Under the pieces are notes generated by a model. It had not been told where the DNA came from. It saw nothing but the letters and a program-made list of their open reading frames with translations, and made no database searches. A program made the translations under genes and the position numbers. From Candidatus Aenigmatarchaeota archaeon (GTDB lineage: Archaea > Aenigmatarchaeota > Aenigmatarchaeia > CG10238-14 > SpSt-28): a stretch of DNA of 64,000 nt. This document shows positions 1-64,000 of this stretch, one piece after another. Within the stretch, counting starts at the first letter, position 1; the number at the start of each line of letters is the position of its first letter. The stretch spans positions 644 to 64,643 of the forward strand of contig DAISZX010000001.1 of NCBI GenBank assembly GCA_036824555.1. The letters run 5' to 3'.

Positions 1-13
1 CATCTTTATTGTA

Positions 14-361
14 GTGCTATTTATCTCGATGGCATCAACAATCTATTCGTTATATACTATGATTAGGGACTTTGTTTTGATAAACCTGAAAGCTGGAATA
101 GAGATGCCAGACTTAAATCTGCGACCAATTGATCCACCTTACCTATTTATGAGCGTTTCAACTATTTTCTGGTTAGCTAATATTGTAATTTATGCCTACA
201 TTTTCTTCATAAGTATGCATATGAGTAAGGAAAGAAGGTTTTTAAGAGGTTTTCTAGTTTACTTCGTTCAAATAATATTTTATCCTTTTGTTTTGGCCTA
301 TTCTTGGTTGTTAAGCATATGGAAAGAAATTAGGGGAGCAAGGATAAAATGGGAAAGATAA
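14..361 (+). CDS. hypothetical integral membrane protein
   Basis: ORF with several hydrophobic helices; no recognisable motif. Confidence 0.3.
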   Translation: MLFISMASTIYSLYTMIRDFVLINLKAGIEMPDLNLRPIDPPYLFMSVSTIFWLANIVIYAYIFFISMHMSKERRFLRGFLVYFVQIIFYPFVLAYSWLLSIWKEIRGARIKWER

Positions 362-1008
362 GCACGAAAATTTATTTAAAGGCAGCATTATTAACTTTGC
401 TAGTTTTCATAAGCGGGATAATAATTGGATGGTATTTAGACGAGACAAGAGTTTCATTTGTAAAATCGAAGATTGATGAGTTGGAAATAAGCTTATCGAA
501 TTTTGCTCTTGAGGAAGAGTTTTATAGAAGCGTAACTACTGATAAAAAAACGCTTTGCAACATTTACATTTCAAAAGCAAACGATTTGGCGATACAAGCT
601 GGAAAGTTGGGTAGCTACTTGGAAAGTTTTAGAGAAATAAGCAAGTTTGGTTTGCATAACATTGAAACTTTAAAAGAAAGGTATTTCATTTTAAATTTAA
701 GATTGTGGCTCTACATGAGAAAGCTTAGAGAGGAGTGTAATTATGACGTGTCAACTATCTTATTTTTCTATACCTCTGCTAAAAGGTGCGAAGATTGCAT
801 AGCGCAGGGAATCGTTTTGAATCAGCTGAAAAAAGACAATCCAGAAAAATATATGATTTTTGCTTTAGATGTTGATTCAAACCTTGGAATAATAAACTCT
901 CTAAAAATCTATTTCAACGTTACAAAATTACCAACACTAGTAATAAATGAAAATCAAAAAGTAGAGGGGTTTATTACAAAACAGGAGATAGAAAAGCTAC
1001 TAAAATAA
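349..1008 (+). CDS. membrane-anchored thioredoxin-fold protein with CxxC (CEDC) motif
   Basis: N-terminal TM helix; C-terminal pattern FFYTS-x-CEDC...PTLVIN...VEGF typical of thioredoxin fold; overlaps upstream ORF by 13 nt (operon). Confidence 0.35.
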   Translation: MGKISTKIYLKAALLTLLVFISGIIIGWYLDETRVSFVKSKIDELEISLSNFALEEEFYRSVTTDKKTLCNIYISKANDLAIQAGKLGSYLESFREISKFGLHNIETLKERYFILNLRLWLYMRKLREECNYDVSTILFFYTSAKRCEDCIAQGIVLNQLKKDNPEKYMIFALDVDSNLGIINSLKIYFNVTKLPTLVINENQKVEGFITKQEIEKLLK

Positions 1009-1037
1009 TTTATTGTCGAAGTTGTCAATATTACTAA

Positions 1038-1622
1038 ATGAGCTACAAATACGTCCCAAAAGAAGTTAGAATAAAGTTGACTAGGAAAAGGATATTTTTA
1101 GTGTTAACAATAATAGCGTTCATTTTTTCACTTTACCTAGCATTAACCTATTTAATTCAATTGTACGAATCTTCCAAACCATTGAAAAGAATAACGTATA
1201 TGGGAGTTCCGATGGAGTTCAGAGAGGATATAAGACTAGCGAAGAATATTGAAGTCTATCCTGACGAGTCTTTCATCAAATCAATTTTTTGGGGTAGAGA
1301 ATTAAAGGAAATAACTATTGGAGTTTTGAATTACACTAATGAAACGAATTTGATCGGTGTTGAGGCAGTAGAAATAACTTTTAAGTTGTCATCATTCTAT
1401 ACTCTAATGAATATGAAAGTTTCGATAAAGGGAAAGGAAATAGGGAGTATAGAGGAGATAAGAGGAAATTCTACTCATCCGGCAATAGTAATAGTTCCCC
1501 CCTCTATAGCTAATGAAACCGCAGTAAGATTAGAAGATTACAAGCTAATTATCTCTGGAAAAAGTATAAAGGAATTGGATTTGGCAACAATAAAATTTAT
1601 ACTACTTGTTCTTGGAATTTAA
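1038..1622 (+). CDS. hypothetical membrane-anchored protein
   Basis: single N-terminal TM helix, no recognisable motif. Confidence 0.3.
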   Translation: MSYKYVPKEVRIKLTRKRIFLVLTIIAFIFSLYLALTYLIQLYESSKPLKRITYMGVPMEFREDIRLAKNIEVYPDESFIKSIFWGRELKEITIGVLNYTNETNLIGVEAVEITFKLSSFYTLMNMKVSIKGKEIGSIEEIRGNSTHPAIVIVPPSIANETAVRLEDYKLIISGKSIKELDLATIKFILLVLGI

Positions 1623-1960
1623 AGTAGTTTGAGCTTACCAGTTATTTTGTCTATAATTTTTTCCTCTATCGGCCCTATTCCTATGCAAGTAACAGTTCCC
1701 CTTTTTAATTGTGTTAGGCCAGCGTCAGAAATTTTAACGTATTTTATCTTATTTGCTTTAAGCTTCCTCTCTATGCTCTCCAATTCTACTAAATCCTTAA
1801 CTTTGACAACAACCTTCTTAGCTCCTTCTTTTCTCCACTTTTCTAAAATCTCTTCATCAACTTGTAGCGCGGCTTCTAAGCTGGCATGCGCTACATGTAC
1901 TGCAAGCTTTCCCTTCCCCCAATCTAGATCCTTCCTAACGATTATGACTTGCTTAAGCAT
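1619..1960 (-). CDS. pth2: peptidyl-tRNA hydrolase, archaeal type (Pth2)
   Basis: 113 aa; VIIVRKDLDWGKGKLAVHVAHAS... matches PTH2 family signature and size. Confidence 0.85.
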   Translation of the reverse strand: MLKQVIIVRKDLDWGKGKLAVHVAHASLEAALQVDEEILEKWRKEGAKKVVVKVKDLVELESIERKLKANKIKYVKISDAGLTQLKRGTVTCIGIGPIEEKIIDKITGKLKLL

Positions 1961-1969
1961 TGATTAATT

Positions 1970-3961
1970 TTGTCTATAAGTTTTAAGCTAAGAAGAGAAT
2001 TTAAGTTTATGAACAATTTTGCTGAAAAAAGTTATTTTCTGGTGGGAAAAAAGTGCTTTTTCCATAGATATTGTGATAGCGGCTTTAAGACTAAGTGGAC
2101 TGGATTGTGGAGGCTGAGTAGAAAGTACTTAGAATATTATGCTATAAAGGTAAATGACGAATGGCTCTCCCCAACTAATATTCAAACTTTTGTTGAGGAA
2201 AAGGAGGTAGTTAAGCACATATATTCGATAAAAGATTTTATCGTTGAAGAAAGCGTTTTTGTTCCAGAAAATGAACCAATTTTGATAATAGTTCTAAACT
2301 TAAGAAATACCACAAACCAAAAAAAAGATTTGAGGATTGAGGTTGAGATAGCAGCGAATATTAGGGATTGGAATGAAGATTGGTATGAAAGAAGCTATGA
2401 TGTAACTTATAGAAAAAATTATTTTGTTGTTAATTCTGAAAAGGGAAAATTGATTTTTATTTCCTCCACAAATGGAAATTTTATTGGCTATCATTTTTAT
2501 AAGGCGCATTATCCGGATGGTAAATTGCAAAGATGTTTCGTAACAAAGAACTTCTTGATTGAGGATAAAGTTAATGAAAATGAAGAGAAAAAGTTTAGTT
2601 TTATTTTCGCTTGTGATAGTGATGAAATTTTTGAATTGGAGGCTCTACTTAAAAATTATGAGCATTTAGTTGGGGAGAAAAGGTCTATTTATAAAAAAGT
2701 CTTGGAAGAAAACAGTTTTGTATCATCGATTAATTTTCTGAACGAACTTTTTAGAATAGCTATTTTTAACATGCAAAAATCGATAGTTGATTTTAATGGT
2801 CAAAAAGTATTCATTGCTGGATATCCATGGTTTACACAAGTTTGGGGAAGAGACTCTTTACTTTCAATAGCGCTTTATCCTTTCGATGAAGAAGCATGCA
2901 GAAACACTTTAAAATTGCTAGCGAAACATCAGTCTGAAGAAGGAAAGATACCAAACTTTATTTTGTTTAATGGAGAAGTCAATTATAATTCTTCTGATGC
3001 AACCCCACTATTTCCAATAGCTTTGGAATCTTACGTAAAAAAGTTCGGCGATTTGACTTTGGTTTTCGATCTAAAAGAAAACCTTTACAAAATATTCGAA
3101 GTTTATAAAAAGAGTAAGGATGAAAATGGCTTTATTTATTCATCTAGGAATTCAACGTGGATGGATAGTTTAGAAAGGGAAGGATATTGTGTTGAGGTTC
3201 AAGTTTTTTGGCAGAAAGCATTAGAATCATTGTCAAGATTTTTTGAAATTTTGGAGGATGAAGATATGGCAAAAGAAGCAAAAGATCTTGCTAGAAATTT
3301 GAGAAAAAACATTCTTAAAAAATTTTCTAAGGATAATTACTTTTTAGATAGAATAGGCAGTAATTTAGAAACAATAAATCCTATATTTTTGATGTGTTTT
3401 GGATTAGTGGATAAGAAAGATTTGCTTAAGTACATAGAAGAAAATTTTGAAACTGAAGTCGGTTTATCAACGGTTAACAAGAATTCCATCTATTACAAAC
3501 CAAGTTCTTATCATTCTGGATGCACGTGGAGCCATTTATTGGCTTTGCTTTCCTCTATTCAATTTAGTAAAAAGAGGTGCGAAATGGCCTTAGAAAATTT
3601 GAGAAAAATATACTTAAAAAGCCAGGAGCATGCATTAAATTGTATTCCGGAGGTCTGGGATTCAGAAAGCGGGAGTTTATACGTGGATAAGCCAGTTGGG
3701 AGGGAGATTTCATCTTTCATTCAAACTTGGGGTGCAGCTTCTGTTTTAAAAGCGATAGATGAGATGCTTGGTATTGATGTAGACGCCTTGAAGAATGTAA
3801 TAAAAGTTTCTCCTAAAATGGAAGGAGAATTTAGAAGGGTTCTGAAAATTGGTGGGGATGTAGTCGAATTAGAAATAGTTTTTAGGGAAGCGAGAGTGGA
3901 TGTTAATTATAGGAGTAAGTTAAACAGGAACTATAAGATGGTCGTTTTGCCAGAAGTTTAG
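1970..3961 (+). CDS. glycogen debranching enzyme (amylo-alpha-1,6-glucosidase, GDE_C family)
   Basis: motif GYPWFTQVWGRDSLLS (WFxxxFGRD of GDE_C); 663 aa; first ATG may be too far upstream (alternative MNNFAEK). Confidence 0.7.
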   Translation: MSISFKLRREFKFMNNFAEKSYFLVGKKCFFHRYCDSGFKTKWTGLWRLSRKYLEYYAIKVNDEWLSPTNIQTFVEEKEVVKHIYSIKDFIVEESVFVPENEPILIIVLNLRNTTNQKKDLRIEVEIAANIRDWNEDWYERSYDVTYRKNYFVVNSEKGKLIFISSTNGNFIGYHFYKAHYPDGKLQRCFVTKNFLIEDKVNENEEKKFSFIFACDSDEIFELEALLKNYEHLVGEKRSIYKKVLEENSFVSSINFLNELFRIAIFNMQKSIVDFNGQKVFIAGYPWFTQVWGRDSLLSIALYPFDEEACRNTLKLLAKHQSEEGKIPNFILFNGEVNYNSSDATPLFPIALESYVKKFGDLTLVFDLKENLYKIFEVYKKSKDENGFIYSSRNSTWMDSLEREGYCVEVQVFWQKALESLSRFFEILEDEDMAKEAKDLARNLRKNILKKFSKDNYFLDRIGSNLETINPIFLMCFGLVDKKDLLKYIEENFETEVGLSTVNKNSIYYKPSSYHSGCTWSHLLALLSSIQFSKKRCEMALENLRKIYLKSQEHALNCIPEVWDSESGSLYVDKPVGREISSFIQTWGAASVLKAIDEMLGIDVDALKNVIKVSPKMEGEFRRVLKIGGDVVELEIVFREARVDVNYRSKLNRNYKMVVLPEV

Positions 3962-4674
3962 ACCTCATACAAGTTTTCGTATTTGCTTGGGTTGTTCAAT
4001 ATTTTAGATAATTTGCTTATTGAAACAGAAATTCTTTTCGCTGAAATCTTCTTTATAGAAAATTTTCCGTACTTTTTGTTTTCAACTACTTTTAGCCAGC
4101 CATCTTGTATGAATAAATGATGGGGGAATCCTCTCTTCTTAACTATGTTATAATCGTGGCCGGCGTCTTCCGGAACAATTCCAAGAATCAAGCAATCTTT
4201 CCCAATAGATATTAAACGATGAATAAACCTAGGGTGAATAAAAGCAGATGTTCCTTCTTTCATTTCAATGATTATCGATTCCTTCTTTTCTAAATCAGAA
4301 AGCAGCAGATAGCATTCGTTCTTCAAAACAGTATAAAACTCTCCTCTATTTTTTTCATGTTTGTGACCATAAGTTAAAAAAGTTTCTCCATTTTTTGTTA
4401 TAGAAAACCGACCAAATTTCAGGAGAGTTAAATCTAAATTCAACTTAAACTTATCTTTAATTTTTTTGTATACTTCTATCCCTTTCCACAAGTTATAAAC
4501 ATAATAAACAGTTGTATCACCAAAAAACTCCAAAGCCCTTTTAGCATTTTTCAAATCTAATATAACACCATCCCTTATCAACTCACTCATTTTTCTTTCC
4601 CAAAAAACTGGCATTTCTTCGAATTCTATACTAAGAGTTACATCTCCACTAACTTTCATTCCCCTGATATTCAT
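3958..4674 (-). CDS. pgiA: cupin-type glucose-6-phosphate isomerase (cPGI)
   Basis: TYGHKHEKNRGEFY metal-binding cupin motif and PEDAGHDYNIVKKRGF...WLKVVEN closely resemble the Thermococcales cPGI C-terminus. Confidence 0.8.
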   Translation of the reverse strand: MNIRGMKVSGDVTLSIEFEEMPVFWERKMSELIRDGVILDLKNAKRALEFFGDTTVYYVYNLWKGIEVYKKIKDKFKLNLDLTLLKFGRFSITKNGETFLTYGHKHEKNRGEFYTVLKNECYLLLSDLEKKESIIIEMKEGTSAFIHPRFIHRLISIGKDCLILGIVPEDAGHDYNIVKKRGFPHHLFIQDGWLKVVENKKYGKFSIKKISAKRISVSISKLSKILNNPSKYENLYEV

Positions 4675-4714
4675 TTTAAAACTTGTTTTTCACTTTAATA
4701 ATCCTCTTCCAAAA

Positions 4715-6022
4715 GTGATTATGAAAGAAAACCTTTCACCTCCAAAGGGGTTTAGGGATTTTCCGCAAGAAGATGAAATTTTAAGAAAGGAGATTTTTGC
4801 TAGAATTGAGGGGATTTTTCAAAAGTATGGGTTTGATCCTATCGAAACGCCAATAGTTGAAAAGTGGGAGACTTTATCTGGAAAATATGGAGAAGAAGCA
4901 GAAAATAGATTGATTTGGAGATTTAAATTGCCTTATAGCGAGAAAGAGTTTGGGCTGAGGTACGACCTAACAGTACCTTTAGCAAGGTTTGTTGCAAGGT
5001 TTAATCCGAGATTTCCATTTAAAAGGTATCAGATAGGGAGAGTTTTTAGATACGAAGATCCGCAAAAAGGTAGGTACAGAGAATTTTGGCAATGTGATGT
5101 TGATATCGTTGGAGAAGGTTCTCCTTTAGCTGACGCTGAAATTTTGAATGTTGTTGTGGATGTTTTTGAGGAGTTCGGTTTCAAGAACTATACCATTAAG
5201 ATCAACGATAGAAGGATCTTGGGAGAAATTTTTGAAAAGTTTCTTGGAATTAAAGATTATTCTACAATTCTCAAGATTTATAGAGCGATCGATAAACTGG
5301 ATAAAATTGGAAAAGAAAAAGTTTTTTTGATTTTAAGAGGGTTAAATCTTGAAGAAAAAGTTTTGAATCAAATAGAAAGTTTCATAGAAGCTTCCAAGCT
5401 AAACAACTATGAGATCATTAGATACTTAGAATCTTTTAATTCAAGTGAAATAAAAGCTGCGCTAGAGAGTTTTAAAAAGATCTTGGATTTCTCAAAGAAA
5501 AAGGAAAGAATAAAAATAGATTTGTCTCTTGTTAGAGGTTTGGACTATTATACAGGAATGATTTATGAGGCTGTCGTTGAAGAGCCAAAGATTGGCAGTT
5601 TGTCTGGTGGAGGGAGATATGATAATTTAATAGGAATTTTCTCTGGTAGTAAAATTCCAGCTGTTGGTGGTTCTATTGGTGTAGAAAGATTGATAGATGC
5701 TGGCTTAGAGTTGGGAATTTTCAAAAAAGAAAAGAAAACATATTCTAAGGTTGGAATTGTTTATACAAAAGATGTTGACGTTAAAAAAGTTTGGGAGATG
5801 GCTGATTACTTGAGAAATAAGGGAATAAATACTTTTATCCCTTTTGAAGGCTACTCTGGAATTTTAGATGGAATAAAAGATTTGGATAGGAGGGGAATAC
5901 AATTTGCGTTGATAGTTGGTAAGAAAGAGCTTGAAGAAGGAAAGTTGACATTACAAAATTTACTAACAAGAGAGAGAACGCTAGTTAAATTAGAAGACGT
6001 GGAAAAAATAGTCAATGGTTAA
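4715..6022 (+). CDS. hisS: histidyl-tRNA synthetase
   Basis: class II aaRS motifs, GFRDF...PIETPIVEK, GGGRYDNL; 435 aa. Confidence 0.9.
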   Translation: MIMKENLSPPKGFRDFPQEDEILRKEIFARIEGIFQKYGFDPIETPIVEKWETLSGKYGEEAENRLIWRFKLPYSEKEFGLRYDLTVPLARFVARFNPRFPFKRYQIGRVFRYEDPQKGRYREFWQCDVDIVGEGSPLADAEILNVVVDVFEEFGFKNYTIKINDRRILGEIFEKFLGIKDYSTILKIYRAIDKLDKIGKEKVFLILRGLNLEEKVLNQIESFIEASKLNNYEIIRYLESFNSSEIKAALESFKKILDFSKKKERIKIDLSLVRGLDYYTGMIYEAVVEEPKIGSLSGGGRYDNLIGIFSGSKIPAVGGSIGVERLIDAGLELGIFKKEKKTYSKVGIVYTKDVDVKKVWEMADYLRNKGINTFIPFEGYSGILDGIKDLDRRGIQFALIVGKKELEEGKLTLQNLLTRERTLVKLEDVEKIVNG

Positions 6023-6046
6023 TTTTTTCTTTCAAACCTAAAAAAT

Positions 6047-6118
6047 GGGCCGGTGGTCTAATGGTAGGACGCCGCCTTCGCAAGGCGGAGGCTCCGGGTT
6101 CAAATCCCGGCCGGTCCA
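6047..6118 (+). tRNA. tRNA-Ala (anticodon CGC)
   Basis: 72-nt cloverleaf folded by hand: acceptor GGGCCGG/CCGGTCC with G3:U70 Ala identity pair, anticodon loop TTCGCAA, T-arm CCGGG-TTCAAAT-CCCGG, A73; no encoded CCA. Confidence 0.85.
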
Positions 6119-6264
6119 AAAAAGATTTTAATTATGTTTGTCAATTTTGGTGGGATTTTAAAGATGGAATAAATGCTATTTGCTAAGTAGTTAAAGTTTC
6201 TAGATTATAGCGCATTAATATCCAATCAAAAGAAATTTAACACTTATAAACTTTGGTCAATTCT

Positions 6265-6678
6265 CTACTTTGTTGGTGCTGGCAAGTATGGTGGATATTC
6301 TTCACAATGGATAACTCTTTTGAAATCGTCGACACTTACTATGAAGAGACCAGTTTTATTAGTTCTACAAATTTCATCAGAACCTTCTTTAATTTTCTCA
6401 AACGAACATACTATATTTTTATCCTCATCAAATATCTTAACGTTTTTCAAGTCGTAATGCGCTTTTATTACGATAACTTTATCTCTACAATACAGGAAAA
6501 ACTGATCTTTAGAAAAATGCTGCTGTTCTATGTTAATTTTATAATACCAATGTGTCGCTATTCCCGCAAATATAGTTGAAGATATACCTAACAAAAGAAC
6601 GCCAACTTTGAAAAAATCTAACTTAATTTTGCTTGTATTCATAAAATAGTGTATAGGCAACAAGTTTATAAGAATCAC
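6265..6678 (-). CDS. hypothetical membrane protein
   Basis: ORF co-directional with and 4 nt overlapping the downstream Lrp gene; the overlapping + strand ORF 6253..6579 looks like its shadow. Confidence 0.3.
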   Translation of the reverse strand: MILINLLPIHYFMNTSKIKLDFFKVGVLLLGISSTIFAGIATHWYYKINIEQQHFSKDQFFLYCRDKVIVIKAHYDLKNVKIFDEDKNIVCSFEKIKEGSDEICRTNKTGLFIVSVDDFKRVIHCEEYPPYLPAPTK

Positions 6679-7094
6679 TTCAATCTCTCAATTATTATTG
6701 CCGGACAAACTCTATTTATCATCTTATTATTCTCTAATTTTTTTACAAACCTATTAAGCTCTTCGCTTGTTTTAAACACAACCTTTGCTAAAAGCATGTG
6801 ATCTCCAGCAGAGGAATACAATTCTTTAACGTCTTTATCGTTTTTTAAAACTTCTATAACTTTAATTAGATGCTCCGGTAGCGCATCAATCCCTATTAAG
6901 GCTGTCACGCTATATCCAAGTTTCTTGTAGTTAACCTCTAGAGAAAATTTTATTACCTCATTTTTTAGAAGCTTTTTTATTCTCTTTCTTACAGTAGCTT
7001 CACTAACTTTAAACTTTCTGGCGATTTTAACGAAAGGGACTCTACTATTTTTTTCTAACTCCATAATCAATTCTATATCCGAAATTCGAACCAT
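6675..7094 (-). CDS. Lrp/AsnC family transcriptional regulator
   Basis: N-terminal HTH (VKIARKFKVSEATVRKRIKKL) plus C-terminal RAM domain; 139 aa. Confidence 0.85.
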   Translation of the reverse strand: MVRISDIELIMELEKNSRVPFVKIARKFKVSEATVRKRIKKLLKNEVIKFSLEVNYKKLGYSVTALIGIDALPEHLIKVIEVLKNDKDVKELYSSAGDHMLLAKVVFKTSEELNRFVKKLENNKMINRVCPAIIIERLK

Positions 7095-7126
7095 AATGTT
7101 TATAAATTCGAACCTTTAAATACTTT

Positions 7127-7819
7127 TTGGTGGTGTGTATGGATATGGAGAAAGAGGTTCATAGGATGCCATTAATAGGAGAGAAAGCACCGTCATTCAA
7201 AGCAAAAACAACACACGGAACAATAAGCTTTCCAGAGGACTACAAAGGAAAGTGGGTAGTTCTGTTCAGCCATCCAGCAGATTTTACTCCAGTATGTACA
7301 ACAGAATTTTATGCGTTTCAAAGAAGGTATGATGAATTTAAAAAATTGAATGTTGAGCTAATTGGTTTAAGTATAGATCAAGTTTTCAGTCATATAAAGT
7401 GGGTTGAGTGGATTAAGGAAAAGTTAGGAGTCGAAATAAAGTTTCCAATAATTGCTGATGATCTAGGAAACATAGCAAAGCTTTATGGGATGATTCATCC
7501 AGGGAAAGGAACCAATACTGTTAGAGCAGTATTTATCATAGATCCAAATGGAATAATAAGAGCAATTCTCTACTATCCACAAGAAGTTGGAAGAAATATA
7601 GATGAAATCTTAAGAGTTGTTAAAGCTTTACAAGTTTCGGATAAAAACGGGGTTGCACTACCAGCTAACTGGCCAAATAATGAATTAATTGGTTCAAAGG
7701 TAATAATACCTCCAGCAACAAGCGAAAAAGAGGCTAAGGAAAGGTTAGAGAAAGCAAAGAAGAAAGAGATAGAAGCTTATGATTGGTGGTTTGCATACAA
7801 AGAAGTAAAGGCAGAGTAA
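7127..7819 (+). CDS. peroxiredoxin (AhpC/TSA family)
   Basis: [12 protein letters not shown] peroxidatic Cys motif; likely true start at internal MPLIGEKAP (about 7166). Confidence 0.9.
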
Positions 7820-7954
7820 ATGAGATGGGTTTGTCAAGTTTGTGGATACGTTTACGATGAAGAAAAGGAAGGAAAGAAATTCGAAGACCTTCCAGAAAAT
7901 TGGAAATGTCCAGTTTGTGGAGCACCAAAAAATATGTTTGAACCAGAGGACTGA
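7820..7954 (+). CDS. rub: rubredoxin
   Basis: 44-aa ORF not in supplied track: [15 protein letters not shown]...[17 protein letters not shown] with two CxxCG knuckles; starts 1 nt after the peroxiredoxin stop. Confidence 0.8.
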
Positions 7955-7959
7955 GAGGT

Positions 7960-8343
7960 ATGGAATTGAATAATATTATAAGGGGCGAAGATTGGAAAAA
8001 AGAAAAGCATGTTCCAGTCATAGAAGTAATAGAAAGGAAAAATGGGGCATTTGTAGTAAGGGTAACAGTTGGTAAAGAGATTCCTCATCCAAATACAACA
8101 GAGCATCACATAAGATTTATCGATCTTTACTTTTTACCAGAAGGAGAACAATTTGCATTTCACATAGGAAGACAAGAATTTAACGCTCATGGAGAATCGA
8201 CAAAAGGCCCAAATGTTAGTGGAATATATACAGAGCCAATAGCTTACTTTACATTCAAAGCAAACAAAGGAGGAAAACTTGTAGCATTTTCTTATTGTAA
8301 CATACATGGATTATGGTCGAGCGAAGAAAAACTAGAGATTTAG
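7960..8343 (+). CDS. sor: superoxide reductase (neelaredoxin/desulfoferrodoxin-type 1Fe-SOR)
   Basis: EKHVPVIEV and HPNTTEHHIRFIDLYF iron-ligand motifs; 127 aa. Confidence 0.85.
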   Translation: MELNNIIRGEDWKKEKHVPVIEVIERKNGAFVVRVTVGKEIPHPNTTEHHIRFIDLYFLPEGEQFAFHIGRQEFNAHGESTKGPNVSGIYTEPIAYFTFKANKGGKLVAFSYCNIHGLWSSEEKLEI

Positions 8344-8597
8344 AGGTTTTGAAGAAGAAGGTAAAGGAAGCAATAAGAGATTTCAATAAATACAGGTCTC
8401 CAGAAGCCAATGCGAAGCTATTGAAATTCGATAAAAAAGAAATTATCGTAGACTTCAGCGGGACTTTTTGCAGAACATGCGGCTTTTACGATTACTTCGA
8501 TGACCTAAGAATATTCCTAGAAGAGAAGGGAATAAAATCCAAAGTTTCAATGGTAGAAGAAAAGGAAAATGGAGCAGTCGTTATCTTCAGCTTGTAA
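8313..8597 (+). CDS. hypothetical small protein downstream of SOR
   Basis: 94-aa ORF overlapping the SOR 3' end by 31 nt; contains FCRTCGFYDYFDD; the true start may be the downstream TTG at about 8352. Confidence 0.3.
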   Translation: MVERRKTRDLEVLKKKVKEAIRDFNKYRSPEANAKLLKFDKKEIIVDFSGTFCRTCGFYDYFDDLRIFLEEKGIKSKVSMVEEKENGAVVIFSL

Positions 8598-8859
8598 GCT
8601 CTTTTACTTCTTCTTTACCTTTTTCCAACTCTTCTTCTTGTTCTTTATCCAATTCTACTAACAATGCTAAAAATTCTCCAACGTGTGTTTTCTCTTCTTT
8701 TGCTATATCAAGCAAAACTTTCTTCACTTTTGTATTTTTAGCTTTGCTTGCAAGCTGTTCATATAAATTGATAGCGTCTAATTCTGCTATTATTCCTACT
8801 CTAAGAATTTGCTTGTCCTCATTTGCCTTATCAATTTCACCAGGAATTTTAGACATCAT
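8587..8859 (-). CDS. small ferritin-like/rubrerythrin-like four-helix-bundle protein
   Basis: 90 aa with ELDAINLYEQLA and EEKTHVGEF (E...ExxH-like diiron half-site). Confidence 0.45.
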   Translation of the reverse strand: MMSKIPGEIDKANEDKQILRVGIIAELDAINLYEQLASKAKNTKVKKVLLDIAKEEKTHVGEFLALLVELDKEQEEELEKGKEEVKELTS

Positions 8860-8886
8860 TAATGAATTTGAGAGACAAATATAAGA

Positions 8887-10098
8887 ATGAAAGCATTTTG
8901 GATTCCTTGGTTACACATGCATCAGCCTTTGGTTTTTATTGGAGAAAAACTCGAAAGTAATTTAAAAAAGATGCTTCTATCGAAAGATTCAAAGGAAAGC
9001 TGGGACGCAAAGCTAATAGCTAGGGCATACAAAAATCCAGCAACTTATGTTGAGAAGCTCTCAAATTACAACCCAAAGTTGGTCTTAGATTTTTCAGGTA
9101 TTCTATTGGAAAGTTTAAATCAGCTTTCAGATCTTCTAGAAGATGTTTATGTTGGTAATGAAAAGGTTGGAAACATAATTGAAGCCTACAAAAGAGTTTT
9201 GAATAAATATCCAAACTCGATAGAGTTTGCCGGCTCATCATATTCCCATTGCTATTTTCCAGTTACTCCAGAGAGGGACTGGAGATGGCAAATAGAAGAA
9301 TGGCAGAATGTTTTTTCTTCTATTTTTGGGAAAAATCGCCTAAAAAAGGTAAAAGGATTTTGGCTTCCGGAGATGGGAGTTCCGTCTTATGGGGACAAAC
9401 TGGCAAAATTGATAAAGATTTTGAAAGACTTTGGATACGAATGGTTAATATTACCAATATTTGCAGTTAAGGATTATCACAAGCTTAGTTATGAGCAAAA
9501 AATTTCACTGGTCGTTAAACCGCATAAGGTTAAAATAAACGATCAAGAAATTACTGTTGTCTTCTCCACACCTTACTACTTCATAGACCAGCAGGCTGGT
9601 GTCTCAGCTTCTTACATTTATGAACAATGTTTGAAAGCATCTGAGTTTTCAAAGGATAAGCCAGCCCTAGTGATAACTGCTAGCGATGGTGAAAACGGAA
9701 ATGTGATGATGAATGAATTTTTTCCTCAAACATTTACTGAGTTTCATACCAAAATAAAGGATGATAAAGTCTCTTCTATGCTAATTTCAGAGTTTCTAGA
9801 AGAGTTCTATAAAGAGGAAAAGCTAGGAGAAGTGGAATTAAGTTTAATTGGAGCCTCGTGGGTCGGAGGACATGAGAGATGGATATGGGGAGAGAAGAGA
9901 GCGGCTATTGCTAAGAAAATAGATGAAATAAGCAAGATAGTTAATGAAAGAGTTAAAGATAAAGATTTTAAAGAGCTTTTAAAGCTATTGTTAATAGCTG
10001 AAACCAGTTGCTATGTTTATTGGGGAATAGACTATTGGTTTTCTCAGGGTGAAAAAATTTTAGAAATTTTAAAGAGCAGAATTGGAAGAAACGTTTAA
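8887..10098 (+). CDS. GH57-like glycoside hydrolase family protein
   Basis: N-terminal WLHMHQP (HxHQP signature of GH57) and GFWLPEMG candidate nucleophile region. Confidence 0.5.
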   Translation: MKAFWIPWLHMHQPLVFIGEKLESNLKKMLLSKDSKESWDAKLIARAYKNPATYVEKLSNYNPKLVLDFSGILLESLNQLSDLLEDVYVGNEKVGNIIEAYKRVLNKYPNSIEFAGSSYSHCYFPVTPERDWRWQIEEWQNVFSSIFGKNRLKKVKGFWLPEMGVPSYGDKLAKLIKILKDFGYEWLILPIFAVKDYHKLSYEQKISLVVKPHKVKINDQEITVVFSTPYYFIDQQAGVSASYIYEQCLKASEFSKDKPALVITASDGENGNVMMNEFFPQTFTEFHTKIKDDKVSSMLISEFLEEFYKEEKLGEVELSLIGASWVGGHERWIWGEKRAAIAKKIDEISKIVNERVKDKDFKELLKLLLIAETSCYVYWGIDYWFSQGEKILEILKSRIGRNV

Positions 10099-10141
10099 AA
10101 AGATTTTGGGAAATCTTTTTAAATAGAACTTAAATAATTTT

Positions 10142-11314
10142 ATGAGAATTGCCTTATTTTCCTGGGAATCTTTGCATTCAATATCTGTAGGTGGTTTATC
10201 AGTTCATGTCACAGAATTGGCCGCTGCTTTACAGAGAAAAGGGCATGAGGTTCACGTTTTTACTAGAATAGGAGATAATCAACCAATCTATCAAAACATT
10301 GATGGAGTCCATTACCATAGATGCCCATTTGCATTTTGCTCTGATTTTGTTTATGAGATGACTAATAACATGTGTAAATCTATGGTTTATTACTTCAATG
10401 AAACTGAAAATTATGTTGGTAATTTTGACATAATTCATGGCCACGATTGGCATGTCGTTTTGGCATTGGATGAATTAAAGAAAGCAAAGGGGAAAAAAGT
10501 CGTTTTTACGCTTCATTCAACTCAATATGGAAGGGATGGAAATCATTTTAATGGAGGAAAGGCGGGGGACATCTCAAACATAGAATGGTATGGCACGTAT
10601 ATTGCTGATAGAGTTATTGTTTGCTCGAATGCAATGAAGGAAGAAGTTATGAGAATTTACAGGGTGCCTGACTGGAAGATAAGAGTTATACCAAACGGAA
10701 TTTGGGCAGATAGGTTTAATGGTAGCATAGATCCATGGAATGATGTAAAAAAGCATTTGGGTATTGGAGTTTATGATCCAATGATAGTTTATGTTGGAAG
10801 GATGACTTATCAAAAGGGAGTTGACCTACTAATAGAGGCCATTCCAGATATTTTGAAAGATTTTCCAAACACCAAATTCGTTTTTATTGGCGATGGATAC
10901 ATGAAAAGTCAATTGGAGAAGAGAGTTACCGAGCTAAATCTATGGCATGCCGTTAGGTTTACTGGCTACATTCCAGATGATTGGAAACTCAAAATAATTA
11001 AAGCTAGCGATGCTGTTGTTGTTCCGAGCAGAAATGAGCCTTTTGGGATTGTTGTCCTAGAAGCATGGGCTGCAGGAAAGCCCGTAATAGCAACTCATGG
11101 CACTGGTGCTGGAGAGCTAATATGGCATGGCGTGACTGGCTATAGAGTTTATCAGGCTCCAAATTCAATAGCCTGGGGAGTAAAGGAGATATTAAGAAAT
11201 CTTGATCATGCAAGATGGATGGGTGAGAGGGGGAGGTATGCTGCTCAAACTGTTTTTACATGGGACAACGTTGCAGAACAAACTATTAAAGTATATGAAG
11301 AGGTATTAGGATGA
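10142..11314 (+). CDS. glycogen synthase-like GT-B glycosyltransferase
   Basis: MRIALFSWESLHSISVGGLSVHV...GHEVHVFT (archaeal glycogen synthase N-terminus) and EPFGIVVLEAWAAGKPVIAT E-x7-E motif. Confidence 0.65.
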   Translation: MRIALFSWESLHSISVGGLSVHVTELAAALQRKGHEVHVFTRIGDNQPIYQNIDGVHYHRCPFAFCSDFVYEMTNNMCKSMVYYFNETENYVGNFDIIHGHDWHVVLALDELKKAKGKKVVFTLHSTQYGRDGNHFNGGKAGDISNIEWYGTYIADRVIVCSNAMKEEVMRIYRVPDWKIRVIPNGIWADRFNGSIDPWNDVKKHLGIGVYDPMIVYVGRMTYQKGVDLLIEAIPDILKDFPNTKFVFIGDGYMKSQLEKRVTELNLWHAVRFTGYIPDDWKLKIIKASDAVVVPSRNEPFGIVVLEAWAAGKPVIATHGTGAGELIWHGVTGYRVYQAPNSIAWGVKEILRNLDHARWMGERGRYAAQTVFTWDNVAEQTIKVYEEVLG

Positions 11315-11535
11315 GGATTAAGAAAATTTTACTGCCGAAATGGGTTCCATGGTTCGTTTTGGTAGTTTCGATTTTTTCAATTTTACTAGTTTATTATGGG
11401 CTAGGAGAACAAAAGAATATAACTTCTAAAACATTTTTAATAACTTTGATTATGTTCGCTTTCATCATTTTTGTTTTGTTTTTTATTTCCTATAGGCAAG
11501 TTCCCTATTTGATATTGTTGGAGGTGAGAAAATGA
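11311..11535 (+). CDS. small hypothetical membrane protein
   Basis: 74 aa, two TM helices, 4-nt overlap with upstream gene. Confidence 0.3.
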   Translation: MRIKKILLPKWVPWFVLVVSIFSILLVYYGLGEQKNITSKTFLITLIMFAFIIFVLFFISYRQVPYLILLEVRK

Positions 11536-11753
11536 GATGTTGGTTTTGTGGTAAAGAGGCTGTAGCAGTGTCGATGGGGGGAAAAGCAGTTTGTAGAGAC
11601 CATGCAAATGTGATAGATAGAATATGCTTTGCAAAATCAGATACGAGCACAGGATATGCAACGTATGAATGGGTTCATAATGTTGTTCTAGCACCAGATG
11701 AATGGATAGAGTGGGAAAGTTGGGAGGGAGGAAAAAAAGTAGTTAGAACCTAA
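11532..11753 (+). CDS. small hypothetical Cys/His-containing protein
   Basis: 73 aa; CWFCGK...CRDH possible zinc ribbon; 4-nt overlap with upstream ORF. Confidence 0.3.
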   Translation: MRCWFCGKEAVAVSMGGKAVCRDHANVIDRICFAKSDTSTGYATYEWVHNVVLAPDEWIEWESWEGGKKVVRT

Positions 11754-12460
11754 ACTAGTCTTACACCAGGCATTATCCACTTTTCGCTTTTCCACTCTTT
11801 CGCCCTTTCTATTATTTTTTTCGGTGTTTCTGTCAAAGCCTTTTTAGCTTCGCTAATTTCTAGTCCAAGAGTAACTAGGTAGGATATCAAAACTTTCGGA
11901 TCTTTGATTTGCCAATGAGATAGTGCCCCAGAGGAAACTATTAAAGGGAATTTGAATTTTTTATAAAGCCTAATTATTTCCATTTGATTCGCTATAACTT
12001 TTTTCCTTTCGCTTCCTTCACAACTCAAAATTTTCCTAAAGTTTATTTCTATTGCAACTTCGTTTTCCTTTGCAAATCTTGCTAAAACATGATTTATGCC
12101 ACAATCCACCCTCTCATAGTCTGGATGAGTCAAAATGTCCACACCTCTACTCTCAACACCTACTCTATTCATAAAATTCGTTCCACCTCTAACTAATATC
12201 AAATCAATTTCTCTCCTTCTCTTTAACAGCTTTTTTAGTTCAAGCTTATTCGTCGCTTCAAAGCCTAGGTAAATTTCGAAGTTATATTCCTTACTAACCC
12301 TATCAACCTCAACCTTCAAGATATTTTCTTCCTCTTTTTTCAGAGGATAAGAGATGAAGCCGATTCCCTTATAACCAAACTCTTTTGCAACTCTAACTAT
12401 ATCTTCTAAGCTCGATTCCCCAGAACTGAATGTACTATGAATATGAAGGTCATAACTCAT
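11750..12460 (-). CDS. rnp3: RNase P protein component 3 (Rpp30/Rnp3, PHP-fold TIM barrel)
   Basis: N-terminal YDLHIHS; C-terminal half aligns by eye with eukaryotic/archaeal Rpp30 (VDILTHP..., PLIVSSGA...LGLEISEAKKAL); 236 aa. Confidence 0.6.
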   Translation of the reverse strand: MSYDLHIHSTFSSGESSLEDIVRVAKEFGYKGIGFISYPLKKEEENILKVEVDRVSKEYNFEIYLGFEATNKLELKKLLKRRREIDLILVRGGTNFMNRVGVESRGVDILTHPDYERVDCGINHVLARFAKENEVAIEINFRKILSCEGSERKKVIANQMEIIRLYKKFKFPLIVSSGALSHWQIKDPKVLISYLVTLGLEISEAKKALTETPKKIIERAKEWKSEKWIMPGVRLV

Positions 12461-13746
12461 TTAATTCTTTTCTCTTTAATCAAATAAATCAAGCTTCCAA
12501 AAAATAACCAAACAATTCCAATAATTTTGGCATTATTTTCAAGAAAGGCCATAAGCATAATACAGCTAATAGTTCCAGCTACTGGTATCGTAGGATGAAA
12601 CGGAAGCTCGAAAGCTGGTTTCTTGTGCATTTTCCTCTTAATCATTATCAAGCTAAGGTTTGTGAAGATGAAGTTGAAAAGAGAACCAAAACTGACAATT
12701 GAAACGACAAGGCTTATACTCCCAGTAAGTACTAGCAATATGCTTATTATAGATGAGGCTATTACTGAAAAGACAGGAGTTCCGAATTTTTCATTTATTT
12801 CAGAAAAAAGTTTTGGTAATAGATTGTCTCTTGAGAGCGCAAATAGTGTTCTAGAGGAACTATAGATGCTCGCCAGCGCAACGCTTGCTGTAGCGACTAA
12901 GGCACCAAATGTTACGTATAAGCTTGCATACTCATTTCTTGTTATAACTTGGGCTACGTAAGATAGAGGATGGTCAACGTTTCCAAGAATTCTCCAATCT
13001 ACGGAACCAACACTAACTATAGCCACTCCAATATAAGCTATTAGGCAAATTAAAAACGATAAAATTATGGCTAGCGGAACATCTTTTTTTGGGTTTTTAG
13101 CTTCTTCCGAAGCCATTGCTATTGTTTGAAATCCCAAGAAAGCGAAGAAAACTAAAGAGCTTGCTGTCAAGGTTGATGAAAATCCTCTGGGGAAAAACGG
13201 AATGAAATTGTTGGTGTTGAAATTTTTTAGAAGAAAGAAGATACCAACAAAGATTAGAAAGAACAAGGCGGAAAGCTTTATTGCTACAAACACTGATGAT
13301 ATTCTGGTTGTTATTTTTGTCCCAACGATATTAGGTATTGTCAGCAGAATTATAAGAAGGATTGAAGATATGATGAGAAAATCTTTAGGTAGAAATGGAA
13401 AGAAAAATGAAAGTAGGTATGCTGAAAATCCAAGAGAGACCGCAGCCACCGAAACAACGTTATCGAAATATCTCATCCAACCGACTAAGAATCCAAGAAA
13501 TTTTCCAAAGGCCCTTTTTGTATAAGCGTAGGAACTTCCAGTTTCTGTTATCATGGAAGAAAGTTCAGCAGTTGTTAGTGCTGTTAGCAAGGCAACGAAT
13601 CCGGCGATCCAGAATGATAGTATAACTGATGGTCCAGCGATCCCCGCAGCTATTCCGCTAACAACAAATATGCCAGCGCCTATTATTTGAGAAATTCCTA
13701 TATCTATTAAATCCAACAAGCCTAACTCTTTCTTAAATTTACCCAT
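12457..13746 (-). CDS. APC-family amino acid permease
   Basis: about 12 TM helices; N-terminal DLIDIGISQIIGAGIFVVSG consensus of APC transporters. Confidence 0.8.
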   Translation of the reverse strand: MGKFKKELGLLDLIDIGISQIIGAGIFVVSGIAAGIAGPSVILSFWIAGFVALLTALTTAELSSMITETGSSYAYTKRAFGKFLGFLVGWMRYFDNVVSVAAVSLGFSAYLLSFFFPFLPKDFLIISSILLIILLTIPNIVGTKITTRISSVFVAIKLSALFFLIFVGIFFLLKNFNTNNFIPFFPRGFSSTLTASSLVFFAFLGFQTIAMASEEAKNPKKDVPLAIILSFLICLIAYIGVAIVSVGSVDWRILGNVDHPLSYVAQVITRNEYASLYVTFGALVATASVALASIYSSSRTLFALSRDNLLPKLFSEINEKFGTPVFSVIASSIISILLVLTGSISLVVSIVSFGSLFNFIFTNLSLIMIKRKMHKKPAFELPFHPTIPVAGTISCIMLMAFLENNAKIIGIVWLFFGSLIYLIKEKRIK

Positions 13747-13760
13747 TTTAAATTTTCTCC

Positions 13761-14288
13761 CTACGCTCTTAAACCTCTAGCCTTTTTACCAGCAGAAGTC
13801 AACCCTCTAAATACCCTTCTTCTATGCTTTCCACTCGCTATCCAATTTATTTTTGGATCCGATTTAATGTTTGGATGGTTTGGGTCGACGAGAATAACTT
13901 CAAACCATTTGTATTGACCATCTTCTCCAACATAATAACTATTCAAAACTTCTAGATTTGGAAACTTTCTAGCAGCCCTTTCTTCGGCAATCCATTTATC
14001 AGACTTTCGTGCAGTGAATTTAAGAAGGCCAGCGGAAGAAGGCTTCCTACCACCACTTCTTTCGTATAACCTCCTAGGCTTTCCACCCTTTCTAACTCTA
14101 ACTCTAGCGACGATAAAACCTTGCTTAGCTTTATATCCTAGAGCCCTTGCCCTGTCTAATCGAGTAGGCCTTTCTATTCTTACCACAGCTGGCTGCCTTC
14201 TCCACTCTATCAACCTTTCCATTTTCAATTTTTCCATTTCTTCACTACTCTTCTTCCACAAATTTCTGATTGCTTTGTATAGATTCAT
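13761..14288 (-). CDS. rpl15e: 50S ribosomal protein L15e
   Basis: [34 protein letters not shown] is a near-consensus L15e block. Confidence 0.9.
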
Positions 14289-14348
14289 AGGAATTCAATT
14301 GAAATGTAAATTTAAATCGTTAAAATCAAACTCTTTTTTAGTGATAGT

Positions 14349-14612
14349 ATGCATCCATTGTTGAAAGCCTTAATAGGAGTCTTGATAGTAGTTGCAGCAC
14401 TTTACTACATATTTTCAGGAATACCAGGGTATGTTAAGCCAGCATTGAGTGACGTTTTAGTAGTGCTAAATGGAGCGATTCCACTATTTCTAATATTGCT
14501 AGGAGTCTTCATTGCTTGGTTAGAGTGGGACGAGTGGAAGATCGAGAAAGAATTAGCTAAGGAAGAGAAGAAGTTAGAGGCAGAGAAAAAAAGAGGTAGA
14601 AAAAGAAAGTAG
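14349..14612 (+). CDS. small hypothetical membrane protein with K/E-rich tail
   Basis: 87 aa, two TM helices then KEEKKLEAEKKRGRKRK. Confidence 0.3.
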   Translation: MHPLLKALIGVLIVVAALYYIFSGIPGYVKPALSDVLVVLNGAIPLFLILLGVFIAWLEWDEWKIEKELAKEEKKLEAEKKRGRKRK

Positions 14613-14662
14613 TTTAAATAGCCTTCCTTTTATTTTTTATTTTTGAATAGGAAATACTTTCT

Positions 14663-14986
14663 ATGGAGATTCCATATAAAGAATTTACAAAGCTAGAGTT
14701 GAAGGTTGGAAAAATTATTGAAGTTGAAGATATTCCAAATTCGAACAAGCTTTACAAATTAAAGGTAGATTTCGGTAACGAAAGAAGAACAGCCGTAGCT
14801 GGGATAAAACAGCAGTATAGACCGGAAGACATTCTAAATAAAAAATTTGTTTTTGTTACGAACCTGGAAAGAAGAAAAATAATGGGAATAGAATCTGAAT
14901 GTATGATTTTAGCAGCAGAAGATGATGGTATAATTGCGCTTCTTCAACCAATAAAAGATGTTAAGGAAGGGAGTATAATTAGATAA
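14663..14986 (+). CDS. tRNA-binding domain protein (Myf/EMAP/CsaA-like)
   Basis: 107 aa; LELKVGKIIEVEDIPNSNKLYKLKVDFG pattern of the MetRS C-terminal tRNA-binding OB fold. Confidence 0.7.
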   Translation: MEIPYKEFTKLELKVGKIIEVEDIPNSNKLYKLKVDFGNERRTAVAGIKQQYRPEDILNKKFVFVTNLERRKIMGIESECMILAAEDDGIIALLQPIKDVKEGSIIR

Positions 14987-14987
14987 A

Positions 14988-15551
14988 ATGGAAGAGAAGA
15001 CCAAACAATACTTACTAAAAATTGCTAGAAGAGCGATAGAAACCTATGTGAGAACCGGTAGAATAATCTCAAAGCCTAAGGATTATCCTTTAGAGCTAGA
15101 AGAAAAAAGGGGAGTTTTTGTAACAATCAATAAAATTCTTCATGGCAAACCAGAGCTCAGAGGATGTATAGGTTTACCATATCCTAGAAAACCATTAATA
15201 GAGGGTGTAATAGAAGCAGCGATTTCTGCCACACGAGATCCTAGATTTCCGCCATTGAGTGAAGAAGAGTTGGATGACATTAAAATTGAAATTTCGATTT
15301 TGTCAGAGCCAAAGAAGATAGAAGGGAGTGCTAAAGAGGTCATAGAAAAAATCTTACCCTTTAAACATGGGGTAATAATAAAGAAAGGGTTAAAAAGCGC
15401 GCTGTTTTTGCCTCAAGTTTGGGATGAACTCCCAAAGAAGGAAGTTTTTCTTTCCCAACTTTGCTTAAAAGCTGGTTTACCTTCGGATGAATGGAAAAAA
15501 GAGGGAATGGAGTTTTACGTATTTGAAGCTGAAATAATCGAAGAGCATTAA
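14988..15551 (+). CDS. AMMECR1 domain protein
   Basis: LRGCIGLPYP AMMECR1 signature; 187 aa. Confidence 0.8.
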   Translation: MEEKTKQYLLKIARRAIETYVRTGRIISKPKDYPLELEEKRGVFVTINKILHGKPELRGCIGLPYPRKPLIEGVIEAAISATRDPRFPPLSEEELDDIKIEISILSEPKKIEGSAKEVIEKILPFKHGVIIKKGLKSALFLPQVWDELPKKEVFLSQLCLKAGLPSDEWKKEGMEFYVFEAEIIEEH

Positions 15552-15585
15552 ATATTTTTAGCTTTCTCTAAACAAGTAGAATCTT

Positions 15586-15620
15586 AGATGAAGCTAGCGA
15601 TATTTTTATTTTTGTCGCTA
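15586..15620 (+). terminator. candidate terminator: short inverted repeat TAGCGA/TCGCTA around a T-rich tract
   Basis: seen downstream of AMMECR1 stop: agctagcga-tatttttattttt-gtcgcta; archaeal termination uses T-runs. Confidence 0.25.
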
Positions 15621-15646
15621 ACTAAATAAAAAGAGGTACGAAAGAT

Positions 15647-16381
15647 ATGACCACTTTACACTGGATAATTCTAGCACTCTTGCTAAACAGTTTAATAGGC
15701 TTAATTGGTGTATTTTCTCTATTAGTTAGAAGAAAGAAGTTGGATAAAATAATTTTTCCTCTAGTCTCTTTCACTGCCGGGGTATTATTTGGAGGCGGAT
15801 TTTACCATTTATTTGTAGAAAGTCTTGATGAGTTAGGAGTAGTGAGCTCTGTCAACTGGTTTACTGTTGGATTTATTTTATTCTTCATACTTGAAAAGGG
15901 CTTGAAGTGGCATCATTGTCATCTATTGAAGTGTAAAGTCCATCCCTTTAGCTACATGATATTTTTAGGTGATGCCATTCACAACTTAATCGATGGTATA
16001 GTTATTTCTCTAACATTTCTGGTTGATGTAAATCTAGGAATTATAACAACTTTATTGATAATAGCTCATGAAGTTCCGCAAGAACTTGGAAATTTCGCTA
16101 CTGCCATATATGGAGGGATGGAAAAAAGAAAAGCAATTTTATTTACTTTCTTGTCCCAACTGACTTGTATAGTAGGTGGTCTATTAGGATATTACCTAAT
16201 GTCTGATGAGCTATTTTTACCTCTATTGCCGATAGCAGCCGGTGGCTTTATTTACATCGCTACATCCGATTTGGTACCAGAACTTCATAGAGAAGTTAAC
16301 CTCAAAAAATCTATCCTATCTTTTACCTTATTCATTCTCGGACTTATTTTTATAATTTCCCTTAGATTTTTCGAAGTTTAA
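15647..16381 (+). CDS. ZIP-family metal cation transporter
   Basis: multi-TM protein with HEVPQELGNFA (HExPxExGD ZIP signature). Confidence 0.7.
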   Translation: MTTLHWIILALLLNSLIGLIGVFSLLVRRKKLDKIIFPLVSFTAGVLFGGGFYHLFVESLDELGVVSSVNWFTVGFILFFILEKGLKWHHCHLLKCKVHPFSYMIFLGDAIHNLIDGIVISLTFLVDVNLGIITTLLIIAHEVPQELGNFATAIYGGMEKRKAILFTFLSQLTCIVGGLLGYYLMSDELFLPLLPIAAGGFIYIATSDLVPELHREVNLKKSILSFTLFILGLIFIISLRFFEV

Positions 16382-16404
16382 CAATATTTAATGACATCAA
16401 ACAT

Positions 16405-16524
16405 CGCTGGGGGTGGGATTTGAACCCACACGGGCGTAAAGCCCACCGGCTTTCTTCATTATTGTTCAGTCCTTGAGTTTTCAAAACTCAAGGCCGGCGC
16501 CCTACCTGGTTAGGCGACCCCAGC
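16405..16524 (-). tRNA. tRNA-Ser (anticodon TGA), type II, with about 35-nt intron after position 37
   Basis: hand fold of reverse complement: acceptor GCTGGGG/CCCCAGC, G73, anticodon stem CCGGC/GCCGG, loop CTTGAG, intron with AAAACTCAAG pairing the loop (bulge-helix-bulge), long variable arm GGGC-TTTAC-GCCC, T-arm GTGGG-TTCAAAT-CCCAC. Confidence 0.7.
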
Positions 16525-16661
16525 ACTAAAAATAATTATGCTGCTTTGCTTTTAAACAGGCATATAGGTTTATCTGAAAATTTTTTAAATTTCGCATCGT
16601 TTTCTATTAATTTCTAGTTTATTCATGACATTCATTTTAAATTCAAAAAGATAATTGATGA

Positions 16662-17954
16662 ATGGAGTATTTTACGATAGATGATTTCAATTTAAAGGGG
16701 AAAACTGTTATAGTTAGAATAGATGTTAACACTTATTACGATACTTCCTCTAAAAAACTTTTTGACTCTCCCAGAATTAAAGCTCATTCAAAAACAATAA
16801 AAGAGCTTCAAGAAAAGGGGGCTAAATTAGTTGTTTTGGCTCATCAGGGAAGAAGAGGGGACGAAGATTTTATTGGTTTGGAAAAACATGCCGAACTCAT
16901 AAATAAATACTTGGACAAGCAGATCGAGTTTGTTGATGACATCGTCGGAGAGAAAGCCAAGAAAAAGATAAGAGAGTTAAATGATGGAGAAGCAATACTT
17001 TTGGATAATGTGAGATTTCTGGATGACGAGACAAAAGAGAAAAGTATAGAGGAACATGCGAATTCTACGATAGTTAAAGAGTTGGCACCACTTGCAAATT
17101 ATTTTGTTTTGGACGGGTTTTCAATCGCTCACAGATCTCATGCTAGCGTAGTAGGCTTTTCTACAGTTCTTCCTTCAATGGCAGGAAGAGTAATGGAAAA
17201 TGAATTAAATGCGTTAAGCAGAGCATTCTTCGATTTTGGAGAAAAATTTAGAATAATCGGCACTCTTTTAATTCATGATTTACCTAGGTTTCAATTAAAG
17301 TGGGATGTTTTTATTTTGGCTGGAGCAAAGGTTGATGATTGTTTAAAGGTTATGGAAAGATTGCTGAAGTCTGGTAATTTGGAGATGAAAAAGATTTTAC
17401 TAGGGGGTCTCATTGCTAATCTTTTCCTACATTGCTCAGGGATAGATATAAACGATGACAATAGAAAGGTTTTGCAAGACATGGGTTATTTACAATTGGA
17501 GGATAGAGCAAGAAGGATTTTGGAAAATTACAAGTATTACATAATAATGCCGGAAGACGTAGCCATAGAAAGAGATGGTAATAGAGTTGAGTTTGATGTT
17601 TCGAACATTCCTGAGAAAGGTTTGATTCTAGATGTCGGAAGGAAAACTATAGAAAAATTCAAAGATGTTCTAAAAGATGCGAAGTACATTATAGTGAAGG
17701 GTCCTTTAGGTATGTATGAAAAACAACCATTTTCTATAGGAACGAAAGAAATTTTGGAAACGCTATCTAATTTAAAATCTTTTAGATTAATTGGTGGTGG
17801 TGATACTTCTACAGCCCTAGAAGTTTTTGGAATTCCACAAGAGAAGTTTTCTTATGTTAGCTTGGCTGGAGGCGCTCTGATAGATTATCTTTCTGGAAAA
17901 GAGCTTCCTGGAATTAAAGCTTTGGAGCTATCTTATCGAAAGTTTAAAGTTTAG
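16662..17954 (+). CDS. pgk: phosphoglycerate kinase
   Basis: KGKTVIVRIDVN...KTIKELQEKGAKLVVLAHQGRRG archaeal PGK N-terminus; 430 aa. Confidence 0.9.
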   Translation: MEYFTIDDFNLKGKTVIVRIDVNTYYDTSSKKLFDSPRIKAHSKTIKELQEKGAKLVVLAHQGRRGDEDFIGLEKHAELINKYLDKQIEFVDDIVGEKAKKKIRELNDGEAILLDNVRFLDDETKEKSIEEHANSTIVKELAPLANYFVLDGFSIAHRSHASVVGFSTVLPSMAGRVMENELNALSRAFFDFGEKFRIIGTLLIHDLPRFQLKWDVFILAGAKVDDCLKVMERLLKSGNLEMKKILLGGLIANLFLHCSGIDINDDNRKVLQDMGYLQLEDRARRILENYKYYIIMPEDVAIERDGNRVEFDVSNIPEKGLILDVGRKTIEKFKDVLKDAKYIIVKGPLGMYEKQPFSIGTKEILETLSNLKSFRLIGGGDTSTALEVFGIPQEKFSYVSLAGGALIDYLSGKELPGIKALELSYRKFKV

Positions 17955-18621
17955 TACCATGTTTCACAAAAACTCTTGCGATTTTCTCCAGAAATCGTTT
18001 CTTGTTTTCTGAAAAAACGAATGCGCTAGCTATCAAAACTCCATCTACTCCAATATCTAATGCAGCCTTAACGTCTTCCTCATTAGTTATACCAGCTCCA
18101 CACATCTTCACGATATTTGGGTTTATTTCCTTAACTACTTTAACAAATTCCTCAAGGGATTTAGCCCTATATTTTGATACAGCTTTACCACTTGCAATTA
18201 ATTCTGGTGGTTCGTAACTTAAAGAATATGGAGACATTTTGGCAATTTTTTTCGCTTCTTTTATGGTAGAGGCTAAGGCGAATATTTTAAAGTTATACTT
18301 TCTTGCAATTTTGATTACTCTTTCTATTTTCTGGATAGGGAGTTTTCTTTCGGAGTGATTTATCAAAGAACCATAAACTCCATATTCTTTCAAAGAATTG
18401 AACGAAATGCTACCAGTAAACCTCCCCTCTTCTACATCATCAACATGCTGAGCCAAAACAGGAATTTTAACATTTTTTATAACCGATGGGATGTCCAGAA
18501 ATTGTGGGGATACAAAGATTTTGACTCCATACTTTTTTGAAACAACTTCAGCAATTTTTGCAAGCTTTATAGCTTTGTTTCCACAAGCCTCTCTATATGC
18601 TTTAAAGTTTAGGACAATCAT
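17944..18621 (-). CDS. tpiA: triosephosphate isomerase (archaeal type)
   Basis: MIVLNFKAY...LINHSERK; 225 aa, typical short archaeal TIM. Confidence 0.85.
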   Translation of the reverse strand: MIVLNFKAYREACGNKAIKLAKIAEVVSKKYGVKIFVSPQFLDIPSVIKNVKIPVLAQHVDDVEEGRFTGSISFNSLKEYGVYGSLINHSERKLPIQKIERVIKIARKYNFKIFALASTIKEAKKIAKMSPYSLSYEPPELIASGKAVSKYRAKSLEEFVKVVKEINPNIVKMCGAGITNEEDVKAALDIGVDGVLIASAFVFSENKKRFLEKIARVFVKHGTKL

Positions 18622-19394
18622 TTATGAACAATCCTCCTAATTTCCTTGAGCAAGTTTATTGCTTCCTCATCTTTTCTCATCCAGACGTTTCTTCCAATCG
18701 CAACCCCAGCCGCACCAACGCTCATAACATCCTCAACGATTTTTAGCACATCACTTTCTTCTGAAATCTTTGGCCCACCAGCTACCAGAACCGGAACAAA
18801 ACAATCTTTAACAACTTTTGAGAAACTCTCCTTATCGCCAGTATAGTAAGTTTTAACAATATCGAATCCAATCTCTGCTCCAGCTCTGGCTGCATACCTT
18901 ATTGCTTCAGCATCATATTTCGACTTAATCTTCTTTCCTCTTGGGTATGCAAATCCAAGAATTGGCATTTTGTATTTATTAGCTTCTTGCTTTATTTCCT
19001 TAAACATTCCAAACATCTCGGCCTCTTTTTCAGAACCAAAGTAAATCGTGCATGCTATTGCTTTGGCTCCAACTTCTTTAGCCTCCTTTACACTTGTTAC
19101 AATTTGCTGAATTTGGTTTTCATCGGGAGATAAACTAGTTCTAGCTGTTATTTTAACGATTATCGGTATTTTGTTGGAAATGTTTTTTATCTTTCTGGCA
19201 ACCCCGACATGAACTATTAATCCATCAACTTTCCCATCAACAGCTATTTTTGCAATTCTTTCTGGAGAAATATCTATTCCATCATAAACGCTTGGACCAT
19301 GCTCAACAGCATGGTCAAAAGCCAGCAATACGGCTTTCCCATCTTTCATTATTTCTCTAAGCTTTTTCTCTTTAGACTCAAACATTTTTCTCAC
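18618..19394 (-). CDS. fba: class I fructose-bisphosphate aldolase (archaeal DhnA/FbaB type)
   Basis: DhnA-family TIM barrel (LLAFDHAVEHGP, VKITARTSLS); placed with tpi and pgk. Confidence 0.7.
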   Translation of the reverse strand: MRKMFESKEKKLREIMKDGKAVLLAFDHAVEHGPSVYDGIDISPERIAKIAVDGKVDGLIVHVGVARKIKNISNKIPIIVKITARTSLSPDENQIQQIVTSVKEAKEVGAKAIACTIYFGSEKEAEMFGMFKEIKQEANKYKMPILGFAYPRGKKIKSKYDAEAIRYAARAGAEIGFDIVKTYYTGDKESFSKVVKDCFVPVLVAGGPKISEESDVLKIVEDVMSVGAAGVAIGRNVWMRKDEEAINLLKEIRRIVHK

Positions 19395-20313
19395 TCATAA
19401 ATTCCATAACTTCTTTTTCACTAGGAAAATAACCTTTACCTTTGCTAATTTTTAGCGCAGCATAGGCATTTGAGAATTTCATAGAAAATTCGAAAGAAGA
19501 AGTTTTTGAATAGGAATGAACGAATGCCGCTGTGAATGAATCACCAGCACCTGTAGTATCAATCACCTTCACCTTATAAGCTTTAAAAATTTTAATCTCC
19601 TTTTCAAAAATCACAGAACCATTTTTGCCCATCGTGACTATTACATTAGAATTTGAAATTTTTTTTAGCTTTCTACATGCCTCTAAAGGATTTTTGGTTT
19701 TAGTCAATTTCATCGCTTCTTTCTTATTCATTATAACAAAGTCTGATTTTTTGAGTAATTTTAACAAATTATTTTTCTGGTAATCTACCATAGCAACGCT
19801 TGGGTTACAAACCACCTTCACTCCATTATTTTTTGCAACTTTTATTGCTTTTTCCAAAAATCTAATATTTTCTTTGCTTATCATGCTAGTAAAGATAAAC
19901 CACTCGCATCTTCTAATCGAGTCTTCATTTAGATCATTTTCATCTAAAAGATTATTTGCCCCTCTATAAGTTAATATAGTCTTTTCTCCGCCATAAATAA
20001 AAACGAGGGAAAATCCAGTTAAGGAATTCTCTATACCGACATTTCTAATAGATATACCACTTTTTCTCATTTCTTTCAAAATCATTTTTCCATAAGTGTC
20101 ATTACCGACCTTACCGAAAAATTCGACATTGTTTCCTAGTATAGAAAGAACTTTTGCCACGTTAAATCCAGAGCCACCAACGTCCAAAGATATTCTATCC
20201 AACTGAATTTTATAGTCGAATGGAAATGCAATCATATCTTTCAAAAGAGAAATATTTTTTGAAGGATATATTGTTATATCAATTACAAGAGAACCAACTA
20301 CACAAGCTCTCAT
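19378..20313 (-). CDS. PfkB-family carbohydrate/nucleoside kinase (possible phosphofructokinase)
   Basis: DTTGAGDSF PfkB signature; directly upstream of fba and tpi. Confidence 0.7.
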   Translation of the reverse strand: MRACVVGSLVIDITIYPSKNISLLKDMIAFPFDYKIQLDRISLDVGGSGFNVAKVLSILGNNVEFFGKVGNDTYGKMILKEMRKSGISIRNVGIENSLTGFSLVFIYGGEKTILTYRGANNLLDENDLNEDSIRRCEWFIFTSMISKENIRFLEKAIKVAKNNGVKVVCNPSVAMVDYQKNNLLKLLKKSDFVIMNKKEAMKLTKTKNPLEACRKLKKISNSNVIVTMGKNGSVIFEKEIKIFKAYKVKVIDTTGAGDSFTAAFVHSYSKTSSFEFSMKFSNAYAALKISKGKGYFPSEKEVMEFMSEKNV

Positions 20314-21578
20314 TACTGTATTTTTTCTCTTTCAAATAAATTCCTTTGTTGTATGAAAAGCCTTGCCTTAAAATCTGCTAATATTCCCATAAAATTCGCA
20401 AAAGCTTCTTCTGGAGTACCGAAACTACTAAAATATTTATGAACATCTCCATCAGCCCACCATTTATTACAAATGTAATAATAATGATCGCTTTGTTGCA
20501 AGAGCCTCCAAATTTTAATTAGTTCTTGATTTCCACACTTTTTAACGATTTTCTCCAAGTTCTTAACTTCTTCAAAAACAATTTGTTGCATTCTATTTCC
20601 CAACCAAGCTGATACATCCCTTTCCATATCAGCCCAAGAAACTGTTGAAAACTCGAAGACGTCAATCTCTCCAATGGGTTGATACTTCTCGATTACTTCG
20701 CTAGCCTTCAGGAATTCTAGGTTGTCATACCTCAAAACCATGTAGGGTAAAGCTCTCAAAAACCAAAATATTCCACTTTCCTCTGGTTGGTGCTCACCAA
20801 ATGTTTCGTAATCCATAAAAATGTTTATAACTTGACCTGGAGTAGCGCTTAGCCAGGCTGCATATTTTTCCGCTGTTAAGGGCCATTGATCCCAATTTCT
20901 TGCAGAGAATCTGTAACCAATGTCGTCACTCAACCTATAATTTCTCAACAGTACTCTTATTCTTTTGTCTGGGGTGGGGTCATTTGGATAGCAGTACTTT
21001 CTAATGTAGACATAATTTGGATTTCTCCATTGTAATATTCTCTCTGTGCCTTCTGTAAATATGGCTTTAAAACCTAAACTTTCAACAATTTTCGCAATCC
21101 TATTATTGTAAATCATTTCTGTATTAACAAAAACTTTTGGTTCAACACCAAAATAATCTCTTAGCATTTGCTTATGCATCTCTACTTGTTCTATAAATTC
21201 GTTTTCACTTTCATATAGACTAGCTAAAGAATGAAAGTATGTTTCTCCATAAAACTCAACTTCCTTTTTTTCTGCCAGTTGCTTGAACGTAGACAAAACA
21301 TCCTTGTTAAACTTTTCAGCGCTCTCAACAAAGGTTCCAGTTAGGCTAAAACCAATTTTAAACTTCTTTTTTTCATGCTTCATATTGTCAAGAATTTCTA
21401 GTAGTATGCGATTTGTTGGCAAATAGCATTTGTTTGCAACTCTATCAAAGATCCACTTATTGAGCCCGTTGTTAAAATACGAGTCAAACAATTTTCTATC
21501 TTCTATAAAACCATTCGCCTGAAAATTAGCAATTCTAAAAGGCTGATGTACCTGAAATGATAAAGTGACCGAGGGCAT
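20313..21578 (-). CDS. GH57 family glycoside hydrolase
   Basis: N-terminal LSFQVHQPFRI (HxHQP-like GH57 start); 421 aa. Confidence 0.55.
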   Translation of the reverse strand: MPSVTLSFQVHQPFRIANFQANGFIEDRKLFDSYFNNGLNKWIFDRVANKCYLPTNRILLEILDNMKHEKKKFKIGFSLTGTFVESAEKFNKDVLSTFKQLAEKKEVEFYGETYFHSLASLYESENEFIEQVEMHKQMLRDYFGVEPKVFVNTEMIYNNRIAKIVESLGFKAIFTEGTERILQWRNPNYVYIRKYCYPNDPTPDKRIRVLLRNYRLSDDIGYRFSARNWDQWPLTAEKYAAWLSATPGQVINIFMDYETFGEHQPEESGIFWFLRALPYMVLRYDNLEFLKASEVIEKYQPIGEIDVFEFSTVSWADMERDVSAWLGNRMQQIVFEEVKNLEKIVKKCGNQELIKIWRLLQQSDHYYYICNKWWADGDVHKYFSSFGTPEEAFANFMGILADFKARLFIQQRNLFEREKIQ

Positions 21579-21605
21579 AGATTACTTTTATCTTCGATAT
21601 AAAAA

Positions 21606-22085
21606 TCAGTAACTCCAATAGTATGAGAACCATCTTAACTCAGAACCAACTAAAGAAAGAAGAAGGGCTTTGAAGAATTTACCAATAAAGGTAGCAACTA
21701 AAAACTTTTTAATTTCATACTTTCCTATACCAGCAGAAATTCCAACAACATCGAAGGGAAACGGCAGGAATGCTGTAATTAGAATTGCAAAAAAGCCATA
21801 CTTCTTAAAGAGTTTTTCAAACTTTCTCAAACCCTTTTTGTGTTTACTTTCTAGTAATTTATTTCCACCCAGTCCTATAAAGTAGCTAGTTAGTTCTCCA
21901 ATCGACATCCCAGCTGCAGAAATTACGGCAAGTAGTAAGGGATTCATACCATATGCGGAGGAAAGGATAATTATCAAGTAGAGTGGAGCTGGCAGGAAAA
22001 TGGTGGATGTAGAAATAAGGCTTATTAAGAAAACTCCAAGATACCCGAAAGAAGGAAGTAAAATTTTTGCAAGAAGTTCTATCAT
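21606..22085 (-). CDS. integral membrane protein (possibly DedA/VTT family)
   Basis: 159 aa, 4-5 TM helices; weak resemblance only. Confidence 0.35.
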   Translation of the reverse strand: MIELLAKILLPSFGYLGVFLISLISTSTIFLPAPLYLIIILSSAYGMNPLLLAVISAAGMSIGELTSYFIGLGGNKLLESKHKKGLRKFEKLFKKYGFFAILITAFLPFPFDVVGISAGIGKYEIKKFLVATFIGKFFKALLLSLVGSELRWFSYYWSY

Positions 22086-22087
22086 AA

Positions 22088-22513
22088 TTATCCTATGTAG
22101 CCTTTATTCTCCTCTTTTTGCGCAGGTACTACCACGGGAAACGGTAATGGAGAAGGTAGTCTTATTTCATCCGCAAGAAATATTGCTAAGGTTAAGCATT
22201 TTTTGAAGAGAAAGTTCTTTACCTCTAGATCTGCACTTTCCGGCAGTCTCTTTTCTTTCTTCCACATTTTTATGGCATCTTTGACGTCCTTACCTTCATA
22301 TAGCAAATTCCCATGCATCTCTATTTTTCCAAAGCCCTCTTTATACTCTACAAAAAATTCAAAACCAATCTCCAACACTTTTTGCTTGTTAAGAATTTCT
22401 ATTTCTTTTTCCTCAACTGAAATCAATTTAACAGAAGATGAGATGTCAACCTTACCAGAAATTTCTTTTGTTTTGCTTGCTTCTATCTTTGTAAAATTGT
22501 ATCCAATTATCAT
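22088..22513 (-). CDS. hypothetical protein
   Basis: 141-aa ORF, 3-nt gap to upstream gene, no recognisable motif. Confidence 0.3.
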   Translation of the reverse strand: MIIGYNFTKIEASKTKEISGKVDISSSVKLISVEEKEIEILNKQKVLEIGFEFFVEYKEGFGKIEMHGNLLYEGKDVKDAIKMWKKEKRLPESADLEVKNFLFKKCLTLAIFLADEIRLPSPLPFPVVVPAQKEENKGYIG

Positions 22514-22562
22514 CCATTCAATTATTTTTTCAATTATTTAAGCCTAATTTTCTATTTTTTCG

Positions 22563-23381
22563 ATGAGAGAAGTCTTACTATTATCTATTTTTTTCTTTGC
22601 AGTATCAATTTTCTCAATATATCTCGGAATCTTAACGAGAGAAGCCATATTAAGTGGTAAAATAGAGCCAGTTTTTCAAAATCCTTCCGACTACAGAAAC
22701 TCTTTCTACCTTTTAATTCTGATTCTTATTGGTACTGCAATAATGCTGGCTCTAACAAAGATAAAGTTCGAGTTTATTAAAATTCTAGAAAATATTGCTC
22801 TCCTTTTTCTAATCTCTACAACATTCTCCTATTTTTTACCATCCCCCTTACAATTCCTACCTTCCCTATTACTAATAGCTCTATCTGAAGTAAGACCATC
22901 TTTCCTTCTAAAAAACGTTTGTCTACTTCTATCTGTTCCATCGGCTTCCGCAATAATAGGTGCGTCGCTAGACTACAGAGTGGTACTCCTGTTCTTCTTT
23001 GCCTTAACGCTCTACGATATAATTTCTGTTTTTTTGACGAAGCATATGGTTTATCTTGCAGAAAAGTTGATAGAAAAGCCCACTGCTTTAATTTCTGTTT
23101 TCCCTTCAGGAAAAGTGAGAAACGTAAGATTTGGTAAGGGCGTGAAAAAAATTGGGGTAATCGCACTTGGTGCCGGAGACTATTTCATGCCATCTTCTTT
23201 CTCCGTTTCCCTATTACAATTGGGAATAAAACATGCTTTATTTCCGCTCTTCTTTAATACAATAGCTTTATTTGTTTTGTTTTATTTACTAAGTAAAAGG
23301 AAAATTACGAGACCCCTACCAGCCATACCTTTCTTATTCCTCTCATCTTTGGCAGCCTTATTCGTTTCATTTTATCTCTAG
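22563..23381 (+). CDS. presenilin/signal-peptide-peptidase-like intramembrane aspartyl protease (A22 family)
   Basis: polytopic membrane protein with LYD (about aa 151), GAGD (GxGD, about aa 204) and PAIP (PAL-like, about aa 252) in the canonical order and spacing. Confidence 0.55.
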   Translation: MREVLLLSIFFFAVSIFSIYLGILTREAILSGKIEPVFQNPSDYRNSFYLLILILIGTAIMLALTKIKFEFIKILENIALLFLISTTFSYFLPSPLQFLPSLLLIALSEVRPSFLLKNVCLLLSVPSASAIIGASLDYRVVLLFFFALTLYDIISVFLTKHMVYLAEKLIEKPTALISVFPSGKVRNVRFGKGVKKIGVIALGAGDYFMPSSFSVSLLQLGIKHALFPLFFNTIALFVLFYLLSKRKITRPLPAIPFLFLSSLAALFVSFYL

Positions 23382-23414
23382 TTTATATTTTTAAACCATG
23401 GAATAAAAATTCTA

Positions 23415-23849
23415 TTGATGAAAACAAAGCTGATAGATAAGTTGTTTGAAATCTTTGGAAATGAGGAAAGAAAGAGAAGGATTGAAAAAATAAAGGAAAG
23501 GGTCTACGAGGCATTATCATTACCGACAATCATATTGTTTGGGCTTTTGATAAAAATCTTACTCTCATTCGTAGGTTGGGTTAAGGCATTATTAATCTCT
23601 TGGGGAATCTTGGATGGTGTTATCTCTAACTATATTTACAGGGAGGAAAAGTTTTTCCCCTATCAATTCCTACGGTATGGAAGGATAATAGCTAACTTAG
23701 GTGGAATAATTTCTCCGGTACTTCCAATAATCTGGAATATATCCGACGGAATCTACAGTATGATCATCTACGAAAAGGCGCATCCCGTTGAGAACCTTTC
23801 GAGGCTCGGTAGAGTTCTGAACGGAGCAATGTTTGTTGCGTTAGCCTAG
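23415..23849 (+). CDS. hypothetical membrane protein
   Basis: 144 aa, 3 hydrophobic helices. Confidence 0.3.
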   Translation: MMKTKLIDKLFEIFGNEERKRRIEKIKERVYEALSLPTIILFGLLIKILLSFVGWVKALLISWGILDGVISNYIYREEKFFPYQFLRYGRIIANLGGIISPVLPIIWNISDGIYSMIIYEKAHPVENLSRLGRVLNGAMFVALA

Positions 23850-23898
23850 AATTTATAAGAATAGGACATTAAGAAATAAATTATATTGGAGCTTTGAG

Positions 23899-24011
23899 AG
23901 CCCCGTCGTCTAGCGGCCAAGGATACCGGGCTTTGGTCTATTCAACCAAAGCTTTGATAAAGGATGATAGGAAGAAACCCGGGGACGGCGGTTCGAATCC
24001 GCCCGGGGCTA
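23899..24011 (+). tRNA. tRNA-Gln (anticodon TTG) with about 41-nt intron after position 37
   Basis: hand fold: acceptor AGCCCCG/CGGGGCT, A73, anticodon stem CCGGG/CCCGG, loop CTTTGG, intron containing CCAAAGCTTTG that pairs the loop, T-arm GGCGG-TTCGAAT-CCGCC. Confidence 0.7.
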
Positions 24012-24012
24012 T

Positions 24013-24588
24013 TCACCTAACAAAAATTCTATGTCTTTCTTCCTTATTTTGAATTTCCTGCAATACCCTTTTTACAATCATTCTTTTTGGATCTGGTATC
24101 ATTTCAACTCTTCTTTTTATGTCCTCGAAAGATTCGAAAGGTTTCTTTTTCCTTTCTTGAAGTATATTGAACAAGTGTTTTTTACCTAAGCCAGGCAAGA
24201 GCTCTAGAGAATGCATTCTGGGAGAAAGGGGGGTGGCAGTATTAAAGAAATTAACAAACCTACTCTCATTCTTTTCAACAATTTCAGATACCACTTCTTC
24301 TAGTGTATTTTTTGCAAGGCTTGTTAATTCATCATAAGTTATTCTCCTCTTAATGTATTCAACCACATCTCTCTTACCACTTCCAATATAAAGTCTATCC
24401 TTAGGTTTAACTTGGGCATCCCTCTTTACTACAACCTCAAGTAAAGAAAAATATGTTTCACCAATACCTTGTACAGTCGGCTCAGGCCTCTTATCTGTGG
24501 CTTTCCCCATCGGAAGAAAGTCTAGAACTATCAAATATTCTTCTTTGACCAAGAACATCACCCTACAAGAACTTCTTAACAATTTCAA
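24013..24588 (-). CDS. DUF655-family HhH nucleic-acid-binding protein (conserved partner of RpoF/L21e)
   Basis: 191 aa with LPGLGKKHLFNIL helix-hairpin-helix; conserved gene order L21e-RpoF-DUF655 in archaea. Confidence 0.6.
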   Translation of the reverse strand: MKLLRSSCRVMFLVKEEYLIVLDFLPMGKATDKRPEPTVQGIGETYFSLLEVVVKRDAQVKPKDRLYIGSGKRDVVEYIKRRITYDELTSLAKNTLEEVVSEIVEKNESRFVNFFNTATPLSPRMHSLELLPGLGKKHLFNILQERKKKPFESFEDIKRRVEMIPDPKRMIVKRVLQEIQNKEERHRIFVR

Positions 24589-24904
24589 GTATGGAGTTTA
24601 ATTCCGAATCTTCAAACAAAGTGTAATCTTTGTAAAGTATTGTTCTGAGTTCATCCTTTGTTGTTGGTAAGAAGTTACATATTTGAACGACATGTTCACT
24701 CTTCAATTTTTTTATTTTAGAAAGCTCCTCCTTCAACTTTTGAACTTCCTTAACACTCAATTTTGTAAATTTTGAAAGATGCTCTATTGCATTATTTTGC
24801 TCATACCCCAAATTTTTAGTTTTCTTAGCTTTTTTATCCATTATTTCTTTTGCTTCAGCAAACGTTATTGGCTCTTCAGATAATACTTCCATAATTATCT
24901 CCAA
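24563..24904 (-). CDS. rpoF: DNA-directed RNA polymerase subunit F (Rpo4/RpoF)
   Basis: 113 aa acidic helical protein between L21e and DUF655; size and context typical of RpoF. Confidence 0.6.
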   Translation of the reverse strand: MEIIMEVLSEEPITFAEAKEIMDKKAKKTKNLGYEQNNAIEHLSKFTKLSVKEVQKLKEELSKIKKLKSEHVVQICNFLPTTKDELRTILYKDYTLFEDSELNSILEIVKKFL

Positions 24905-24919
24905 TCTTTAATTATCTTC

Positions 24920-25213
24920 TTACTTTAAAAGTAGAGGCTTCAAATGTTCTGGTCTAGAGATTATTTTTTTCTCCTTACCACCAACCTTAACTTTTACAAC
25001 GTATGCTCTTCCCCTCTTTTCTATTACCTCTCCTACCATTCCTTTAAATCTTGAAAATGGCATTCCTTTAAAGCTCGAGGGTTCCTGCTCTATTACGACC
25101 TTTTCTCCTATTTCAAATTTTTGAATGAATTTTGTAATAGTTGGTCTATACCTAGCTTCTCTTGCCAACTTCTTCCTCGTTTTTACCCTAAATCCTTGGG
25201 ACTTCTTCACCAT
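24920..25213 (-). CDS. rpl21e: 50S ribosomal protein L21e
   Basis: MVKKSQGFRVKTRKKL... L21e N-terminus; 97 aa. Confidence 0.9.
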   Translation of the reverse strand: MVKKSQGFRVKTRKKLAREARYRPTITKFIQKFEIGEKVVIEQEPSSFKGMPFSRFKGMVGEVIEKRGRAYVVKVKVGGKEKKIISRPEHLKPLLLK

Positions 25214-25228
25214 TTTATCCCTCTATGT

Positions 25229-25759
25229 TTATACTAATAAATCTTTTCTTAATTGCTCATAGACACCTGGATTAAAAAATCTAACTATCTCTAATGCAAA
25301 TTCTATTGCTGTTCCAGGACCTTGAGATGTTATAACGTTTTTATCAACCACTACTCTTTCATCAACAAAATTCTTTATCTTATCCTTCATCATAGGATAA
25401 CAAGTAGCTTTCTTCCCCTCCAATATCCCTATTTTTTCTAATATCGTTGGAGAGGCACAAATGGCTGCTACAAGCTTACCCTTATTGTTTAAGGCCTTAA
25501 CAAAGTTTAAAACTTGTTGGTTGTTTTCTAGATTTTTATATCCCGGGTTCCCTCCTGGTAAAACAATTCCATCATAATCTTCAGGCTTAACATCGCTAAT
25601 CGTCTTATCGCATAGAACTCTTATCCCATTCCTTCCAGTAACAACTTCATCTTCGATGCCAACAACATCAACCTTTATTCCACCCCTCCTCAGAACATCT
25701 ATTACGGCAACAGCTTCAATCTCCTCAAAACCCTCGGCAAGAGGAACCATCAACCTCAT
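25229..25759 (-). CDS. DJ-1/PfpI family protein
   Basis: DGIVLPGG...AAICASP nucleophile-elbow Cys motif; true start probably MVPLAEG. Confidence 0.85.
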   Translation of the reverse strand: MRLMVPLAEGFEEIEAVAVIDVLRRGGIKVDVVGIEDEVVTGRNGIRVLCDKTISDVKPEDYDGIVLPGGNPGYKNLENNQQVLNFVKALNNKGKLVAAICASPTILEKIGILEGKKATCYPMMKDKIKNFVDERVVVDKNVITSQGPGTAIEFALEIVRFFNPGVYEQLRKDLLV

Positions 25760-27034
25760 TCACTCACCCCTGTGAATCTTGATAACATCCAATAAAATCT
25801 TTTTTGGAGTGTTATTTAAAATTTCGCTAACGTTCGGCTTAGTTCTACCATTGTCTCCGCTTATAAGCTCCTTCACGTAAAGTCCTGCAGAAGTCCTGAT
25901 TATCAACTCTAGCGTTTTTTTGTTTATCAGCTTATACGAAATCTTTATCACTCTTCTCTTCCTTTCTTTATCAGCTCTCCTAGCTAAAACTCTTGTTGGT
26001 GTCTTTTGAAATATTATAGCTCCGTTCAACTTCTTCAACTCCTTAACTTTTTCCTCATCTATTTCTCTTTCAAAAACTACAATAGCTTTGTAAGTTTTCT
26101 CCGACCTCTCTGTCTTTATCTTTCTTATTAGCTGCTTTCCATTTTCTATTATCCTTAGATTTCTAACCTTAACTTTTTTCGACTTGTTTATAGTTTTTTC
26201 AATTTTTTTCAAGTCTATTTTCCTTATCTTTGGCTTAACAATCTCTATAACAAAAGGCCTCCAAGCTAAGCATCTCGCATCAATATCCTCTCTGCCCTCT
26301 GCATGTATCTTGCTTTTTTTCCCTTTCGAGGCTTTTAGTAATGGCTTTTCTATTATCATTTGAACTGAAGTTGGATACAATAAACCCTTACCCTTACACT
26401 TTTCACATCCCTTACCCTTACAATTAGGACAATACCAGGTTGCCTGTGGTATGTTTCTTGAGAGCTTTTGATATTCTCCATAAACATAAAGGCTTTTTAC
26501 TTGTAAGCTTATGACATCTTTTTCTAAGTCAACTAAAACTGTTATGTCTGCATTTTCTCTATCAGCTTTTTTCCCCATCTTATTTTCTATAATTTTTCCA
26601 ATCTCTCTATTCAAAGTAGACTTCAAAGACTCATAAAATTCTGCTCCAATTTCTTCTATCATTTCCTCTTCTTTTTGTAATAGTTCTGGAGATAATTTTG
26701 TTCCTATCAGAAATGTGTTGAACTCGTACTCTTTTAATTTTTCCATTATCTTATTTGCAATTTCCCAAATTCTAGAGAAAATATCTCCGCAGAAATAGCA
26801 CGATTTTTTAGTTGCTTCAAATTTTCTATTTCTAAAATTTATTCCATGAAAGTTGCTTAAGTCAATATCAAGATTTTCTCCAGAATCAAAAATCATGGCC
26901 AAAAATTTCCTTATTATTTCCCCCCTCTCGTTATTAGATTTTCCAGTTAGCAAATTGCCAAAAGCTCTTCCCAAGCAGTAATCACAAACGTAACCTTTTT
27001 TCATTAGTCTCAAAGCGTTTTCTACTATCTTCAT
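25760..27034 (-). CDS. pus10: tRNA pseudouridine(54/55) synthase Pus10
   Basis: N-terminal CDYCLGR zinc motif plus CPNCKGKGCEKCKGKG zinc ribbon, THUMP-like region and 424-aa length as in archaeal Pus10. Confidence 0.75.
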   Translation of the reverse strand: MKIVENALRLMKKGYVCDYCLGRAFGNLLTGKSNNERGEIIRKFLAMIFDSGENLDIDLSNFHGINFRNRKFEATKKSCYFCGDIFSRIWEIANKIMEKLKEYEFNTFLIGTKLSPELLQKEEEMIEEIGAEFYESLKSTLNREIGKIIENKMGKKADRENADITVLVDLEKDVISLQVKSLYVYGEYQKLSRNIPQATWYCPNCKGKGCEKCKGKGLLYPTSVQMIIEKPLLKASKGKKSKIHAEGREDIDARCLAWRPFVIEIVKPKIRKIDLKKIEKTINKSKKVKVRNLRIIENGKQLIRKIKTERSEKTYKAIVVFEREIDEEKVKELKKLNGAIIFQKTPTRVLARRADKERKRRVIKISYKLINKKTLELIIRTSAGLYVKELISGDNGRTKPNVSEILNNTPKKILLDVIKIHRGE

Positions 27035-27618
27035 AATCCTCTCCTGTCCATTTCATAGTTCACAATTGCTATGACTTGGGAACTGAGATACTCTATTTTT
27101 CCAATCGATATCTTTTTTATACCGTTTCTTAAAAGAAATGCCTCCTCCTTTTTCGGTATACCTTTGTTATCCCCTAAAATAAAAACTGCGTTGTTCTTTA
27201 TTTCAACATTCCTTATATCCTCCCCATCAGCATGCAAATAAAAAACATTTTCATTACCATACTCCTTAACTTTATCCTTCACCACTTCCTCAAAGCTTTT
27301 TTTCTCTACGTATATCCCGGCTTCCGAGCTATTTTTCCCAATCCCAAAATTCCTTATTGCTATCTTTATATGGGATGCTATATTCCTTTCATCTGGCGAA
27401 ACATTTTTCAGTTCATTTGTAAAGAAAGTTATTGTTAATGGCGGAGAGGGTGGTCCATTGAGTATTACATGAAACTTAACATCTTTTCTCAAGGAATATG
27501 ATAAAAATATTGCAGTTGAAACGCATCTAGCTACTAAATCCATTCTCCCGGCGTTTGGTAAATCGTTAAGCTTAAAATCTTTGGTTACTCCTCTAGAGAA
27601 TAATATAAATTCTCTCAT
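27031..27618 (-). CDS. trmY: tRNA (pseudouridine54-N1)-methyltransferase TrmY (SPOUT, DUF358)
   Basis: MREFILFS...LNDLPNAGRMDLVARCVSTAIFLS...SPDERNIA...YLHADGEDIRNVEI closely tracks M. jannaschii TrmY; overlaps pus10 stop by 4 nt. Confidence 0.8.
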   Translation of the reverse strand: MREFILFSRGVTKDFKLNDLPNAGRMDLVARCVSTAIFLSYSLRKDVKFHVILNGPPSPPLTITFFTNELKNVSPDERNIASHIKIAIRNFGIGKNSSEAGIYVEKKSFEEVVKDKVKEYGNENVFYLHADGEDIRNVEIKNNAVFILGDNKGIPKKEEAFLLRNGIKKISIGKIEYLSSQVIAIVNYEMDRRGL

Positions 27619-28916
27619 AATCTCAAACCAAATCTTTTCATAATTTGCTCTAGTTGACCTCTCTTTAAACCCTTAATTCCACCAATACTCTTCATAACTT
27701 TCCTCATCTTAAAGTATTGATCTAAGAGCTCTCTAACTTCTTCTTCTTTCGTTCCACTCCCCCTAGCAATTCTTCTTATCCTGCTTTCATTTATTATTTC
27801 TGGATTTTTCCTTTCTTCTGGAGTCATTGATTGTATCATATATTTCCATTTTTTCATCTTCTCCTCTTGCTGTTTTAATAAATCCTTTGGTAAACTAAAT
27901 CCTGGAATCATTGATATTATGTTGGAAAGAGGCCCCATGCTCCTTATCGACTCTATTTGTTCGACAAAGTCCTCGAGGCTAAATTCTCCCTCTACAATTT
28001 TCTCAATTTTCTCTGGTTTAACTACTTCTCTTGCCTTCTCTAACAGAGTTTCTAAGTCACCAAGTCCAAGCATTCTTGAAACAAACCTTTTTGGGTCATA
28101 CTTTTCAAATGCATCAAATTTTTCCCCAGTGCCAATGAACTTAACTTTAGCTCCAGTAACACTGCAGGCAGCTATCGCTGCCCCACCCTTTGCTGACGAA
28201 TCCATTTTTGTTATTATTATACCAGTTATCCCAACAAGCCTATTAAACTCTTCAGCTTGCTTTCTTGCTACCTTTCCTATATCAGCTGGCAAAACCAATA
28301 AAACTTCATCAGGCTTTACTATTTCTCCTAATTTTTTTAACTCCTCAGCTAGTTCCTTATCTAAGGCATCCCTACCAGCAGTATCGTAGATAATATAATC
28401 GTAGTCCTTGAGCTTCTCCAAACTTTCTCTTGCAGTTTCAAAAGCGTCCTTACCGATTAAAAATTTAACGTTTATTTTTTCCGCAATTTGTTTTAGTTGT
28501 TCAAAAGCTGCAGGCCTATGATAATCCAGACAAACTAAAGCCACTTTACCCCTCTTTTTCAAATAGTAAGCTAATTTTCCTGCGGTGGTAGTTTTTCCAC
28601 TTCCGAAAAGACCAATTAACATTATTCTCTTTCCATTGATATCGCTAGCCTCTCTGCCAAGAATTGAAACTAATTCATCGTAAACAACTTTAATCAAGTA
28701 CTCTTTCAGCGTTAAACCTTCAGGAATTTTTTCCTTTAAAACCTTGTTTCTAACTTTTTCAACAAAGTTGTTAGTTATGTCGATATCAACGTCTGATTGT
28801 AGGAAAATAATCTTAAGTTCTTTCAAGAAATCCTCTATGCTTTTCTCATCAACGCTACTTTTCCCAATTATTTTTCTAATTGCGTTTTTCAGTCCTTCAG
28901 AGAATGTTTCTAACAT
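27615..28916 (-). CDS. srp54: signal recognition particle protein SRP54
   Basis: GLFGSGKTTTAGKLA P-loop, DTAGR, C-terminal Met-rich M domain; 433 aa. Confidence 0.95.
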   Translation of the reverse strand: MLETFSEGLKNAIRKIIGKSSVDEKSIEDFLKELKIIFLQSDVDIDITNNFVEKVRNKVLKEKIPEGLTLKEYLIKVVYDELVSILGREASDINGKRIMLIGLFGSGKTTTAGKLAYYLKKRGKVALVCLDYHRPAAFEQLKQIAEKINVKFLIGKDAFETARESLEKLKDYDYIIYDTAGRDALDKELAEELKKLGEIVKPDEVLLVLPADIGKVARKQAEEFNRLVGITGIIITKMDSSAKGGAAIAACSVTGAKVKFIGTGEKFDAFEKYDPKRFVSRMLGLGDLETLLEKAREVVKPEKIEKIVEGEFSLEDFVEQIESIRSMGPLSNIISMIPGFSLPKDLLKQQEEKMKKWKYMIQSMTPEERKNPEIINESRIRRIARGSGTKEEEVRELLDQYFKMRKVMKSIGGIKGLKRGQLEQIMKRFGLRL

Positions 28917-28949
28917 AAATCAATCTTCCCTTTTAACAATTTATTCGGC

Positions 28950-30011
28950 TTAAAAGCTTAGCAAATTATCTAGAAACTCTTCTTTATCAAAGTATTTGAT
29001 ATCTTCGTAATTTTGGCCATTACAAATGAAAAGTATAGGTTTTTTTAACAAGTAAGAAACTGAAAGTATTGCTCCCCCCTTTTCATTAACATCTAGCTTA
29101 GTGAATATCAATGCGTCAACTCCAACCTCGTTAAAAAATTTTGCTTGATTTAGGGCATCATTTCCAGTTAAGCTATCTATAACTAAAACTTTTAAATCTG
29201 GCTTATTAACTCTAACAATTTTTTTCAATTCCTCCATTAAGTTCTCATTCGTATAACTTCTGCCGGCAGTATCCGCAAGTACTACATCTATCCTTTTCGA
29301 TTCGGCATGCTTTTTTGCATCAAATATGACTGCAGCAGGGTCAGCACCATATCTTTGCTTTATAACAGTTAAACCAATTTTCTTTGCATGTTCTTCCAGC
29401 TGCTCAATAGAAGCCGCCCTAAACGTATCTCCAGCAGCCATAACACAGCTAAATCCTCTCTTTGATAAAAAATTTGCAACTTTTGCTATGGTAGTTGTTT
29501 TTCCAGAGCCATTAAAGCCGAAGAATACTATCAAGTAAGGTCTTTTTCTTCTTATTTCATCTTCCAAATTTATTTTTGGCAAATCCAAAATCTCACTCAA
29601 ACTCTTTCTTATGGCACTGACTACGAATTCTTTTTCCTTACCCCTCTTTATTTCTTTTCCCTCCAATTCATTAATCAAATCCTCTTTTATCTTTCTTGCG
29701 ACTTCATAAGCAACGTCTGCTTCTAAAAGCTCTATTTCTAAGTTGCTTAGGATTGGCTCTAAATCTTCTCTTTTCAATCTTTTCTCTAAAACTTTTTTTA
29801 CTATTTTCTCCTTAAGCTCAGAAAATAGGTTTTTGTTCTTCCTAACTTCTCTTACCTCTTCCTCTATTTCTGGTATCTTACTCTCAATTTTCTCTTCAAT
29901 TATCACCTCAGGCCTTTTTACAATTTTCTCTTTCTCTTCTTCTATCTCTTTCTGCTTACCAGCTATCTTTTCGGCTATTTCTTTAAATTTTTTCTTCAGA
30001 AAATCAAACAT
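28950..30011 (-). CDS. ftsY: signal recognition particle receptor FtsY
   Basis: FFGFNGSGKTTTIAKVA, DTAGR, SRP-type GTPase; acidic coiled N-terminus. Confidence 0.9.
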   Translation of the reverse strand: MFDFLKKKFKEIAEKIAGKQKEIEEEKEKIVKRPEVIIEEKIESKIPEIEEEVREVRKNKNLFSELKEKIVKKVLEKRLKREDLEPILSNLEIELLEADVAYEVARKIKEDLINELEGKEIKRGKEKEFVVSAIRKSLSEILDLPKINLEDEIRRKRPYLIVFFGFNGSGKTTTIAKVANFLSKRGFSCVMAAGDTFRAASIEQLEEHAKKIGLTVIKQRYGADPAAVIFDAKKHAESKRIDVVLADTAGRSYTNENLMEELKKIVRVNKPDLKVLVIDSLTGNDALNQAKFFNEVGVDALIFTKLDVNEKGGAILSVSYLLKKPILFICNGQNYEDIKYFDKEEFLDNLLSF

Positions 30012-30419
30012 TCACTCTTTCACCCTTCTTATACTTTCTACTATCCTTTTCTGCTGGTTAAGTATGTTTCCGATCTCCTCTTCTATTTCCTTTATAGCCT
30101 CTTTCAAAACATCAATCCTTCTTCTCAAAATTTCCGCTGCACCATTTTTATCCAATTCTAAAATTACTCCTGCACCAATGTTTACTAAAAATCTTTCTTC
30201 TGTCATTTTTCCTTTACAATAAACTCCACTACCAATTGAGAAAAGAGAATCCGTACCTTCTTTCAACTCTTCTAAAGAAGAAATCGTATTTTCCATTTCT
30301 TCAATCTTTTCAACAATTTTCTCTCTTTCCTCTAGAAGAGCTTCTAATCTAGCTTGCAAGCTCGAATATAGTAATACCGCTTCTCTTTCTTTCTCTTCCA
30401 TAAAATCTTTTTCTCCCAT
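30012..30419 (-). CDS. pfdA: prefoldin alpha subunit
   Basis: 135-aa coiled-coil/beta-hairpin/coiled-coil protein (LVNIGAGVILE hairpin) in the conserved FtsY-pfdA arrangement. Confidence 0.75.
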   Translation of the reverse strand: MGEKDFMEEKEREAVLLYSSLQARLEALLEEREKIVEKIEEMENTISSLEELKEGTDSLFSIGSGVYCKGKMTEERFLVNIGAGVILELDKNGAAEILRRRIDVLKEAIKEIEEEIGNILNQQKRIVESIRRVKE

Positions 30420-30743
30420 ACTATTTACTTTTGATGTTTTTACTAGGCTAAGTTATTGAAAGGTTAATTGAAAGTACTTTTTCATTACTCACTCTACTAC
30501 CTTTAATCTGTTTTGGCTACTAGATTTGTTATATAGTTTAATTAGTTTAGAAGAAAGCTTATGGACAAAAGCATCATATCAAAGCGGTTAACCAAAATGA
30601 GTGTTTTTCTCGAATAACATTTATGAAAGATTAGCTTTTGCTATCTCCATTTGTTCAATCTCTTATTTTTTAATCTGTTTTGAGGCTAGTTTTACTCGTA
30701 ATGTAAAGTTTTGAGTAACAAAATTTATGAAGCCTTTTTTAAG

Positions 30744-30752
30744 CTTATAAAT
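30744..30752 (+). promoter_or_regulatory. candidate TATA box (CTTATAAAT) for 5S rRNA
   Basis: A/T box centred about 25 nt upstream of the predicted 5S 5' end, preceded by purine-rich BRE-like aagc. Confidence 0.4.
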
Positions 30753-30772
30753 TTTAGACGATAAAGAATGAT

Positions 30773-30895
30773 TGGTTGGCGGCCAGATCGGGAGGGAAAC
30801 ACCCGGTCTCGTTCCGATCCCGGAAGTTAAGCCTCCCGGAGGTGTGGAAAGTACTGCCCCGCATGGGGTGGGAAATCCACGTCGCTGCCAACCGA
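30773..30895 (+). rRNA. rrf: 5S ribosomal RNA
   Basis: GGTTGGCGGCC...CCCGGTCTCGTTCCGATCCCGGAAGTTAAGCC...GTACTGCCC...GTCGCTGCCAACC has archaeal 5S helix I closure and loop C/E consensus; ends approximate to 1-2 nt. Confidence 0.85.
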
Positions 30896-30941
30896 ATTTA
30901 TTAATTTTTTTATTATCTGAGTAAACTCTAAAATTATATAT

Positions 30942-31014
30942 GCCCTCGTCGTCTAGTGGTCTAGGATGCAGGCCTGTCACGCCTGAGACCCGGGTTCGAA
31001 TCCCGGCGGGGGCG
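30942..31014 (+). tRNA. tRNA-Asp (anticodon GTC)
   Basis: 73-nt cloverleaf: acceptor GCCCTCG/CGGGGGC, anticodon loop CTGTCAC, T-arm CCGGG-TTCGAAT-CCCGG, G73; no intron. Confidence 0.9.
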
Positions 31015-31178
31015 CTTGAAAGGCTCTTTCCATTTTATTAACATTAAAGGAGCTGAAGTCGAAAATAAAATCCTAACTTCGAGTATGTTATAATTTGAGA
31101 GAAAAGATCGTTTTGGAAAGTTAGAGACTATTTGCTAAAGAGTTAAAAGTTGAACAATTTTAATGTATAGAACCTCTA

Positions 31179-32327
31179 TTACACCCTTTTGTAGCATTTT
31201 CCATCCTTTCCTATGTAAAATCCTTCAGGACAAGTAACGCAAGTGTTATTGTAAGTTTGATAGCCTTCCGGACATTCTACACAAGTTTTGTTGTCGGAAG
31301 CTAATCCAGTTCCGTTTGGACATATATTAACGCATTTGTTATTGTAGGTAAAGGGATAATCCTTGGGACAATCCAAGCAAATATAGTCTTTATTTCCGAC
31401 TCCTGTGCCGCCAGGGCATTTGTTATAACAAGAACCATTATAATAAAATGGATACTCTTTTTTGCAAGGATTTTTGCAATAGTATTTTATTATTGAAGTG
31501 TTGAGAAAATGTAGACAATTCTCAATTATCTTGCCTATTTTGTATGTGGTATCAAATGGTATCCATACACCATCTTCAGTTTCAAAATATTGAAATTCCT
31601 TCTCTTTTGAGTAAAAAGAGAGCTCGTTGATTAAATCTTCTATGTTTTTGGTCGGGAAGAAGACTTCTGCCCATGCATGGTGACAATTAATAACATATCT
31701 TATCCTAACAAAACTCCCTATAGAAGCACTCATAGAAGCAAAAAGTATCGCTTGGTCATCACACTTTCCGGCTTTGAGCTTTAGGGTTTCATTTGGAGGT
31801 AAAGCTTCCGAATAACTTCCTGGCAAATATCTGATGTTCTCCTTAATCCACTTATACAACAAGAAATTGTAAAGTAAGTAAGGAAATGTCGAAGCTCCGT
31901 AGTTAGGTAAGAGAGAAATCGTAAATTCTTTCAAGCCTTCAGGATCTATTTTCTCTTCGCACTCATAACTTACAAAAGCGTCAACAAGCTTTTTGTATAT
32001 AATATCGACTTCTGGCTGAAAGTATATACATTTTCCGGTTCTATTCTCATAAATTTGAAGATATCCTATTTCACATTTTTCGTAACACAACCCTCGAAAA
32101 TATATTGGATATTTTTTTGGACAGCTTGACGACTCATGTAAAATTAGAGTAGATTCAGCCCTTTTTAAACTCTCGTTTTCCATTTTAAATTCCAATATTG
32201 GAGTAAATTCCTTCACAGTCTGGTTGAATTTATATTCTTCTTCAACCACGAAAAACTCTTTCAAGCTATGAAAAATTAGAGCTAAAATTAAGATAACAAT
32301 CAAAAAAATGAACACTTTCTTCATCAT
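31179..32327 (-). CDS. secreted/membrane-anchored transglutaminase-like cysteine protease domain protein with C-terminal Cys-rich repeats
   Basis: N-terminal signal/TM; Cys-His-Asp core (GKCDDQA ... CHHAWAEVFFP ... WIPFDTT); C-terminus has repeated C-P-x-x-Y-x(n)-C-x-x-C-P-x-G-T-G modules. Confidence 0.55.
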   Translation of the reverse strand: MMKKVFIFLIVILILALIFHSLKEFFVVEEEYKFNQTVKEFTPILEFKMENESLKRAESTLILHESSSCPKKYPIYFRGLCYEKCEIGYLQIYENRTGKCIYFQPEVDIIYKKLVDAFVSYECEEKIDPEGLKEFTISLLPNYGASTFPYLLYNFLLYKWIKENIRYLPGSYSEALPPNETLKLKAGKCDDQAILFASMSASIGSFVRIRYVINCHHAWAEVFFPTKNIEDLINELSFYSKEKEFQYFETEDGVWIPFDTTYKIGKIIENCLHFLNTSIIKYYCKNPCKKEYPFYYNGSCYNKCPGGTGVGNKDYICLDCPKDYPFTYNNKCVNICPNGTGLASDNKTCVECPEGYQTYNNTCVTCPEGFYIGKDGKCYKRV

Positions 32328-32329
32328 TT

Positions 32330-33412
32330 TTATCCCCTCACAACCAAGCCAAACTCTTTAGCTTTTTCCACAACTTTTCTATACTCTTCCCTACTTATCC
32401 TTCTGTTTATCTTCTCGTTTTTAATCGCTTCAAAGCAAGGATAGTATTGATCCATTATGTTCACTATGCATTTTCTTCCTAAATTTTTAGAGATCCATTC
32501 CAATATTGGAAAGCTACAACATTCAACATGGTTCGGCAAAACTAAATGCCTAACAACAACTTCAGCTTGTTTGCTAGCAATCAAATGATTCCTACTTACA
32601 ACATCCCAATAATTTTTCACTTTTGTCAGTTCTTCAGAACATTTTCCTGGTCCAAATTTAAAATCCGTTAAATAAACATCGACAAAACCGTCTAAAAGCT
32701 TCATAGAGATTTCGCTCATGTACATGTTACTATTCCAAACAATTGGAACATTTTCCTTTACGTATTCAAAAATTTCAAAAATTTTATGCAAGTAAGGAGT
32801 TGGTTCTCCGCCAACAAGGTTTACATTCCTACATCCTTCTCTCCTCCTCCTTTCTATTATTTTTGCTAGAACTTCTGGCTCAATTTCTTCTCCCTTCTCT
32901 AAACGATAGCTTATCGTGTAATTCTGACAAAATATGCATTGCATGTTGCAGGACCAGAAAAAAATCGTGTGAGAAGGTGTAATAAAGCTTTCCTCACCCA
33001 TGTGAATGAATTCAGAAGAAATCCTAACATCATTACCTACCTGACAAAAGCCTTTTAAGCCAGCTTTTCTATCGGCTTTACACTTCCACTCACATAACTG
33101 ACAACTTTTCACAATTTCATTAGCTATAATTTTCTTAAGCGTTAGGAGATTTGTTTTGCGAAATCTAAGCTTTACATTTTCATCCCACTTAACCTCTTTA
33201 AGCAAACTATCATGCAACTCTAATAGCTCGTCTAAGGTAGAGTCTTTTCTTATTTCCACATCAAAACTCTTCAGGATAAGAAATTTTGCTGCAGAGCGAT
33301 TATGAACTACACTAACATATCTCTTTAAAATTCTTCTTATCTCTTCATCTTCAAGGGCATAAACTGCATCTGGTCTTAAATACATAACATCGAGATTTAT
33401 TATTTCTTCCAT
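32330..33412 (-). CDS. radical SAM enzyme, PflA/activase-like (possibly AmmeMemoRadiSam-type)
   Basis: CNMQCIFCQN CxxxCxxC cluster motif with GGEPT SAM site; extra N-terminal CQLCEWKC...C cluster; 3-nt gap to the transglutaminase-like gene downstream. Confidence 0.7.
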   Translation of the reverse strand: MEEIINLDVMYLRPDAVYALEDEEIRRILKRYVSVVHNRSAAKFLILKSFDVEIRKDSTLDELLELHDSLLKEVKWDENVKLRFRKTNLLTLKKIIANEIVKSCQLCEWKCKADRKAGLKGFCQVGNDVRISSEFIHMGEESFITPSHTIFFWSCNMQCIFCQNYTISYRLEKGEEIEPEVLAKIIERRRREGCRNVNLVGGEPTPYLHKIFEIFEYVKENVPIVWNSNMYMSEISMKLLDGFVDVYLTDFKFGPGKCSEELTKVKNYWDVVSRNHLIASKQAEVVVRHLVLPNHVECCSFPILEWISKNLGRKCIVNIMDQYYPCFEAIKNEKINRRISREEYRKVVEKAKEFGLVVRG

Positions 33413-33421
33413 ATTAATTTT

Positions 33422-34525
33422 ATGTCGAATAACGATTTTCCATTTTTTAGAAAGTTATACGAAGAATACAGGAGTTTTGAAAAGGATTTTTTCTTAGAAA
33501 ACTACAGATATTGGGTTGGCAATGAAAATGTGTCTCTGAATAAAGCAAGGAATGGAATTTATGCTAAAATAAAGACATTTTTATGCTTTTTAGATTTTTT
33601 AAGGACAATTTACTATTCTGGAGACATTTTTGAGGCAATCAAGAAGCATAACGAAGATATTTGGTTTGGCTATGAAATTTTGAGCTTTCTTTTGAATAAA
33701 GATCTAATTAAAATAAAAAACGGTAGAGTAATATTCAAAGAAAGCTTTGATGAATTTTTTATTAAACAATTAAGCGAAGCAGAGATAATTAGAAAGCTTA
33801 AGCGTAAGTTGAAAAGAAAGCTGGAATTAGAAAAACCAATGCTATACAATCTAGTTCCAAATTCTCATTTTAAATGGAAGTCAAAGTACGATCAAATACC
33901 AATAACAACTAAATCAGCTATCTCAATTTTATCAAAAATTTCACAATATTATCCTATAAAAGCAAGCTTTGCTTTTATTGGTGACGATGATTTTCTCTCC
34001 ATACCATTTTCAATTATTTTTAATATTCCTACGTTTTCCCTAGACAAAGACAAAAGTTTGCTTTCAGAGGTTGAAGGTATAAGTAAGAAACTAGGGCTCA
34101 ACATTAAAGTTATTGAAGCCGACTTTGTAAGAACAAAAAAAGTTGAGAATTTTTACGGATGTTACACAAATCCGCCTTACAATTACTTTGGCCCTCTTAA
34201 ATTTTTAAGCTTCATTTTACACTCTCTTGAGAAAGAGGGAATAGTTTTCATGGTTTTAGGAAGTGATATGGTTGGGAGAAGATTTGTGCACTTGCAGAAG
34301 GAGATAGCCAATCTAGGATTTTCGATAAAGGAAATATTTCCATCGAGTGTTTCTTATAGATTTCATCTTCACCATAAGGAAGATGAGTTAATTTACAAAA
34401 AGATGAAGAGTTTGGGTATAGATATTAAAGAAAAAGAAACTCTTTTTGCGTCTCTATATGTTCTAGAGCATGTTGGTAATGTTAAAAAAGTTAGCAGAAC
34501 CTCAAACATTTATTCCTACGTTTGA
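33422..34525 (+). CDS. BpsA-like (DUF43) aminopropyltransferase, putative branched/long-chain polyamine synthase
   Basis: FIGDDDFLSIP (GDDDL-S-like motif of N4-bis(aminopropyl)spermidine synthase) and CYTNPPY amino-methyltransferase-type NPPY motif; directly upstream of SAM decarboxylase. Confidence 0.45.
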   Translation: MSNNDFPFFRKLYEEYRSFEKDFFLENYRYWVGNENVSLNKARNGIYAKIKTFLCFLDFLRTIYYSGDIFEAIKKHNEDIWFGYEILSFLLNKDLIKIKNGRVIFKESFDEFFIKQLSEAEIIRKLKRKLKRKLELEKPMLYNLVPNSHFKWKSKYDQIPITTKSAISILSKISQYYPIKASFAFIGDDDFLSIPFSIIFNIPTFSLDKDKSLLSEVEGISKKLGLNIKVIEADFVRTKKVENFYGCYTNPPYNYFGPLKFLSFILHSLEKEGIVFMVLGSDMVGRRFVHLQKEIANLGFSIKEIFPSSVSYRFHLHHKEDELIYKKMKSLGIDIKEKETLFASLYVLEHVGNVKKVSRTSNIYSYV

Positions 34526-34607
34526 GATTTTCAATCAAAAAATAATTTAAAAGGAAAATACAATAAAAAATTAGGAGACTCAGGGAGCATGGGTAGTATA
34601 TTGAAAC

Positions 34608-34961
34608 ATGAAGGTAAAGCATTTGAATGTAAAATTGGCCAATTGTAGAATAGACGAAAATTTGTTTAGCGACGAGTCTTTTATCGAAAAAGTTTTTGAT
34701 GAAATTGTTGATAAACTAAAAATGACTTTTATCGACAAGATATCTTTCAAATTCAATCCCCATGGCTTAAGCATGCTCTACTTGATTGCCGAAAGTCATA
34801 TTGCCATTCACACTTGGCCAGAATACAAGCTGGTAGATTTAGAAATCGTGACATGTAAAGAAGAATCTGATGTTATAGAAGGTTTGAAAGTTGCTATGGA
34901 TTATTTCAAGCCGGAAAAAGTTGAAACTAACTACTGGGAATATACTCACGAAGAAAAATAA
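34608..34961 (+). CDS. speH: S-adenosylmethionine decarboxylase proenzyme (archaeal SpeH type)
   Basis: IAESHIAIHTWPEY pyruvoyl-processing serine motif; KHLNVKLANC N-terminus; 117 aa. Confidence 0.8.
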   Translation: MKVKHLNVKLANCRIDENLFSDESFIEKVFDEIVDKLKMTFIDKISFKFNPHGLSMLYLIAESHIAIHTWPEYKLVDLEIVTCKEESDVIEGLKVAMDYFKPEKVETNYWEYTHEEK

Positions 34962-34966
34962 TTTAT

Positions 34967-35701
34967 ATGAAAATTCCTTTCGATCCGATAGAAAGAGCTG
35001 AATTTTTTGAGAAAGTTGTAATGAAGGATAGTAAGAGGAGATATTATAGATTTAGGTTTGCGCCATATTATGGTGGAATAGTTACTGCCGACACTCTTGG
35101 CTGCTGTTTTCTTTGCGCTTATTGTTGGAATTACTTTAAGAATTTAAATCCAAAGAATTTTGGAGAATTTTATTCTCCAGAAGAAGTTTCTAGAATAATG
35201 ACAGAAATAGCAAGCAAGAAAAAATGCATAAAGTTTAGGATAAGTGGTGCAGAGCCGATACTTGGCAAAAATTCATTTCACCATCTTTTGAAAATACTTG
35301 AGCTGATCAAAGAAAATTTTAATGAGTTTGAATTCATCATAGAAACAAATGGATTAATTCTCGGATATTATCCAGAACTAATAAAAGAGTTAAGGCCATA
35401 CAAAAAATTTATTTTTGTGAGAGTATCTTTAAAAGGTTGGGATGAATATTCTTTTGAGAAAATTTCTGGCGCAAGCGGAGATTATTTTGCTTATACAATA
35501 GAAGCCCTTAAGAAATTAAGAGACAACGACATAATAGCTTGGCCTGCTGTGATGTTTGAGGTATTTGGTAAAAATGGTTTGGAAAAGATAAAGGAAAGAT
35601 TGAGGAAAGAGAGTATTAATACTGACATTGAAGTCGAATATCTGGAAAAATATAAGTTTGTTGAAGAAAATTTGAAGAAGAGAGGATTATTCTTTTTTTA
35701 A
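34967..35701 (+). CDS. small radical SAM domain protein
   Basis: GCCFLCAYCW contains CxxxCxxC; ISGAEP SAM-binding-like motif; 244 aa; 6 nt downstream of speH. Confidence 0.6.
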   Translation: MKIPFDPIERAEFFEKVVMKDSKRRYYRFRFAPYYGGIVTADTLGCCFLCAYCWNYFKNLNPKNFGEFYSPEEVSRIMTEIASKKKCIKFRISGAEPILGKNSFHHLLKILELIKENFNEFEFIIETNGLILGYYPELIKELRPYKKFIFVRVSLKGWDEYSFEKISGASGDYFAYTIEALKKLRDNDIIAWPAVMFEVFGKNGLEKIKERLRKESINTDIEVEYLEKYKFVEENLKKRGLFFF

Positions 35702-37999
35702 TTTATGCTCAATTTCATAAACAAGCTTTTTAGTTTTTGTTACAGTATCAGGATTTACTGATATCGAATCGATGCCGCATTTAACTAAAAATTCTGTTAT
35801 TTCAGGGTAGAAAGAAGGAGCCTGCCCGCATATAGATACGGTAATTCCTTTTTTGTGCGCTTTCTTAATCAACTCTTTCATTGCTACTAAAACTGCTTCA
35901 TTTCTTTCATCAAAATACCCCATGTTTGCCAAAATTGATGAATCTCTATCTATTCCTAAAACAAGTTGAGTCAAGTCGTTGCTACCAATTGAGAATCCAT
36001 CGCAATATTTAGCAAACTTTTCTGCTAGGAAAATTATGCTTGGTACTTCAGCCATCAGCCAAACTTTGAAAGTTTCACTTCTTCTCAAACCCTCCTCTTC
36101 CATTATTTTCAAGACCTTCTCTAGTTCCCAAGTAGTTCTGACGAACGGCAACATTACCCAGACATTATCTAGTTTGTATTCTTCCCTAACCTTTCTAATT
36201 GCCCTGCATTCTAGTCTAAAGGCCTTTTCAAATTCTGGAGAAATATATCTAGAAACTCCACGCCACCCTATCATTGGATTTGCCTCTACAGGTTCATACT
36301 TTTCTCCGCCAATTAGCTGTCTATACTCATTTGTTTTGAAATCACTAAACCTAACAACAACAAATCTCGGATAAATAGCTTTTGCAACCATTGCTATTCC
36401 TTCAGCAAGCTTATCGATATAATTTTGTTCTTTACCCTTCTCAATCATGTAATTAGGATGCTCTTTAATCCATTCAGCTATTATAAATTCAATTCTCATC
36501 AATCCTATTCCCTCAAAAGGTAAATCTTTGTATCTTTCAATTTCTGTCGGAACACCAAGGTTCATCAATATTTTTGTTTTTGTTTCTAGTTTTCTAGCCT
36601 CTTCCGTAGGAACTTCCATGATTTTTTCCCTTTCTAATAACTCTTTAACTTCCCCATCATATACAAAACCGTTTCTAGAGTCAAGCGTTACAATCATTCC
36701 ATCTTTCAAGACTTCTAGTGCATTTGATACACCAACTATACAAGGAATACCAAGTTCTCTTGATACAATCGCAGCGTGACTAGTAACTCCACCCTCGCTC
36801 GTTATTATACCGCTAGCAATTTTCATGAATGGAACCCAATCTGGAGAAGTCATCTTAGTAACAAGTATGTCTCCCTTTTCTATCTTTTTTCTTGCCTCCT
36901 CTATTGTTAAGCAAACTTTAACCTTTCCTATTGTTGCTCCAGGAGAAGCAGGCAAGCCTCTTAAAATTGGAGGCTTTTCTACAACAATTTTTGCTTCCTT
37001 TTTCTCGTAGAATACAGTAACTGGCCTAGATTGCACCAAATAGACTTTTCCATTTTCACTAGCCCATTCAAAATCTTGTGGAAACTTATAGTGATCTTCC
37101 AACTTTTTTGCTAGATTCCAAAGTTGCTTTATTTCATCTTCAGTTAAGCACAAAGCTTTTCTCATGTCTTCAGGAACTTTTATTTCTTCCAATTCTCCAT
37201 CCTTTTTTGTTATTTTCATCTTTTCTTTAGTACCGATATGAGTTTCTACAACATTTCCAGTATTCTTATCTATAACATACGTGTCAGGATTCACCTCACC
37301 ACTGACAACAGCTTCTCCCTGCCCATAAGAAGCTTCTATAACAATTTTACTTCTTTCTCCCGTAACAGGATGTATAGTAAAACCTATTCCAGCTTTATAT
37401 TTTCCGTTCAAATATTCATCTTTACTCAAAACTCCAAGTTGTTTTTGGACAACAACGGCAATATAAACCTTTTCGTGCTTAAATCCTTTTTGCTGTCTGT
37501 AAAAAGTTGCTCTTGCAGTAAACAAGCTTGCCCAGCATTTTTGTACAGCCCTTAAAACATCCTCCTTTCCTTTAATGTTTATTAAACTTAGTTGCTGACC
37601 AGCAAAACTAGCTTCTTTTACGTCTTCTGCCGTAGCAGAACTTCTGATAGCAACATACTCTTCATCTTTGCTAAACTCCTTAGATAATTTTTCGTAAGCT
37701 TCGATTATTTCTTTTCTTATTTCTTCTGGCATCTTTGCATTTTCAATTAATTCCCTAATTTTTTTCGTATTTTCCTCAAGATTCGTAGGATTATTAAAAT
37801 CTGTTTCTTTTAGAATTTGAATGATTTTTCTTTTAAGTTTGGTTCTTTTAAGAAATTCTTTATAGGCTTCGGCAGTAACAACAAAGGCTTGTGGAACAGG
37901 TAGGCCAGCATTATACATTTCTCCTAAATTAGCTGCTTTACCTCCAACCAAAGGCAAATCATTTTTTGACAATTCTTTTAACCACTTTATAAATTTCAT
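35687..37999 (-). CDS. ppsA: phosphoenolpyruvate synthase (pyruvate, water dikinase)
   Basis: 770 aa; PEP-utilising enzyme N-terminal ATP-grasp, phospho-His domain (GGVTSHAAIVSRELGIPCIVG) and C-terminal PEP/pyruvate TIM barrel. Confidence 0.9.
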   Translation of the reverse strand: MKFIKWLKELSKNDLPLVGGKAANLGEMYNAGLPVPQAFVVTAEAYKEFLKRTKLKRKIIQILKETDFNNPTNLEENTKKIRELIENAKMPEEIRKEIIEAYEKLSKEFSKDEEYVAIRSSATAEDVKEASFAGQQLSLINIKGKEDVLRAVQKCWASLFTARATFYRQQKGFKHEKVYIAVVVQKQLGVLSKDEYLNGKYKAGIGFTIHPVTGERSKIVIEASYGQGEAVVSGEVNPDTYVIDKNTGNVVETHIGTKEKMKITKKDGELEEIKVPEDMRKALCLTEDEIKQLWNLAKKLEDHYKFPQDFEWASENGKVYLVQSRPVTVFYEKKEAKIVVEKPPILRGLPASPGATIGKVKVCLTIEEARKKIEKGDILVTKMTSPDWVPFMKIASGIITSEGGVTSHAAIVSRELGIPCIVGVSNALEVLKDGMIVTLDSRNGFVYDGEVKELLEREKIMEVPTEEARKLETKTKILMNLGVPTEIERYKDLPFEGIGLMRIEFIIAEWIKEHPNYMIEKGKEQNYIDKLAEGIAMVAKAIYPRFVVVRFSDFKTNEYRQLIGGEKYEPVEANPMIGWRGVSRYISPEFEKAFRLECRAIRKVREEYKLDNVWVMLPFVRTTWELEKVLKIMEEEGLRRSETFKVWLMAEVPSIIFLAEKFAKYCDGFSIGSNDLTQLVLGIDRDSSILANMGYFDERNEAVLVAMKELIKKAHKKGITVSICGQAPSFYPEITEFLVKCGIDSISVNPDTVTKTKKLVYEIEHKLKKE

Positions 38000-38032
38000 A
38001 AAAGGTTATTCTCTTTCTTATTAAAAAGTTTT

Positions 38033-38713
38033 ATGAGAGTTGGTGTTCTGTTTAGTGGGGGTAAGGATTCAACCTTGGCTTTAATTAAAGCTAGCAGAAT
38101 GCATGACGTAAAATGTTTAATTTCGATTATACCTGAAAATCAAGAGAGTTATATGTTCCACGTTCCGAACATTTTGCTAACAAAATATCAAGCCGAAGCA
38201 ATGGAAATTCCAATAATACAAAAAATCACAAAAGGAGAAAAGGAGAAAGAGTTAATTGATTTGAAAAAAGCAATCGAAGATGCAAAGGAAAATTTTGAAA
38301 TTGATGGAGTTGTTAGCGGAGCAATTAAATCAAATTATCAATATTCGAGAATTAAGAGAATTTGCGATGAATTAAATCTTGAATTGATTTTGCCACTTTG
38401 GCAAATGGATGAAATAGAAGAGTTAAAGGAAGTAGTAAGAGAGGGAATTATTGCAATTATTGTTTCAGTTTCATCTTACCCATTAACAAAAGACTTTCTT
38501 GGAAGACAGATAGATGAATCAATAATTAAAAAATTTATTGAATTTAGAGAAAGATTCGGTCTTAATCCTTCTGGAGAAGGAGGAGAATACGAGACCTTTG
38601 TTACAGATGCTCCTGTTTTCAAGAAAAAAATTTTGATTGAAAATTATGAAATTTTTTACGACGAAAATTGGGGGATAATGAATATAAAAAGCGTTAAGTT
38701 GATTGGAAAATAG
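38033..38713 (+). CDS. diphthine-ammonia ligase Dph6-like (MJ0570-family PP-loop ATPase)
   Basis: VLFSGGKDS PP-loop and GEGGEYETFV motif of the MJ0570/Dph6 family; 226 aa. Confidence 0.7.
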   Translation: MRVGVLFSGGKDSTLALIKASRMHDVKCLISIIPENQESYMFHVPNILLTKYQAEAMEIPIIQKITKGEKEKELIDLKKAIEDAKENFEIDGVVSGAIKSNYQYSRIKRICDELNLELILPLWQMDEIEELKEVVREGIIAIIVSVSSYPLTKDFLGRQIDESIIKKFIEFRERFGLNPSGEGGEYETFVTDAPVFKKKILIENYEIFYDENWGIMNIKSVKLIGK

Positions 38714-38725
38714 TTTAAACTGAAT

Positions 38726-39988
38726 TTATACTTCCAAGCTAGCAAGAAAAAGTGGCACGTCTTCTCTTGTTAGAAGATGTATTTTTTCTAAATGTTTTGG
38801 CTTAATCCAGCTTCTGCCAACTCTTTTTACTTCTATTCCAATCTGTTTCTTACCTAATTTCACGACTATATCAACTTCGCTTCCATTTCTCCAGTAAAAA
38901 GTTTCATACTTTCGTGATAAATGAGACGCTACTGTAGCTTCTAGAATTGATGGTTCATCTTTCTCTGCTCTCACAAATTCACAAATAGTTTCATACAGAA
39001 ATGGATCAGTTATATGGATTTTTTTATTCTTTCTTGAAACAACTTTCGAGTCGGGAGATAGAAAGTTTAATATTTCGACCACAAACAACTTTTTCAAATC
39101 CTCTACATATGCTTGTGTTGTATGGGGAGATGCTATCGAAGTCTCCCTTGAAATATTTAGCCAACTAATTGGAGTGCCCCTGGAATTTATTATGTAAGAT
39201 AAAATTTCTTTCATGTAACTTTCATTCCTATTAAATTTTCTAAAATCGTTTTTTAACCAATCTATATAAATCTTTCTTGTCTCATAAGAAATTTTCCCTT
39301 TAGAATAGAATTCAATAATTGGTAAGGGGAAACCACCAGTATAAAGATAATTGTTGAAAAGTTGAACTAGAATTGATAGGTGAACTCTATTAGCACTCAT
39401 TGCCCTCTCAACATCTTCAACATCTCTCCTAACTACTTCAATATTTTTAATACAATAAACATAATCTCCAAAGCTAAGTGGATAAAAATAAATATCTATT
39501 CCTTTTCCTCGCCTTCCAGGAAAATATTCTTTCTGTTTTAAAATATCTAAGCTTGCCGATCCGCTAACAATTATAACATCGTTTTTAAATATTCCCTTAT
39601 CTATTCTAGCTTTAACAGCTCTGTACCATTCATCAACAAAGGTTATTTCATCCAAAATTATAAAAGAAGACTTAACTTTGTTTGCATTCCTAAAGGCAAT
39701 GTAGTTATCCAAAATTTCGCCCAATTCTCTAAAATCTGTTAATTCATCGCAAGAGTAGTAAAATATAGATTTTGGGTCGTTTCCACCTAAAATGAGCTCA
39801 TGAATGTATATTTTCAAGGCTGTTGTTTTTCCTACTTGTCTAGGTCCGACTAAAAAATTGAGGGAGAATGGTTGAAAACTGAATAGCCTTAATATGGGTG
39901 GAATCCATTTTATTGGCGATGTTTCCCACTCCTCATATTTCCTATCCTTCTCCCCATACCACCAAGGATTTTGATCTTCCATTTGCAA
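38726..39988 (-). CDS. AAA+ ATPase (AAA_14 N-domain, DUF4143 C-domain family)
   Basis: VGPRQVGKTT Walker A, IILDEITFV Walker B; the track start at 39988 is a TTG, the first ATG is at 39982. Confidence 0.75.
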   Translation of the reverse strand: MQMEDQNPWWYGEKDRKYEEWETSPIKWIPPILRLFSFQPFSLNFLVGPRQVGKTTALKIYIHELILGGNDPKSIFYYSCDELTDFRELGEILDNYIAFRNANKVKSSFIILDEITFVDEWYRAVKARIDKGIFKNDVIIVSGSASLDILKQKEYFPGRRGKGIDIYFYPLSFGDYVYCIKNIEVVRRDVEDVERAMSANRVHLSILVQLFNNYLYTGGFPLPIIEFYSKGKISYETRKIYIDWLKNDFRKFNRNESYMKEILSYIINSRGTPISWLNISRETSIASPHTTQAYVEDLKKLFVVEILNFLSPDSKVVSRKNKKIHITDPFLYETICEFVRAEKDEPSILEATVASHLSRKYETFYWRNGSEVDIVVKLGKKQIGIEVKRVGRSWIKPKHLEKIHLLTREDVPLFLASLEV

Positions 39989-40035
39989 TATTATTGCAAA
40001 TGCATTTAAATAGTATTTGCAATATTATTGCAAAT
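39981..40035. promoter_or_regulatory. two tandem copies of a 21-bp palindrome ATTTGCAATATTATTGCAAAT flanking a TTTAAATA TATA-like box
   Basis: copy 1 39981-40001, copy 2 40015-40035 (exact repeats, each near-perfectly self-complementary); TATA-like 40005-40012 lies about 23-30 nt upstream of the ATG of the minus-strand AAA ATPase. Confidence 0.45.
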
Positions 40036-40260
40036 ATACATATTTTTAAGGTCATGGTTTATGATATACCTTACAATTTTTGATAGTTTTTCAGGAGAAA
40101 GGAGAGTGTTGAAAACTGTATTATAACACTGAATCAAAAGTCTGTGAGAACCAAAGGCATTTTGTGTTCTGTAAGGAAAATAACTATTTTTATTACTTTT
40201 TGAGTGTATCAGCAACAAAAACACCTTCCTTTTTTAGCTATTTCTGCAGACCTTATTATC

Positions 40261-40277
40261 AAAAAAAAAGGGGGGGG
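40261..40277. repeat. A9G8 homopolymer tract
   Basis: aaaaaaaaagggggggg read directly; a G8 run is conspicuous in this AT-rich sequence. Confidence 0.9.
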
Positions 40278-40317
40278 CGAAAGCTTTATAAGCTCATAGA
40301 AGAAATTCTAAAATATA

Positions 40318-40360
40318 GATCCTCAGCGTGGATCTTTTTTTTAGATCCATGCTGAGGATC
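40318..40360 (+). promoter_or_regulatory. 18-bp inverted repeat (GATCCTCAGCGTGGATCT / AGATCCATGCTGAGGATC) with T7 loop; stem-loop in the leader of the DGQHR gene
   Basis: arms complementary at 17 of 18 positions (the mismatch is G-U in RNA); preceded by TATA-like ttctaaaatata, followed by GGAGGTG RBS and the ATG at 40389. Confidence 0.5.
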
Positions 40361-40388
40361 TATTAACTAGCATAGGAGGTGGTATAAG

Positions 40389-41486
40389 ATGAAAATTAGG
40401 GCGATTGAATTTAATCAACATGGGAAGAGATTTTACCTTGCTGCAATGAAGGCCAAAGACTTAGTTAGTAGATATAAGGTCGATGTCTGGACACCAGAAA
40501 ATGATAGTGGGTATCAAAGAGTTTTATCTGCATCTAGAGTTAAATCCTTCGCTAGGTTTGTAATGGAAAAGGGCATCTCGCCACTTTCAATACTTCTAAA
40601 CATAAGAGACGTAGATAAGGTCCGATACGAGAATGATCATCTAATACTACCAGATGACATTACCCTATGGGTAGTTGATGGTCAGCACAGATTGGAGGGA
40701 CTAAAAGAAGCTATACAAACTGACGCAAGTCTTAAAGAATTCGAGATTCCGGTGGTTATAATGCAGGAAAGAGAGGTGTATGAAGAAGCTAAACAGTTTG
40801 TAATAATAAACCGTACACAAAAGGGGGTCAGGTCCGATCTCGCTGAAAGATTTCTCCAAAAAATGGTAGAAGAGGAAGGCCGACGTAGATTAATCGAACA
40901 AAGAGATAGAGGCATTCTGAGAGAAGTTTTGAGAGGAATAGAGTGGAAATATAAAGCGATAAAAATAGTTGACGAATTAAATACCAATGAAGATTCTCCA
41001 TGGAAAGATTTGATAAGACTCCCAAACACACCAAGGGGTAAAACTATAATTGCACAAAAATCTTTCATGGATTCACTCCAACCAATACTCACAGATGCTT
41101 TCTTCGAAACAAAAGACGAAAATCTTATAGCTAAAGCCCTCATAAACTACTGGAACGCGATTAAAGAATTATGTAGAGAAGCCTTCGAAGATCCAGAAGA
41201 GTACGTAATTCAAAAAACTACGGGAGTTTTTGTACTACACAAGATATTTCCAAAGGTGACTGAATATTGTGTCAATGAAAAGGGTAGAAGGGTACTAACT
41301 AAAGAGAAATTTAAAGAGGTTCTTAGAAGACTAGGAGATGCTATGAGAAGTGAGTATTGGCATCGACAGGGAGAAGCCGGGTTGCGTGGAACCAGCCAGA
41401 AAACTTTCAATTTATTGGCACAAGAATTAAAAGAGAGACTAGAAGTAGAAGAAAGTCCATTGAGTCGTCAAGAAATTGTAGTTTAA
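40389..41486 (+). CDS. DGQHR-domain protein (DndB-like, ParB/Srx-fold)
   Basis: LWVVDGQHRLEGLKEA signature; 365 aa; GGAGGTG RBS; composition noticeably more GC-rich than the flanks. Confidence 0.75.
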   Translation: MKIRAIEFNQHGKRFYLAAMKAKDLVSRYKVDVWTPENDSGYQRVLSASRVKSFARFVMEKGISPLSILLNIRDVDKVRYENDHLILPDDITLWVVDGQHRLEGLKEAIQTDASLKEFEIPVVIMQEREVYEEAKQFVIINRTQKGVRSDLAERFLQKMVEEEGRRRLIEQRDRGILREVLRGIEWKYKAIKIVDELNTNEDSPWKDLIRLPNTPRGKTIIAQKSFMDSLQPILTDAFFETKDENLIAKALINYWNAIKELCREAFEDPEEYVIQKTTGVFVLHKIFPKVTEYCVNEKGRRVLTKEKFKEVLRRLGDAMRSEYWHRQGEAGLRGTSQKTFNLLAQELKERLEVEESPLSRQEIVV

Positions 41487-41612
41487 TAACTTTGGTTTTT
41501 TACTTTTTTATTTTTTGGAGCAAAGTATAGAAGTCAGCGGAAGCCAAATTATAATGTCTTGGTAGCCTAATACGATCCTTTTTCTAAGAAATCCATTTTA
41601 TGTTTGATTATT

Positions 41613-41724
41613 CGCCGGGGGTGGGATTCGAACCCACAAGGGCGTTAAAGCCCACCGGTTTTCTTCATATCTCTCAGATCTCGATAACTCGAGACCGGTG
41701 CCATACCAGTTAGGCGACCCCGGC
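41613..41724 (-). tRNA. tRNA-Ser (anticodon CGA), type II, with about 28-nt intron after position 37
   Basis: hand fold of reverse complement: acceptor GCCGGGG/CCCCGGC, G73, anticodon stem CCGGT/ACCGG, loop CTCGAG, intron TTATCGAGATC... pairing the loop, variable arm GGGC-TTTAAC-GCCC, T-arm GTGGG-TTCGAAT-CCCAC. Confidence 0.7.
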
Positions 41725-41750
41725 CCATAATAAGTTATTACTAGCAAAAT

Positions 41751-42482
41751 TTAGAAAACTTCAGTCCCAGAGTGTTTTCCTTCTATAGCACTTATTATTT
41801 CCTTTGGATTTCTGCCGTCAATAACTATAAGTTTAATTCTACTTTTCTTTAAGAGCTTTGCAGCCTTTAAGTCAAATAGCCTATATTCTCCAGGCCTTTG
41901 AGGATTTTTTGAAATTATTTTTATAAAATCATCATAAGTTAGTCTTTCAAATTTTTTAGCATCCTTGAACTTATTCGGATCTTTATCATAAATTCCATCT
42001 ACATTCGTTGCGTTGATAACAACATCTGCTTTGATCAAAGAGGCAAAGTAGGCGGAATCAAAATCTGTAGAACAACCAACATCATAGCCAGCACAAACAA
42101 GAACTTTCTTTCCAAAATGTTTTTTGACCTCTTTTGAAGCTTCTTTTAAACTTTTCCACTTAACTAAGTAAGAATTTTTCACTAGTGTAGAAAAAGTTGC
42201 AGCATTTATGTGAGTTGCCATTATTCCTATAAAATCAAGCATTTCATTACTTGCCTTTGCTTTTCTTGCAATACTTTGATAAATTCTTGCCGTACTTCCG
42301 CCACCACAGACGACAATAATCTTGTGTTCTTTTGAAATTTTATTTACAATATCAGCATATTTTTTAAAATTATCATAGCTTAACTCTTTGGTCAATAGCG
42401 AGCCTCCAATAGAAATTACTACTTTCATATTAGTTTTATGCTTAATAATTATATAAGGTTGGTAGTTTGAGGTGACTCTCAT
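41751..42482 (-). CDS. pyrH: uridylate (UMP) kinase
   Basis: amino-acid-kinase fold MKVVISIGGSLL...VVCGGG; the true start is probably the internal MKVV at about 42431. Confidence 0.85.
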   Translation of the reverse strand: MRVTSNYQPYIIIKHKTNMKVVISIGGSLLTKELSYDNFKKYADIVNKISKEHKIIVVCGGGSTARIYQSIARKAKASNEMLDFIGIMATHINAATFSTLVKNSYLVKWKSLKEASKEVKKHFGKKVLVCAGYDVGCSTDFDSAYFASLIKADVVINATNVDGIYDKDPNKFKDAKKFERLTYDDFIKIISKNPQRPGEYRLFDLKAAKLLKKSRIKLIVIDGRNPKEIISAIEGKHSGTEVF

Positions 42483-42894
42483 GAGAATTTATCAAAGCGA
42501 AGTAAAGTTAAGAACAAAAGGGGCGTATGACTTTTTAGATATAAGCGAAAGGATAATAGAGGAAGTAAAAAGAAGCGGAGTTAAGAATGGTATGGCTTTC
42601 TTAAACGTTTTACATAATACTGCTTGCTTAATAATTCAAGAAAACGATAAAACAATATTTGAGGATATGAAAAAACTTTTCGATAGAATATTGCCGTTAA
42701 ATGAAAATTATACTCATAGCTATGAAGGTAACTTAAATGCCACTGCTCATTTAAAATCGAATTTGCTTTCTCAATCTTTAGCTTTACCGATAAAAAATGG
42801 AGAGCTTGTTCTTGGAACTTGGCAAAGAATAATTCTTGTTGAATTATTTGAACCGAGAGTAAGAACCGTTTTTATTACAATTATGGGTGAGTAG
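42472..42894 (+). CDS. YjbQ/UPF0047 family protein
   Basis: HNTACLIIQENDK...NATAHLKSNLLSQSLALPIKNGELVLGTWQRIILVELFEPRVR family signature; 140 aa. Confidence 0.8.
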   Translation: MTLMRIYQSEVKLRTKGAYDFLDISERIIEEVKRSGVKNGMAFLNVLHNTACLIIQENDKTIFEDMKKLFDRILPLNENYTHSYEGNLNATAHLKSNLLSQSLALPIKNGELVLGTWQRIILVELFEPRVRTVFITIMGE

Positions 42895-44418
42895 GTGCAA
42901 TTAAAGGGCATAGAGTTGAGGGAGTATCAAAAGAATATTGCAAATACCTGTCTGAAAGGAAACACTTTAGTTGTACTACCAACTGGCTTAGGGAAAACAA
43001 TCATTGCAATTTATGTTGCTGTCAAAAGATTAGAACAATTCCCAGATGGTAAGATACTCTTCATGGCTCCTACTAGACCTTTAAATGCCCAGCATGTTAA
43101 ATCATTCCTTCAATTCACAGATTTAAGCAGCGAAGAAGTAGCCTTAATAACAGGCAAAATAAAGCCCGATAAAAGAATAGAACTATACAGAAAGGCCAGG
43201 GTTATTGTTGCCACTCCTCAAACAATAGCTAATGATTTGAAAGAAAATAGAATACATCTGGAAGATTTCATTCTCGCAGTTTTTGATGAAGCCCATAGAG
43301 CTGTAAAAGATTACTCTTATACTGAAGTGGCAAAGGCATACCTTATACAAGCGAAAAATCCTTTGATAATTGGTCTAACTGCATCTCCTGGCGGAGAGGA
43401 AGAGAGAATAAATGAGGTTATTAGAAATTTGTTTATCAAATTTGTTGAAATAAGGACAGAAAGCGATCCAGATGTTAGACCTTACGTTAAACAAATTGAG
43501 AAAGAGTATGTTTATGTAGAATTGCCTTCAGACCTTGATGAAATAAGGAGAAAATTGCTTGAAATATATGATGAAATTCTAGAGTGGTTGAAAGAACACA
43601 TGTTTATTAAATCTAAAGACGTTTCTAAGAAGGAACTTTTAAATCTACAGAACTCTTTGATTGCAAGCTATGATAGAGGAATGAATAACCCAATAAATGT
43701 TTGGGGTATGATTAAAGTTTCTCAGGCATTAAAAGTTCTTTATGCCATAGAGATTTTGGAAACTCAAGAAATAACCGCATTTACAAGCTATCTAAGAGAG
43801 CTTAGAATGAGCAAAAAAAGAGCAGAAAGACTTTTAATAGCTCATAAAAATTTTAAAGAAATTTTTGGGAAGTTAGAAGAGATAGAAAATAAATACAAAG
43901 TTCACCCAAAAATGGAAAAGTTGCTTTCGATTGTAAATTACATCCTAAAAGAGAATGATAAAAACAGAGTTATAATTTTCGCTAATTATAGAGAGACTGT
44001 GGAAAAAATAAGGAACTTCTTAGTGGAAAATGGGATTAAAGCTGAAATTCTAGTGGGTCAGGCCAAGAAGAGAGGTAAAGGGCTAAGTCAAAAAGAACAA
44101 ATCGAGATTGTGAGAAGGTTTGCTAATAATGAATTTAATGTTTTAGTTTGCTCTAGTATAGGCGAGGAAGGATTAGATATTGCCTCCGTAAACTATGCAA
44201 TATTTTATGATGCTGTACCAAGCGAGATAAGAGCAATACAAAGAAGAGGGAGAGTCGGTAGGCAAACTGAAGGTAAAGTAATTTTCATACTAACTAAAGG
44301 AAGTAGAGATCAAATATACTTTTTCTCTTCTTTAATGAAAGAGAAAAAAATGAAGAGATTGTTGAAAAATATGAGATATATTAAAAAAAGAGAAAGTCTA
44401 ATGGACTGGCTTAAGTGA
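42895..44418 (+). CDS. hef: Hef-type (FANCM/XPF-family) superfamily-2 helicase; helicase part only
   Basis: LPTGLGKT Walker A, AVFDEAHRAV DEAH box, helicase C-terminal motifs (QRRGRVGR); ends 4 nt before the nuclease ORF. Confidence 0.8.
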   Translation: MQLKGIELREYQKNIANTCLKGNTLVVLPTGLGKTIIAIYVAVKRLEQFPDGKILFMAPTRPLNAQHVKSFLQFTDLSSEEVALITGKIKPDKRIELYRKARVIVATPQTIANDLKENRIHLEDFILAVFDEAHRAVKDYSYTEVAKAYLIQAKNPLIIGLTASPGGEEERINEVIRNLFIKFVEIRTESDPDVRPYVKQIEKEYVYVELPSDLDEIRRKLLEIYDEILEWLKEHMFIKSKDVSKKELLNLQNSLIASYDRGMNNPINVWGMIKVSQALKVLYAIEILETQEITAFTSYLRELRMSKKRAERLLIAHKNFKEIFGKLEEIENKYKVHPKMEKLLSIVNYILKENDKNRVIIFANYRETVEKIRNFLVENGIKAEILVGQAKKRGKGLSQKEQIEIVRRFANNEFNVLVCSSIGEEGLDIASVNYAIFYDAVPSEIRAIQRRGRVGRQTEGKVIFILTKGSRDQIYFFSSLMKEKKMKRLLKNMRYIKKRESLMDWLK

Positions 44419-44422
44419 TTTT

Positions 44423-45076
44423 ATGGAGAAACAACTTAGCTTAGCAAATAACGTAATTTTCGTTGATTATAGGGAAGAGAAAATTGCGGGCTTGTTGGAG
44501 AGTATGGGTTGCAGAGTTGTAAGATTAAAACTAGAGGTTGGTGACTATGCGATAAATAGAATAGGAATAGAAAGGAAGAGCTTTGACGACTTCGTATCAT
44601 CGATAATAGACGGAAGAATTTTTGGGCAAGCAAATGAACTTTCTTCAACATATGAGAAACCAATTTTAATCTTAGAAGGATTTGGAGTAGTCGAAAGGAT
44701 TCACGAAAATTCTTTTTATGCTACTCTCGCATACCTTATTTCTAAGTTGGGGATTACCGTTTTTAGGAGTAAGAATGAAGAGGAAACAGCTAAAACAATT
44801 TTTTGGATTGCAAAAAAAGAGTTTGAAGAAGGTGGTAGAGCGGCTTATAAGGTTAGAGAGAAGAAAGTCGAGGTAGGAAGCATTCAGGAGAGAATAATAG
44901 CGGCTTTTCCAGGAATTTCTACAGTCTTAAGTAAAAGAATACTAAAAAAATTTGGTAGCTTGCAAAAATTCTTTGCTGCTGGAGAGAAAGAGTTGATGGA
45001 GATCGATGGAATAGGAGAGAAGATCGCTAAGAGAATAAGAAAAATAATAGAAGAGGAGGTTGAGGTGGTCAGTTGA
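44423..45076 (+). CDS. ERCC4-type (XPF/Hef) nuclease domain with C-terminal HhH2 dimerisation domain
   Basis: FVDYRE...GDYAINRIGIERKSFDD ERCC4 catalytic motif; C-terminal tandem HhH (ISTVLSKRILKKFGSL...IDGIGEKIAKRI). Confidence 0.8.
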   Translation: MEKQLSLANNVIFVDYREEKIAGLLESMGCRVVRLKLEVGDYAINRIGIERKSFDDFVSSIIDGRIFGQANELSSTYEKPILILEGFGVVERIHENSFYATLAYLISKLGITVFRSKNEEETAKTIFWIAKKEFEEGGRAAYKVREKKVEVGSIQERIIAAFPGISTVLSKRILKKFGSLQKFFAAGEKELMEIDGIGEKIAKRIRKIIEEEVEVVS

Positions 45077-46116
45077 AGAGCGTGATAGTAGGATTGGATG
45101 CCGGCCTTAATTCTGCTTTAGCCATACTTTCTTTAAGCGGTGACTTACTTTTTCTTGAAACTTTTAGAGGTTATAATAGAGGGGAAATAATAAGGAAAAT
45201 TATAAAATTTGGTAGGCCTATCTTGATTTCTACCGATAAGAGGGAAACACCAAAAGCAGCTAAAGAGATCGCAAGTTCTTTTGGTTGTAGGATTTTAAGA
45301 CCTAGGAGAGATTTGAGTAGGGAGGAGAAAGAAGAGGTAACAAGGGATTATAAAGACTTAATAAAAGATAGTCATCAGCTCGATGCCTTGTCTTCAGCCA
45401 TCTTTGCTTATAGGAAGGTGAAAAAGAAGATTGAAGCTGTTGAGAGATATTTAATGAGAAGGGGTCTTATTAGCTATTTGGATGAAGTTGTTTATTATCT
45501 TTTCAAACTTAGGGGAGTAAATATAGAGCAGGTAATTGAGAAATTTGTTAGTGGGGAGAGAGAAATAAAGAAAGAGGAGTCAGCTTTAAAGTTTGAAAAA
45601 AAGGAAGATATTTTTGTTGAGTTTTTGGAAGAGAGATTAAGGTTAGAGAAAGAGTTAGATAGGTTTAGAGAAGAACTATCATCATATAAGAAAATGAAGC
45701 TAAGATTTGATGAGTTGTTAGAGTTGAAAAGAGATTTCTCAAAGCTAAAGCACTATTTTAATTTGTTAAAAGATATGGAAAAGGCATGGAATTTAGGTCT
45801 AATTCCCGTTCTACCATTAGAAAAAATAGAGAATTTAGATGAATTAGAAAATTATATTGGATTAGAGGGGAGGATTATTTTTTCTAATGATGTCGATGGT
45901 TTTAATTCGCTCGGAAAGTATAGTGTAAAGTGTGTTTTGACAGAATTCTCACCTAAAAGCGAGACGAAATTCCCAGTTTTAAAGATTAGAAGAGATGAGT
46001 TAAGAGAAGTTGGGAGTGTTTATGGTATAGAAGAGAAGAAGATAAATAACAAATTGTTAGAGGCAATGAAGGAGGAATTGAAGAAATGGGTAGAAGAAGA
46101 AAGAGGAAAGATTTAA
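45073..46116 (+). CDS. predicted RNase-H-fold nuclease (RuvC/YqgF-like, COG2433/DUF460-type) with coiled-coil region
   Basis: N-terminal VIVGLDAGLNSALAILS resembles YqgF/RuvC resolvase start; central K/E-rich coiled coil; 4-nt overlap with the nuclease gene. Confidence 0.5.
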   Translation: MKSVIVGLDAGLNSALAILSLSGDLLFLETFRGYNRGEIIRKIIKFGRPILISTDKRETPKAAKEIASSFGCRILRPRRDLSREEKEEVTRDYKDLIKDSHQLDALSSAIFAYRKVKKKIEAVERYLMRRGLISYLDEVVYYLFKLRGVNIEQVIEKFVSGEREIKKEESALKFEKKEDIFVEFLEERLRLEKELDRFREELSSYKKMKLRFDELLELKRDFSKLKHYFNLLKDMEKAWNLGLIPVLPLEKIENLDELENYIGLEGRIIFSNDVDGFNSLGKYSVKCVLTEFSPKSETKFPVLKIRRDELREVGSVYGIEEKKINNKLLEAMKEELKKWVEEERGKI

Positions 46117-46637
46117 TTTTAACTTTTTTGGATTTTGTTATAACAATAAATTTGTTCTCAATACCCCTTTATCTATTCATAAATTTCGGATTTGAGTTAC
46201 CCTTTCTTAAAAATCTAGAAGCTACTCTCGCTTCAAAATTTCTTAGTTTTCTAGGATTGAACGCAAGTAGCTCGGAAAATTTTGTAATTATTGATAATAG
46301 CTTATATGAAATTTCTTGGGATTCCACCGGCTGGAAGAGCCTTTATACATTTTTCGCATTGGTAATTTCGACCCCTATATTTCATAAAAGAAAGCTTAAA
46401 CCACTTCTTTTTGGTTTGTTTGCAATATTCATTTTTAACTTATTAAGGATTTCAGCAACTATTTATCTATCTTACAAGCAACTCTACTCTTTTGATTTTC
46501 TCCACTTAAGTTTATGGAGATTCGGCTCCATCGCTTTTCTTCTTCTACTTTGGTTTATATTCTTGTATACACAAAAGAATAATATTGGGGAAAATAAAAA
46601 TATATTAGGTTTTGTCTATGGAAGAGGAAAACCTTAA
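46086..46637 (+). CDS. polytopic membrane protein, possibly exosortase/archaeosortase-like with Cys-to-Ser substitution
   Basis: WDSTGWKSL aligns with exosortase aCSGlRSl active-site block but with Ser in place of Cys; conserved N..R (FNLLRIS) downstream; weak call. Confidence 0.3.
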   Translation: MGRRRKRKDLILTFLDFVITINLFSIPLYLFINFGFELPFLKNLEATLASKFLSFLGLNASSSENFVIIDNSLYEISWDSTGWKSLYTFFALVISTPIFHKRKLKPLLFGLFAIFIFNLLRISATIYLSYKQLYSFDFLHLSLWRFGSIAFLLLLWFIFLYTQKNNIGENKNILGFVYGRGKP

Positions 46638-48207
46638 GTTAAAATTATTAGATTTAGAAAAAAAGTTTGTTGAGTTAGAAATGAGCGTTTCTAAAATAAA
46701 TGAGAGCTTGAAAAAACTGGAAGCAAATAAATTAAATGAGATTCTTGAAAGATTTGAAGAAATAGAAGATTTGGTAATGATCGAAAATGCTGCTGTTGTA
46801 GAGCTTAAAGAGTTATTAGAGGCTTCCGCGACCGATGATGTAAAAAAAGAGCTAGAGACAATGAGAAGGGAAATTGAAGAAAAGATAAATAGCCTGAACC
46901 TCGTTGTATCTACTTCCTTGAGTGAAATTAAAGAGAATATGTCTAATCTCAATTTGGATTTCCAGAAATTGAGAGAATTGGAGCAGAGAGTAGAAAAGGT
47001 AGAATCAACAATTTCCAATATTTCCAAAGTTACAGAGGGGATAGGGGCTATAGATAACCTGAGGGAAATTGTTAAAAATCAAGAGGAAGCTTTAGATGTT
47101 CTTAAGAGAGATTTTGAGGAGATTAAAAGTTTGAGAGGTAAAATAGAGGAAGAGTTGAATAAGAGAATTCCCTCTTCATTGCTCGAGGAATTTGTTAAGC
47201 TTGGGAATGAATTATCCTTATTAAAGGTTAATGTTTCTTCTCTTTCAAAGCAATTGGATGAGGTATATAGAGATGTTAAATTGCTTAATCCAGAAATGAT
47301 TAGAAGCGCGATAGCAAAAATCACTGAGTTAAAGGTGGATATTGAGGAAAGAGTGAGGAACATAAACGAATTAATTGCATCTATTTCTTCACAAAGGGAG
47401 GAAATAAAGAAGATTTCTTTAATAGAAGCTGGGTTGGGTGAGATTTCAAAGCGATTGAATAGCCTGACTGCCGAGACTGAAATATTAAGAGATTCGCTGA
47501 CGAACTTTTCTACTAAGAAAGATTTGGATAAAATCAAGGAAGAACTTTCTAGTGTTTCATCAGCTATAGATGCTATAAAAGAAATGATGGTTAAAGCGGA
47601 GGATTTTGAAGCTTTAGAAAGAGAGTTCTCCTCTATGAGAGATGATTTCGCTTCTCTTAAGTTATTTAGAGATAAAATCGCATTAGAAACTGACGTTATT
47701 AAAAGCTCCATTCAAGCGCTTACATCTAGAGTAGAAAAGATAGAAGAGTTAAAGAATACTATTCAACTCTTCTCTACTAAGGAAGAAGTAGAGGCTTTGA
47801 AGAGAGAGTACGCTATACTAAAATCTGAAATTTCAAACATATCTAGATCTTTAAAGCTTTTATTGGAGGATAGAAGAGATTTTGTTAATAGATCTGATTT
47901 AGAAAATATGTTAAGTAGATTTGTGAATATAGAAGACTTTTCTTCCCTTGTATTAGACTTCAAAAAGTTACAACAAGAATTTGATAACTCAAAGCATAAT
48001 TTGCTAGAGGCAGCTAGTAGGAGTGAGATTCAATTTATAGTAAAGGAGATAGAGAGTTTAAAGGATGAGATAAGCAGGGTAAGAAAGGAATTAATTAACC
48101 CAAGCATAATACAACAGGTAGTGAATAAATTGAGTCTGTTGGAAACAAGGATTGCTGAGATTGAGAAGAGAATAGAGACCAAAGTCAAGCCGATAATCTT
48201 AGAGTAG
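46612..48207 (+). CDS. long coiled-coil protein (531 aa)
   Basis: almost entirely heptad-like K/E/L-rich sequence, no globular motif; overlaps upstream membrane ORF by 26 nt. Confidence 0.5.
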   Translation: MSMEEENLKLKLLDLEKKFVELEMSVSKINESLKKLEANKLNEILERFEEIEDLVMIENAAVVELKELLEASATDDVKKELETMRREIEEKINSLNLVVSTSLSEIKENMSNLNLDFQKLRELEQRVEKVESTISNISKVTEGIGAIDNLREIVKNQEEALDVLKRDFEEIKSLRGKIEEELNKRIPSSLLEEFVKLGNELSLLKVNVSSLSKQLDEVYRDVKLLNPEMIRSAIAKITELKVDIEERVRNINELIASISSQREEIKKISLIEAGLGEISKRLNSLTAETEILRDSLTNFSTKKDLDKIKEELSSVSSAIDAIKEMMVKAEDFEALEREFSSMRDDFASLKLFRDKIALETDVIKSSIQALTSRVEKIEELKNTIQLFSTKEEVEALKREYAILKSEISNISRSLKLLLEDRRDFVNRSDLENMLSRFVNIEDFSSLVLDFKKLQQEFDNSKHNLLEAASRSEIQFIVKEIESLKDEISRVRKELINPSIIQQVVNKLSLLETRIAEIEKRIETKVKPIILE

Positions 48208-48574
48208 CTATTTTGCAGTAAACTTATTTATATCTTAACTCATCTAAAAGTTTGGTTAAAAAAGTGTATGCGGTAAAAAATAAAAATTTTAGTAAAAAAT
48301 AGCGGAAGTATTATTGTTCCTTGGGAGTTTCTATTTGTTGCTCTCATTTAAAAAAAGTCGCAATTTAATACTTGAGTGCAAGTTGAGTTATCTTATTTGG
48401 TGGATAGAATTTTTGCATACATGAAGTAGATGGGCTGCCAACAAGTTTTATATTCGAAAGCCATTGGATAGTTATAAGATTGAATTAGTTTATTTTTTAA
48501 AAAATGAAACGCTTTTCTCAACTCTAAGCAAGATGGATAGTGTAGTATGTGTGATATCTCATTAATAATTTTTA

Positions 48575-49210
48575 TTGTTGTGGAGAGAATTTTTTATGAA
48601 TCTAAACACAAAATTTTCAGCCAGAGCAAGTAGGGAGAAAACGACTGTATTAAAAAATGATTTTTTTAAAAGAAGCCCGAAAGTAGTTGCTATTGAGTTG
48701 CTAGGGAAAATACTCGTTAGGAAGATTAATGATAAAATTTTGGAAGGGATGATTGTGGAAACAGAAGCTTATTTTGGTGAAGAAGATCCGGCCTCTAGAG
48801 CTTATCATGGAAAGAAAAACTATAATAAAGAAATGTGGGAGGAACCCGGGAAAATTTTCGTATACAACGTTCATAATAATTGGATGTTTAACATCGTTGC
48901 TCACGAAGAAAACAAGGTTGGAGCAGTTTTGATAAGGGCTTTACATCCTTTAAGGGGTATTGAAGAGATGATGAAGCATAGAGGGATTAGAGATATAAGA
49001 GAGTTGACAAATGGACCAGGGAAACTATCTAAAGCTTTTAGGATTGATAAATCTATGAATGGAAAATTTCTTTCTCCTGAGAATTTTGTGTATATAGAAG
49101 ATAGAGGCATTGAAATAGAGTTTGATTCTTCGCACAGAATTGGGGTAAGGAGAGATTTAAAAGAAAAGCTTAGGTTCTTCGTTATTAATGATGAGTTTGT
49201 TTCTAGATGA
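48575..49210 (+). CDS. DNA-3-methyladenine glycosylase (AAG/Mpg family)
   Basis: IVETEAYFGEEDPASRAYHGKKN...GKIFVYNVHNNWMFNIV...GAVLIRALHPLRGIE family blocks; the true start is probably MNLNTKF at about 48596. Confidence 0.8.
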   Translation: MLWREFFMNLNTKFSARASREKTTVLKNDFFKRSPKVVAIELLGKILVRKINDKILEGMIVETEAYFGEEDPASRAYHGKKNYNKEMWEEPGKIFVYNVHNNWMFNIVAHEENKVGAVLIRALHPLRGIEEMMKHRGIRDIRELTNGPGKLSKAFRIDKSMNGKFLSPENFVYIEDRGIEIEFDSSHRIGVRRDLKEKLRFFVINDEFVSR

Positions 49211-50072
49211 TTTTAAACTTCCCTCTAAATAGCTCCAATATTCCCCTTTTCATCCCATCAAAAAATCCTATTTTTTCCTTTATTTCTACTCCAAACAGTT
49301 TATTAGCTAGCCTTTTTATTGCAATGCTTGCCTTTGTGTTTGGAAATATTTCTATAAATGGTTTTCCAAGAGACAGCGCATATTCAACATTTTCATCATA
49401 TGGAACTACCTCAACTACTTTCAATCCAGTTATCGCCTCAACATCCTTTTTACTTAATTCATAGCTCCTTCCTTTAACCATATTTAGCACAATTCCTAAA
49501 GGATAAACATTCAACTCTTCCAAAATCTTCTTCATCCTAAGAACGTCAGCTATCGATGCCATAAATGGAGTGCTAACGATTAAAACGCTATCCACAGAAT
49601 TTAAAACGCTTATTGCTTCTCTTCCAAATCCCGGAGCAGAATCCAAGAAAACTAACTCAGAATTTATGCTTCTAATTGTTCTATTCAAACTCATAAGATC
49701 TATATAACTCAAGTCTTCAAGCCTTAATGAAGCAGGCACTATGTTCAGAGTTTTATATTTGTAGGTTGCTTCCCAAATTTCTGCTTCCCCTCTTAAGACG
49801 TTATTCAAAGTTTTGCTGAAGCTAAAAAAGCCAAAATTAAAGTTTAAATGAGATGTTGTAACATTACAATCGATGAGTGTTACGTTCTTTCCAACTTGAG
49901 AAAGATAGTAGCTCAAGTTAGATGCAATAGTTGTCTTTCCAACCCCTCCCTTTCCAGAAACAACGCCAACTATCATATTCAAATTAAACTTTCGTATATT
50001 TTTAACGTTTCTCTTGCCGTTTTTTCGATAGTAAAGTTTTCTACAACCCTCTTTCTTCCATTTTTTCCCCAT
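49203..50072 (-). CDS. minD: MinD/ParA-family P-loop ATPase
   Basis: deviant Walker A VSGKGGVGKTT; the true start is probably MIVGVV at about 49976 (the track start gives a basic N-extension overlapping the upstream gene). Confidence 0.8.
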   Translation of the reverse strand: MGKKWKKEGCRKLYYRKNGKRNVKNIRKFNLNMIVGVVSGKGGVGKTTIASNLSYYLSQVGKNVTLIDCNVTTSHLNFNFGFFSFSKTLNNVLRGEAEIWEATYKYKTLNIVPASLRLEDLSYIDLMSLNRTIRSINSELVFLDSAPGFGREAISVLNSVDSVLIVSTPFMASIADVLRMKKILEELNVYPLGIVLNMVKGRSYELSKKDVEAITGLKVVEVVPYDENVEYALSLGKPFIEIFPNTKASIAIKRLANKLFGVEIKEKIGFFDGMKRGILELFRGKFKII

Positions 50073-51214
50073 TCTTTTGCTTCCTCAAAATTTTCCAATA
50101 CAACCTTTATGCCCCAAGCTATATCTTTAGGATCTTCTCCATTTATATGAACTCCGCATCTGTTCTCTCCATTTGGTATTACTTGTTCCCTTAATCCGCT
50201 AACTCCTCTAGCACCAACAACCACAGGTCTTTCCATACTCATCGCTTCTAAACTAACAATCCCAAATGGTTCGCTTATACTGGGGAAAACGCATAGATCT
50301 GCCAATGCATAATGAGCTATCCTTTCCTCTTCGCTAACCCACTCACTTCTTATTTCAACCCTCTCACCAACTCCAAGAGATTGTTTAAGTTGTATCAAGT
50401 CAGTGTAATTTTCTCCCTTGCCAAGAATAACGAGCTTTACGTTTGGAAAGCTTTTCAAAACTTCTGGCATTGCCTTTATCAAATTAGCAACCCCCTTAAC
50501 CCAGGTCAACCTTCCTATGAAGAGAATAACCTTCTCGTCTTTTATCTTATACCTTTCTCTCAACTTTTCTACTAAATTCCAGTTTACATTCCTTAAAGAA
50601 TACTTTTCTACGTCAATCCCATTATACACAACGTTAATTTTCTCTTTAGGATATCCTAGCAATTCAAGGAAATCTTTCATAGAATAAGAAACCGTTATTA
50701 TTCTATCAGCTACTTTAGCGCAAGCCCTTTCTATCTCTTTAACAACCTCAGAGCCACCACCTAAAGATCTTTGTTCCTCAATCGAGTGTACGTGAAAAAT
50801 TGAAGGCAGGTTGATGTTGTTTTTGATCATTATTCCTGCAAATCCGGAGAGCCAGTCATGAAAAGAAATTATGTCGAATTTCCTTTGCTCCTTTTTAATT
50901 AACTGATTGATAAGCTTTGATGCAGATAGATAGTTATATGCAAATATGTCTGAAAAAAATTTTATGTGATGCCCCCATCTTTTTAGATCTTCTCTAACAA
51001 ATATTGGAAATATTTCGCTACTATCCAAAATTAATGGCCTATGAATCTCTATGCCATTCCAGAAGTCTTTCGTAGAGAGAGAACCGTCATTCAGCGTAAA
51101 TACGGTAACTTCATGCCCCAATTCAACGAACTTCTTTGTTATTTCTATGGCATAGGTTCCTAGTCCTCCAACTAGTCTCGGCCAAAATTCCCAGCAAAGA
51201 AAAGCAATTCTCAT
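49979..51214 (-). CDS. GT4-family GT-B glycosyltransferase (glycogen synthase-like)
   Basis: MRIAFLCWEFWPRLVGGLGTY...GHEVTVFT N-terminus; EPFGIVSLEAMSMERPVVV E-x7-E motif. Confidence 0.75.
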   Translation of the reverse strand: MRIAFLCWEFWPRLVGGLGTYAIEITKKFVELGHEVTVFTLNDGSLSTKDFWNGIEIHRPLILDSSEIFPIFVREDLKRWGHHIKFFSDIFAYNYLSASKLINQLIKKEQRKFDIISFHDWLSGFAGIMIKNNINLPSIFHVHSIEEQRSLGGGSEVVKEIERACAKVADRIITVSYSMKDFLELLGYPKEKINVVYNGIDVEKYSLRNVNWNLVEKLRERYKIKDEKVILFIGRLTWVKGVANLIKAMPEVLKSFPNVKLVILGKGENYTDLIQLKQSLGVGERVEIRSEWVSEEERIAHYALADLCVFPSISEPFGIVSLEAMSMERPVVVGARGVSGLREQVIPNGENRCGVHINGEDPKDIAWGIKVVLENFEEAKEWGKNGRKRVVENFTIEKTARETLKIYESLI

Positions 51215-52699
51215 CTAAATTTTTAGCGCCTGTAAATAAACTTTTGAAACATATTCCTTTGCTACATTCTTCATGTCGACTTCAGTATTAAAAGCATTCC
51301 ACATCAATTTTCTCCACTTTTCTCTATTATTAAAAATTCTTAATGCCTTTTCCATTTTCTTTCTAAAAGCATCGGTCGAGTATTCTTCCTTCCAGACTAG
51401 AAAGCCGTTTCCTGTTTCTAGAATTTCGTCAAACTCCTTTATAACTTCTGCTAAGCCACCAGTTTTTGTTCCTAGGCATGGGGTAGCGTTGACCATTGAC
51501 ATCATATAGCCAGTTCCACATGGCTCTTTATTCGGTAAAGAAGGATACAATAAAAGATCCGCACCACTATACATCAATTTTGCGAGATCTTCGTCAAAGG
51601 AATAAACAAACGCAAACCCATTCAATCTCTTATGTAACTCGAAAAATCTTCTCGCCCACTCTTGACCGACATTATCGTTTGGATGCGCAACCCCTAGAAC
51701 AATGAATTGAACACCATAATTATTATGAAATTCTTCAATTAGAGGCATTATCGTATCGAATCCTTTTTGACTACTCAATCTTCTTGGCATTATTACTATC
51801 ATTCCATCTTCTTTCAACCTCTTTCCAGTTCTTGCCTTTATTTCTTTAATTAGCTTTTCCTTTTCTACTAGCTTTAACTCAAGTATATTATCAAAAGTAG
51901 CATTTTTATAAGTCTTCGACCTCCAATACTCAACATCAATTCCGTTTAAAATTCCAAACACATTTTTTCTTACAAACACATCTCTCATTCCTTCTCCCTC
52001 AACCTTTAGGTTAACTGCATAATCTTCGCTTACCGTATTTACGACCTCGCTATTTTCTATGCCTGCGTAGAGCAAGTTAATATTTCCATTCCAAATTAGC
52101 TTCTCTAAAGAAAAAGAATGAAGATTTAGAAGATGCTTTTTATCTACTGGATGAATTTGCTGATAAGCAAAGCCAGCGTTGTGTATTGTAAAAACAAATT
52201 TTGATTTTGAAAACTCTATATAAGACGGATCATCTTTCACATATATTGGGATTAGGCTTGTTAGAGCATCGTTTAAATGTATTATATCTGGTTTAATATT
52301 CAGTATTTTTAATGCCTCAAGGATACCTTTAGCAAAAAATATTGAGAACTTTAGTAAATCTCCAATGTAAAGAGATTCGGTCAACTCTTCATTAAAAAGG
52401 AATACAAATTTTGCTCCATATTTTTCTGTTGTATAAACTTTAGTTCTATATTTCTTATCTATCACAACATCAAATTCACCAACTTCTTTTAGATTTAGGT
52501 CCGAAAAATCGATCTCCTTTTTATAAGAATCTATAACTAGATACTTGTAGAGACAGGAGCCGACAACAACTTTTAATCCCAATTCACTTAAAGATTTCGC
52601 CAATTCCTCAGCCACTTGGCCTAAGCCACCAGCTCTAGATTTAAAGGTTTTTAACTCTGGAGAAACAAAGAGTATTATCTTATCCTTCAACTCGTTCAT
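51215..52699 (-). CDS. glgA: glycogen/starch synthase (GT5, GlgA-like)
   Basis: RAGGLGQVAEEL N-terminal and NEPCGTGYMMSMVNATPCLGTKTGGLAEVI C-terminal GlgA blocks; 494 aa. Confidence 0.65.
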   Translation of the reverse strand: MNELKDKIILFVSPELKTFKSRAGGLGQVAEELAKSLSELGLKVVVGSCLYKYLVIDSYKKEIDFSDLNLKEVGEFDVVIDKKYRTKVYTTEKYGAKFVFLFNEELTESLYIGDLLKFSIFFAKGILEALKILNIKPDIIHLNDALTSLIPIYVKDDPSYIEFSKSKFVFTIHNAGFAYQQIHPVDKKHLLNLHSFSLEKLIWNGNINLLYAGIENSEVVNTVSEDYAVNLKVEGEGMRDVFVRKNVFGILNGIDVEYWRSKTYKNATFDNILELKLVEKEKLIKEIKARTGKRLKEDGMIVIMPRRLSSQKGFDTIMPLIEEFHNNYGVQFIVLGVAHPNDNVGQEWARRFFELHKRLNGFAFVYSFDEDLAKLMYSGADLLLYPSLPNKEPCGTGYMMSMVNATPCLGTKTGGLAEVIKEFDEILETGNGFLVWKEEYSTDAFRKKMEKALRIFNNREKWRKLMWNAFNTEVDMKNVAKEYVSKVYLQALKI

Positions 52700-52717
52700 A
52701 AATGGAAGTTAATTATT

Positions 52718-54040
52718 CTAAATAAATTTGTTAATAAGGCCTCTAACTAATTCTTCATTCTTCCTCAACTTTTCCTCATTCTCACCTTCAATATACACCC
52801 TAATAATCGGCTCTGTATTTGAGGCTCTTATTAAAAACCAGTTCTTATCATCAATAATAACCTTAACTCCATCTATCGTAATAGTCTCAAATTCCTTTGA
52901 TATTTCTTCCCTAAGACTTTCAATTATTTGGAATTTTCTCTCTTCAGCAACACCTACTTTTATTACCTTATAAGGAAATTCTGGATACTCTTTTAAAAGT
53001 TGCGAAAGGCTGCATCCCTCTTTCTTTAAAATGCTAACCATAACAAGGAAAGTATAAAAGGCATCCTCCATAAATCTCGTTGATTTAAAGTAAAAATGAG
53101 AAGAGATTTCCCCGCCAATGTCTGCATCATTCCTTCTCATCTCAGCTATTATAAAGCTCCTACCCACTCTACTTTCAATTCCCTCTATTTTCAGCTTTTT
53201 CAGTAGAATTTTGAAAATTGGGGGAAAGGAAACCTCATAAACAACCTTTTTCGGAGATAAAATTTTGGAAAATATGTAAAGAATCTTATCGCCCCTGACA
53301 ACTCTTCCATTTTCATCCAAAAATACAATTCTGTCAGCATCTCCATCAAAAGCAACGCCAAATAAGCAATTCTTTCCCTTGATAATTTTTTTTAGTTGCT
53401 CTAAATTTTCCTCAATTGGCTCAGGTGGGTGGGATGGGAAGTTCCCATCAATCTCTTTATTTATTTCGATCGCTGGTATTCTATCTTTAATCACATCGGA
53501 GAACACTATACTTCCACAGCCGTTTGAATAGTCAATACAAACTCTACTATCAAAATTTTCTACGTACTTTTCGAGAAACTCTTTGTGGTCTTGTTTCAAA
53601 TAGGAAGCATCGATATATCTTCCTTTACCGCTTCCTTTATCATCTATTTTAATTGTGTTGAAAATTTCTCTTATCTTTTCTAATCCAAAACCCAAGCCTA
53701 TGATGTTTCCGTACCTATCATAGATCTTAACTCCATTAAATTCCTTGGGATTATGGGATGCTGTTATTTGAAGTCCAAAGTCGAATTTGTTTTTGGCAAT
53801 AATGAAATTAAATGTAGAAGTCGAAACAATGCCCAAATCATATACTTCTATACCTTCATCTAACAAACCATCTATAACTGCTTTTTTAAGGGTTGGTGTA
53901 GACAGTCTTCCATCCCCACCGATCAACGCGTTCTTTCCATCGAAATATTTTGCGCAGGCTCTACCTATTTTATAGAAAATTTCCTCGTTAATTTCGGTCG
54001 GGTAAATGCCTCTAATATCATAAGCTCTGAATATGCTCAT
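52718..54040 (-). CDS. phosphoglucomutase/phosphomannomutase
   Basis: TASHNPKEFNGVK active-site serine loop; AFDGDADR metal loop; 440 aa. Confidence 0.85.
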   Translation of the reverse strand: MSIFRAYDIRGIYPTEINEEIFYKIGRACAKYFDGKNALIGGDGRLSTPTLKKAVIDGLLDEGIEVYDLGIVSTSTFNFIIAKNKFDFGLQITASHNPKEFNGVKIYDRYGNIIGLGFGLEKIREIFNTIKIDDKGSGKGRYIDASYLKQDHKEFLEKYVENFDSRVCIDYSNGCGSIVFSDVIKDRIPAIEINKEIDGNFPSHPPEPIEENLEQLKKIIKGKNCLFGVAFDGDADRIVFLDENGRVVRGDKILYIFSKILSPKKVVYEVSFPPIFKILLKKLKIEGIESRVGRSFIIAEMRRNDADIGGEISSHFYFKSTRFMEDAFYTFLVMVSILKKEGCSLSQLLKEYPEFPYKVIKVGVAEERKFQIIESLREEISKEFETITIDGVKVIIDDKNWFLIRASNTEPIIRVYIEGENEEKLRKNEELVRGLINKFI

Positions 54041-54075
54041 TAATAGAATTAAAATCCTCGATTAAAAAGAAGTTT

Positions 54076-54906
54076 ATGGTGGATGTAACATCAATAGGAG
54101 ATGTTAATATTGATATTCTTACAGAGGCTGTAGAAAAATTTGAGGATGAGCAAAAAATCGTTGAAGACATTAAATTAAAAATTGGAGGAGGTGCAGCGAA
54201 TTTTGCTTTCTGGTTGGCTAAGCTTGGAATGAAGGTTAGGCTAATTGGCTTGATCGGAAATGATATGTTTGGTAGTTTTATAAAAGAGGAATTGAAAAAA
54301 GTTGGTGTGGATTTAAAATTGAAAACAGCCAACGAAAGAACTGGAATAACTGTAGGACTTCAATTTAAGGACGGAAGTAAGAAGTTGATTAGTTTTAGAG
54401 GAACTAACAAACTTTTTTCGCTCGAACACATAAAGCTTTCAGAAGTGGAAGGAGAAATTGTTTACTTTTCTGGATATAATCTACTAGAAAGTTTAAGAAA
54501 GGACCTCTCAAAGCTTTTTGAGGAAATAAAAGGAAGGAATAAGATTATATCCTTCGACCCAGATTTAAAGGCAGGAATTTTACTTGAAAAGGAAAAATTT
54601 TTTGAAGCAGTAAAGTTTGTTGATGTAATTTTCCTAAATGAAAGAGAGGCTTCTTTAATTTCAAAAAGTTTTGATTGGTTCAAAGGTAGGACTATTGTAG
54701 TTAAGAGAGGTAGAAATGGAGCGTTTGCTATAGAAAATGGAGAAAAGGTTGAGGTTGAGGGAAAAGAGGTGGAAGTTAAAAATCCAACGGGGGCCGGGGA
54801 TGTCTTCAACGCAGCTTTTATTCATCATTATTATTATGGATATGATTTAAGGGAATGCTTAGAGTTTGCCAATGAGGAAGCAGTAAAGTACCTACAATCT
54901 TTCTAA
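54076..54906 (+). CDS. PfkB-family sugar kinase
   Basis: NPTGAGDVFNAAF PfkB signature, GG dinucleotide near the N-terminus. Confidence 0.7.
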   Translation: MVDVTSIGDVNIDILTEAVEKFEDEQKIVEDIKLKIGGGAANFAFWLAKLGMKVRLIGLIGNDMFGSFIKEELKKVGVDLKLKTANERTGITVGLQFKDGSKKLISFRGTNKLFSLEHIKLSEVEGEIVYFSGYNLLESLRKDLSKLFEEIKGRNKIISFDPDLKAGILLEKEKFFEAVKFVDVIFLNEREASLISKSFDWFKGRTIVVKRGRNGAFAIENGEKVEVEGKEVEVKNPTGAGDVFNAAFIHHYYYGYDLRECLEFANEEAVKYLQSF

Positions 54907-54926
54907 GTCTAAAGCCAAAATATTAA

Positions 54927-55289
54927 ATGAGGCTAAAGATTCTTTTACCAAGTTTGAGAAAGAAAAAAAGGTATGTTCTATTTAAAGTAATTTCTGAGGA
55001 GCCAATAAACTATGCTCTATTTAGGGAGCTCTTAAACTCTACTTTTCTAAAATTTTACGGAGAGCTAGAGTTTGCCAAATTTGATTTTAAACTTCTGGAT
55101 GAAAGATGGGATGAAAATAAACAAATTGGGATAGCAAAGTGTAATCATAAGTTTGTTCCAAATGTTATATTGGCTTTTGGATTATTGCAGAGAATTGGTG
55201 AAGCCAGAATTAATGTTAAAATCTTAAATGTTTCTGGAACAATCAAGTCTTTGATAAAGAATTTAAGAACGAAAGATAAAAGAAAATAA
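54927..55289 (+). CDS. rnp2: RNase P protein component 2 (Pop5/Rnp2)
   Basis: 120 aa, KKKRYVLFKV start typical of Pop5; conserved position immediately upstream of psmA in the archaeal exosome superoperon. Confidence 0.6.
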   Translation: MRLKILLPSLRKKKRYVLFKVISEEPINYALFRELLNSTFLKFYGELEFAKFDFKLLDERWDENKQIGIAKCNHKFVPNVILAFGLLQRIGEARINVKILNVSGTIKSLIKNLRTKDKRK

Positions 55290-55302
55290 GTCGGGTGATA
55301 AA

Positions 55303-56010
55303 ATGCCAGAAGAGGGATTTCCAGAAGCTATGGGATACGATAGGACCATTGCCATGTTTTCTCCAGACGGAAGATTGTTTCAAGTAGAATATGCTAAAGA
55401 AGCCGTTAAAAGAGGAATAACAGCATTAGGTATAGTTTTTAATAAAGGCGTTGTTTTAGCTACTGCCAAAATTTTAGATGAGTTAATGGCACCCACTTCA
55501 ATCGAAAAAGTTTTTCAGGTAGACGATCATATAGCGGCTGTAGCTTCAGGTTATCTTGCTGATGCGAGAGTTCTAATCGACTTTGCAAGAATAGTAGCTC
55601 AAAGACATCAAATAACGTATGAAGAACCAATAGACGTTTGGACCTTAGCAAAAGAAGTTGGAAATAGAATGCAGCTTTTAACTCAATACGGTGGTTTAAG
55701 ACCATATGGTGTGACTATAATTTTTGGTGGAGAAGATCATACTGGCGTACATTTAATTGAAGCGGATCCATCGGGCATGCTTTTTGAATGGTATGCATAT
55801 GCAATAGGAAGGGGTGCACCAACTGCCATGAAAATATTCAGAGAAGAGTGGAAGCCGAACATAAATAAAAAAGATGCAATAAAGTTGGCCGTAGACATAC
55901 TAGAGAAGACGGAGAAAATAAAGGAAGGAAAAAAGCTAGACTTGGCTGTTATAGAAAACAAGAGATTTGAAATTTTGGACGAAGAAAAAATAAAGAAGAT
56001 TATTAAGTGA
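55303..56010 (+). CDS. psmA: proteasome alpha subunit
   Basis: YDRTIAMFSPDGRLFQVEYAKEAVKRG N-terminal consensus; 235 aa. Confidence 0.95.
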   Translation: MPEEGFPEAMGYDRTIAMFSPDGRLFQVEYAKEAVKRGITALGIVFNKGVVLATAKILDELMAPTSIEKVFQVDDHIAAVASGYLADARVLIDFARIVAQRHQITYEEPIDVWTLAKEVGNRMQLLTQYGGLRPYGVTIIFGGEDHTGVHLIEADPSGMLFEWYAYAIGRGAPTAMKIFREEWKPNINKKDAIKLAVDILEKTEKIKEGKKLDLAVIENKRFEILDEEKIKKIIK

Positions 56011-56017
56011 TATTTTT

Positions 56018-56725
56018 ATGATAAGCATTGATAAAGCTGTGGTTGCAAGACTAAAAGTTAAAGGTATGAACTTTGAGATACTTGTAGATCCTAGAAAAGC
56101 GCTTGAAATTAGGAAAGGTGCAAATTTCAACATTCAAGACGTTCTTGCATATCCAGCCATCTATAAAGATGCAAAAAAAGGTGAGGCAGCAAAGACTGAG
56201 GATTTACAAAAAGCTTTTGGAACAACAGATGTTTACAAAATAGCAGAGGAAATAATTAAGAAGGGAGAGTTCTCATTAACTACAGAACAAAGGAGAGAGT
56301 TGATAGAGGAAAAGAAAAATCAGATAGCCAACATTATTTCTAAGAGAGCAATTAACCCCCAAACTAACACTCCTCACCCACCACAAAGAATTCTTAATGC
56401 CATGGAGCAAGCTGGTGTTAATATCGATCCATTCATAGATGCAGAGGTTCAGGTTGAAAAAGTTCTTAAAGCAATAAAACCAATTTTGCCCATAAAATTC
56501 GAGAAGGTAATTCTACAAATAAAAATTCCAGCTCAATTTATAGGTAAAGCTTACAGTATAGTAACGAAAGCTGGAGAAGTAAAGAGCGAAGAGTATGCTA
56601 GCGACGGTAGCTTACAAATTCAAATCGAAATATTCAGTGGAGTTCAAGATGAGTTCTTTAGGAAACTTGCCGAAGCTACTAAAGGAAGCTACGAGTCTAA
56701 AATTTTGAGGAAGGTTGAGGTATGA
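56018..56725 (+). CDS. sdo1: SBDS/Sdo1 ribosome maturation protein
   Basis: ARLKVKGMNFEILVDPRKALEIRKG FYSH-domain start; conserved position after psmA. Confidence 0.85.
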   Translation: MISIDKAVVARLKVKGMNFEILVDPRKALEIRKGANFNIQDVLAYPAIYKDAKKGEAAKTEDLQKAFGTTDVYKIAEEIIKKGEFSLTTEQRRELIEEKKNQIANIISKRAINPQTNTPHPPQRILNAMEQAGVNIDPFIDAEVQVEKVLKAIKPILPIKFEKVILQIKIPAQFIGKAYSIVTKAGEVKSEEYASDGSLQIQIEIFSGVQDEFFRKLAEATKGSYESKILRKVEV

Positions 56726-57378
56726 TGCAAAGGGAAATTGTTCTACCTGGAACTTATTTGGGAGAGAGGAAGGGAAGAAAAATTACAAACTGTTATGTAG
56801 AGGGGGAAAAAGTATTCTCTAAAGTTTTGGGTGTTCTTAAGGTGAGCGACGAAGAGATAAGCGTTGTCCCATTAGCAGGAAAATACTTTCCGAAGGCTGG
56901 TGATAGGGTTATAGGCAAAATAGAAGAAATAGAGGTTTCCGGTTGGTGGGTTGATATAAATTCCCCATATAAAGCTTTCTTACCGCTTGGAGAGGCAGTA
57001 GAAGAGTTCGTTGATGTTAGAAGGGTAGATCTGAGCAGATTTTACGATATTGATGATATAATCTTTTGTAAGATAACAAAAGTCACTAAAAACAAGATAA
57101 TTCAAGTTAGCATGAAGGATATGTTAGCAAGAAAGCTTTTTGGAGGTATAACGATTAAAATTACTCCTTATAAAGTTGCAAGAGTTATAGGAAAAGGAGG
57201 AAGTATGATTGAGTTGATTAAAAAGAAAACCGGCTCTGAAATTTATGTCGGCCAAAACGGTGTAGTTTGGATAAAGGGTGGTAAAAAAGAAAAGGCGTTA
57301 GAAGCCATTTTAACGATAGAAAGAGAAGCCCATGTTGTAGGGCTAACAGAAAAAATAGCTAAATTGCTGGGTGAGTAA
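56722..57378 (+). CDS. rrp4: exosome RNA-binding subunit Rrp4 (S1 + KH)
   Basis: N-terminal domain, S1 domain (GDRVIGKIEEIEVSGWWVDI), KH domain (IGKGGSMIELIKKKTG); 4-nt overlap with sdo1. Confidence 0.85.
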   Translation: MMQREIVLPGTYLGERKGRKITNCYVEGEKVFSKVLGVLKVSDEEISVVPLAGKYFPKAGDRVIGKIEEIEVSGWWVDINSPYKAFLPLGEAVEEFVDVRRVDLSRFYDIDDIIFCKITKVTKNKIIQVSMKDMLARKLFGGITIKITPYKVARVIGKGGSMIELIKKKTGSEIYVGQNGVVWIKGGKKEKALEAILTIEREAHVVGLTEKIAKLLGE

Positions 57379-58107
57379 ATGAAGAAAACAGACGTTAAGC
57401 TTATAATTGATGGTAAAAGAATTGATGGTAGATTGCCGGATGAAGTTAGAGAAATAAAGATGTCTGTGGGCGAGATTTTAAATGCAGACGGTTCTGCCAG
57501 AGTTAGTTTTGGAAAAACAGAGGCTTTGGTAGCTGTGTATGGGCCGAGGGCTTTATTTCCTAAGTTCCTTCAGGAAAGTGAGTATGGTCTAGTCAGAGTT
57601 ATTTACTCCATGTCCCCATTTTCTGTAGATGAGAGAAAAAATCCCGCCCCAGATAGAAGGAGTATAGAAATTTCTAAGGTGACAAAAGAAGCTCTAACGG
57701 CTGCAATATTCATAGAAGATTTTCCAAAGGCTGTTGTGGATATTTATGAGAATATAATTCAGGCAGATGGTAGCACAAGGGTAACTGCAATAAATGCAGC
57801 ATCTTTGGCTTTGGCCTCTGCCGGCATACCTATGAAAGATTTGGTAGCAGCTTGCTCTGTTGGGAAGATTAACGGTGTTCTTATTGTTGATCTTAATGGG
57901 AAAGAGGATAATTATTCAGAATCCGATATGGCAGTTGCTATGATGCCATCTAAAGGACTAATAACGCTTCTACAAATGGATGGGCTTTTGAGTAAGGAAG
58001 AAGTTTTGGAGTTGTTGAAAAAAGCTGAGGAAGTGTGTAAGAAAATTTATGAATTGCAGAAGAAAACGTTGCTTGAAAAATTCAAAACTGAGAGGGAGGA
58101 GGAGTGA
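57379..58107 (+). CDS. rrp41: exosome catalytic subunit Rrp41 (RNase PH-like)
   Basis: RIDGRLPDEVREIKMSVGEILNADGSARVSFGKTEALVAVYGPR RNase PH ring 1 motif. Confidence 0.9.
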   Translation: MKKTDVKLIIDGKRIDGRLPDEVREIKMSVGEILNADGSARVSFGKTEALVAVYGPRALFPKFLQESEYGLVRVIYSMSPFSVDERKNPAPDRRSIEISKVTKEALTAAIFIEDFPKAVVDIYENIIQADGSTRVTAINAASLALASAGIPMKDLVAACSVGKINGVLIVDLNGKEDNYSESDMAVAMMPSKGLITLLQMDGLLSKEEVLELLKKAEEVCKKIYELQKKTLLEKFKTEREEE

Positions 58108-58860
58108 ATGGAGGAGTTTATTAGAGAGTATTTTGAGCACGGAAAAAGAGCTGATGGTAGAGGTTTTAAAGATTATAGGCCTATAGAAATAAAACATTCT
58201 GTAATTTCTAAGGCCGAGGGCTCAGCCTTTGTTAATCTAGGAGGAACTAAAGTTTATGCTGGAGTAAAGCTAGATATAGGGGAACCATTTCCAGATTCTC
58301 CTAATGAGGGAATATTGATAGTTAATGCCGAATTCACACCCTTATCTTCTCCAGAAATAGAGCCAGGGCCCCCGGGAGAAGATGCGGTAGAGCTGGCTAG
58401 GATCGTAGATAGGATAATAAGAGAGTCAAAGGCAATAGAATTGGAAAAACTCTTTATAGAGGAGGGAAAAGTGTGGGTAGTTTATGTAGATTTGGCAATT
58501 TTTGATATGAGAGGGAATCTTATGGATGCATCGATGCTCGCTTCGATAAAAGCGTTGCTACATACTAGAATTCCAAAGATAGAGAACGGTAAGATAGTTA
58601 GAGGAGAGTTTGTCTCTAATTTGCCAGTAGTTTACAAGCCAGTGAGTGTTACAATCGGAAAATATGGAAATAATTTGCTTGTAGATTTAAGTAAGGAGGA
58701 GGAAGAGGTAGTTGATGCAAGGCTTGTTGTTGGAGTAAGAGATGATGATAAAATATGTGCAATGCAAAAGCAGGGGATTGGAACATTTAGCATTAAAGAT
58801 ATAGAAGATGCCTTGGATTTGGCGATAGAAAAGTCTAGAGAGCTAAGGAGGTTGCTGTGA
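58108..58860 (+). CDS. rrp42: exosome subunit Rrp42 (RNase PH-like, inactive)
   Basis: KRADGRGFKDYRPIEIKHSVISKAEGSAFVNLGGTKVYAGV second RNase PH domain; adjacent to rrp41. Confidence 0.85.
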   Translation: MEEFIREYFEHGKRADGRGFKDYRPIEIKHSVISKAEGSAFVNLGGTKVYAGVKLDIGEPFPDSPNEGILIVNAEFTPLSSPEIEPGPPGEDAVELARIVDRIIRESKAIELEKLFIEEGKVWVVYVDLAIFDMRGNLMDASMLASIKALLHTRIPKIENGKIVRGEFVSNLPVVYKPVSVTIGKYGNNLLVDLSKEEEEVVDARLVVGVRDDDKICAMQKQGIGTFSIKDIEDALDLAIEKSRELRRLL

Positions 58861-59025
58861 ATGTCGATAGACCATATAACTAAAAAGATAAAACTTGCTG
58901 CAATATCAAAAATAAAAAGAGCCCCGATATGGGCGAGTATAAGAAAGTTTGGGTTGAAGAGAGCTAGAACGAGAAGGATAGTGACACATCCAAAAAGATG
59001 GAGGAGAACGAGAATAAGAATTTGA
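58861..59025 (+). CDS. rpl39e: 50S ribosomal protein L39e
   Basis: 54-aa ORF not in supplied track: ...KRAPIWASIRKFGLKRARTRRIVTHPKRWRRTRIRI matches the L39e C-terminal consensus (RRVPVW...THPKRRHWRRTKLK); begins immediately after the rrp42 stop. Confidence 0.75.
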   Translation: MSIDHITKKIKLAAISKIKRAPIWASIRKFGLKRARTRRIVTHPKRWRRTRIRI

Positions 59026-59080
59026 ACAATCATCTATTTTGATTTTATTCTAATATATTCTCAAAATCCTAAATTTCAAG

Positions 59081-59356
59081 ATGGAAGATTGGTTAATGAA
59101 AAGGCCGAAAAAAGCGGAAAGTTTGAGAATAATAGAGCATGTAGGTGGACTATACGCCACTTTTAACGGTGAACAATACTGGAGAATGGAAAAGTGGGCC
59201 TTTGAGATTTTGAAATTGTGCGATGGAATGAAAACTATTTCTGAGATTGCAAGAATATTGGCTTCAGAGCTTCAAATGAATGTGGATGATGTGATAAAGG
59301 GGCTTAAGCCAATATTTGAAGAATTTGAAAGAGTAGGCTTTATAAAATACGTATAG
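59081..59356 (+). CDS. PqqD-family protein (RiPP recognition element-like)
   Basis: 91 aa; WAFEILKLCDGMKTISEIARILASELQMNVDDVIKGLKPIFEEFERVGFIKYV matches the PqqD pattern (W..cDG.t..ei...l..e..v..d.v..dv..f.eel...gli). Confidence 0.55.
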   Translation: MEDWLMKRPKKAESLRIIEHVGGLYATFNGEQYWRMEKWAFEILKLCDGMKTISEIARILASELQMNVDDVIKGLKPIFEEFERVGFIKYV

Positions 59357-60104
59357 TTTCTTTTTCTCCGCAAATTTCCAAGATTGCTGGTTCCCTTCCA
59401 TAAACGCGAGTGGAACTTATTGTTATAACTTTTCCATCATGCTCTCTATAAATACCGTTAGAAGCTTTTTGTGGCTCATGACTTCTCACCAGCTTATTAG
59501 CGGAGAGTATTTTTAATACTCTGTCTGTAATATCCTTACCAAAAAGCACTCCTGCACCCCTCGGATTAGGATATTCTCCATATCCTTCAAATGGATCGCT
59601 CCAAATTACATCTCTTTCTATTTCTTTAGAAGGAGATGTCAAATCCTCCTTTTTCCTTATTTTGGAAGATACTCCACCATGCAAAAATAGGTATGAGCCA
59701 CATTTAGCTGCTAATATTAAAGAGTCGAAAAAGTCTTTCAAATTTTCTTCGAAATATCTACTCCAGCTACCTCTTTTACTAGTAACTTCATAAATTAAAT
59801 CACAAGGCCTAAATTTTGGATTTCCGTTCTCATCATAATCCTCATGGTTCCCTTTCAGAGCCACCACATTTTCTGGATACTCTTCTTTCAGCTCTCTCAA
59901 ACCTTCAATAACTTCTAGACCATTATTACCCCTATCAGCATAGTCTCCCAGGAATATCAGGATTACTTTGGAGCATTCTTTCCTCTCCTTTTTGAAGACA
60001 TATATTATCCTTTGAAAAGACTCATAATCACCATGAATGTCCCCAGCTACCAAAAGCTTTTCATAATCGAAGATTTCAACAAATTTTCCGATTCTTTTAA
60101 TCAT
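59340..60104 (-). CDS. PPP-family serine/threonine protein phosphatase (PP1-arch type)
   Basis: GDIHGD, LGDYADRG and GNHE PPP signature motifs in order; 254 aa. Confidence 0.75.
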   Translation of the reverse strand: MIKRIGKFVEIFDYEKLLVAGDIHGDYESFQRIIYVFKKERKECSKVILIFLGDYADRGNNGLEVIEGLRELKEEYPENVVALKGNHEDYDENGNPKFRPCDLIYEVTSKRGSWSRYFEENLKDFFDSLILAAKCGSYLFLHGGVSSKIRKKEDLTSPSKEIERDVIWSDPFEGYGEYPNPRGAGVLFGKDITDRVLKILSANKLVRSHEPQKASNGIYREHDGKVITISSTRVYGREPAILEICGEKETIRIL

Positions 60105-60119
60105 CTTTAAATTTAGCTA

Positions 60120-61394
60120 CTATGGATAAATCCTGGTCCTAGTTCTAGGAAACATAGTTACTTCTTGAATATTATCCTTTCCACAAATTTTCATCGTGAG
60201 TCTTTCCAATCCAATACTCCAGCCAGCGTGTGGTGGAGCACCGTATCTGAAGGAATTTATGTAGTAGGCAAAATCTTTCGGATTTAATCCCTTTTCTTTT
60301 ATTCTTTTTTCTAGAAGCTCCGGCAAATGTATTCTTTGAGCCCCAGAGGAAATTTCAAGACCCTTGTAGATGAGGTCAAATGCTTTAACGATTTTTGGAT
60401 TATCCTCCCTGGGCATAGCGTAAAAGGGCTTTAACTCTTCTGGCCAATCCTTTAAGACAAAAGCATCTCCAAAAATCTCTCCAAGTTTCCTCTCTTGCAT
60501 TTTTGAAAAATCTTCACCAAACTCAATTTTTTCTCCAATGTTTCTAAGCGCATTTATTGCTTCCTCATATTTTACTCTTCTTAAAGGCAAAGAAGGTATT
60601 GTAATATCTTGATTTAGAACTTCGAGCTCTTTCTTACAATTTTCTCTAACACTCTCAAGTATATAGACAAAAACACCCTCCAACTCTCTTATTGCGTCTT
60701 CATCATCAGCAAAAGCCATTTCTATATCCATCTGTCTTATTTCATTAAGATGTGTTGGCTGGTCGAACTTCTCGGCTCTGAATACTGGAGTAATCATGAA
60801 TACTTTCTCAAAAGATATGGCACCCATTTGTTTGTAGAGTTGCGGAGATTGTGCTAAGTAGGCTTTTTTTTCGAAGTAAGGAAATTCGAAAAGTTCCGCA
60901 CCGCCTTCGCTAGCTGAAGCGATAATTATCGGTGGCTGCATTTCTATGAAACCCTTTCTTAAAAAATACTCCCTAAAGGACTTAACTATCTCTGTCTGAA
61001 TTCTAAAAATTGCCTTTCCCTCTTGCGTTCTAAAGTACAAAAACCTCCAATCCAGCCTAGTTTCCAAATTGGTTTTAGTAATTTCTCTTGGGTCTAAAGG
61101 TAGCTGTGGTTCAGACTTGTTTATTAAATTTATGTTCTTTGCTTCCACCTCATACTCAAACTTTTCTGACTGAGATCTTTTAACTATTCCTTCAACCTCA
61201 ATCACATCCTCCAAATGAATTTTCTTAACTAACTCTCTAAGTTTCTCATTTCTAATAACTATTTGAGCAAAACCGCCAAAATCTCTAAGAATTATAAAAT
61301 TGATTTTACCGATTAACCTAAAATCATGAACCCAACCCTTTAGAACCACTTGTTTTCCCTCATTTTCCTTTAATTGATTTGAGTATACTCTCAT
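60120..61394 (-). CDS. aspS: aspartyl-tRNA synthetase (archaeal type)
   Basis: N-terminal anticodon-binding OB fold, class II motifs (PVFRAEKFDQPTHLNE, SSGAQRIH, GAPPHAGWSIGLERL), C-terminal FPRTRTRIYP; strong resemblance to Thermococcus AspRS. Confidence 0.85.
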   Translation of the reverse strand: MRVYSNQLKENEGKQVVLKGWVHDFRLIGKINFIILRDFGGFAQIVIRNEKLRELVKKIHLEDVIEVEGIVKRSQSEKFEYEVEAKNINLINKSEPQLPLDPREITKTNLETRLDWRFLYFRTQEGKAIFRIQTEIVKSFREYFLRKGFIEMQPPIIIASASEGGAELFEFPYFEKKAYLAQSPQLYKQMGAISFEKVFMITPVFRAEKFDQPTHLNEIRQMDIEMAFADDEDAIRELEGVFVYILESVRENCKKELEVLNQDITIPSLPLRRVKYEEAINALRNIGEKIEFGEDFSKMQERKLGEIFGDAFVLKDWPEELKPFYAMPREDNPKIVKAFDLIYKGLEISSGAQRIHLPELLEKRIKEKGLNPKDFAYYINSFRYGAPPHAGWSIGLERLTMKICGKDNIQEVTMFPRTRTRIYP

Positions 61395-61428
61395 TCTATT
61401 TTATTTTTTGCAATATTTTTATTGTTGC

Positions 61429-62472
61429 TTAAATGGAAACTAAGCTGTAAAAAATTACACATAAGATTGGCAACAACAAGTTTTCGTACTTCCTTAACAC
61501 ACTTTCTAGTATAGTGGAGAATAGAGACATTATTATAGAAATCTTAATATCAAAGAAAAAAAGCAGAGAAATGAATGATGAAATGAAAAATGATAAGCTT
61601 CCTTCGACCGTTTTTGATTTATTATAAATTAGCCTATGTTTTCCAAATCTATAGCCAAATAAGCCAGCTATGCCATCTGAAATAACCAAGGGAATTGAAC
61701 CAATTAAAAACAAGTCTGTTGGAAGAAATGATAGTATAGTTAGAGATAGAGCAAATAATAGTGGCTCTATTAGTAATCCTTTTTCTTCTCTCTTCATGCA
61801 GCAAGCCGAAATTTCATGAAATATTGGCACATAAATTTTTCTAATTCGAAGAATTTCGGAAATCAAGAACATTAGTGTTATTGTTAACATTATTGCGATA
61901 ACATAACTTCTTTCTACTGTCAACTTCAGTAAAATTATTAATACTCCAGCAAGATGGATAAGCTTTCTAAAGTAAAAATTGTATTTGTATTTTCTACTCT
62001 CTATTCTTCTAAAAAATGCATGCCATATTAGCGAAATTGAGCCCCCAAGTATTATTCCACCAACTATATCAAATATCGTGTGAACGTTCAAAGCAATTCT
62101 TGAGTAGCAAACGAGGATTGAAATAATTAAAGCTGGCATATATATTTCTGGTCTTTTTCTGAACCACAGAAAAGTTGTTAGAAAAAAAGCCGACATTATT
62201 GCTGCATGGCCAGAAGGAAAGGCATAAGTTTGTGGGCAATATTCTAATCCTGCACAAACTCTAGGAATTTTAAAAATCATTTTAAGAAAAAACGAGGAAG
62301 CATAGGAAATTAGGACAGAAGGTAATAAATAGTACAGAATCCACCTTAGCTTTTTCCTTTCTTTTTTATCTAGAAGATAGTAAATTAGCAAAAAGGAAAC
62401 CATGAATCCTAGCCAATATGCAATATCTCCAAAATAACTTAAGAATATCCAGATGTAAGTCGATAATTCCAT
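61429..62472 (-). CDS. fusion membrane protein: PAP2 phosphatase domain + CTP-dependent transferase domain (dolichol kinase/CdsA-like)
   Basis: PAP2 motifs (K...PRV, PSGH, SRIALNVHTIFD) in the N-terminal half; C-terminal SDGIAGLFGYRFGKH...KTVEGS cytidylyltransferase-family signature. Confidence 0.5.
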   Translation of the reverse strand: MELSTYIWIFLSYFGDIAYWLGFMVSFLLIYYLLDKKERKKLRWILYYLLPSVLISYASSFFLKMIFKIPRVCAGLEYCPQTYAFPSGHAAIMSAFFLTTFLWFRKRPEIYMPALIISILVCYSRIALNVHTIFDIVGGIILGGSISLIWHAFFRRIESRKYKYNFYFRKLIHLAGVLIILLKLTVERSYVIAIMLTITLMFLISEILRIRKIYVPIFHEISACCMKREEKGLLIEPLLFALSLTILSFLPTDLFLIGSIPLVISDGIAGLFGYRFGKHRLIYNKSKTVEGSLSFFISSFISLLFFFDIKISIIMSLFSTILESVLRKYENLLLPILCVIFYSLVSI

Positions 62473-62541
62473 TTAAAGAAATGAAATTCGAAAATAAATC
62501 ATAGAAAATATTCTTAAATCGTCTGTAAATAATTTTAAAGA

Positions 62542-63960
62542 ATGGAAGAGGAAATAAAACCGAAGAGGCTTCCATCCAAAGAAAATTTTATAGAATGGTA
62601 CAACACCCTATTACAACTTGCTGAGATTGTTGATAGAAGATATCCCGTTAAAGGCACTTTTATTTGGCTACCCTACGGTTTAAAAATAATGAAAAGATTG
62701 ATTGAGATTTGGGACAGAATTTTTGAGGAAAATGGGATTGAACAAGTTTATTTTCCTTTATTCGTCCCTTTGGAGTTTGCAAAAATCAATGAGAGCTGGT
62801 TTGAAGGGTTTAAGAGTGATGCATTTTATGTTGAGGGCGAAAGTGCAATCTTAAGGCCAACGGGCGAGCCTGCTATGTATCCTATATTCAAATACTGGAT
62901 AATGGAGGGAAAGCTACCGATAAAAATTTATCAGACGGTATCTTCTTTTAGAAACGAAGGAAAGACCACGCATACTATGATTAGGGATAGGGAAATTACT
63001 TTTTGGCATGAAATTCACACCGCTCACAAAACGAGAGAAGAGTCAATTGAAGAAATGGAAAAACATAGGAAGATTTACGAGTATATATGGAGAGAAGTAT
63101 TAAATATACCTCCGATATGTGTTGAAAAGCCGAAGTATGAGATTTTTCCTGGCGCCGAATCAGCTTACGAATTTTACACTATATTGCCGAATGGAAGATT
63201 ACTAGAAAACGGGAGTGTTAATAATTTAGGCCAGGCATATGCTGAGAAATTTGATTTGTATTATGTAGATGAAAGTGGCAATAAGAAGTATGTTTGGCAG
63301 GTATGTACTGGCAACGGAGCCAGATTTTTAGTAGCAGCTTTTGCCTTACATGGAGATGAGAGAGGATTAGTTTTACCCCCCAAATTAGCACCAATTCAAG
63401 TTGTTATAATTACGATTCCTAAAGGAAAAAGAGATTACTTTGAGGAAGCTCAAGAGTTGAGTGAAAGGCTGGAAAAGAATGGAATTAAAACTTTTGTAGA
63501 TATGAGTGAAAAGACTCCAGGAGAAAAGTTTAACATTTGGGATATAAAGGGAGTTCCTATAAGGATAGAGATCGGAGAAAAAGAGGTTGATGAAAATTTC
63601 TACACTCTTTATAGAAGAGATTTGAAAGAGAGATTTAAAGTTAATAAAAGCGATATAGAAAGAGTAGTGAAAGATATTATAGAGAATGAAATCCCGAAGA
63701 GTCTTTATGAAAAGGTAGAAAAGCTGTATGAGAAAAAAATAAGATATTTTGAGAGTTTGGAAGACGCTAAAAAATGGATAGAGGAAGGTAATGTGGCAAA
63801 GGGCAACTGGTGCGGTAAAAAAGAGTGCTTCGAAAAAATTAAGGATTTGGGACCATCTATTGAACCGGTTGGATTCTTAGTTGGGGAAGAGATAGTTGGA
63901 AAGTGTATAGCTTGTGGCGAAACGACTAAAAAGCTAACATTGTTCGGAAAGACCTATTAA
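62542..63960 (+). CDS. proS: prolyl-tRNA synthetase (archaeal/eukaryotic type)
   Basis: class II catalytic core, C-terminal zinc-binding CGKKEC...CIACGE and terminal conserved Tyr; 472 aa. Confidence 0.9.
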   Translation: MEEEIKPKRLPSKENFIEWYNTLLQLAEIVDRRYPVKGTFIWLPYGLKIMKRLIEIWDRIFEENGIEQVYFPLFVPLEFAKINESWFEGFKSDAFYVEGESAILRPTGEPAMYPIFKYWIMEGKLPIKIYQTVSSFRNEGKTTHTMIRDREITFWHEIHTAHKTREESIEEMEKHRKIYEYIWREVLNIPPICVEKPKYEIFPGAESAYEFYTILPNGRLLENGSVNNLGQAYAEKFDLYYVDESGNKKYVWQVCTGNGARFLVAAFALHGDERGLVLPPKLAPIQVVIITIPKGKRDYFEEAQELSERLEKNGIKTFVDMSEKTPGEKFNIWDIKGVPIRIEIGEKEVDENFYTLYRRDLKERFKVNKSDIERVVKDIIENEIPKSLYEKVEKLYEKKIRYFESLEDAKKWIEEGNVAKGNWCGKKECFEKIKDLGPSIEPVGFLVGEEIVGKCIACGETTKKLTLFGKTY

Positions 63961-64000
63961 TTTTCCTATTACTTTTTTAACCAAGCACCTAATCCTTGAG

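Follow-up and report, generated by a model that had tools for sequence, protein, structure and literature searches.

A lineage-specific insertion between Dph6 and tRNA-Ser(CGA) in an Aenigmatarchaeota genome carries two genes that are probably unrelated accessory cassettes

A 2,899-bp segment (positions 38714..41612, to which no strand is assigned) separates the Dph6 stop codon from the 3' end of tRNA-Ser(CGA) in a DPANN archaeon (Aenigmatarchaeota), and comparison with relatives identifies it as an insertion specific to this lineage. All positions refer to the 64-kb stretch of the genome that was analysed, hereafter the window. The segment contains just two genes, both of a ‘conflict type’ and neither of them a recombinase: an AAA+ ATPase gene and, divergent from it, a gene for a stand-alone DGQHR-domain protein. 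The original prediction treated this islet as one module. We consider it probable that this variable slot between Dph6 and tRNA-Ser(CGA) has instead received two unrelated, self-contained single-gene accessory cassettes, and the AAA/DGQHR pairing recurs in none of the ~90 DGQHR-family loci and six AAA contexts compared.

The left flank of the insertion is the conserved diphthamide synthase gene Dph6 (38033..38713, + strand; PF01902, 242 bits). The right-hand boundary is an intact tRNA-Ser(CGA) gene with a 27-nt intron (41613..41724, − strand; Rfam, 46.4 bits), beyond which lies a conserved gene of the amino-acid-kinase family (41751..42482, − strand; PF00696, 118.8 bits). ARAGORN misses the tRNA at its default settings and, with introns allowed, returns tRNA-Ser(cga) with a 27-nt intron; the intron-containing tRNA-Ser predicted downstream of the DGQHR gene is therefore supported by both Rfam and ARAGORN, at a distance of 126 nt from the DGQHR stop codon instead of the 127 bp first given. 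An independent assembly (L001) has the same AAA–DGQHR–tRNA–kinase order at 99.4% identity and reproduces the junctions. In the two closest relatives, L008 and L009, the order PEP synthase–Dph6–tRNA-Ser–amino-acid kinase–UPF0047–Hef–XPF is kept, and the Dph6 ORF ends 0 bp from tRNA-Ser(CGA) in L009 and overlaps it by 35 nt in L008. The flanking genes share 74–89% amino-acid identity with those of the window (74–77% for the Dph6 orthologues and 86–87% for the kinase), and the tRNA gene itself is 97% identical. Since Dph6 abuts or overlaps the tRNA in both of these genomes and the order of the flanks is conserved, the segment is a lineage-specific insertion, as the proposal of a small acquired islet had anticipated. 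Both islet genes are absent from all four genomes in which the slot was compared (L008, L009, L010 and L012), and in the outgroups L010 and L012 the slot is occupied by a ThermoDBP-RP gene, so that it is found empty, differently filled or filled with the islet. L008 and L009 group as sisters (Hef 93% identical), with the window branching next (86–89%). Gain in the lineage of the window is the most parsimonious history, because the outgroups hold ThermoDBP-RP in place of the islet genes and the two genomes with an empty slot are sisters.

Acquisition had also been argued from base composition, with an estimated 42–43% GC inside the DGQHR gene, a GC-richer islet and the use of codons rare elsewhere in the window. 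Computation did not uphold these estimates. The DGQHR gene has 37.9% GC (z-score +1.3) and the whole islet is not GC-rich (0.342 vs 0.344 for the window). GC3 is 0.310 in the gene and averages 0.306 over the genes of the window; the log-likelihood of its codon usage has a z-score of −1.1, and ‘rare’ codons make up a fraction of 0.030 vs 0.019 ± 0.013. The gene does rank in the top 5.5% of 1.1-kb windows by GC, owing to GC1, which reflects amino-acid composition. Thus neither atypical composition nor atypical codon usage marks the islet as acquired, and the host-like GC3 and codon usage indicate that the acquisition was old or that the donor was similarly AT-rich.

Indistinguishability from host genes in GC3 and codon usage could alternatively mean that the lineage inherited both genes from its ancestors and that its relatives deleted them, with no acquisition at all. 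We judge this highly improbable. Losses would have had to occur independently at least two or three times (in the L008+L009 clade, L010 and L012), and a different gene, ThermoDBP-RP, fills the outgroup slot. Moreover, genes that are 65–78% identical to the AAA gene lie on contigs whose annotation names other archaeal phyla, and the top match of the DGQHR protein is just 57% identical, in a MAG annotated as Freyarchaeota; such similarities are typical of patchy horizontal transfer and count against an ancestral origin. Somewhat less remote, although still unlikely, is that a virus or plasmid used the 3' end of tRNA-Ser(CGA) as its specific integration site and then decayed into the islet, losing its integrase and att sites. 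Mobile elements integrated at tRNA genes are recognized by an integrase gene together with a direct att repeat, a second copy of the 3' end of the tRNA at the distal border. The proposal that the tRNA 3' end served as the integration site found no backing of this kind: there is no integrase in the inserted segment, short-word blastn over 38600-41612 did not detect any part of the tRNA-Ser 3' end, so that the partial direct repeat suggested for the islet was found nowhere in it, and comparison of the islet borders gave no att or terminal repeats, direct or inverted (p = 0.2–0.9 vs shuffles). A decayed element would fit the insertion exactly at the tRNA 3' end and the three states of the slot among relatives, and AAA homologues lie 361 bp downstream of tRNA-Ser(UGA) in L014 and 260 bp from tRNA-Val in L017. 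Counts of nearby tRNAs in three further AAA contexts and among the DGQHR loci (0/78) go against it, however, and a search of a viral contig collection yielded neither a close relative of the gene nor a copy of the hairpin at 40315-40363. In addition, the tRNA abuts Dph6 in relatives, so that any change in this tiny interval looks ‘tRNA-adjacent’.

The AAA gene (38726..39982, − strand) encodes 418 aa from an ATG at 39982; the program-called ORF begins at a TTG at 39988 instead. Both Pfam domains exceed their cut-offs (AAA_14, 86.3 bits against 27; DUF4143, 54.7 bits against 28.1), which confirms the predicted DUF4143-type AAA ATPase divergent from the DGQHR gene, and the protein matches the PADLOC defence candidate PDC-S01 with E = 1.2e-34. 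It has a Walker A motif GPRQVGKT (46–53), a Walker B motif FIILDE (107–112) and a D371...E384-V-K386 motif. DUF4143 has been classed as PD-(D/E)XK (PMC3424549). The product joins an AAA+ ATPase to a PD-(D/E)XK-like domain at its C-terminus and is a full-length member of COG1373/PDC-S01 with no feature that distinguishes it. Its homologues (417–418 aa, 65–78% identical) come from contigs that annotation assigns to several archaeal phyla; every one is solo, and together they occupy six different housekeeping contexts.

The AAA gene has a conserved promoter/operator (39981..40039, − strand), in which two identical 21-nt palindromes, ATTTGCAATATTATTGCAAAT, at 39981-40001 and 40015-40035, surround a TATA-like TTTAAAT. 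The second palindrome overlaps the AAA ATG, an arrangement that points to a leaderless mRNA. At the nucleotide level, homology to solo AAA loci (77%) spans precisely the coding sequence and 55 nt of promoter, stopping at 40039. The palindrome–TATA–palindrome layout recurs upstream of the homologues in L014, L017, L109, L111 and L113, in five different contexts, whereas the motif occurs nowhere else in the 64-kb window. The palindromes that had seemed unusual are thus explained as the promoter/operator that this gene shares with its homologues; we are not aware of a published description of such a promoter for COG1373 or PDC-S01. Because no regulator gene accompanies the AAA gene in any context, we infer that the AAA protein represses its own gene.

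The DGQHR gene (40389..41486, + strand) encodes a protein of 365 aa with an N-terminal ParB/Srx-fold domain, probably an NTPase, and a C-terminal all-helical domain. The block VVDGQHRLEG, on which the original assignment was based, corresponds to residues 95–104, and profile searches establish the protein as a bona fide DGQHR family member: TIGR03187 scores 127.3 bits (cut-off 58.85) and PF14072 (DndB) 70 bits (cut-off 29.1), the Pfam match being confined to the N-terminal half (residues 4–158). The family signature consists of a QR pair, the DGQHR pentapeptide and FxxxN (PMC4619093); the corresponding motifs GYQR (41–44), DGQHR (97–101) and FVIIN (137–141) are invariant in 26 aligned homologues. 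A high-confidence model with ParB/Srx structural matches demonstrates the ParB/sulfiredoxin fold, and the helical C-terminal half has no structural match to a nuclease. The invariant motif residues and published work on DpdB, DndB and SspE suggest that the protein has NTPase activity. DndB binds DNA under modulation by ATP and regulates its own expression (PMC4507180), and DpdB forms homodimers whose ATPase activity is stimulated by DNA (PMC10164549). Binding of ATP and GTP has been shown for a DndB-like protein (bioRxiv 10.1101/2025.10.10.680097), and in SspE, GmrSD and Menshen the DUF262/ParB domains serve as sensors (PMC12065111).

The window protein resembles DndB in its ParB superfamily fold and in the DGQHR, QR and FxxxN motifs, and Pfam places both in its DndB family; the two-domain plan of the protein is that of DndB, DpdB and NsnA. 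It belongs to none of the characterized types that we considered. DndB proper (equivalog TIGR03233) scores 27.9 bits against 328, with an alignment limited to residues 81–143; DpdB proper (equivalog NF041060) scores 64.9 against 300, although the profile aligns over residues 1–319; and the DNA phosphorothioation-associated DGQHR protein 1 (TIGR04172, DGQHR_dnd_1) scores 70 against 450. DpdB, the ATPase of the 7-deazaguanine Dpd system, is reported to have a DGQQR motif (PMC10164549) where the window protein has DGQHR. In contrast to the DUF262/GmrS-type sensors (GmrSD, BrxU, SspE, DndI) and Menshen NsnA, the protein carries neither a fused DUF1524/HNH nuclease domain nor, within the window, an effector gene in cis; it also gives no Pfam DUF262, DUF1524 or HNH match at E ≤ 0.01 and so does not fit the GmrSD/SspE type (DUF262 + DUF1524). 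Canonical ParB, the CTPase clamp of partition systems, is defined by a ParBc domain with the GxxRxxA box, an HTH, a C-terminal dimerization domain and a ParA partner. The window protein resembles ParB at the level of fold only, having neither ParBc nor HTH Pfam matches and no adjacent parA-like gene.

The gene was predicted to be an orphan, and among 71 ORFs of the 64-kb window PADLOC detected no partner gene of the dnd, ssp or dpd type. The scan matched the AAA gene (PDC-S01), the DGQHR gene (weakly DpdB-like) and the conserved Hef gene (generic SF2 helicase); the DpdF match, the only Dpd-type match besides the DGQHR gene, is the generic helicase domain of Hef. Thus dndCDE and dndA, with which the phosphorothioation regulator DndB (dndBCDE) is encoded, are absent from the window, and the dpdA (TGT-like) and dpdC neighbours of DpdB are lacking near both the window gene and its homologues. 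Orphan status is typical of the whole clade, in which 0 of 47 non-redundant loci have adjacent dnd, dpd or ssp genes. The homologues (~365 aa, in archaea and bacteria) are often followed by co-directional genes for GHKL ATPases (4–5 loci), SLFN_AlbA_2, TPR+Mrr_cat or HNH proteins, and these candidate partners start 3–75 bp downstream, whereas the window copy is solo. Other neighbours include AbiE, PIN, type II and type III restriction-modification genes and BstA. Many homologues, for example L002, lie among housekeeping genes without a defence neighbour, and the link to defence islands is therefore only partial.

All the features originally named in the ~400-bp intergenic gap (palindromes, an A9G8 tract and a long hairpin) are present at 39981-40363. 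Besides the two identical 21-nt palindromes, it contains the A9G8 homopolymer tract (40261..40277, + strand) directly upstream of a putative DGQHR promoter. The tract reads A5G6AG in L001; this length difference between the two assemblies may reflect either divergence between strains or misassembly of the homopolymer. The putative promoter is a BRE/TATA-like element, GCGAAAGCTTTATAAG (40277..40292, + strand), read from the sequence by the general archaeal promoter consensus. Between its TATA box and the Shine-Dalgarno sequence GGAGGTGG (40375-40382, + strand) lies a near-perfect hairpin or palindrome with 21-bp arms and a T-rich loop (40315..40363, + strand; dG −42.8 kcal/mol, z = −6.75, with 0/200 shuffles folding as well), which might act as an operator or as a 5'-UTR attenuator. 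No comparable inverted repeat is conserved in front of the DGQHR homologues, which weakens the case for autoregulation of this gene.

Could the two genes nevertheless work together? The DGQHR NTPase might sense foreign or modified DNA and the divergent AAA+/PD-(D/E)XK protein might be its nuclease effector, a two-gene system comparable to the split GmrS/GmrD pair or to Menshen NsnA and its effectors. The two genes lie next to each other in the one slot where both were gained, DGQHR homologues often precede nuclease- or ATPase-effector-like genes (HNH, Mrr, GHKL), and the AAA protein has a PD-(D/E)XK-like domain and is a PDC-S01 candidate. We find this reading quite improbable: the pairing is unique, with no AAA homologue in ~90 DGQHR-family loci and no DGQHR gene in the 6 AAA contexts; the AAA gene brings its own conserved promoter, with homology ending at 40039; and the two genes are divergent, whereas the candidate partners of the homologues are co-directional and close downstream. 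Equally doubtful is that the DGQHR protein is the regulatory or ATPase subunit of a Dnd-, Dpd- or BREX-like modification system encoded outside the window. The characterized DGQHR proteins DndB and DpdB do act alongside modification enzymes, the DpdB profile aligns across nearly the full length, and the 64 kb are only part of the genome. Against this, the scores fall far below the DndB, DpdB and DGQHR_dnd_1 cut-offs, none of the 47 same-clade loci has such a partner adjacent, and known modification systems keep their genes clustered, in addition to which DPANN genomes are small. Only marginally better is the chance that the ~365-aa stand-alone DGQHR clade is the NTP-dependent DNA sensor of an undescribed modular defence family with swappable effectors (GHKL ATPase, Schlafen/AlbA_2, TPR-Mrr, HNH), in which the solo copy acts alone or has recruited the AAA+/PD-(D/E)XK protein; if true, such recruitment would constitute a new two-gene system.

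Under the reading that we prefer, two single-gene cassettes, cassette 1 (38726-40039) would be the COG1373-type gene, encoding an AAA+ ATPase joined to a PD-(D/E)XK-like domain and travelling with its own promoter, where the AAA protein would repress its own gene through two palindromic operators placed around the TATA box and overlapping the start codon. Cassette 2 (about 40040-41612) would encode the stand-alone DGQHR protein, its ParB/Srx-fold NTPase domain and helical domain forming an NTP-gated, probably dimeric, DNA-binding switch, for which DndB, as an ATP-modulated DNA-binding autoregulator, serves as the model. This switch may sense or mark DNA in mobile-element conflicts, or regulate transcription as DndB does, and the 49-nt palindrome over the predicted transcription start may be an autoregulatory operator. 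DNA binding, autoregulation and a role in defence are deductions for the islet proteins; a defence or anti-MGE role is plausible, and the DGQHR protein most likely serves in conflicts with mobile elements, as a DNA-binding sensor or regulator gated by NTP.

The locus is a real but fairly ordinary accessory-gene gain that does not overturn current understanding. It is a cleanly bounded gain in a reduced DPANN genome, for which empty, differently filled and filled sites can be compared, and both families involved, the stand-alone DGQHR clade and COG1373, are widespread. The COG1373 promoter/operator, conserved across loci of several annotated archaeal phyla, offers a directly testable case of archaeal autoregulation. 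Members of the stand-alone DGQHR clade consistently lack partners of the Dnd, Dpd and Ssp types and are often followed by variable effector-like genes, which makes the clade a reasonable candidate for defence screens.

A search with the Dph6 protein (window 38033-38713, plus strand), in which each species was represented by a single genome, gave six loci. Five belong to Candidatus Aenigmatarchaeota MAGs, and the two best matches were 74-77% identical to the window Dph6. In the loci of the closest relatives, L008 and L009, tblastn with the window genes recovered the order PEP synthase, Dph6, tRNA-Ser(CGA), amino-acid kinase, UPF0047, Hef and XPF, and both the AAA gene and the DGQHR gene were absent. 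In L009 the Dph6 ORF stops at 6098, directly before the tRNA at 6099; the L008 ORF overruns 35 nt into the tRNA. The tRNA sequences of the window, L008 and L009 share 97% identity. Since Dph6 abuts or overlaps the tRNA in these loci, which are without the islet genes, the window has 2,899 additional bases, from 38714 to 41612. The Dph6 frame of L008 (9962-10720) has no stop before the opposite-strand tRNA-Ser, and the mechanically called ORF also begins upstream of the orthologous start.

The slot between Dph6 and the tRNA is filled in the more distant relatives, L010 and L012, by a 215-aa ThermoDBP-related gene (L010:7249-7896 and L012:10673-11323, both minus strand; PF10015 93.9 bits, PF20754 66.6 bits). 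This gene was not present in the window, L008 or L009, and the slot is therefore known in three states. Hef and kinase identities make L008 and L009 sisters (91-93%), with the window next (86-89%) and L012 outside (64-71%). Gain on the window's lineage is the parsimonious reading, and the slot has been altered at least twice. The AAA-DGQHR-tRNA-kinase order recurs, with 99.4% identity, on a separately assembled 2.5-kb ENA contig of the same locus, L001, so that a chimeric assembly is unlikely. The gene gain in this DPANN genome is thus real and has clean boundaries. The nearby PEP synthase is broken after about residue 130-155 by an insert of about 1.3-1.4 kb in L009, L012 and L013; the insert is missing from the window (35687-37999), L008 and L010, and in L009 (3520-4935, minus strand) it encodes an intein (Intein_splicing 64 bits) that includes a homing endonuclease of the LAGLIDADG type (LAGLIDADG_3 51 bits).

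The original prediction of an acquired islet was right because of this synteny with relatives, and not on the compositional grounds that it offered. We compared GC, GC1-3, codon log-likelihood and rare-codon fraction over 72 ORFs and in sliding windows. The DGQHR gene, said to reach 42-43% GC, has a computed GC of 37.9%, and the whole islet stands at 34.2% against 34.4% for the window. The gene's GC3 is 0.310, where window genes average 0.306 +/- 0.038; in codon-usage log-likelihood it is 1.1 SD under the mean, and its fraction of rare codons, claimed to be distinctive, is within 1 SD. Taken alone, the gene falls in the top 5.5% for GC among equal-sized windows because of its first-position GC, hence its amino-acid composition. 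The islet is not set apart by these measures, and composition was dropped as a sign of transfer.

The AAA gene (38726-39982, minus strand) is divergent to the DGQHR gene and encodes, from an ATG at 39982, a 418-aa protein annotated as an ATPase with AAA_14 and DUF4143 domains, in agreement with the neighbour anticipated from the sequence. The protein carries Walker A and Walker B motifs and a C-terminal D...EVK motif that falls inside DUF4143, a domain classed as PD-(D/E)XK by Steczkiewicz et al. (PMC3424549), and it matches the PADLOC candidate PDC-S01 (E = 1.2e-34). Its nearest relatives share 78% protein and 77% DNA identity, and further relatives at 62-70% are annotated as Thermoplasmatales, Nitrososphaerota, Thermoproteota, Bathyarchaeia and Brockarchaeota MAGs, a spread that is typical of genes passed on horizontally. 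Homologues stand solo among housekeeping genes in six different loci, and DNA homology between the AAA loci and the window spans exactly 38727-40039, which takes in the CDS and the 55 nt before it. Everywhere the upstream layout is one of two palindromes, the first TTGCA-N7-TGCAA and the second ending in the ATG, with a TTTAAAT or TTTATAAAT box between them, and it is retained in genomes of 27% to 47% GC. The palindrome motif, with the putative operator sequence TTTGCAATAWTATTGCAAA, is present in the window only upstream of the AAA gene. This shared layout and the uniqueness of the motif identify the palindromes, which had been taken for unusual structure, as the conserved promoter/operator of the AAA gene. 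The transcript is probably leaderless. No regulator gene travels with the AAA cassette, from which we infer that the AAA protein may autoregulate its own gene.

The other elements described in the gap, an A9G8 tract and a long hairpin, are also present. A BRE/TATA-like GCGAAAGCTTTATAAG at 40277-40292 forms a putative promoter upstream of the DGQHR gene and would put the start of transcription roughly at the first nucleotide of a 49-nt palindrome (40315-40363), after which comes the Shine-Dalgarno GGAGGTGG. The upstream hairpin has a folding energy of -42.8 kcal/mol (z = -6.75), and the palindrome is a candidate operator, or a candidate 5'-UTR attenuator with a U-rich loop. A comparable palindrome is not conserved upstream of DGQHR homologues, so the one in the window is a local feature; miRNA and sRNA matches from an Rfam E-value scan of the intergenic regions were rejected as spurious, being hairpin-driven and far below gathering scores. 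The A9G8 tract (40261-40277), just upstream of the putative promoter, reads A5G6AG in L001, a length difference that could reflect slipped-strand variation or a homopolymer assembly error. Between window 39719-42212 and L001 there are 10 substitutions and 2 indels over the 1,396 bp that flank the DGQHR gene, with zero differences in its 1,098-bp CDS (chance about 0.003 if differences were evenly spread). One indel is a 2-nt change in the tRNA-Ser intron (41670-41671); the L008 and L009 introns are 25 nt. The predicted intron-containing tRNA-Ser(cga) (41613-41724, minus strand; 27-nt intron) was recovered by Rfam (46.4 bits) and by ARAGORN with introns allowed, and is overlooked by default ARAGORN. 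At 23899-24011 (plus strand) ARAGORN with introns allowed reported a 'tRNA-Stop(tta)' with a 40-nt intron (Rfam tRNA 47.2 bits); by eye the anticodon loop, CTTTGGT, is that of an intron-containing tRNA-Gln(UUG), and the suppressor call is probably a mis-parse.

The ORF at 40389-41486 (plus strand) encodes 365 aa with VVDGQHRLEG at residues 95-104, and its assignment to the DGQHR domain was borne out by HMM searches against TIGR03187 (127.3 bits, cut-off 58.85) and Pfam DndB PF14072 (70 bits, cut-off 29.1). The protein is well under the equivalog cut-offs for DndB (27.9/328), DpdB (64.9/300) and DGQHR_dnd_1 (70/450), and PADLOC gave weak DpdB and DndB matches only. Homologues form a uniform family of about 345-390 aa, with 696 matches in an indexed search and 228, 828 and 1,674 representative clusters at E <= 1e-30, 1e-10 and 1e-3, respectively; they are annotated as archaeal (Freyarchaeota, uncultured archaeon) and bacterial (Binatia, Chloroflexota, Fimbriimonadia), and the best match is 57% identical. 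Invariant in 26 aligned members are GYQR, DGQHR, E133/A134, F137...N141, K145, L151, E153 (part of a conserved DLAER segment), together with several C-terminal residues. All three motifs that define the DGQHR domain (PMC4619093) were found in the alignment. The AlphaFold model is confident (pLDDT 90.5, pTM 0.84). For the C-terminal helical half we found no solved counterpart, nuclease motif or Pfam match, and a sequence search of the PDB with the protein gave nothing significant, a PadR-like match at E = 0.58 being disregarded.

Homologous loci carry a co-directional gene 3-75 bp downstream of the DGQHR gene in about 20 cases, and its identity is variable: a GHKL ATPase of HATPase_c_3 type (L019, L030, L041, L046 and, weakly, L071), SLFN_AlbA_2 (the L005 group), TPR+Mrr_cat (L069), HNH (L040), ARPP-1 (L106) or, in the closest subclade, a protein of about 98 aa without a Pfam match. 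Other neighbours include AbiEi/AbiEii, PIN/VapB, type II and type III restriction-modification genes and BstA; some copies, such as that of L002, lie among housekeeping genes only. The window copy is solo, with just 126 nt before the tRNA downstream. The ~98-aa protein, with a conserved core ...RGIHSVFSGFNQAFREYFP...VRPVKGGVMIY..., adjoins the DGQHR gene on either side in about 10 loci of the subclade nearest the window protein (L002, L019, L030-L034, L038, L043, L053, L065), and no trace of a remnant of this partner gene was found in the window.

A decayed tRNA-integrated element would explain the position of the islet at a tRNA 3' end, a kind of site that the original prediction called classic for integration. 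This unlikely reading conflicts with at least one test: the inserted segment holds no recombinase gene, short-word blastn of the islet with the tRNA and right junction as queries found no partial tRNA copy, and when all border pairs were locally aligned, no direct or inverted repeats rose above shuffled controls at the outer or internal AAA/DGQHR borders. These results do not support site-specific integration into the tRNA, and with Dph6 and the tRNA in contact in relatives, any insertion here is bound to look tRNA-adjacent. A 12-nt match from the repeat search lies inside the AAA CDS, away from any border. As a family trait, tRNA adjacency was rejected, with a nearby tRNA in 0/78 DGQHR loci and only 2/5 other AAA contexts. 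Of the closest AAA_14-DUF4143 homologues, one lies downstream of a tRNA-Ser(UGA) with a 66-nt intron, 361 bp from its 3' end (L014:5487-5640), another lies 260 bp from a tRNA-Val (L017:5669-5740), and three further homologue loci are without a tRNA nearby. Viral origin was rejected as well: a viral contig scan gave motif-level relatives only (35-42% identity over ~60 aa), the DGQHR-upstream hairpin was not found in viral contigs, and PHROGs and BFVD returned superfamily-level matches only (ParB, DndB, GmrS). That the islet genes are ancestral and were lost in relatives is a further unlikely account, and it too conflicts with at least one test.

The side-by-side genes could also be read as one module, a coupled DGQHR/AAA-nuclease system, but this unlikely reading is not supported and again conflicts with at least one test. 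The two genes are independent and were not found together at other loci: a DGQHR gene was never beside the AAA homologue in six AAA loci, and an AAA_14-DUF4143 gene, like a tRNA within 600 bp, was absent from our DGQHR context sample of 47 non-redundant metagenomic loci and three database loci. Less probably, the DGQHR protein might be the cofactor of a modification system encoded elsewhere, as its DndB and DpdB resemblance would allow; here also there is conflict with at least one test, and dnd, dpd and ssp genes were absent from the same sample. A PADLOC scan of 71 window ORFs found no Dnd, Ssp or Dpd component, as originally predicted; matches to PbeA, DrmD, Cas3 and DpdF were rejected as defence partners, all of them stemming from the helicase domain encoded by Hef, a conserved gene.

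By analogy with its family, and from genomic context, the DGQHR protein would most likely be a dimer that binds DNA under NTP control and serves as sensor or regulator when the cell is in conflict with mobile DNA. DpdB, which has the same two-domain plan as the window protein, forms homodimers with an ATPase activity that DNA stimulates, and a DNA tunnel is predicted in it (PMC10164549). Binding of both ATP and GTP is known for a DndB-like protein (bioRxiv 10.1101/2025.10.10.680097), DndB has been described as an ATP-modulated autoregulator (PMC10853773), and the DUF262/ParB domains of SspE, GmrSD and probably Menshen serve as NTP-dependent sensors that license nucleases (PMC12065111). Overall, the islet is made up of two independent members of known, functionally uncharacterised families, and the novelty of the locus is modest. 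Its by-products, a phylum-spanning operator of the COG1373 cassette and a pattern of conserved DGQHR plus swappable effector, suggest straightforward experiments.

Follow-up and report, generated by a model that had tools for sequence, protein, structure and literature searches.

Separate, adjacent genes for the helicase and nuclease halves of Hef in Aenigmatarchaeota

Hef of Pyrococcus and Thermococcus (NCBIfam NF010337; PDB 1WP9, 1J22–1J25 and 1X2I) processes stalled forks and contains, from N- to C-terminus, a helicase core with a thumb, an ERCC4 nuclease domain and an HhH2 domain. In Thermococcales these lie on one chain with a disordered linker of 24–62 aa. The two domains of fused Hef are clearly separated and joined only by the disordered region (PMC5717133), and in T. 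kodakarensis the linker carries interactions with PCNA and HAN, according to work cited in PMC7776575 and PMC5717133. Thermoplasma acidophilum taHef is a characterised helicase-only Hef with a C-terminal PIP box (PMC4838364), and an ERCC4-like helicase and an XPF nuclease are separately encoded in Thaumarchaeota, Caldiarchaeum and a minority of euryarchaea (PMC3082918). A first-pass annotation of the DNA studied here had set fused Hef in euryarchaea against the nuclease alone in crenarchaea; this does not hold as a dichotomy, as separate genes are a third state already in the literature.

The short XPF of crenarchaea (Sulfolobus, Aeropyrum; NF040956; 2BGW/2BHN) has approximately 220 aa with ERCC4 and HhH2 domains. 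Its activity reportedly requires a C-terminal PCNA-binding motif, a result of Roberts et al. in 2003 that is cited in PMC3082918. FANCM–FAAP24, XPF–ERCC1 and MUS81–EME1 belong to the same superfamily and share the logic of an SF2 helicase (or helicase-like) part followed by ERCC4 and HhH2. Each of the eukaryotic XPF-, FANCM- and MUS81-type proteins is one long chain with a degenerate paralogue as its heterodimer partner, and the nuclease of FANCM is inactive.

The Aenigmatarchaeota locus described here has the same parts as Thermococcales Hef in the same order, but as two genes and two polypeptides with the linker missing; stalled-fork processing is presumed, by analogy, to be the role of this pair as well. 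As in the separate-gene archaea, helicase and ERCC4 nuclease are distinct genes in one genome, although there the two lie apart (PMC3082918), whereas the Aenigmatarchaeota genes are adjacent, probably translationally coupled and part of a conserved operon-like array. The nuclease has the size and domains of crenarchaeal XPF and is likewise expected to form a homodimer, but it has a Hef helicase gene immediately upstream and is without the conserved C-terminal PCNA motif. In contrast to FANCM, it has kept an intact nuclease signature, and there is no evident paralogue to partner it. A search of the literature on Hef in combination with Aenigmarchaeota or split genes of DPANN archaea turned up no account of this arrangement; the novelty is modest, because separate helicase and nuclease genes have already been reported in other archaea.

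The two genes and their products

The window analysed is a 64,000-nucleotide stretch of a contig from Candidatus Aenigmatarchaeota, a phylum of DPANN archaea, and all of the genes described lie on its forward (+) strand. A UPF0047/YjbQ-family gene (42472..42894; Pfam PF01894, 2e-34; NCBIfam TIGR00149), the Hef-type SF2 helicase gene (42895..44418; 507 aa, GTG start), the ERCC4–HhH2 nuclease gene (44423..45076; 217 aa, ATG start), a DUF460 gene (45073..46116; 347 aa, TTG start; Pfam PF04312, 4e-29) and an archaeosortase/exosortase-family gene (46086..46637; NCBIfam TIGR04178, 9e-10, with related models and synteny) form a tightly packed array with spacers or overlaps of 0–31 nt. The YjbQ-family stop codon abuts the helicase GTG, the nuclease stop and the DUF460 start overlap by 4 nt (TTGA), and the end of the DUF460 gene is overlapped by the archaeosortase-family gene, with which the conserved gene order ends. 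The helicase called by NCBI and JGI has 500 aa and begins at an alternative TTG start, at 42916.

The first ORF matches the Pfam DEAD/ResIII (1e-26), Hef-type helical bundle (PF21210; 8e-13) and Helicase_C (2e-24) families, giving two RecA lobes and a thumb-like helical insertion (PF21210, residues 230–322); residues 212–333 are all-helical in the AF2 model (mean pLDDT 83). Motifs I (PTGLGKT), II (DEAH) and VI (QRRGRVGR) are intact, and the motif residues are invariant in an alignment of 26 homologues. The best PDB sequence match is the P. furiosus Hef helicase 1WP9 (E 4e-125, residues 6–487), with FANCM second (1e-69). Identity to the best 120 helicase homologues falls from 100% to 50%; every one of them has 500–520 aa and lacks an ERCC4 domain.

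The second ORF matches ERCC4 (9e-27) and HhH (2e-8), with the nuclease domain at approximately residues 14–126 (44462–44800) and HhH2 at approximately residues 162–211 (44906–45055). The GDXnERKX3D signature takes the form VGDY...IERKSFDD, and the catalytic residues D15, R17, E18, D41, E50-R51-K52 and D56 are intact and invariant in 22 homologues. It is ~40% identical to Thermococcus Hef, and its best 120 homologues, with identities from 100% to 39%, have lengths of 208–238 aa without exception. Its AF2 model (mean pLDDT 84.9) finds by Foldseek A. pernix XPF (4e-21) and the Pfu Hef nuclease (1J22; TM 0.89, rmsd 1.4 Å), followed by the FANCM–FAAP24, XPF–ERCC1 and MUS81–EME1 folds. PDB sequence matches are 2BGW (2e-35; the best full-length match), 1J22 (2e-20) and 1X2I (8e-13); this search alone does not separate Hef-type from XPF-type, with 126 bits for 2BGW and 129 bits for 1J22 and 1X2I summed.

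Both ORFs match one Hef model, NF010337: the helicase covers positions 14–510 with 599.7 bits, which alone does not reach the cut-off of 610, and the nuclease covers positions 570–778 with 180.5 bits, so only the linker is missing. The nuclease scores 92 bits against the crenarchaeal Xpf model NF040956 (cut-off 300), half its Hef score. Inspection of 22 homologous sequences reveals no conserved C-terminal PCNA-binding motif, the nuclease C-termini being acidic or variable (EEEVEVVS, EKYEVKS, EKY). These two observations led to rejection of a crenarchaeal-type XPF lying beside the helicase by chance. The first-pass reading of the two ORFs as Hef, with both halves present and intact, is thus borne out, and each gene is shown to be under purifying selection.

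The helicase ends in the tail KKRESLMDWLK (residues 497–507; 44383..44415), a basic run followed by a PIP-box-like motif, [ST]-L-x-D-W-φ-K. The pattern [LIVM]x[DE][WFY] occurs within the last 14 residues of 117 of the 120 helicase homologues (vs 5.9% of internal 14-aa windows); among those 117 the D is invariant, with L in 112 and W in 107. AF2 gives residues 496–507 pLDDT values below 50, with a short helix at 502–506. The tail aligns with 'ASLLGFVKPK' of Thermococcus Hef, where the linker begins, and the helicase C-terminus falls 2 residues past the motif that marks the linker start in fused Hefs, while the nuclease starts ~10 residues ahead of its first conserved strand; the split is therefore at the interdomain linker, where it had been placed at first pass. 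A split just after the PIP-like motif would mean that a PIP box once internal now ends the chain.

The position of this motif, which is present in fused Hefs too, is homologous to that of the PCNA-interacting motif closing the helicase portion of Hef, although position 1 is K rather than the canonical Q and there is one aromatic residue only. In sequence the tail resembles the validated PIP box of taHef, QKTIFDF (derived from primers; PMC4838364). The likeness to taHef extends to a stand-alone helicase of nearly equal length (~508 aa in taHef) with a disordered tail and a short PIP-type motif at the extreme C-terminus: taHef ends in QKTIFDF, the window helicase in ESLMDWLK, and relatives in, for example, KKTIKDFVS. 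The Q of the taHef motif is K, R or E in Aenigmatarchaeota, where PCNA binding is putative. The window helicase differs from taHef in having an intact Hef-type nuclease gene 4 nt downstream.

The junction and its variation among relatives

The helicase stop codon TGA (44416–44418) is followed by a 4-nt TTTT spacer (44419–44422) and the nuclease ATG (44423–44425) in the +1 frame, and a Shine-Dalgarno-like GTGAT (44415–44419) overlaps the stop codon; the junction (44415..44425), read directly from the sequence, lies in TGATTTTATG (within 44380–44440). In place of a helicase and nuclease on one polypeptide there is thus a TGA stop and a change of frame, and the 24–62-aa linker of Thermococcus Hefs is absent. 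The junction is identical in L001 and L002, and AAGTGATTTTATG is kept there in L003–L005; the nucleases of the four closest species, in which this string is conserved, are 70–75% identical. Upstream of the nuclease start, anti-SD-complementary 5-mers are found in 11 of 50 loci (vs 3.9% of control positions) and 4-mers in 28 of 50 (vs 21%).

Relatives have the same split. A scan of species-representative genomes yielded 52 related loci, nearly all from Aenigmatarchaeota, and helicase and nuclease are separate ORFs in all 52. The junctions comprise 18 overlaps of 1 or 4 nt, 23 gaps of 0–64 nt, seven gaps of 212–535 nt and four gaps of 1.2–1.8 kb, such that adjacency is tight in 41/52 loci (~80%). 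All three frame relations are present, and seven tight junctions contain in-frame stops. Unrelated opposite-strand genes lie between the halves in L053 (PP-loop/TtuA-like) and L021 (NUDIX); L034, L051, L053, L071, L036, L039, L049, L050 and L074 have intervening genes, or no helicase in the 2.2–3.9 kb upstream of the nuclease. One distant stand-alone short nuclease is without a helicase neighbour; the contig of a second is too short to inform on its neighbours.

A split common to the whole phylum indicates real biology rather than a sequencing error. The best explanation, inferred steps included, is that two authentic, separately translated genes jointly make up Hef in an arrangement fixed across the Aenigmatarchaeota, to which we give a probability of roughly 85%; most likely this is an ancient, fixed gene fission that yields two co-expressed but independent proteins. 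The array from the YjbQ-family gene to the archaeosortase-like gene would be co-transcribed, and the nuclease would be translated from its own ATG by re-initiation or coupling, aided by the GTGAT element. The helicase may act as a stand-alone fork-remodelling translocase, like taHef, tethered to PCNA by its disordered tail SLMDWLK. The nuclease would homodimerise through its ERCC4 and HhH2 domains, as do the Hef C-terminal fragment and A. pernix XPF, and the dimer would cut fork and flap DNA. The two proteins could then meet on a DNA/PCNA platform, with no obligate covalent-like complex.

A possible but doubtful alternative is that the halves form an obligate non-covalent Hef holoenzyme, in which the helicase tail, the nuclease N-terminal tail or both dock and PCNA is not their target. 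The tight adjacency in most loci is consistent with this, as is the strong conservation of both new termini, KKxTLxDWφK and M-E-x-Q-K-I-L-K-P, each of which is predicted to be disordered; the nuclease N-terminus could be a docking peptide for the helicase, and the tail motif is without the PIP glutamine. A PIP box was also considered for Q-K-I-L-K-P of the nuclease and rejected, as it has no aromatic positions. Against an obligate complex stand the relatives with separated genes or with no helicase upstream, the nuclease without a helicase neighbour, and the occurrence of the tail motif in fused Hefs, where docking is unneeded; moreover, the equivalent motif of taHef binds PCNA (PMC4838364). 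That the two products would have to reassemble, as supposed in the first-pass annotation, also does not follow, because the genes have drifted apart or become unlinked in several relatives and the domains of fused Hef are clearly separated, with a disordered region between them (PMC5717133).

Origin of the split and alternatives at the junction

A neighbour-joining tree of the helicase groups 49 split sequences in a single clade (bootstrap 77), with fused proteins next to it. The nuclease tree (219 columns) agrees with weak support (bootstrap 15–23 for the split clade and 0 at deeper nodes), and places the linker-less fused proteins L046 and L035 beside the split clade; because it is poorly resolved, the helicase tree is relied on. 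Fused and short nucleases of the Hef type are mixed together in the set of 150 closest cluster representatives. The more parsimonious history is one ancient fission, at the base of the phylum, of a Hef with a short linker; as the trees are unrooted and the nuclease tree weakly supported, this direction is no more than likely.

The opposite direction, in which the two genes were separate from the start and the joining of such a neighbouring pair produced fused Hef, is unlikely. Gene fusions classically start from neighbours that are translationally coupled, Thaumarchaeota and Caldiarchaeum also have separate genes (PMC3082918), and DPANN lie near the archaeal root in some analyses, as cited in PMC8407392; the lack of a root in the present trees is also compatible with it. 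However, the split helicases form a single clade embedded among fused proteins and end exactly after a motif that is internal in the fused forms, the nuclease is nearer to Hef nucleases than to stand-alone crenarchaeal XPF in both model scores and distances, and eukaryotic XPF and FANCM (by their PDB matches) have helicase and nuclease on one chain.

The first-pass annotation had offered three readings of the junction, of which the authentic two-gene arrangement is supported; the evidence of independent assemblies and the 52 loci speaks against the frameshift and the assembly error. Very improbable is a programmed +1 frameshift at AAG-UGA-U, or bypass of the stop codon, that would yield fused Hef besides or instead of the separate products. 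From 44402 the +1 frame is open, a U comes after the stop codon, and the four closest species all keep AAGTGATTTTATG, a superficial likeness to +1 sites that depend on a stop codon; the SD element and its spacing, however, explain that conservation equally well. Moreover, the nuclease has its own ATG and SD-like element, and tRNA-Lys would have no +1 re-pairing option on AAG-U. Across the phylum there is no conserved shift site or frame relation, with offsets in all three classes, in-frame stops in seven tight junctions, 18 overlaps and 11 gaps of 0.2–1.8 kb, some with intervening genes. A frameshift is therefore rejected as a general mechanism, although within the window's own four-species subclade, which keeps AAGTGATTTTATG, it is improbable rather than rejected. 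The locus is without the conserved shift site and frame, and the lack of an independent downstream start, that mark prfB- and antizyme-type cases.

Since the nuclease frame is closed by TAA at 44399, a frame-fusing indel could lie only in 44402–44422; such a 1-nt change would formally give a linker-less chain of 724 aa that is colinear with real fused Hefs without a linker, for example the 735-aa ORF of L046. That a single-base sequencing or assembly error there broke a one-piece gene has a negligible probability and is effectively refuted by independent assemblies and phylum-wide conservation: A-rich runs do occur 30–70 nt upstream, but errors in the homopolymer runs, which precede the TAA, would leave the ORFs separate; a JGI and a Logan assembly of slightly divergent populations (differing from the window at 13/5026 and 8/3794 positions, respectively) have the same 201 nt at the junction; the best 120 homologues of each half, 240 in all, include no fused protein; and the 52 split loci have many junction geometries.

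DUF460 and implications for Hef

The gene order helicase–nuclease–DUF460 is the most interesting by-product of the analysis. In ~45 related loci the gene immediately after the nuclease is DUF460, even in some where the helicase is not a neighbour, and fused Hefs have no DUF460 gene beside them; a YjbQ-family gene lies upstream of the helicase in ~20. To our knowledge the archaea-specific DUF460 protein has never been characterised, and a PDB sequence search with it found nothing significant. PMC3985635 predicts that its family is RNase H-like and resembles Holliday junction resolvases. A tentative extension of the two-gene reading is that the split is one aspect of a fork-repair operon (Hef helicase–nuclease–DUF460) found throughout the phylum, with DUF460, predicted to resemble resolvases of the RuvC/YqgF type, as the functional partner of the freed nuclease. 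If so, DUF460 could, for example, resolve four-way junctions made by helicase-driven fork reversal, and the split would have let the nuclease dimer be shared between the helicase and DUF460, or regulated separately from them.

Current understanding is not overturned, as separate halves and a helicase-only Hef were known before. In Aenigmatarchaeota the proteins called 'DEAD/DEAH box helicase' and 'ERCC4 domain-containing protein' are best read as a two-subunit Hef and not as a broken gene. For an archaeal nuclease family that has yet to be characterised, the conserved link to DUF460 offers a lead on function that can be tested. For Hef/FANCM-type enzymes the locus is a natural experiment, in which the chain is cut immediately after the PIP-like motif and the disordered linker is removed; this suggests that no covalent tether between helicase and nuclease is needed, whereas a PCNA-type tail is.

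The helicase and nuclease as halves of one Hef

The window, with a G+C content of ~34%, encodes a Hef-type SF2 helicase of 507 aa (42895–44418, + strand, TGA stop at 44416–44418) and a Hef-type nuclease of 217 aa (44423–45076, + strand, ATG start), the latter in the +1 frame relative to the former and separated from its stop codon by the spacer TTTT. ORF and Pfam analysis agrees with the first-pass annotation in these coordinates and in the description of the two products; the helicase ORF contains DEAD/ResIII, PF21210 (Hef-type helical bundle) and Helicase_C domains, and the nuclease ORF an ERCC4 domain and HhH motifs. Catalytic residues are invariant in the homologue alignments of both proteins and the AlphaFold models are confident (pLDDT 83 for the helicase and 85 for the nuclease), that of the nuclease having an rmsd of 1.4 Å to the Hef nuclease domain.

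A PDB sequence search with the helicase ranks 1WP9, the Hef helicase domain from P. furiosus, first among solved structures (residues 6–487, E 4e-125) and FANCM second. For the nuclease, full-length XPF from A. pernix (ApeXPF) is matched at 2e-35, and the two Hef fragments from P. furiosus, nuclease and HhH2, reach about the same score when added together, so this search does not separate the sub-families. Where it fails, sequence models in NCBIfam can place the nuclease in the Hef sub-family, at 180.5 bits on the Hef model NF010337 versus 92 bits on the crenarchaeal Xpf model. The helicase corresponds to positions 14–510 of the 781 in NF010337 (599.7 bits) and the nuclease to positions 570–778; together the two ORFs thus make up a single Hef model in two halves, lacking just the linker positions.

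Authenticity and origin of the split

In the nuclease frame there is a stop codon, TAA, at 44399, so an indel fusing the frames is possible only within 44402–44422. The exact nuclease protein is present on one JGI and one Logan assembly, both with the same succession of helicase stop, 4 nt and nuclease start; differences from the window number 13 in 5026 positions for the first contig and 8 in 3794 for the second, yet the 201-nt junction is identical in both. The same split is seen in relatives. Lengths are 208–238 aa throughout the best 120 nuclease homologues (39–100% identity) and 500–520 aa throughout the best 120 helicase homologues (50–100% identity), which lack ERCC4; the homologues that are named belong to the Aenigmarchaeota/Aenigmatarchaeota.

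A nuclease-profile scan of species-representative genomes yielded 80 loci, and subsequent ORF and phmmer analysis identified separate helicase and nuclease ORFs in 52. Their junctions overlap by 1 or 4 nt (TAATG/TGATG, ATGA; 18 loci) or have gaps of 0–64 nt (23 loci), 212–535 nt (7 loci) or 1.2–1.8 kb (4 loci). All three frame relations occur, including an in-frame stop with an ATG directly after it, and the DNA between helicase and nuclease contains unrelated genes (on the opposite strand, a PP-loop/TtuA-like gene in L053 and a NUDIX gene in L021). At five loci a helicase is absent within 2.2–3.9 kb upstream of the nuclease. Neither faulty assembly nor a conserved signal for recoding can account for this pattern. 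Of the three explanations raised in the first-pass annotation, an authentic split is supported by the independent assemblies and the 52 split loci; a programmed frameshift is rejected as a general mechanism on the varied frames, in-frame stops, overlaps, kb-scale gaps and intervening genes of the relatives, and a single-base assembly error on the identical junctions and the varied geometry.

An unrooted neighbour-joining tree built from 122 helicases (512 columns, 100 bootstraps) groups 49 split sequences in a single clade with bootstrap 77 and with fused proteins as neighbours; the split L053 and L060 are placed outside it. The nuclease tree has a 66-member all-split clade adjoining the fused L046 and L035, with weak support. 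The 150 nearest representatives of 50%-identity clusters for the nuclease comprise 62 short, 76 fused and 12 other or fragmentary sequences, and the short nucleases outside the Aenigmatarchaeota clade are nearer to the nucleases of fused Hefs than to ApeXPF. Parsimony favours one old fission in Aenigmatarchaeota and additional, independent splits elsewhere; that separate genes are the ancestral, never-fused state is a less parsimonious but tenable alternative.

One split Hef-type nuclease gene (L078 2168–4489; uncultured archaeon CAYMPD010000002.1) reaches 773 aa owing to an intein (Intein_splicing with a LAGLIDADG homing endonuclease) that interrupts its ERCC4 domain near the catalytic ERK motif.

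Linker position and conserved tails

Fused Hefs from the scan (Thermococcus, ~775 aa; unclassified archaeal, 713–876 aa; L046, 735 aa) were aligned with concatenated split pairs. The helicase gene ends 1–2 residues past the motif that opens the linker in fused Hefs (ASLLGFVKPK in Thermococcus, Q-x-[ST]-L-x-x-F elsewhere), and the nuclease starts ~10 residues ahead of its first conserved strand. L046 and L035 are fused, essentially linker-less and colinear with the two ORFs, and the 24–62-aa linker of Thermococcus Hef has no counterpart in the window pair. Fused Hefs of 713–735 aa essentially without an interdomain linker (L046 2420–4627, L035 1–1143, and L038, L044 and L070) come from unclassified archaea, L038 and L070 being labelled Nitrososphaeria; the long disordered Thermococcales linker is thus not general in the Hef family.

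The motif [LIVM]x[DE][WFY] lies within the last 14 residues of 117 of the 120 helicase homologues, versus 5.9% of internal 14-aa windows. For the tail (consensus K-K-K-x-[TSN]-L-x-D-W-φ-K-stop) disorder is predicted, and the AlphaFold model shows one helical turn at residues 502–506. Rohleder et al. report that the helicase-only Hef of Thermoplasma acidophilum (taHef) binds PCNA via a PIP box formed by its very last residues (502–508), of which I505 and F508 are essential, and that the same box is located at the helicase/linker border in other Hefs (PMC4838364). The taHef box, QKTIFDF as deduced from the primers of that study, agrees with the Aenigmatarchaeota tail in position and in its L/I and aromatic residues, but has a glutamine that the tail lacks (e.g. 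KKTIKDFVS in L009, ESLMDWLK in the window). From this likeness we infer that through the split a formerly internal PIP-type motif has become terminal and that, by analogy, the helicase would be recruited to PCNA on its own via this putative PIP-type tail.

The nuclease N-terminal tail (residues 1–8, 44423–44446) is also conserved (M-E-[KT]-Q-K-[IL]-L-K-P across the best 120 homologues), and its Q, 10–14 residues ahead of the DxRE motif, is present in 113 of 120. Disorder is predicted for it (pLDDT below 50); it resembles the Thermococcus Hef segment just ahead of the nuclease domain (KPIFVRKPKG) and may be a docking peptide.

Gene neighbourhood and proposed working of the pair

The five genes YjbQ (42472–42894), helicase, nuclease, DUF460 (PF04312; 45073–46116) and archaeosortase-like (46086–46637), all on the + strand, have spacers or overlaps of 0–31 nt and hence probably form one transcript; the nuclease stop and the DUF460 start share 4 nt. 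The sequence GTGAT overlaps the helicase stop codon, and 5-mers complementary to the 16S rRNA 3′ end are over-represented immediately ahead of the nuclease start codon (11 of 50 loci versus 3.9% of control positions), making independent initiation of the nuclease, coupled to helicase termination, the most likely arrangement.

Tight adjacency in ~80% of loci argues for co-regulation. In some relatives the two genes have drifted apart, which speaks against an obligate complex and against the earlier remark that the products of a fission would have to reassemble. In fused Hef the two domains are described as clearly separated, with a disordered region as their sole joint and no simultaneous access to the junction (PMC5717133), and it is plausible by analogy that the covalent link can be lost without loss of function. 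Judging from gene anatomy and established knowledge of Hef, the helicase would act as a monomeric fork-remodelling translocase on PCNA, like taHef, and the nuclease would form homodimers via ERCC4 and HhH2, as ApeXPF and the Hef C-terminal fragment do, and would cleave forks or flaps.

DUF460 is directly downstream of the nuclease in ~45 related loci, some of them without an adjacent helicase, and the order nuclease–DUF460–archaeosortase-like is kept in ~45 Aenigmatarchaeota loci (within L003–L078); neighbourhood comparison of the scanned loci found no DUF460 beside fused Hefs. DUF460 is an archaea-specific, uncharacterised, predicted RNase H-like nuclease akin to Holliday junction resolvases (PMC3985635), and the first-strand aspartate is present at the N-terminus of the window protein (VIVGLDAG...). 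By synteny alone, Hef and DUF460 may be functionally linked. In a close relative (L005 4648–6942) ~2.3 kb of unrelated ORFs between nuclease and DUF460 break the otherwise conserved order; judged by eye, these include a cytochrome b5-like ORF and an opposite-strand peroxiredoxin-like fragment.

Three Rfam tRNA matches of 112–120 nt (16405–16524, −; 23899–24011, +; 41613–41724, −), missed by ARAGORN with bacterial settings, are probably intron-containing archaeal tRNA genes, and one is just upstream of an amino-acid-kinase gene beside the Hef cluster. A tRNA-Asp(GTC) gene lies 49 nt downstream of a 5S rRNA gene (30775–31015, +); 16S and 23S rRNA genes are absent within the 64-kb window, which suggests that the 5S gene is unlinked.

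Reviews describe Hef as a euryarchaeal fusion and the XPF-family nuclease as present in all archaea (PMC7776575). Helicase and nuclease halves encoded apart are already on record for Thaumarchaeota, Caldiarchaeum and a minority of euryarchaea (PMC3082918), and our literature search found no description of a split Hef in Aenigmarchaeota or DPANN. The overall novelty is low to moderate, with two modestly new features: halves that lie side by side, probably with coupled translation, and a split arrangement fixed across a DPANN phylum.
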